From IMG/VR virus record IMGVR_UViG_3300018412_000010: 64,000 nucleotides of DNA; one strand, 5' to 3'. The notes under the pieces were generated by a model. That model searched no databases and was not told the origin of the DNA. It saw nothing but the letters and a program-made list of their open reading frames with translations. A program made the position numbers and the translations under genes. The DNA comes from a virus. Shown one piece after another: positions 1 through 64,000 of the stretch; positions within the stretch are counted from its first letter, which is position 1; every line of letters starts with the position of its first letter.

Positions 1-37680: not shown

Positions 37681-38355
37681 ATGAATAAATTATTAAACAT
37701 ATTAGATAAAACAACAATTATTTTTTCAATAACAACAATAATTCTTTTATTGTTAGCACCGATGATAATTGCATTTACAATGTTTGCAATTACATTAATA
37801 TCATCCTTATTATCAGCAATTGTAGAATTTTATGTAAATGTTAATAAAAAGAAGGTATATTTTTCTAAGGTTAGAGAAGATGTAGTTATTCCTTCTAAGT
37901 TAGAAGAGAATGCTGGATATGACGTATATGCTAATTTTAAAGAAGATTATATGGTTATAGCGCCACATGAAACAAAGATGATTCCAACTGGAATTGCGAG
38001 TGCATGTTCATCAGATTACTATTTCCAATTATTTGAAAGAGGTTCCACTGGCACAAAAGGAATTGCACAAAGATGTGGTGTAATTGACAGTGGGTATAGA
38101 AACGAATGGTTTGTTCCTATTACAAACACTACAAATAAAGTGATGTTTATTTCAAAATTATCTGAAAAAGATACATATAGTAAATATTATAACGATAAGA
38201 TGACAGAAAGCTTTGTATATCCATATGAAAAGGGAATTTGCCAAGCAGTATTATTACCAGTTCCAAAAGTTAATGTAAACGAAATCTCATATGAAGATTT
38301 ATGTAAGATTAAATCAAATAGAGGTATGGGCAAATTAGGGAGTAGTCATAAATAA
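37681..38355 (+). CDS. dut: trimeric dUTPase with hydrophobic N-terminal extension
   Basis: AGYD, ERGSTG, GVIDSGYRNE, ICQ, RGMGKLGSS. Confidence 0.9.
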   Translation: MNKLLNILDKTTIIFSITTIILLLLAPMIIAFTMFAITLISSLLSAIVEFYVNVNKKKVYFSKVREDVVIPSKLEENAGYDVYANFKEDYMVIAPHETKMIPTGIASACSSDYYFQLFERGSTGTKGIAQRCGVIDSGYRNEWFVPITNTTNKVMFISKLSEKDTYSKYYNDKMTESFVYPYEKGICQAVLLPVPKVNVNEISYEDLCKIKSNRGMGKLGSSHK

Positions 38356-38356
38356 T

Positions 38357-38608
38357 ATGGTAGAAAGAAAAACTTGGGAAGAATTTAGAGATTGCAAAAT
38401 GTTGTGGTGGATCAATATGATCCTTCACACGTTTGGATGGGCTATTGTTGTGGATATTGAAACAGAAACAGGTAAGGTTGTAGATTCATATCCAGCAAGA
38501 GTTAAGTTTAGAGGGTTTGAAGATAAGTATAATACGTCTGGATATATTGGTGTTAGCCAATTTATGAAAGATAACGCAGAAGAATTATATAAGGAGTCGA
38601 TGGAATAA
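38357..38608 (+). CDS. conserved phage hypothetical protein
   Basis: ORF track; YPARVKFRGF. Confidence 0.65.
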   Translation: MVERKTWEEFRDCKMLWWINMILHTFGWAIVVDIETETGKVVDSYPARVKFRGFEDKYNTSGYIGVSQFMKDNAEELYKESME

Positions 38609-38961
38609 TGATGAAATTAAATGAAACAGTTGAAATGATGAACAGCGAAGATTATAAGGAAAGATTTTTAGCAGAATATATGCAATTAAAGATTAGAGCG
38701 GATGGATTATTTAAGATGTTGGATAAGTATAAAGAAGGCACATTAGATTTTACACCATCATGCAGTTATGATTTATTAAACGCACAGCTAAAGTCTATGG
38801 ATTTATACGCATCATATTTGGAAGATAGGGCAGAAGTAGAAGAAATTGACCTAAATGCTGAAATTGCGAAAATGTACTTTTACAAACGAGAAAAAATAAG
38901 GGTAGACGTTAATCTACCCTTATTTTTTATTTTACTAATATTTGGATTATGTTTTTATTAA
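38608..38961 (+). CDS. crAss001_48-like hypothetical protein
   Basis: DYKERFLAEY.QLKIR...LL..Q...M..Y...LE.RA. Confidence 0.6.
   Translation: MMKLNETVEMMNSEDYKERFLAEYMQLKIRADGLFKMLDKYKEGTLDFTPSCSYDLLNAQLKSMDLYASYLEDRAEVEEIDLNAEIAKMYFYKREKIRVDVNLPLFFILLIFGLCFY
38891..38928. terminator. bidirectional intrinsic terminator between convergent blocks
   Basis: AAAAAATAAGGGTAGA-6nt-TCTACCCTTATTTTTT. Confidence 0.85.
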
Positions 38962-40906
38962 CTCTTTTCATAACCCTGTATCCAGTATCACTATTAGTTG
39001 CAATACCATTATCGTTGGATTTGCAATATCCATTGACTTTGCAAGTTCCATCGTCTAATGCTAATAAAACACCCATCATACCAATAGAATCCCACTCTTT
39101 TCTATTTTCTCTTGGTTCGTATTTAACAGAAGAGTCCCAATCTGGATTATACATAGGAATTATTTCAGTATGTTCTTCTCTTACTAATACATCTTTTTCT
39201 ACTGGTATTTTAGTAATAACACCATCTTCATCAATATTTTCATTATAAGTTACAACTTTTTTATATTCTGCTGGAATTATAACTTCTTTATGTTTAATTC
39301 TACCGAAATCATCAGTAACATACGTATTACACCATCCATCTGGATTGTTACCTATAACAGATGGGGTTGCAGAAACAATTCCAAGTATGTAGCTATCTGT
39401 AGATGTTGCTTTTCTTATTTTATCACCATCTAAGGTTACAAAATAACCGGCGCGGTCTTCATCTAAAGTATTTCCATCCAACCACTCAAATAATTCAGCA
39501 TAGTCTGCGCCACTTGAATTAAATGCGCTTAAACCATAAGTTTTACCATCAAATGTAACTCTAAATGCATTATTTTTAGCAGAAGGCCCACCACCATTCC
39601 CTATTACAAAAACATCAGAAGTTGACGTAAAAGAATTAACACTACCCGTCAAATCTTTATTAAAATTACCTATGGCATGAGAAGCAAATGTATTTGCAGT
39701 TGTTCCACTTCCCTGTGAATGTGCAGCATATCCACTTGCAGTTGTCTGCGTCCCTTCTGCATGTGATGTCTCACCGCTTGATGTGCATCCATCACCTTCT
39801 GCGTGTGAATATAGACCGGAGGCAGTTGTAAACCCACATTCTGCATGTGAGCCATCGCCACTTGCCACCGTCTCTTCGCCTTCGGCATGAGAATTAACCC
39901 CGGAAGAAACAGTCTTATATCCTTCGGCATATGAATTTGTATTATTAGCAATAGTTTCCCTGCCACATGCATATGAATTTTCACCAGATGCAGTTGTAGT
40001 ATATCCAATAGCACATGATTGGTTGGCGCTTGCTATACACCCCATGCCTGCTGTATGGGCAGCTTGACCAGAGGATACGCCTTCTATTCCTTCTGCGTGG
40101 GCAGCTCTGCCAGAAGCTATAGTTCTTAAACCTTCTGTGTGTGCACCCATTCCAGTAGAAACGGTTGCATACCCCTCAGAGTGTGATGTTAATGTCCCTG
40201 TTGCTTTTACGGCATATTCCCAACTTGAAGCCGGCGTCCCAAATTCAACAGTAACGGAATTGTCGGTTATGGTGGTTATCCTTGTTTTTATTGGAGAATT
40301 GTTATATACATTAATATATATATAATCATTTACATACCATGAAGATGGCGTTGTTTCTAATGTAATAACCTGGCCTGCGAAACTTGATATTTTATAAAGA
40401 TTTCCTTCTGCTGATAAATTACTTTTGCCTTCCGTATGTGTATTTCTACTTATTGACATATTGCTTTCACCTTCTGCATGTGAATTATCGCCCGATGCAA
40501 TGTTTATTCGTCCCTCAGCATGTGAAGCCGCACCAAGTGCGATATTGGAAAAACCTTCCGAATGTGAATTTGCACCTTCGGCAGAAGTAGAGTCGCCTTC
40601 TGCCACGCTATTTTCATGTAAAGCAAATGAAGATGAAGATAGTGATACGCCACGATACCCTTTACCTGTAATACGAAGTCCAATATCATCATCATCGCCA
40701 GAAGCAGTTATAATAGGTATTTCACCTATTATTGAGTTTGAAATATTAATCTCGTTAACAGCATCCGTAACAGTATCTGCAAATTTAATAATTTCATTAC
40801 CATTATTATCATTTATAGATGGCATTAAAGATAGCGATAAATTTTCTATTCTGTATTTTGGATCGTATATGTTTCCAGAATAGAAACTACCCTTATAATC
40901 TGACAT
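38927..40906 (-). CDS. tail fibre/spike with HAEG repeats and C-terminal peptidase G2 intramolecular chaperone
   Basis: Many (S/A)HAEG..T.ASG repeats; GADYAELFEW...YEPRENRKEW..IGMMG. Confidence 0.85.
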   Translation of the reverse strand: MSDYKGSFYSGNIYDPKYRIENLSLSLMPSINDNNGNEIIKFADTVTDAVNEINISNSIIGEIPIITASGDDDDIGLRITGKGYRGVSLSSSSFALHENSVAEGDSTSAEGANSHSEGFSNIALGAASHAEGRINIASGDNSHAEGESNMSISRNTHTEGKSNLSAEGNLYKISSFAGQVITLETTPSSWYVNDYIYINVYNNSPIKTRITTITDNSVTVEFGTPASSWEYAVKATGTLTSHSEGYATVSTGMGAHTEGLRTIASGRAAHAEGIEGVSSGQAAHTAGMGCIASANQSCAIGYTTTASGENSYACGRETIANNTNSYAEGYKTVSSGVNSHAEGEETVASGDGSHAECGFTTASGLYSHAEGDGCTSSGETSHAEGTQTTASGYAAHSQGSGTTANTFASHAIGNFNKDLTGSVNSFTSTSDVFVIGNGGGPSAKNNAFRVTFDGKTYGLSAFNSSGADYAELFEWLDGNTLDEDRAGYFVTLDGDKIRKATSTDSYILGIVSATPSVIGNNPDGWCNTYVTDDFGRIKHKEVIIPAEYKKVVTYNENIDEDGVITKIPVEKDVLVREEHTEIIPMYNPDWDSSVKYEPRENRKEWDSIGMMGVLLALDDGTCKVNGYCKSNDNGIATNSDTGYRVMKRVNKNIIQILVK

Positions 40907-40934
40907 GTATTATGCCTCCTTTCATATTTTGATG

Positions 40935-41447
40935 CTAAAATAACTTTTCAATGGCTTGATAAATTATATAAACCATTGCTACAAATTGTATTCCATATTT
41001 TTTAATCAAAACACGGACGTCAAATTTAAAAATTTCTTCATTTGAACTAATTTCATGTTCAATATTTTGTATTTTCTCATCCATTTTAATTTCTAATTTT
41101 GATAAATTTTCTTGCGTCTCCTTTGTTTCGGAATTCAATTTATCTAAATTTAGATTTACTTTTTCTAATGTAAAAGAGAAAGAACGCATCAATTCATCTC
41201 TTCTATCGTTTTTCTTCTTTTCTAATACACTTTCTTCTTTATTAGTTTCCATCAATGTGGTTAATCTTGTTATAGCTTCGCTTATTGAATCAAGTTTTTC
41301 TATTTTCTCTCCCATAGACTCAATTTTAGTCTCGATTCTTGCGATTTTTTCGCCATGATCCTTCACATCTTTGCTAATATCTTCCATTATGCTTAAACCT
41401 ACGCTTTCATTATATTTTTCTCCATAATCTTCGTCTAAATTTTTCAT
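40935..41447 (-). CDS. coiled-coil protein with C-terminal TM (holin-like)
   Basis: Heptad-rich; hydrophobic C-terminus. Confidence 0.5.
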   Translation of the reverse strand: MKNLDEDYGEKYNESVGLSIMEDISKDVKDHGEKIARIETKIESMGEKIEKLDSISEAITRLTTLMETNKEESVLEKKKNDRRDELMRSFSFTLEKVNLNLDKLNSETKETQENLSKLEIKMDEKIQNIEHEISSNEEIFKFDVRVLIKKYGIQFVAMVYIIYQAIEKLF

Positions 41448-41469
41448 GGAGTTTTTTTCACTCCCTTCA

Positions 41470-42042
41470 TCATAATTTACTTTTTTTATTATACCGCATC
41501 ATTAACGCAACGCATAATATAGACATGCTTATAGCGCTTGATATTAAATTACCGATATAATTATTCATGTTAACACATAAAAAACTAATAAAATAAAATA
41601 AGATAAGTGTATTTATATATTTACTAACAAACCATTCCTTGGTTTTACCATTCATATTTTCTTTTGATATAATTGGAACTTTTTTAATTATGTATATTCC
41701 AAATACCATACTTATAAACAATAGAATGTTTACTTGACACATTATGTATTTAGAGATTATAGCCGTAGATAATATCAACGGAATACTAATACATAAACAT
41801 TTATCAAGAGTTGTAGAATGATATCCACCACTATATAACCGTAATACATTTAACACAATTAGAACAATTATCATTTGTGGTATGCATTCAAATATATATG
41901 CAAGACCAAAAAAGAATATGTTGGATATAATAAAAAAAGTAAGAAATATGACGTTATCTTCAAAATCATCATAATTTCTTACTTTAAATAGCTTTGTTTT
42001 AATTAATGCGTCAATAATCCGCATTGATATTTTTATAATCAT
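41470..42042 (-). CDS. agrB: AgrB-family peptide-processing membrane protease
   Basis: LRLYSGGYHSTTLDKC (R..GG.H...C catalytic His/Cys) in a polytopic membrane protein. Confidence 0.85.
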   Translation of the reverse strand: MIIKISMRIIDALIKTKLFKVRNYDDFEDNVIFLTFFIISNIFFFGLAYIFECIPQMIIVLIVLNVLRLYSGGYHSTTLDKCLCISIPLILSTAIISKYIMCQVNILLFISMVFGIYIIKKVPIISKENMNGKTKEWFVSKYINTLILFYFISFLCVNMNNYIGNLISSAISMSILCVALMMRYNKKSKL

Positions 42043-42223
42043 TAATTTGACCTTTCTTTATCCTAAAATTTGCAAAATTAAAAGGCTGATTTTATCTGCT
42101 AAATGACACCTTACAAACGGCTAAATTTCAACGTTTGTATATGCCAAATTGGACAAAATCAACCTTTTTAATTTTTTGATGGTATTTCACATCAATTTTG
42201 TAGATAATTATGTAAATTATCTA

Positions 42224-42274
42224 CTATTTTGTTCTAGTATCACCAAGAACCCAAAACTTTTCACAATTTCTCAC
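42224..42274 (-). CDS. 16-aa candidate AgrD-like peptide MRNCEKFWVLGDTRTK
   Basis: GGGAGGTG SD 8 nt before GTG; single Cys followed by aromatic residues; hairpin after the stop; upstream of agrB. Confidence 0.55.
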   Translation of the reverse strand: MRNCEKFWVLGDTRTK

Positions 42275-42752
42275 TATATCTACACCTCCCTTTATTTAAG
42301 TTTATTTTACAAAAATAAATAATTATGAATTCCATTATTTTAAATGGGATGCACATCATTAATTCTTTTGTTCCAAATTTTGTTGAAAATACATCTATAT
42401 TAAATAGTGTATTTAACGATATGGCTATAATAATTTCAATAACCATTACTAAGCATCCGACTTTTACGACGGACATAATTGCTTTTTTAAGTTTTATATT
42501 AAATACTACTCCAAGTAATAATCCAGAATATAATATGAATATTATTTGAAATACCAATCCAAGCCATGATATAAAAGTATATAACACGGCATTAATTATA
42601 GAAATACCAAAAAATGATAATATAAATTTCCTATAATTCTTTTCTAAGTTATTATCTAATATAAAATATGTTAAAATTATTAATCCATCAAATACTGATG
42701 AAAAAATAAACATTGTTAAAATATTGTAAATGATGTTCATACATACACACAC
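42261..42752 (-). CDS. polytopic membrane protein resembling an AgrC sensor domain without kinase
   Basis: About 5 TM helices; no H-box or HATPase; adjacent to peptide and agrB. Confidence 0.45.
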   Translation of the reverse strand: MCVCMNIIYNILTMFIFSSVFDGLIILTYFILDNNLEKNYRKFILSFFGISIINAVLYTFISWLGLVFQIIFILYSGLLLGVVFNIKLKKAIMSVVKVGCLVMVIEIIIAISLNTLFNIDVFSTKFGTKELMMCIPFKIMEFIIIYFCKINLNKGRCRYSEKL

Positions 42753-42757
42753 AATCC

Positions 42758-43126
42758 CTATCTTTTTATTCTTTTTTCTTCTATATTCATAATTTCCTCT
42801 AATGCTTCATACATAACATTTTCCCCAAAAAATCTTATCCGAGCATTATTTTTATCTTTTTTTGATATATATTTTACGTTTTTTGTAGCTTTTGCTTCAA
42901 ATAATAAGTTATAGCACATAAGTTCTGAATTTATTTGAATCAAATAACTAATTCCCAATTTTATTATAACACTATAATCTCCAAATCCATCGTTAATAAA
43001 GTGATAGTTAGATTCTTTAATGCCAAAGTGGTCAAAAAGTTTAATGAAATAATCTTCATTGTTCTTTATAGAATTTCTCTTTAACCATAGGGAAATTTGT
43101 AAGTCTTTGTAATTAAAATCTCCCAA
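42758..43126 (-). CDS. hypothetical protein (agr-like operon)
   Basis: ORF track; AAGGAG SD. Confidence 0.55.
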   Translation of the reverse strand: MGDFNYKDLQISLWLKRNSIKNNEDYFIKLFDHFGIKESNYHFINDGFGDYSVIIKLGISYLIQINSELMCYNLLFEAKATKNVKYISKKDKNNARIRFFGENVMYEALEEIMNIEEKRIKR

Positions 43127-43130
43127 GCTA

Positions 43131-43508
43131 TCACTCCTTCTTATCTAAAACAATCTTATTCGTAATATTACCGCATTTAATTAACTGGTCAAATTGACAC
43201 TCTGTTTGATTTAAATGCACGTTATTCAACTTAATCATATCATTAAGCATAGATTCTATTGTTGCTATTTTTTCTTCTTTCTCAACTATCGTTTTAATAA
43301 TTTTCCTATTATCTATAATGAAGTAAAACAGAATAAGTATTAAAAATAATACTATTAAACTGAACACTATAAAAAATCCAAACATATTTTGTTTAAAAAT
43401 AAGTTCTGCCCTGTTATAAAATTTTATAATATAATACAACAAGGATGATATTACAACAATAGAACCTATGATTGCTGGAATTGTCACGTATTTACCAAAT
43501 CTACCCAT
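43131..43508 (-). CDS. two-TM membrane protein with coiled coil (agr-like operon)
   Basis: Start re-called at MGRFGK after AAGGAG; promoter at 43549-43577. Confidence 0.6.
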   Translation of the reverse strand: MGRFGKYVTIPAIIGSIVVISSLLYYIIKFYNRAELIFKQNMFGFFIVFSLIVLFLILILFYFIIDNRKIIKTIVEKEEKIATIESMLNDMIKLNNVHLNQTECQFDQLIKCGNITNKIVLDKKE

Positions 43509-43776
43509 ATGACATATCTCCTTTCTATAATATTTCTTTGTATAATATATTATATCATAGATAAGGTATTTTGTCAAGTATTTTTAATAATTTATTTTAT
43601 TTTATTTTATATCCAGAGAATACTGCCGTAGAACCTTCTAATATATATATTAAATCACCAATATACATATATTCTCTTCCATCTTATGAAATTCCACTAT
43701 TAACCCATTCTACGGTTTCGCCGCCATTATCGGCTCCAGATAGTAACACATCCATAATTATACCTCCAATAAATTA

Positions 43777-44460
43777 TTAAAATATACCATTAATGAGGCA
43801 AGTTCCTCTTATTATTTGTGAGGCCGTTGCCGTCCCAACTGGAATTTTTAAAATTACATGAAGATATGTTCCGGCTTCTATCATAATTGGTGCATCTAAA
43901 TTTATATCTATTGGACTAGCAACCAGCACTAACCGCAAATGTTTGTATACTAAGCGGAATACTTCTTGCCGATCTTGTTCCACCTGTTGCGCTATCTGCT
44001 GTTTCCAATGATACACTAGTAGAACCAACTCCAAGATGTTTCTGTCATTTCACCACCAGTTATAACTAACACATTTGAATTGGTGGCTGCCGATGTATTT
44101 GTTATTCCAATAACCTTATTTATATCCGATGATACAATATTGCTTGCATAATCAACTTTGTCGCCAGATATAATTTTTACTACACGATTTCCGCTTAAAT
44201 TTGTATTTGCAATTTTAGTAACAGAATTATCATTTTTTGAATTTATTGTTACTTTATTTAAATTTGAATCTACATCAAAAGTTGTATTTTCGCCAGAATT
44301 AAATTCAGTATTACCTTCAAGTGTTACGTTATTGAATTTAAAATCACCATCAACATCTCATTTTTTGACTTTGGACGCCGACGTCTGATACCATTACATT
44401 ATTATTGGTGCTTGATACAATTATTTTTGAACTGTTATTATTAAAAACTACGATACTATC
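43777..44460 (-). pseudogene. frameshifted and fused remnants of virion genes
   Basis: Virion-like fragments (LSGNRVVKIISGDKVDYAS...GITN..., IPVGTATASQIIRG) split across frames with stops. Confidence 0.5.
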
Positions 44461-44462
44461 AC

Positions 44463-44822
44463 TCATATTGCAGTCACCGAAATAATATTATTTATATTTC
44501 CATATAACAAAACGGTTCCATTGCCATTCGAATCAATTAAGAATAGATCATATATGTATTTTTGTCCAGTTAAAAGTCTTGTTTGACTTGATTTGATCGT
44601 AATAACAATCTTTCCTTCATTGGGCGTAATAACTATACCACCATTGGTATTAGATGATAAATCAATAACTGGTTCAGTATTTATATCAGTTCTTATGCAC
44701 ATTCTGCTTGTATATCCGGTTAAATTTATAACTGTGCCATTAGAGTCTTTCCATATAACCTCTCTTGTAAACATTTCTCCCTGATATGTTTCTAATGTAT
44801 TTTTTGAAGCCAAATTTTTCAC
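44463..44822 (-). CDS. BppU-like baseplate/tail accessory domain protein
   Basis: QGE.F...INLTGYT.RM.IR...G.I.I.I....T..L....YIYDL. Confidence 0.65.
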   Translation of the reverse strand: MKNLASKNTLETYQGEMFTREVIWKDSNGTVINLTGYTSRMCIRTDINTEPVIDLSSNTNGGIVITPNEGKIVITIKSSQTRLLTGQKYIYDLFLIDSNGNGTVLLYGNINNIISVTAI

Positions 44823-44826
44823 CCCT

Positions 44827-45195
44827 TTATTTATATAAATGTGAAGTTTTTAAAAATTTTAATACATGAAACCAATTTGTAAAACTTCTCTTTTCAATGT
44901 GAAATTTAATTTTTCCAGTATTATTTTGCGCTAAATTATAATGTTTTAAATATATCTTGTCATCATTTTTAACAAAACATACATATATATGTCCATTCAC
45001 ATTTACTTCTAACTCGCAAGGAACATCCTCCCATTCTCTGGTATTTGGATTCCTTATATAATCGTATATTGTTTTAATATTCATATTGAAATATTTTTCA
45101 TTAGTTTGTAAAATCATATCAATATTATCTTTAACCTTATTGTGAAATATTTTATTCATTAAGCATATCAATTCACCCCTTCTCTTTATTATCAT
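44827..45195 (-). CDS. hypothetical protein
   Basis: ORF track. Confidence 0.45.
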   Translation of the reverse strand: MIIKRRGELICLMNKIFHNKVKDNIDMILQTNEKYFNMNIKTIYDYIRNPNTREWEDVPCELEVNVNGHIYVCFVKNDDKIYLKHYNLAQNNTGKIKFHIEKRSFTNWFHVLKFLKTSHLYK

Positions 45196-45414
45196 CGATC
45201 ATAATTATTAATTCTTGACATACCCTGTTTTCGTTAATAATCCAATTAGAATATTTTTTTATATGTTTTTTTATTAAAAAATATATAATCCAAATATTAA
45301 TAAGAAATATAGTTAATAATATTATATTAATATAATTATAAATATTAAATCATTCCTTTCCATTGGTATTTATATAATAATCAAATTTAATTTGATTTTA
45401 TTGTCAATATTATA

Positions 45415-45450
45415 ATAAACCGTGTAAATATTAATATCTACACGGTTTAT
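45415..45450. terminator. hairpin after the lysis cassette
   Basis: ATAAACCGTGTA...TACACGGTTTAT. Confidence 0.6.
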
Positions 45451-45467
45451 AAATGTGATATATAGAA

Positions 45468-45710
45468 CTACTTCTTTTCTTCAATCTGTTTGTCACTAAT
45501 TCCAGGAGTAGTTGGGTCTACCAATACACCAACAGTAGCTAAAACATTAATTGCAATACCAACAATCTGAACGATCTGGTCTTGTGAAATAGATGTTGTA
45601 ATACCTAAGATTCCAAGAATCTGGTATGCAAATGTTACTACACATGCAATAAGTGCTGCAAACACAGTTTTGTTTTTAAATCTTGATTTCAAATCAATTT
45701 TCATAGTCAA
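45468..45710 (-). CDS. holin (phi-LC3-like)
   Basis: RFKNK...two TMs...GVLVDPTTPGISD. Confidence 0.9.
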   Translation of the reverse strand: MTMKIDLKSRFKNKTVFAALIACVVTFAYQILGILGITTSISQDQIVQIVGIAINVLATVGVLVDPTTPGISDKQIEEKK

Positions 45711-46385
45711 TTACCTCGCTAATCTTTCTAACATTGTGATAACTTGTTCTCTTGTAATATATCCATGTGGATTACTACCATCTGTTATGCCATCTTTTTT
45801 TGCCTTTTCCCAAGCATCTTTTGCCCAAGTAGATGGTGTGCTATTGCTGTTATTTAATATTTCATTAATAACATCTTTAACGACCTGTCTTGTTTCTGCT
45901 TCAGTCAAATCCTCTACCTCCTTTTTAGTAACTATTGGCTGTATATTTTGAAGATATGGTAAAGGGTCAATATAACCCCTACTATCTTCTGTGGATTTTG
46001 AAAAATCTGAACATATTGCAAAATGCAAATGCACAGGAATTTTCAATTTATCAGTATTGGAACTGTTGCCCATAATTCCTAAAATGGTGCCAGATTTTAC
46101 AGAGGTTCCAATGCCAATAGTGCATTTAGATTTCATATGTTGATATAGTGTTTGGAAGCCATTGTGTTGAATTACAACAAACCAGCCCCTATAATCATTC
46201 CAATCATTATATTTCACAGTTCCATCAGCAACTGAAAATATATTTGTTTGTGATTTAGAAAAATCACGACCTAAGTCAACACCATGATGAAAAGTTGATG
46301 CACCTTTTATTCCAGTGTCCCTTTTACCATATTTACTTGTAACACGAAAAGGTAATACTGGTGAATGCGTTAATTGTATTGACAT
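45711..46385 (-). CDS. M23 peptidase endolysin with SLH-like C-terminal motif
   Basis: HHGVD, YQH, HLHF; WAKDAWEKA...GITDGSNP...TREQV. Confidence 0.85.
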   Translation of the reverse strand: MSIQLTHSPVLPFRVTSKYGKRDTGIKGASTFHHGVDLGRDFSKSQTNIFSVADGTVKYNDWNDYRGWFVVIQHNGFQTLYQHMKSKCTIGIGTSVKSGTILGIMGNSSNTDKLKIPVHLHFAICSDFSKSTEDSRGYIDPLPYLQNIQPIVTKKEVEDLTEAETRQVVKDVINEILNNSNSTPSTWAKDAWEKAKKDGITDGSNPHGYITREQVITMLERLAR

Positions 46386-46472
46386 TAAAAATCATCTCCT
46401 TTCTATAATATAATATTTATATTATTTTATTAATATACCTGTGACATTGTTCCGCTTGAATTCTTATAATAC

Positions 46473-46844
46473 TTACCAGCTATTAAACCTCCGGTTTTTT
46501 GCGGATGCATTATCTGCAAAAGCCATTAGTAAATTGTATGTTCTTGATTGTGTCGCAAATCTTACGATTACAATACCAGAACCGCCATTGCCACCAGTTG
46601 CAGAAGAGGAACTTGTTTCACCGCCACCGCAGATACAAATGGAATGAACTGATGTTACGCCCTTTGGAACCGTGAATGCTGAACTTCCGAATGTTAAATA
46701 TTTAAGAATTGTTTTCCAGCTTACGGATACTCTGTCTATAATAGCGTTTCCACTTACAATTCCGTCGTCTATAATTTCATTCATACTTGAACCAGAAAGC
46801 ATACTAAATTTAGATTCTGGTATTCCATTTGTAAATTTTGCCAT
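46473..46844 (-). pseudogene. collapsed mosaic of glycine-rich tail-protein fragments
   Basis: FTVPKGVTSV..CICGGG joined directly to GGNGGSGIVIVRF. Confidence 0.4.
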
Positions 46845-46904
46845 TTATATCAACCATTTCAGACATAAAGATAAGAATAAAACATCTGTGTAAAATATAT
46901 GATT

Positions 46905-48023
46905 CTAAATATCACTCCATGTTCCAATCATATTTGTAACAAGCCATACATTTCCTACTGATTGTATTTCTATATAATTTCCAATAGTATTACTTTGAAT
47001 ATTAGAAACAGAAGTTCCGCTAACCATAATTGCGCCAGATATTCTCAACATATTAGCCGAATTAACGTAAAACGAATACTTTAAACCAGATTCTACTGTT
47101 GGAAGTGTAAAAATTGTAGTTGCGGTTGCCCCTGTATTTAAAAATATTGCTAAATTATCACTTTTTACAATAGTATAATCAATAGTTTTTGCAATTTCTT
47201 TAACAGATGGTGTATTTTTTTGTATTATAGCCCAATTTGCATCAGTAGTTCCAGGTATATTAACTTTTGCGAATATTAAATCACCGGCTTCGACCTGTGT
47301 TGAATTTAAAACACCATCTACACTTACATACCAAGCATCACCCTTTTCTATGGCACCACTTGCCCCACTTCCACCTGTGCTTGGGTAAACATTAGACGAT
47401 GCATCGTAATCACCACGCAAATCAAGTAGTCCACTAACAGCGCTGTTAATTTCATTTTTTACAAAAGCAGTAGATGCAATCTGTTGGGTATTTGTTCCGG
47501 CGGTTGCCGTAGGGACTAATGGTGTTCCAGTAAATGTTGGCGACTCCCTCCAGAACCCAAGTATACTTGCATGAATCCACCCATCTTCATCAAATACTAT
47601 AAATGCCGTCATTTCTTCTGGTATTGTTATTAATGTTCCACCAGTATTATCTATGTCATTAGTGGTATCTCCATCACATGAAACACCGCCGCCCCAACCA
47701 GCACCAATAGTAACTGGTAGGGCAATTCCAGAATAATTAAATAAATAGAAGCATCCAAATTTAAAATTAGAATTTACTTTAAAATCATCTGCATTCATAG
47801 ACACAGAGGTTACGCCGTTTTCGGCCTGAACCTCCTTATTAACGCACGATATATATGTTATTGCATTTGCGCCTGCGATTTCAAGTCTAACCTTTCCACC
47901 AACGCTACCGCTACTACTTAATGCGTCTACTAATCCTGCATTATTAGAACTACTATCATAAACAAGAAATTTATCACCAGTTGACAATTCTATATTTGGT
48001 AATGTATTAATTAATTTAGCCAA
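46905..48023 (-). CDS. tail-fibre-like virion protein
   Basis: SPTFTGTPLVPTATAGTNTQQIASTAFV repeat; KGDAWYVS..G motif. Confidence 0.75.
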   Translation of the reverse strand: MAKLINTLPNIELSTGDKFLVYDSSSNNAGLVDALSSSGSVGGKVRLEIAGANAITYISCVNKEVQAENGVTSVSMNADDFKVNSNFKFGCFYLFNYSGIALPVTIGAGWGGGVSCDGDTTNDIDNTGGTLITIPEEMTAFIVFDEDGWIHASILGFWRESPTFTGTPLVPTATAGTNTQQIASTAFVKNEINSAVSGLLDLRGDYDASSNVYPSTGGSGASGAIEKGDAWYVSVDGVLNSTQVEAGDLIFAKVNIPGTTDANWAIIQKNTPSVKEIAKTIDYTIVKSDNLAIFLNTGATATTIFTLPTVESGLKYSFYVNSANMLRISGAIMVSGTSVSNIQSNTIGNYIEIQSVGNVWLVTNMIGTWSDI

Positions 48024-48056
48024 TTTATATCACTCACTTTCTTAATAAAATCTAAA

Positions 48057-48377
48057 CTATTCATTTTTGAATACGATATAACTACCATCACTATCTGCAA
48101 TTGTTTCATATATTATCGGGATATGAATTGTGTTGGAACGGGATGCATCAAGTGTTTCAAAAATATCCCTGTTAACATTACTCTGTCCAGAAAGCCCTTC
48201 AACCCATGAAGATGAATTATGATCGTAATGAAATATCTTTTTTGTAGTATTGTTAAACCAAAATTCAAAACCAATCGCAGGCGCAGAAGTTGGATTAACA
48301 GACGATTCTATAATTGAAACTTTTTTAGACCAAGTAGAGTCTAGCCAAGCATTAAGTTGTTCTAAAGTCATACTCAT
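48057..48377 (-). CDS. small virion-associated protein
   Basis: P...G.EFWFNNTT..IF.Y......W motif. Confidence 0.55.
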   Translation of the reverse strand: MSMTLEQLNAWLDSTWSKKVSIIESSVNPTSAPAIGFEFWFNNTTKKIFHYDHNSSSWVEGLSGQSNVNRDIFETLDASRSNTIHIPIIYETIADSDGSYIVFKNE

Positions 48378-48420
48378 CGTTTAATTCTCCTTTCTATTAC
48401 AATATAAAAACAATTTATTA

Positions 48421-51400
48421 TTAAGTTTCTTCAATAATTATTGTTATATTATTTTCATTATTATAATAGTAATTTGCCAATATATTTACTGGTGGCAATG
48501 TTAGTGTTGTGCCAGTAATATTATAGTCGCCAGCATTAGTAGGTGTAGTAACATTATTTCTACATAAAGTATATGGCGAAGTTGAATTTATTTGAGCTGA
48601 TATTTTAACATTATTAATATTTGTTATTTTAGGAATTGTTACAGTATTCTCTGGATATGTTAAAGTGTATGTTTGAGGAACAAATCCATTTACATAATAA
48701 TCCTTACTTATTGAAACAGTTTTATCAGATAATGTTGTAGAATTTAATAAAAATCCATATGCGTTGTTTGCATCTGTATTTATTTCATCTAATGTAGCGG
48801 AAATATCTATGACAACACTATCTGTAAATTCATTTTGTGGTATCGGTGGATCTATTGTTATTGTTCCAATATCATATAAATTCCATAATGTTTGAATCAT
48901 ATTTGGCTGTGTTAACTTAGCATTAAATCTACCAGTTTCTCCTCCACGAATCCTAAATTTAAAATCTAATGATTCTTGAGTATATAACGCTCCCATATCT
49001 ACAATTTTAACTACTATATTATTTGTTATAATGGCACCATTATGTGCGTTTCTTATTGTATATTTAACATTGGGCGTTGTTAAATTACTATAGTGTATAC
49101 CTTGTGACATATTTTTTGCAACAGTGATTGTCTTAGTTCCACTATAAGTTGGTGCAGAATATGAACTATCCACGGAAGTTATTGTGCTATTAATTTCTGA
49201 AAGTATAGACTCTATAGTTATGTCCCTAACATAATCTTGGCAGTATGTAATATTTAATGGAATTTCTGCCTGTTCTAATAATTTAATTGCACCTTGTTCG
49301 CTTTCGCCATTATATTTAATTGTTCCAACTGTGCAGGTGGGCAACACATCATTGCATGTCACTGTGTTATCACTAACATACCAATTAGACCAAGAGCCAT
49401 TAACACTTCTAACACGAACCCTTACGTGTTGCTGTGTATCACCAGAAGTAGAATTTGTATCAGCTACCATATATGGAACAACCATTCCTGGATTATTTGA
49501 AACATCCCATATATTATGTATATTTTTTGTTCCGGCTTCAAAATCGTCGGTTTCAACTCTATCAAAATCAATATCTGCCACCACACCAAGGAAGGCGATA
49601 TCATCCTTTTTTAATGCAGTTTGATGTATTGTGGTTGCACCAGTCCAAGTTAAAAATGGATATATATTTGATAATGTCACTGAACTTATAACGGGTTTAT
49701 TAAGTTTAATAATCGGCGTAATATGTTCAAAATTTCCTAAATTACATGTCAAGCTGTCTAATGAAGATATATCTACTGTTACCGTATTTATATATTCATT
49801 TCCAACCTTGCTATCATATGTTGTTATATCAACATCGCAACAGTTTGGACGTCCTTGGTATACTGTGTTAGCCCTCCAAGTAATGGTAACCTTAAGACTT
49901 GTTGCATCGGTAGATAGGCTTTTAACGACCTTATTTTCTGTTGAGTCATTCCATATTATATTAAGCGCATCATCAGTATTTACTTTCTCTATATTTGTTA
50001 TAAACACACTATTAAGCTGCTCATTTGTAGCTACCTTTTCCCAAATATCCTCTTTTGCAAGCAATATTATTTTTGGTATTTTAGTCCCCAAAACACCAAC
50101 TAATGTCGCCGACTTACTAAAACTCAATTCAAACCTATATGTATAATCTTTACTCATGTATACGCTTCCAACAGTCTCTCTGAGATTAAAAGTTTGTTCT
50201 CCGGCTGTGGTAGCTAAACTCCAGCAATTCTTATCTATAGAAAATTTAAACGCATCACTATCTTCACCATTTTCCCAATGACGAACGCCTGTCGTCTCGT
50301 TTATTATTCTTAGTTTAACTTGAGTTCCAGCTACCGAAGTAACATTTTCTACCTTAATATTATCTAATCTTATGTTTTTACTAGGGCGATATCCAGATAT
50401 CGCAAATGATTCGCCGCTAATATTTGATGTAGAGTTCCCAGCCGTGTCGAAATAATCATCCCCATCATAAGATACCCCGACGCCATCGCTAGTAGTTTGT
50501 AACCAAATACGTTTATTGTTGCTATTATTATCACCAACTAAAAGGTCATCGTCGCCACTCCATCTTAATGCAGCAAAATATTTACCATCATCATCTTTTT
50601 TTCTTAATATAGCCAACTGGTCGTTAAAGATTTCTTTAGTTGACCATTCTTGTGTGGCCAAAGTTTCATAGTTAAATATTTTTCCTCCAAGTTCTATATA
50701 TGGTATAAAAACATTGGTTCCCCCAATATGACCTTTTAGCTTTACTGGGTTGCTAAAATTAAATTGAACTTTTGTGGAAACATTACTTAAAATAGGTCTT
50801 GGTGAAGTAAATGTAACAGTGTTCAATCCAGAATGACATAGTAACGACGTATTTGCCGAAGGATTATTTAAAGCGCCAATATATCCAGATAGTGATACAT
50901 TTTCAACCAACATATAAGAACTTCCATCTTCTAATAATAATTCGATCGCAACTCTGCAAATGGTATTCGTAGGAGGTTCCTCTTCTAATTCAAATGAAAA
51001 TGTTTCATTTACAAAGTTAATGGTTGTTCGTCTATCGTAATGCATTTCGTCATATTCTCTAAATGTATTGTTGTCATTTGGTGGAATATATGTTACGGCG
51101 GTGTTGCTAAATGGCGTAACGAGTCTTGCTGACTTATTTCCAGCCAATGCTATGTTCCCATCCATATTTCCTAATATAAGACCTTTTAAATCACTTGTTA
51201 TACGCGTAAGATCATATCTTTTATTATCATATGGTGATTGGAAAAATAGTCCACCGGATGATTTATTTATTATAAAATCATCTGTAGTTAACGATCCTAT
51301 TTGTGAAACAAAATTCCACGTTAGTGGCTGATCCGTAGCCGCCATATCGTAAATCTCATAATCCAATTTATGATTGGTCGTATTCTCAACTAATCTCCAG

Positions 51401-51531
51401 TCATATTGAACTGGAGTAGTTTTATATGATTTCAATAATACGCCAGTATTAAATTCTGCTTCTGATACGGGCGAAAATGTGGTTGAGGCTATATCCATAG
51501 CCATTCCTCTTGCGATTAAATCTATAGCCAA
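48421..51531 (-). CDS. large beta-rich virion protein (1036 aa)
   Basis: T/S/N/I-rich; structural-gene context. Confidence 0.65.
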   Translation of the reverse strand: MAIDLIARGMAMDIASTTFSPVSEAEFNTGVLLKSYKTTPVQYDWRLVENTTNHKLDYEIYDMAATDQPLTWNFVSQIGSLTTDDFIINKSSGGLFFQSPYDNKRYDLTRITSDLKGLILGNMDGNIALAGNKSARLVTPFSNTAVTYIPPNDNNTFREYDEMHYDRRTTINFVNETFSFELEEEPPTNTICRVAIELLLEDGSSYMLVENVSLSGYIGALNNPSANTSLLCHSGLNTVTFTSPRPILSNVSTKVQFNFSNPVKLKGHIGGTNVFIPYIELGGKIFNYETLATQEWSTKEIFNDQLAILRKKDDDGKYFAALRWSGDDDLLVGDNNSNNKRIWLQTTSDGVGVSYDGDDYFDTAGNSTSNISGESFAISGYRPSKNIRLDNIKVENVTSVAGTQVKLRIINETTGVRHWENGEDSDAFKFSIDKNCWSLATTAGEQTFNLRETVGSVYMSKDYTYRFELSFSKSATLVGVLGTKIPKIILLAKEDIWEKVATNEQLNSVFITNIEKVNTDDALNIIWNDSTENKVVKSLSTDATSLKVTITWRANTVYQGRPNCCDVDITTYDSKVGNEYINTVTVDISSLDSLTCNLGNFEHITPIIKLNKPVISSVTLSNIYPFLTWTGATTIHQTALKKDDIAFLGVVADIDFDRVETDDFEAGTKNIHNIWDVSNNPGMVVPYMVADTNSTSGDTQQHVRVRVRSVNGSWSNWYVSDNTVTCNDVLPTCTVGTIKYNGESEQGAIKLLEQAEIPLNITYCQDYVRDITIESILSEINSTITSVDSSYSAPTYSGTKTITVAKNMSQGIHYSNLTTPNVKYTIRNAHNGAIITNNIVVKIVDMGALYTQESLDFKFRIRGGETGRFNAKLTQPNMIQTLWNLYDIGTITIDPPIPQNEFTDSVVIDISATLDEINTDANNAYGFLLNSTTLSDKTVSISKDYYVNGFVPQTYTLTYPENTVTIPKITNINNVKISAQINSTSPYTLCRNNVTTPTNAGDYNITGTTLTLPPVNILANYYYNNENNITIIIEET

Positions 51532-51621
51532 AATTAATCAACTCCTTATTATAAAATTATTTAAATAATAACTATTCTACAATAATTCATAAACACTTTG
51601 ATACAAATATTTTGGCTATAC

Positions 51622-51963
51622 CTAATCAACTATGGCGCCCCTTATGGTTAAATCGCCATTAGCAATACTAATTATTCTTACTCTTGCTTTACTAATGCCC
51701 TCTAAACTCATTTGCCACATTGTATCATTGGCTGTGCAGTTTGTATTCATAGCTAATGTTGTCAAATTTGCACATCTAACAGCCTTCCAAACTCCGTCTG
51801 GGAAAACCAATACCTCAAAAATTGTGTCAAAAGATGTTGATGTGCCAGAAAAATCAATATTCATTAACATATTATTTTTGTTTACAATTAATTCGGCACC
51901 ATTACCAATAACAGTTGATGCGTTTTGAAAAGTAATAACTTTCTCTCTATTATTACTACCCAT
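51622..51963 (-). CDS. small beta-sandwich virion protein
   Basis: ORF track; context. Confidence 0.55.
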   Translation of the reverse strand: MGSNNREKVITFQNASTVIGNGAELIVNKNNMLMNIDFSGTSTSFDTIFEVLVFPDGVWKAVRCANLTTLAMNTNCTANDTMWQMSLEGISKARVRIISIANGDLTIRGAIVD

Positions 51964-52011
51964 TTTATATCACTCCCTTCTTCTTCTATAAACAAAATTG
52001 AATAAATATAA

Positions 52012-53121
52012 TTATTTTTCCAATATTAATACCTTTTGTAATGATTGCACCCAACCTACTTTACAATTTAGAACCTCGCTAACAAATCTTAAAGGAATTA
52101 ATGTGCGATTATTCTTATCAATTAACGGTGCTTCATTTAACGTATAGTCTTGTCCATTCACTTTTGCTAATTTAGAACCAGTATTTAAAACAATCACTAT
52201 ATTACCTTTTGTGATTTCAATATGCATAGATTTGTCCGCATTATACGCCGGTGTTTTAATTGTTGCACCTAAAATATCACAAAGAGTTCTTAGTGGAACT
52301 AATGTGTTGCCATTAAGATTTACAGGCGTAGTATCCATAGTAAACTTCGCACCATCTACGAAATAATTATTATTACCAATTTGCATAGTAGTATATTTCT
52401 TGTCTGTGGATGGAAGAATTGGAAGCCCATATCCTGTATATATATCCATTCCCACTGTTTCCAAATCCATACAAATCATTTTTAAGTATTCAAATACTTC
52501 ATCCTGTGTCAAATCGCCGTATCTTTGAATTAACAATGCACATTTACCAGCAAAATATGGTGTTGAAAAAGACGTTCCCCAATTCCATCCCATGAAATCT
52601 GTAAATTCTTTAGCGGTTCCATTGCAAAATTGCTTAACATATTGTGGAGAGCCTTTTATTAAACTACATGCGCCAATCCATATGGCAACATCTGATGGAA
52701 ATGCGCCATTACATGTTTCACCAACATTACCAGATAAATTTAAAAATATAAGATTATATTTTTTCTTTAGCGCATTTAATTCTTGTGAATACCATGTATT
52801 TTCTTCTGTGCCGCCATGATTTGACTGTGTCAATATTTTTACTTTATATTTTACTATAAAATCTTCAAGTGAATATGATATATTATTATAGTATACATCA
52901 TACTTATATATATCACCACCACTTGTAAGCGTTCCTATGCTTGCATTGATAACCGTAGCATCCGGTGCGGCATCAAGAATACGCTGCTTAGTTTGTTGTC
53001 CATGCGTGCTATTTCCTTCGCAATTCATGATAACAACGCCTTTTCCGGTAAATTTGGAAGTGTTCCATCCGGTAACATTACAATAATCATTCTGTTGTTT
53101 TATAACTTCTTGATTCGTCAT
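52012..53121 (-). CDS. subtilisin-like S8 protease fused to copper-amine-oxidase N-terminal domain
   Basis: THG, SGN, WGTSFSTP; two TLVPLR/TLIPLRFVSE repeats. Confidence 0.85.
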   Translation of the reverse strand: MTNQEVIKQQNDYCNVTGWNTSKFTGKGVVIMNCEGNSTHGQQTKQRILDAAPDATVINASIGTLTSGGDIYKYDVYYNNISYSLEDFIVKYKVKILTQSNHGGTEENTWYSQELNALKKKYNLIFLNLSGNVGETCNGAFPSDVAIWIGACSLIKGSPQYVKQFCNGTAKEFTDFMGWNWGTSFSTPYFAGKCALLIQRYGDLTQDEVFEYLKMICMDLETVGMDIYTGYGLPILPSTDKKYTTMQIGNNNYFVDGAKFTMDTTPVNLNGNTLVPLRTLCDILGATIKTPAYNADKSMHIEITKGNIVIVLNTGSKLAKVNGQDYTLNEAPLIDKNNRTLIPLRFVSEVLNCKVGWVQSLQKVLILEK

Positions 53122-53145
53122 TTTTAACCACGCTTTCTTTTATAA

Positions 53146-53835
53146 CTATATGGTAGATATAATATCTGATAACGTATTTTTACTTAAATCACCAATTATT
53201 GTATTTAATTTTAGTCCTTGTGTGCAATCTAATCTGCAATCAGTAGAAACTGTACCGTCATAATTAACACCCATACCAGTTTTAGAGTTAATAAATCCTA
53301 TTTTTTCTTCTAATATTTCATTCAATTCTACTTTTTTATGAAATAAAATATAGTTTCTTTGCCAATTTAATAATGTAACGATTTCTACGCCATTATACAT
53401 TCCATACACATATCTATCATCTTGGTCTATTATCGACATTCCAAGATATTGATACAGATCAATAAAATAATCGAATCCCAAATTATCATAATCGTAAATA
53501 TAAACTGAATCAACATTAAGATTAACTAGCGTAGAATTATTTATAAAATCCCCATTTGTATATAACACAACTTTATTATCTGGCATAATTTCTTTTATTT
53601 TTTGCGCCTTACTTCTTAAATTATCAATTTCTATCATTGGTTCATTAAGTCTATTTAGCTTTATAACACCTTTAAACTCGCTATCTTTCAATTCTTTAAT
53701 CAGATTATCAAAAACACTATCATCAAGTAATTTATTGACATTCCTATTTTCAGTAAAGTGTAGGCACCAGCTGCACTTGTTATTACAATTTGAAGATAAT
53801 CCAATTTCTATTATGTCTAAGTCTTTAATCAGCAT
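53146..53835 (-). CDS. radical SAM protein with degenerate SPASM/twitch
   Basis: CNNKCSWC, NEP, TNGDF, YDGTV. Confidence 0.8.
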   Translation of the reverse strand: MLIKDLDIIEIGLSSNCNNKCSWCLHFTENRNVNKLLDDSVFDNLIKELKDSEFKGVIKLNRLNEPMIEIDNLRSKAQKIKEIMPDNKVVLYTNGDFINNSTLVNLNVDSVYIYDYDNLGFDYFIDLYQYLGMSIIDQDDRYVYGMYNGVEIVTLLNWQRNYILFHKKVELNEILEEKIGFINSKTGMGVNYDGTVSTDCRLDCTQGLKLNTIIGDLSKNTLSDIISTI

Positions 53836-54047
53836 TATTGAATCACATCTCCTATCTTATTATCAATAGAAGTTATTTTAATGCCTGCCTTTTCTTTTAA
53901 TATAACAAGCCAGTAATCTATTGCCTCTTTAGTTGTCTTGGTGCTTGTGATAGCCTTTTCATAGGTCATTCCTACGTTGTTATCTATTAAATATTGCACA
54001 ACTCTATATGCTAAATATCTAGCAATTACGTCATTAGAATAATCCAT
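53835..54047 (-). CDS. hypothetical protein (start re-called at MDYSND)
   Basis: AAGGAGG SD. Confidence 0.55.
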   Translation of the reverse strand: MDYSNDVIARYLAYRVVQYLIDNNVGMTYEKAITSTKTTKEAIDYWLVILKEKAGIKITSIDNKIGDVIQ

Positions 54048-54063
54048 ATTAATACACCTCCTT

Positions 54064-54210
54064 TTATTGTGTTTCCACCATCGTATCGAGAATTGTCGAA
54101 ATATATTCTGCTTGTTCTCTAAGTTCCTCATTTTGCTTTGTTAATAGCTCTATCTTTTCTTCTTTTTCTTTTAATAAAGCAAGGGTTTGACCCCATTGTG
54201 TATTATCCAT
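54064..54210 (-). CDS. 48-aa coiled-coil protein (not in ORF track)
   Basis: GGAGG SD; MDNTQWGQTLALLKEKEEKIELLTKQNEELREQ... Confidence 0.55.
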   Translation of the reverse strand: MDNTQWGQTLALLKEKEEKIELLTKQNEELREQAEYISTILDTMVETQ

Positions 54211-54874
54211 CTATTAAAACCTCCTTGAACGGGTTATTTATAAAATCACTAAACAACTTTTCATCTTGCAATATTGGATTTGGTTTAATTATACAATTCT
54301 CTTCCCCTAATTCTTCTGATAGAAAATATATGTTATGACTAATATATGCACCTAAATGGTCTAATTCAAGTATCAATTCAAATTCAGATAGTTTTCTATC
54401 AAAATATATTTCATCCATGTTTTTATATGAAATGAAATCTATAAAATTATTAATCCTATTCATATCTAACATCTTTTTTTTCCAATATACATATTTTTCT
54501 GTGCTGTATGGAGATTTTACAAATATAAACTTTTTATCCAATCTATTTTCTTTATTACATAGCTTCAAGCTATATAATCTGTGTTTTCCCATGAACATAT
54601 ATGGATGTTCGCTATTACTTATGAAAAACGGCGTATACATACCGTTTTTCAAAATATCTTTTCCTAATTCTATTTCTTTAGACCTATATTTTTTTAAATA
54701 CGGGTTTATTAAATCACATCCATATTCATTAAATCTATAATCTGAACTACTATAAAAGTTTTCATAAACATCTTTAAATTCATAGGAAAAGCCGTGTTCA
54801 TTTATCATTTTATATAATATTAACATATAGTAATAATTATATAATTTATCTAAGTATTCTTTTTTATGCAACAT
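54203..54874 (-). CDS. ParB/Srx-like fold protein
   Basis: DILKNGMYTPFFI...GKHRLYSL. Confidence 0.6.
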   Translation of the reverse strand: MLHKKEYLDKLYNYYYMLILYKMINEHGFSYEFKDVYENFYSSSDYRFNEYGCDLINPYLKKYRSKEIELGKDILKNGMYTPFFISNSEHPYMFMGKHRLYSLKLCNKENRLDKKFIFVKSPYSTEKYVYWKKKMLDMNRINNFIDFISYKNMDEIYFDRKLSEFELILELDHLGAYISHNIYFLSEELGEENCIIKPNPILQDEKLFSDFINNPFKEVLIDG

Positions 54875-56063
54875 AATATAAAACTATAGCTCCTTGTCCA
54901 CCAGCACCACTATTCATTCCACCACCGCCGCCGTAGCCACCGCCACCACCTGCAGAAGATGCACCAGTTCCTTCTCCACAAGAACCTCCACCGCCAGTTC
55001 CTATATCTTGACTTCCAGTTCCACCCGTGCCGGGGATTTCAGTAGGATAACTTGGATTTGTAGCACCAGATGTGCCATTTCCTCCACCGTAGCCACCACC
55101 ACCACCAGAATAATACACGGTCGGTGTGCCACCAGAGCTTACTTTGATAAATTTACCGCTTTGCGTTGGCGTTCCGCCAGTATCACCATATCCACCAGAA
55201 GCATCTTCTGTTCCTGTGGTCGATTGTTCGCCACCAACAGACGAAAGTGCACCAAATGTAGCTGCTGCACCATTGCCAGCTGGAACTGTATAACTTATTG
55301 ATTGCCCTGGTGTTACTGATAGGGCGTATTGTGTATACGCACCACCTCTTCCACCATAATATCCCTGACCTCGACCGGCATTTTCTCCGGCACCAATCAA
55401 ACAGACGGTTATACATGTTATACCAGTAGGAACTGTAAATGTAGCCGTTCCGGGTGTTGTATATACATGTCTAAATCCATTTATTGTTGATGAATAAGTA
55501 TTTCTTATCGTATCAACCATAGTTGCATTACTTACCACATTTGTCATTGTATTATAGTCTTTAAACATATTTGTAATAGTTGTCGAGTTTAACATATTTG
55601 CAGATGCCCATGTGCTACTGGTTATTAATGAGTTAATATATGTATTACTGGTCATTTCGGATAATGCACCGGCCACACAGTCATAAAACGTATTACATTT
55701 TATTAAATTTGTGAATGGTGAAGTCGAAGAGCTAGTTCCTTTGAACCACGCATACATCGCGAGCTGTAGCCCTATAAGCCCCACTCTATTAACATTGCCC
55801 TTACCAAAAGCAGCATCTAAGCCATTTGTATTAGCCGCCGTGCAAAATGCTATATATGATGAAAGATTTATATTCTTTTTTAATAAGTCATTTACTGTTG
55901 CTGTTGCACCGTCTATACCATAAAGCGTTTTAACGTCACTTGATAATAAGATTTTTGTATCATTAAATGTTCTTGTATCTATTGTATCAACAAGCGTTTT
56001 TAAGTCGTTTAATTTTGTTCTAATAGCACCGGCATTTTCGCCATTAGCTATAAAATCTGCCAT
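54864..56063 (-). CDS. glycine-rich tail-associated protein
   Basis: FTVPTGITCITVCLIGAG...GGGGG repeats. Confidence 0.7.
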   Translation of the reverse strand: MADFIANGENAGAIRTKLNDLKTLVDTIDTRTFNDTKILLSSDVKTLYGIDGATATVNDLLKKNINLSSYIAFCTAANTNGLDAAFGKGNVNRVGLIGLQLAMYAWFKGTSSSTSPFTNLIKCNTFYDCVAGALSEMTSNTYINSLITSSTWASANMLNSTTITNMFKDYNTMTNVVSNATMVDTIRNTYSSTINGFRHVYTTPGTATFTVPTGITCITVCLIGAGENAGRGQGYYGGRGGAYTQYALSVTPGQSISYTVPAGNGAAATFGALSSVGGEQSTTGTEDASGGYGDTGGTPTQSGKFIKVSSGGTPTVYYSGGGGGYGGGNGTSGATNPSYPTEIPGTGGTGSQDIGTGGGGSCGEGTGASSAGGGGGYGGGGGMNSGAGGQGAIVLYYVA

Positions 56064-56096
56064 ATTTATATCCTCCTTTGTTTATATAAGAAATTA

Positions 56097-57365
56097 TTAT
56101 AATACCGATGGTGTAAAATTAAATTCTGTATATGTATAATCATCATTCCAAGGTTGTGCGTCATCCCATTTATAATCTTTATAATATTTGATTATGCCAT
56201 CTTTTACCATCATCCAATCTGTTGTAGTATTTATAATTGTTCCACCTAAATATATATCAAAATTGTTATCGTTTAATTTTAGATTACTATATATAGTATC
56301 CTCAAAATGTAGTTTTCCACACAACACTGCATATTGCAAATCCTTAACCCTATACTTATCGCCTATATTATAAGTAAAGAAATATTTATAATCCACGCCA
56401 TTAATATCTTTTTTTGGCAATAATGTCCAATTATGCAGACCTGTTGTTGTTTCCTCCTCTAAAAATACCTTATAGTTTCTATATAATTGAACATAAAAAC
56501 TTGCTGGTCTATACCCATATATATTACTATCATCAACCCAAGTGATTGTATTTGAAGAATGCGAGACCGTTTGCAATTGATGTGTCATACTTGCAACATA
56601 TCCATTAACTGTTAATGTGTTAGTATAATTCAACAAATTACTCGTGCTTGTTATAGTTATAACATCTGTGTTGAACAAAAATGCATTATATGAAGAAATC
56701 CATGTAGCCGTATTTGATCCAGTTATTGATATATTTTTAAACACTGAACCATTTTTATAAATTACATATTCATCAGAATTTGGTCTGGTATTATATGCAT
56801 TTAAACTATCATCTGTCCAATTCACAGTAAAACTAATGGTTTGCTGTGAAATAGGAAGTGTAAATGAGGCACTTGTTTTGGCATTTGTTTGCGTTACAGA
56901 CGTTGTCACAATGGTTACAACATCTGACACACTCACGGTTAACGTGTCATCAAGCCATGCAACTGGCATATTAACATTAATGGTTTGTGTTGTAGCCAAT
57001 GTGAACGTGCTTGTAGTGCCATCGCCTTTCGCTCCCAATATGGTAGTATTTGATGCTGAATATAACTGTATGCTACTTCCAAGAGTTACATTATTTAATT
57101 TAAATGTTGGCGTAGACGTATATGTAAAATTCGGAGCAGTATAGCCACTTGTTCCCGTTCTATTTATTACATCTGAGTTACTAATTGTTATTGGTAATAT
57201 GCAAGTATCACCACTTATTATTGGCGTTTTCAGAGTAGCTGTAGCATTACTTGTTATCGTAGAAGTGTTCGTTGGATATTGATAATACATTACATACCAT
57301 GAATATACAGAACTTAGTGTGCCATAAGCTCCAAAATTAATCGTATATGGAAAAGTTATAGCCAC
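56097..57365 (-). CDS. virion protein with CnaB-type domains
   Basis: W.DD.N....RP....V.LY.N occurs twice; LPK.D..G..Y.Y. Confidence 0.6.
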   Translation of the reverse strand: MAITFPYTINFGAYGTLSSVYSWYVMYYQYPTNTSTITSNATATLKTPIISGDTCILPITISNSDVINRTGTSGYTAPNFTYTSTPTFKLNNVTLGSSIQLYSASNTTILGAKGDGTTSTFTLATTQTINVNMPVAWLDDTLTVSVSDVVTIVTTSVTQTNAKTSASFTLPISQQTISFTVNWTDDSLNAYNTRPNSDEYVIYKNGSVFKNISITGSNTATWISSYNAFLFNTDVITITSTSNLLNYTNTLTVNGYVASMTHQLQTVSHSSNTITWVDDSNIYGYRPASFYVQLYRNYKVFLEEETTTGLHNWTLLPKKDINGVDYKYFFTYNIGDKYRVKDLQYAVLCGKLHFEDTIYSNLKLNDNNFDIYLGGTIINTTTDWMMVKDGIIKYYKDYKWDDAQPWNDDYTYTEFNFTPSVL

Positions 57366-57378
57366 AAAATATCACCTC

Positions 57379-58197
57379 CTAATAACGCAATTTTGATTTA
57401 ACTATCTCTTCACTTGCATAGACTTTTTTATAATCATTGCCTAATGCAATTTCTATATTATTTAAAATTGGAATTAATTTATTTAAATCATCAATATCTA
57501 AACTACTTTTTTGATCAGTTCCTTGCATATTCCTATCCAAAGTAATATGTCTTTCGATAATTTTAGAACCCAATGATTTAGCTATAATTGTCTGTAAATA
57601 CCCATCTTCATGCCCACTATAACCTATTGCATTAAACGGATATAGTTTGCCCAAAGTCTTTATCATATTCAAATCAGATTCTTCTAATTTTGTGGGGTAA
57701 GAGCTATTGCAATGCAATATAGATAATTCAACGTCATTAAGCAATTCTACGGCATTATTAATCTCTTCAAAAGTGCTCATGCCCGTTCCAATAATTACTG
57801 GCAACCCATAAGATTTTACCTTTGTCAATAATTCTACATTTGTTATACATGCACTTGGTATTTTAATAAACGGAATATCATATTGTGTAATAAATTCTAA
57901 ACTGTCAATATCCCATACAGAAGCAGACCATTTAATGCCAATTTCCTTACATAATGCGTCTATCTGATCATATTCTTCTTTTCCAAATTCAATCAGATGT
58001 TTATATTTAATATATTCCATTTCACCAAAAATAGTGTTTTTAACTACATGTTTTTGGTTTTCTGGAACACAAACATCAGGATTTCTTTTTTGAAATTTAA
58101 CTACATCAACCCCACATTCTTTGGCTTTAATAATTATTTCTTTGGCAATGTTAATATCGCCATTATGGTTGATTCCAATATCCCCTACAAAAATCAT
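57379..58197 (-). CDS. neuB: NeuB-family nonulosonic acid (-9-phosphate) synthase lacking SAF domain
   Basis: IGINHNGD, KFQKR, KIPSA, HCNSSYP, GYSGHE, ERHITLDR. Confidence 0.92.
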   Translation of the reverse strand: MIFVGDIGINHNGDINIAKEIIIKAKECGVDVVKFQKRNPDVCVPENQKHVVKNTIFGEMEYIKYKHLIEFGKEEYDQIDALCKEIGIKWSASVWDIDSLEFITQYDIPFIKIPSACITNVELLTKVKSYGLPVIIGTGMSTFEEINNAVELLNDVELSILHCNSSYPTKLEESDLNMIKTLGKLYPFNAIGYSGHEDGYLQTIIAKSLGSKIIERHITLDRNMQGTDQKSSLDIDDLNKLIPILNNIEIALGNDYKKVYASEEIVKSKLRY

Positions 58198-58214
58198 AAC
58201 TAATTCCTTTCATT

Positions 58215-58502
58215 CTAATCTAAATAAGTATCTTTTACACTTCTGTCGTCGATATAAATATCGGCGGATGGTTTACCCATAATTAACTGGTCATACTTAA
58301 CACCCCAATCCTTTAGTTGCCTCTTTGTAATATATTCCCAATCTATTCCTGTTTCATAACCTCTTGCTGTAAAAAACACTATAGTATTTCCTGCGCCATA
58401 TAAATCATTTATATGATTAATTCTATCCTTAAACGGCTTTGCATCACGATAATCTTTCTCTTGACTACAAATTGTTCCATCAATATCGCAAACCACTTTC
58501 AT
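58215..58502 (-). CDS. minimal HAD phosphatase
   Basis: DIDGT, TAR, GKP..DIYIDD. Confidence 0.88.
   Translation of the reverse strand: MKVVCDIDGTICSQEKDYRDAKPFKDRINHINDLYGAGNTIVFFTARGYETGIDWEYITKRQLKDWGVKYDQLIMGKPSADIYIDDRSVKDTYLD

Positions 58503-64000: not shown

What the first reader, a model, noticed from the sequence alone, without database searches (positions are those of the whole stretch)
41470..43577. Minimal agr-like cassette: AgrB, an unannotated 16-aa Cys peptide and a kinase-less sensor-like membrane protein
Seen: a consensus sigmaA promoter inside the late region drives two unknown genes, a ~5-TM protein, and an overlapping micro-ORF (42274-42224, strong SD, MRNCEKFWVLGDTRTK, followed by a hairpin). 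agrB follows, with intact His/Cys. No histidine kinase or AgrA lies in the window. Known: AgrB cyclises AgrD Cys-containing ring motifs into thiolactones, and agr genes have been reported in a C. difficile phage. Inference: a leaderless autoinducer precursor (possible ring CEKFW) with a stand-alone receptor or sink could serve phage-phage signalling or jam host quorum sensing.
Basis: partly seen in the sequence, partly recalled or inferred. Interest (0 to 1): 0.75.

Follow-up and report, generated by a model that had tools for sequence, protein, structure and literature searches.

The report
Phage kinase-less agr-like micropeptide cassette
A large uncultured phage carries a self-promoted gene set (two small proteins, a membrane protein shaped like the sensor half of the quorum-sensing kinase AgrC, a real 16-codon peptide gene that no ORF or gene list shown by the tools includes, and the peptide-processing enzyme AgrB) that is conserved in eleven phage lineages, but the peptide lacks the conserved cysteine needed for a normal agr signal, so it is an agr-derived system that must work differently.

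Summary
Observation confirmed. On the minus strand lie a perfect extended -10 sigmaA promoter, orfA (2 TM plus helical tail), orfB (soluble), orfC (5 helices), a 16-codon ORF with a Shine-Dalgarno site over the orfC stop, an AU hairpin, and an AgrB with the catalytic His/Cys.

Main new result: orfA-orfB-orfC-micropeptide-AgrB recurs in 11 metagenomic lineages, several of them SPbeta-like by their neighbouring genes. Every lineage has a 13-28 codon ORF at that spot, with an aromatic/hydrophobic core, usually a Gly, and a basic tail. The closest lineages differ partly by synonymous changes, so the peptide gene is real.

Cys occurs in only 2 of 11 peptides, at different offsets, and there is no leader. 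The proposed CEKFW thiolactone is therefore not a family property.

orfC relatives are all stand-alone. Predicted-structure look-alikes are AgrC-type kinases, and a weak profile match lands on the AgrC sensor region.

No kinase or LytTR regulator was found.

Best reading: an agr-derived, kinase-free peptide module in which AgrB trims a leaderless peptide. Output and chemistry are unknown.

Earlier scan notes describe other phage modules with the order membrane protein, micropeptide, AgrB (often AgrB-HTH) on other DNA. I did not check them.

The parts
43549..43577 (-). sigmaA-type promoter, TTGACA-17-TATAAT with extended -10 TG
   Evidence: 12 of 12 consensus positions. Equivalent promoters scoring 9-12 of 12 lie before orfA in all 7 other lineages checked.
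43131..43508 (-). orfA, 125 aa: two N-terminal transmembrane helices and a cytoplasmic helical tail
   Evidence: Conserved as first gene of the cassette in 7 lineages (alignment A4). No family match in Pfam, PHROGs or NCBIfam. Atlas structure neighbours carry HisKA, but the Atlas model is poor (pTM 0.26) and no His is invariant.
42758..43126 (-). orfB, 122 aa, soluble alpha-beta-alpha protein of unknown family
   Evidence: Conserved second gene (A3). AF2 pLDDT 83.6. No clear fold match: Foldseek best E 0.34, VIA best Z 6.8.
42261..42740 (-). orfC, 159 aa, five-helix membrane protein, AgrC-sensor-like, without kinase domains
   Evidence: AF2 model with 5 helices, pLDDT 88.8. A profile search of 1.84 billion proteins gave 19 relatives, all 113-171 aa. 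Atlas structure neighbours are AgrC-type kinases. hhalign to the AgrC N-terminus scored 24-26 against controls of 17 or less.
42224..42274 (-). micro-ORF, 16 codons, GTG start, overlaps the orfC stop by 14 nt
   Evidence: SD GGGAGGTG upstream. Counterparts in all 11 lineages. Several codon differences between the window, L001 and L005 are synonymous. The strict motif occurs once in the six frames of the window.
42201..42223 (-). 9-bp AU-rich hairpin directly after the micro-ORF stop, at the place where relatives have an intrinsic terminator
   Evidence: RNAfold. 8 of the 10 lineages folded, among them 8 of the 9 other than the window, have a stem plus T-run terminator here. The window scan finds no canonical terminator.
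41470..42042 (-). agrB, 190 aa, AgrB-family membrane cysteine peptidase
   Evidence: Pfam PF04647, E 4e-17. His75 and Cys82 invariant, spacing 7. hhalign to phiCDHM1 AgrB: probability 95%, E 3e-8. An AgrB or AgrB N-terminus follows the micro-ORF in every lineage whose contig continues, 10 of 11.

Best explanation
This is an agr-derived, kinase-free peptide module carried as an autonomous, host-RNAP-transcribed unit by a group of large phages of Bacillota, several of them SPbeta-like.

Proposed mechanism:
- A strong sigmaA promoter drives orfA-orfB-orfC and a translationally coupled leaderless micropeptide.
- In most lineages a terminator right after the peptide gene lets only read-through reach agrB. 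That gives much peptide and little enzyme, as in RiPP operons.
- AgrB (His75/Cys82) is inferred to bind the charged tail of the micropeptide and cut it off after the aromatic/hydrophobic core. This is the same step AgrB performs on the follower of AgrD.
- The core has no conserved Cys or Ser, so the product is probably not a thiolactone. It would be a short hydrophobic peptide, either linear or closed through an amine.
- orfC, a stand-alone copy of the AgrC-type membrane sensor module, is inferred to bind or handle this peptide. orfA and orfB are inferred to be its partners in place of a kinase.

Shown: the anatomy, the conservation, the coding status of the micro-ORF, the AgrB catalytic residues, and the absence of kinase parts.

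Inferred: AgrB acts on the micropeptide, orfC senses it, and the biological output.
For: - The cassette order is conserved in 11 lineages, with orfC identity down to 18-33%.
- A micro-ORF with an SD is present at the same spot in all 11. Specificity test.
- In one lineage (L028) the peptide is in frame with orfC while keeping its own SD and ATG, which links the two physically.
- AgrB is a family member with an invariant His/Cys.
- Peptide layout is an aromatic/hydrophobic core followed by a charged tail. The phiCDHM1 AgrD read has the same core-and-tail order: an aromatic ring segment, then a Lys- and Pro-rich follower. Three lineages (L022, L025, L029) have similar Lys/Pro tails.
- A terminator lies between the peptide gene and agrB in 8 of the 10 lineages folded. 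In L001, L005 and L021 only 10-35 nt remain after it, too little for a separate promoter.
- orfC resembles the AgrC sensor.
- Consensus promoters are conserved.
- The cassette has lower GC (23-27%) than its flanks (31-43%), like a moron.
Against: - There is no biochemical evidence that AgrB touches this peptide.
- No nucleophile is conserved across all 11 peptides.
- Known AgrB substrates all have a membrane-targeting leader and a Cys or Ser.
- The orfC-AgrC likeness rests on predicted structures and on a profile score with HH probability of only 7-8%.
- No DNA-binding or other output component was recognised.
- orfA and orfB have no informative relatives.
- In most lineages agrB is separated from the peptide gene by a terminator, which could also mean independent regulation.
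- Only 64 kb of the phage was seen; its longest contig on record is 169 kb.
Confidence: 0.45

Rival explanations
1. The micropeptide is a detachable C-terminal piece or small subunit of orfC, not a substrate of AgrB. The phage AgrB and the kinase-less sensor act instead on the host agr system. AgrB would process or compete for host AgrD, and orfC would soak up host autoinducer or poison host AgrC dimers.
For: In L028 the peptide is read in frame as the C-terminus of orfC. The SD overlaps the orfC stop in most lineages, which implies tight coupling. A terminator separates the peptide gene from agrB. orfC has sensor-like shape without kinase.
Against: The link between the cassette and AgrB holds in every lineage whose contig continues past the micro-ORF, 10 of 11. 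This AgrB clade was found only beside the cassette. The peptide's core-plus-charged-tail layout resembles an AgrD core and follower. The host is unknown, so host agr could not be examined.
Confidence: 0.2
2. The cassette is a lysogen-advantage peptide toxin with immunity, comparable to sublancin of SPbeta. The leaderless aromatic and cationic peptide would be the antimicrobial, AgrB its maturation peptidase, and orfA-orfC export and immunity proteins.
For: The phage backbone is SPbeta-like, judged by neighbouring-gene Pfam families in several lineages. The unit has a strong constitutive-type promoter and low GC, like a moron. Peptides in L022, L025 and L029 are strongly cationic with an aromatic head. 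The precursor-then-attenuator layout is typical of bacteriocin operons (established knowledge).
Against: At 13-17 aa, with net charge of only about +2 in the window clade, the peptides are much shorter than known leaderless bacteriocins. No ABC transporter is present. orfC looks like a sensor module, not like known immunity proteins. PADLOC was not run.
Confidence: 0.12
3. The micro-ORF is a leader peptide of a transcription attenuator that controls agrB. Its translation would decide whether the downstream terminator forms.
For: A short ORF followed by an intrinsic terminator lies directly upstream of agrB in 8 of the 10 lineages folded.
Against: The amino-acid motif is conserved through synonymous changes. 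The stop-to-terminator distance varies from about 13 to 92 nt, and I saw no shared antiterminator in the single-sequence folds. The window itself lacks the terminator. One lineage has an in-frame fusion to orfC. Rfam gave no match.
Confidence: 0.08

Closest known systems
agr3 locus of Clostridioides difficile phage phiCDHM1 (AgrD-AgrB-AgrC; PMC3901668; HG531805)
   Same: Phage-borne agr genes placed next to the lysis genes. No response regulator. Lower GC than the rest of the phage. AgrB is homologous (hhalign probability 95%). The AgrD follower is basic, like the micropeptide tails.
   Different: phiCDHM1 has a full 453-aa AgrC kinase and an AgrD with a hydrophobic leader, a Ser ring position and a PxxP follower. 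Here the sensor has no kinase, the peptide has no leader and no conserved Cys or Ser, the gene order is sensor-peptide-AgrB, and two extra genes (orfA, orfB) belong to the unit. tblastn of the window AgrB against 50,697 phage records found nothing at E 1e-3.
Canonical agrBDCA of Staphylococcus aureus and agr-like loci of clostridia
   Same: AgrB-family peptidase with a His/Cys dyad at spacing 7. A small peptide gene lies next to it. The membrane module has AgrC sensor shape.
   Different: No AgrA, no DHp or ATPase domain, no AgrD leader, and the ring nucleophile is not conserved. In most lineages agrB is downstream of a terminator rather than first in the operon.
Homodetic cAIP of Ruminiclostridium cellulolyticum (PMC8251862)
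   Same: AgrB-dependent, aromatic-rich short core with no exocyclic N-terminal extension. The paper discusses a route in which a free amine resolves the AgrB acyl-enzyme directly.
   Different: The cAIP still needs an N-terminal Cys and a leader-bearing AgrD. Most peptides here have neither.
Phage modules 'polytopic membrane protein, coupled micropeptide, AgrB or AgrB-HTH fusion' noted earlier in this scan on other DNA (e1-4481805, e1-3600363, e1-5841596, e1-5869567, e1-5353137)
   Same: Same gene order, translational coupling, peptides of 13-21 residues that are often aromatic, no kinase, phage context.
   Different: Those notes describe an HTH fused to AgrB or a separate LytTR protein as output. 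Here AgrB is a plain 190-aa protein and no DNA-binding part was found, while orfA and orfB are added. These are unchecked AI notes, and I could not compare the sequences.

Membership tests
AgrB (Pfam PF04647, membrane cysteine peptidase) | Full-length match to the family profile above the curated cut-off | tested here: met
   62.5 bits against a cut-off of 23, E 4e-17, profile positions 29-183 of 185. hhalign to phiCDHM1 AgrB: probability 95%.
AgrB (Pfam PF04647, membrane cysteine peptidase) | Catalytic His and Cys seven residues apart (His77/Cys84 in S. aureus, from established knowledge) | tested here: met
   His75 and Cys82 are invariant in six cassette AgrBs, including distant ones. The partial L024 AgrB also carries the block.
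AgrB (Pfam PF04647, membrane cysteine peptidase) | Processes an adjacent AgrD-type precursor | not testable with these tools
   Only adjacency to a non-canonical micropeptide is shown. No canonical AgrD-like ORF lies on either side of agrB in 7 lineages.
AgrD (cyclic thiolactone/lactone autoinducer precursor) | N-terminal amphipathic leader of about 20 residues | tested here: not met
   Peptides are 13-28 aa. In the window an in-frame stop lies eight codons upstream, with no start codon in between.
AgrD (cyclic thiolactone/lactone autoinducer precursor) | Conserved Cys or Ser ring nucleophile, typically five residues before the cleavage site | tested here: not met
   Cys occurs only in the window and L005, at offsets -4 and -3 from the Trp. 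Ser occurs before the core only in L005 and L028. Six peptides have no Cys, Ser or Thr in or before the core.
AgrD (cyclic thiolactone/lactone autoinducer precursor) | Charged follower recognised by AgrB, usually containing Pro | tested here: inconclusive
   A charged, mostly basic tail is present in all 11. Pro occurs only in L022, L025 and L029. The phiCDHM1 AgrD follower is likewise Lys- and Pro-rich.
AgrC (HPK10 peptide-sensing histidine kinase) | Polytopic N-terminal sensor module | tested here: inconclusive
   Atlas structure neighbours: a 442-aa HATPase_c_5/SPOB_a kinase cluster with TM 0.73 over 148 residues, and an 'AgrC fragment' cluster at 0.64. hhalign score 24-26, P 0.004-0.005, collinear with AgrC residues 13-116, against controls of 17 or less. 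HH probability is only 7-8%. No solved AgrC sensor was found to compare with.
AgrC (HPK10 peptide-sensing histidine kinase) | DHp domain with phospho-accepting His, plus HATPase_c_5 domain | tested here: not met
   orfC is 159 aa. All 19 relatives in 1.84 billion proteins are 113-171 aa. orfA and orfB show no profile match to the AgrC DHp or ATPase parts, and orfA has no invariant His.
Complete agr circuit | LytTR response regulator (AgrA) | tested here: not met
   None among 30 window ORFs of 214-567 aa. None in the 82-kb relative G001, which is about 49% complete. The rest of the phage genome was not available.

The most novel reading that the evidence does not exclude
An AgrB-family enzyme has been re-tooled in these phages to make Cys-independent, amide-closed mini-peptides from leaderless precursors. 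After AgrB forms the acyl-enzyme at the end of the aromatic core, an amine resolves it.
- In 8 lineages the amine would be the Lys side chain that sits about five residues upstream.
- In the 3 lineages whose peptide starts directly with the core, it would be the free N-terminus.

The product would be a five-residue-type lactam analogue of an autoinducing peptide. It would be read by a kinase-free AgrC sensor module working through orfA and orfB, making a phosphorylation-free phage communication or host-interference channel.
Probability: 0.15. Interest if true: 0.85.

Novelty: new variant of a known kind. Interest (0 to 1): 0.68.

Why it matters
Phage peptide communication is known mainly from arbitrium, and phage agr genes from one C. 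difficile phage with canonical parts.

Here a conserved, strongly promoted phage unit keeps the agr peptidase and the sensor shape. It has dropped the kinase, the regulator, the peptide leader and the ring cysteine.

If AgrB processes this peptide, the known chemistry and substrate range of the AgrB family would widen. It would also point to a signalling route without phosphorylation.

The work adds a conserved 13-28 codon gene family that is missing from the gene calls of all the metagenomic contigs inspected. It gives concrete constructs for testing.

Tried and rejected
**No hit in public records**
- Megablast of the cassette and tblastn of AgrB against 50,697 phage records: none.
- tblastn of AgrB against plasmids: none.
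- AgrB alignment against 185,579 species genomes: none.
- Viral contigs gave only the contig already known.
- A degenerate DNA pattern for the peptide motif in viral contigs gave 10 chance hits inside long ORFs.

**No family or fold assignment**
- Pfam, PHROGs and NCBIfam gave nothing significant for orfA, orfB or orfC.
- Foldseek and VIA-align against the PDB found no clear fold match for orfC or orfB. No solved AgrB or AgrC relative was found by sequence.
- Rfam: no RNA family in the cassette.

**No kinase or regulator**
- LytTR, HATPase_c_5 and HATPase_c searches of the 82-kb relative were empty. One sub-threshold hit was a DUF5048 protein, not a kinase.

**Readings rejected**
- Programmed frameshift fusing orfC and the peptide: the relative frame differs between lineages.
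- Fusion of the peptide to orfC in P0018, P0009 and P0011: the apparent likeness is an overlapping other frame. Only L028 is truly in frame.
- orfA as DHp and orfB as ATPase domain of a split AgrC: no profile support.

**Not run or not possible**
- No whole genome is held for the window.
Full report
**What is there**

Read on the minus strand, the region starts with a perfect sigmaA promoter: TTGACA, 17 nt, TATAAT, with an extended -10 TG, at 43577..43549. The following features come next:

| Feature | Coordinates | Notes |
|---|---|---|
| orfA | 43508..43131 | 125 aa; the 148-aa reading starts inside the -35 box |
| orfB | 43126..42758 | 122 aa |
| orfC | 42740..42261 | 159 aa |
| micro-ORF | 42274..42224 | 16 codons, GTG start, GGGAGGTG 10 nt upstream, overlaps the orfC stop; an in-frame TAA eight codons upstream excludes a longer form |
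| hairpin | 42223..42201 | 9-bp AU stem |
| agrB | 42042..41470 | 190 aa |

agrB matches Pfam AgrB over its whole length, 62.5 bits against a cut-off of 23.

**Context**

The window belongs to a large uncultured phage. Pfam hits on mid-size ORFs include:
- a split Pol III alpha with a LAGLIDADG insert, DnaB, DnaG and NrdD/NrdG;
- RNA ligase, M16 peptidase, a GluRS-like synthetase and a NeuB/CMP-transferase pathway;
- an M23 lysin. A holin was called on the matching contig L002.

Neighbouring genes in related contigs, and Sequestin on the window's own contig, carry SPbeta-type families (YomU, YomV, YomN, XepA, Sequestin). The DnaB protein is at most about 28% identical to that of any deposited phage. 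No whole genome is held for the window. The same phage sequence, 100% identical over the cassette, occurs in three other assemblies. The cassette has 23-27% GC against 31-43% in the flanks.

**The cassette is a conserved unit**

- Word-based searches of 5.8 billion proteins found only three AgrB clusters of this type and three orfC clusters.
- A profile search of 1.84 billion representatives with orfC found 19 relatives. All are 113-171 aa and none is fused to anything.
- I fetched the contexts of eight orfC-family relatives (P0005, P0007-P0012, P0018, P0023) plus the window itself, L001 and its 58%-identical AgrB relative. All show orfA-like, orfB-like and orfC genes where the contig reaches upstream, then a short gap.
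- Wherever the contig continues past the gap, an AgrB or the N-terminus of one follows. That is 10 of 11 lineages.
- Six AgrBs, down to 23% identity, keep His75 and Cys82. This is the spacing of the S. aureus catalytic dyad (established knowledge).
- Consensus-like sigmaA promoters precede orfA in the seven other lineages checked, three of them 12/12.

**The micro-ORF is a real gene**

In each of the 11 lineages an ORF of 13-28 codons starts at or just before or after the orfC stop. Each has a GGAGG- or GAGGTG-type SD at 8-10 nt. The loci are:
- the window
- L001:5872-5916
- L005:6438-6491
- L018:1505-1558 (TTG start; stop at 1556-1558)
- L021:3441-3488
- L024:825-866
- L027:1101-1142
- L022:4450-4515
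- L025:3447-3533
- L028:3220-3270
- L029:627-674

The products share a short or absent N-terminal stretch, then an aromatic/hydrophobic core of three to five residues, usually a Gly, and a charged tail ending in Lys or Arg. In the three closest lineages the shared part reads K-x-W-(V/I)-(L/F)-G-D-T-R-(T/I)-(K/R). Between the window and L001 four of the differing codons are synonymous (Lys, Leu, Gly, Thr). The sequence after the stop is not alignable.

A loose motif hit 9 of the 11 expected sites and one other site among 79 SD-preceded small ORFs in 243 kb. The strict motif occurs once in the six frames of the window.

The relative frame of orfC and the micro-ORF differs between lineages, so this is not a frameshift product. 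In L028 the two are in frame, yet the internal SD and ATG are kept.

**It is not an AgrD in the family sense**

There is no leader. Cys is present only in the window peptide, four residues before the Trp, and in L005, three residues before. L028 has a Ser before the core. L001, L018, L021, L024, L027 and L022 have no Cys, Ser or Thr in or before the core. The proposed CEKFW thiolactone is thus not conserved even among the nearest relatives. No canonical AgrD-like ORF lies beside agrB in seven lineages.

The layout does recall an AgrD stripped of its leader. The phiCDHM1 AgrD read from HG531805 has an aromatic ring segment followed by a Lys- and Pro-rich follower. The L022, L025 and L029 peptides begin directly with an aromatic core followed by Lys/Pro-rich tails.

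**Operon logic**

An intrinsic terminator (stem plus T-run) lies between the micro-ORF and agrB in 8 of the 10 lineages folded. In L001, L005 and L021 only 10-35 nt remain before the agrB start, too few for a separate promoter. agrB is therefore most simply expressed by read-through. This precursor-then-attenuator-then-enzyme order is typical of ribosomal peptide operons (established knowledge).

The distance from stop to terminator varies from about 13 to 92 nt, and the window has only an AU hairpin. Both argue against a leader-peptide attenuator.

**orfC**

The AF2 model from 20 sequences is confident (pLDDT 88.8, pTM 0.81) and shows five helices. The positive-inside rule, applied by eye, places the basic C-terminus, and hence the start of the peptide in the L028 fusion, in the cytoplasm. 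AgrB's active site is reported to lie there too (established knowledge).

PDB fold searches were uninformative. No solved AgrC sensor relative turned up that could have tested the idea.

The ESM Atlas structure search listed the following:
- first, a 442-aa sensor kinase cluster (HATPase_c_5 100%, SPOB_a 83%), TM 0.73 over 148 residues;
- second, a 311-aa cluster in which 17% of members carry SPOB_a, TM 0.78;
- fifth, a cluster named 'AgrC fragment', TM 0.64.

A planned one-to-one hhalign of the orfC alignment against eight agr3-type AgrC sequences gave scores of 24.2 (N-terminal 205 residues) and 25.9 (full length). The match spans 102-103 collinear columns, orfC 12-116 on AgrC 13-116. The controls scored lower:

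| Comparison | hhalign score |
|---|---|
| orfC vs AgrC N-terminal 205 residues | 24.2 |
| orfC vs full-length AgrC | 25.9 |
| orfC vs reversed AgrC | 16.8-17.1 |
| orfC vs 30 column-shuffled AgrC alignments (maximum) | 15.2 |
| orfC vs cassette AgrB | 11.5 |
| orfC vs orfA | 10.3 |

HH probability is only 7-8%. I treat 'AgrC-sensor-like' as a moderately supported lead, not as membership.

**orfA and orfB**

orfA has two TM helices and a helical tail. Its Atlas neighbours carry HisKA, but the Atlas model is poor and no His is invariant. orfB is a small alpha-beta-alpha protein without a convincing fold match. Neither matches the AgrC DHp or ATPase parts. No LytTR or kinase domain was found in 30 window ORFs or in the 82-kb relative.

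**Mechanism I commit to (confidence 0.45)**

This is an agr-derived, kinase-free peptide module.
1. The host RNA polymerase transcribes orfA-orfB-orfC-peptide at a high level.
2. Read-through supplies AgrB.
3. AgrB removes the charged tail of the leaderless peptide at the end of its aromatic core.
4. The product acts with orfC, the stand-alone sensor module, and orfA and orfB serve as its partners.

Rivals:
- The peptide is a small subunit of orfC, while AgrB and orfC interfere with host agr (0.2).
- The cassette is a bacteriocin-with-immunity moron (0.12).
- The micro-ORF is a leader-peptide attenuator (0.08).

The most novel reading not excluded is amine-mediated ring closure. Eight peptides have a Lys about five residues before the presumed cut, and three start directly with the core. 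A Lys side chain or the free N-terminus could therefore take the place of Cys. A direct aminolysis route for AgrB was discussed, but not favoured, for clostridial cAIPs (PMC8251862).

**Comparison with what is known**

The nearest described case is the agr3 locus of phage phiCDHM1, which also lies beside the lysis genes and also lacks a regulator. It has a canonical AgrD and a full kinase (PMC3901668).

Two literature searches found no description of a kinase-less sensor plus leaderless Cys-free peptide plus AgrB unit. A third, on AgrB in SPbeta phages, gave only unrelated titles.

Earlier notes of this scan describe phage modules on other DNA with the same order: membrane protein, coupled micropeptide, AgrB. 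Those often have an HTH fused to AgrB. I could not check them. If they hold, this cassette is a further variant of a recurring phage theme, distinguished by a plain AgrB, two extra genes and mostly Cys-free peptides.

Noticed in passing
window 40935-41447 (-): The gene right after agrB encodes a 170-aa coiled-coil protein with a C-terminal hydrophobic segment and weak XhlA, holin and hemolysin-type hits (E 0.02-0.06). It is not conserved at this position in the other lineages. A Peptidase_G2-type 659-aa fibre or spike gene follows.
   Followed up: partly
L028:3271-3463: In this lineage the gap between the peptide gene and agrB has no terminator. It holds a GC-richer structured stretch with a tRNA T-arm-like GGTTCAATCCC motif. 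ARAGORN finds no tRNA.
   Followed up: partly
L018:2256-3033: About 780 nt without a called gene lie downstream of agrB in the SRR22971179 lineage. Only short unconvincing ORFs are present, so a non-coding RNA is possible.
   Followed up: no
L022:1989-2342 and L028:1630-1998: A PemK/MazF-type toxin gene lies just upstream of the cassette in two distant lineages.
   Followed up: no
window 2885-6540 (-): The DNA polymerase III alpha gene is split into separate ORFs (NTPase domain; finger plus HhH), with a LAGLIDADG endonuclease ORF between them.
   Followed up: no
window 7794-8537 (-) and 9311-11014 (-): The phage encodes a Bax1-I family membrane protein (E 6e-24) and a class I Glu/Gln-type aminoacyl-tRNA synthetase homologue (E 1e-63).
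   Followed up: no
window 41300-43700: GC drops to 23-27% across the cassette, against 31-43% in the neighbouring fibre and lysis genes. This matches what was reported for the agr genes of phiCDHM1 and suggests separate acquisition.
   Followed up: partly
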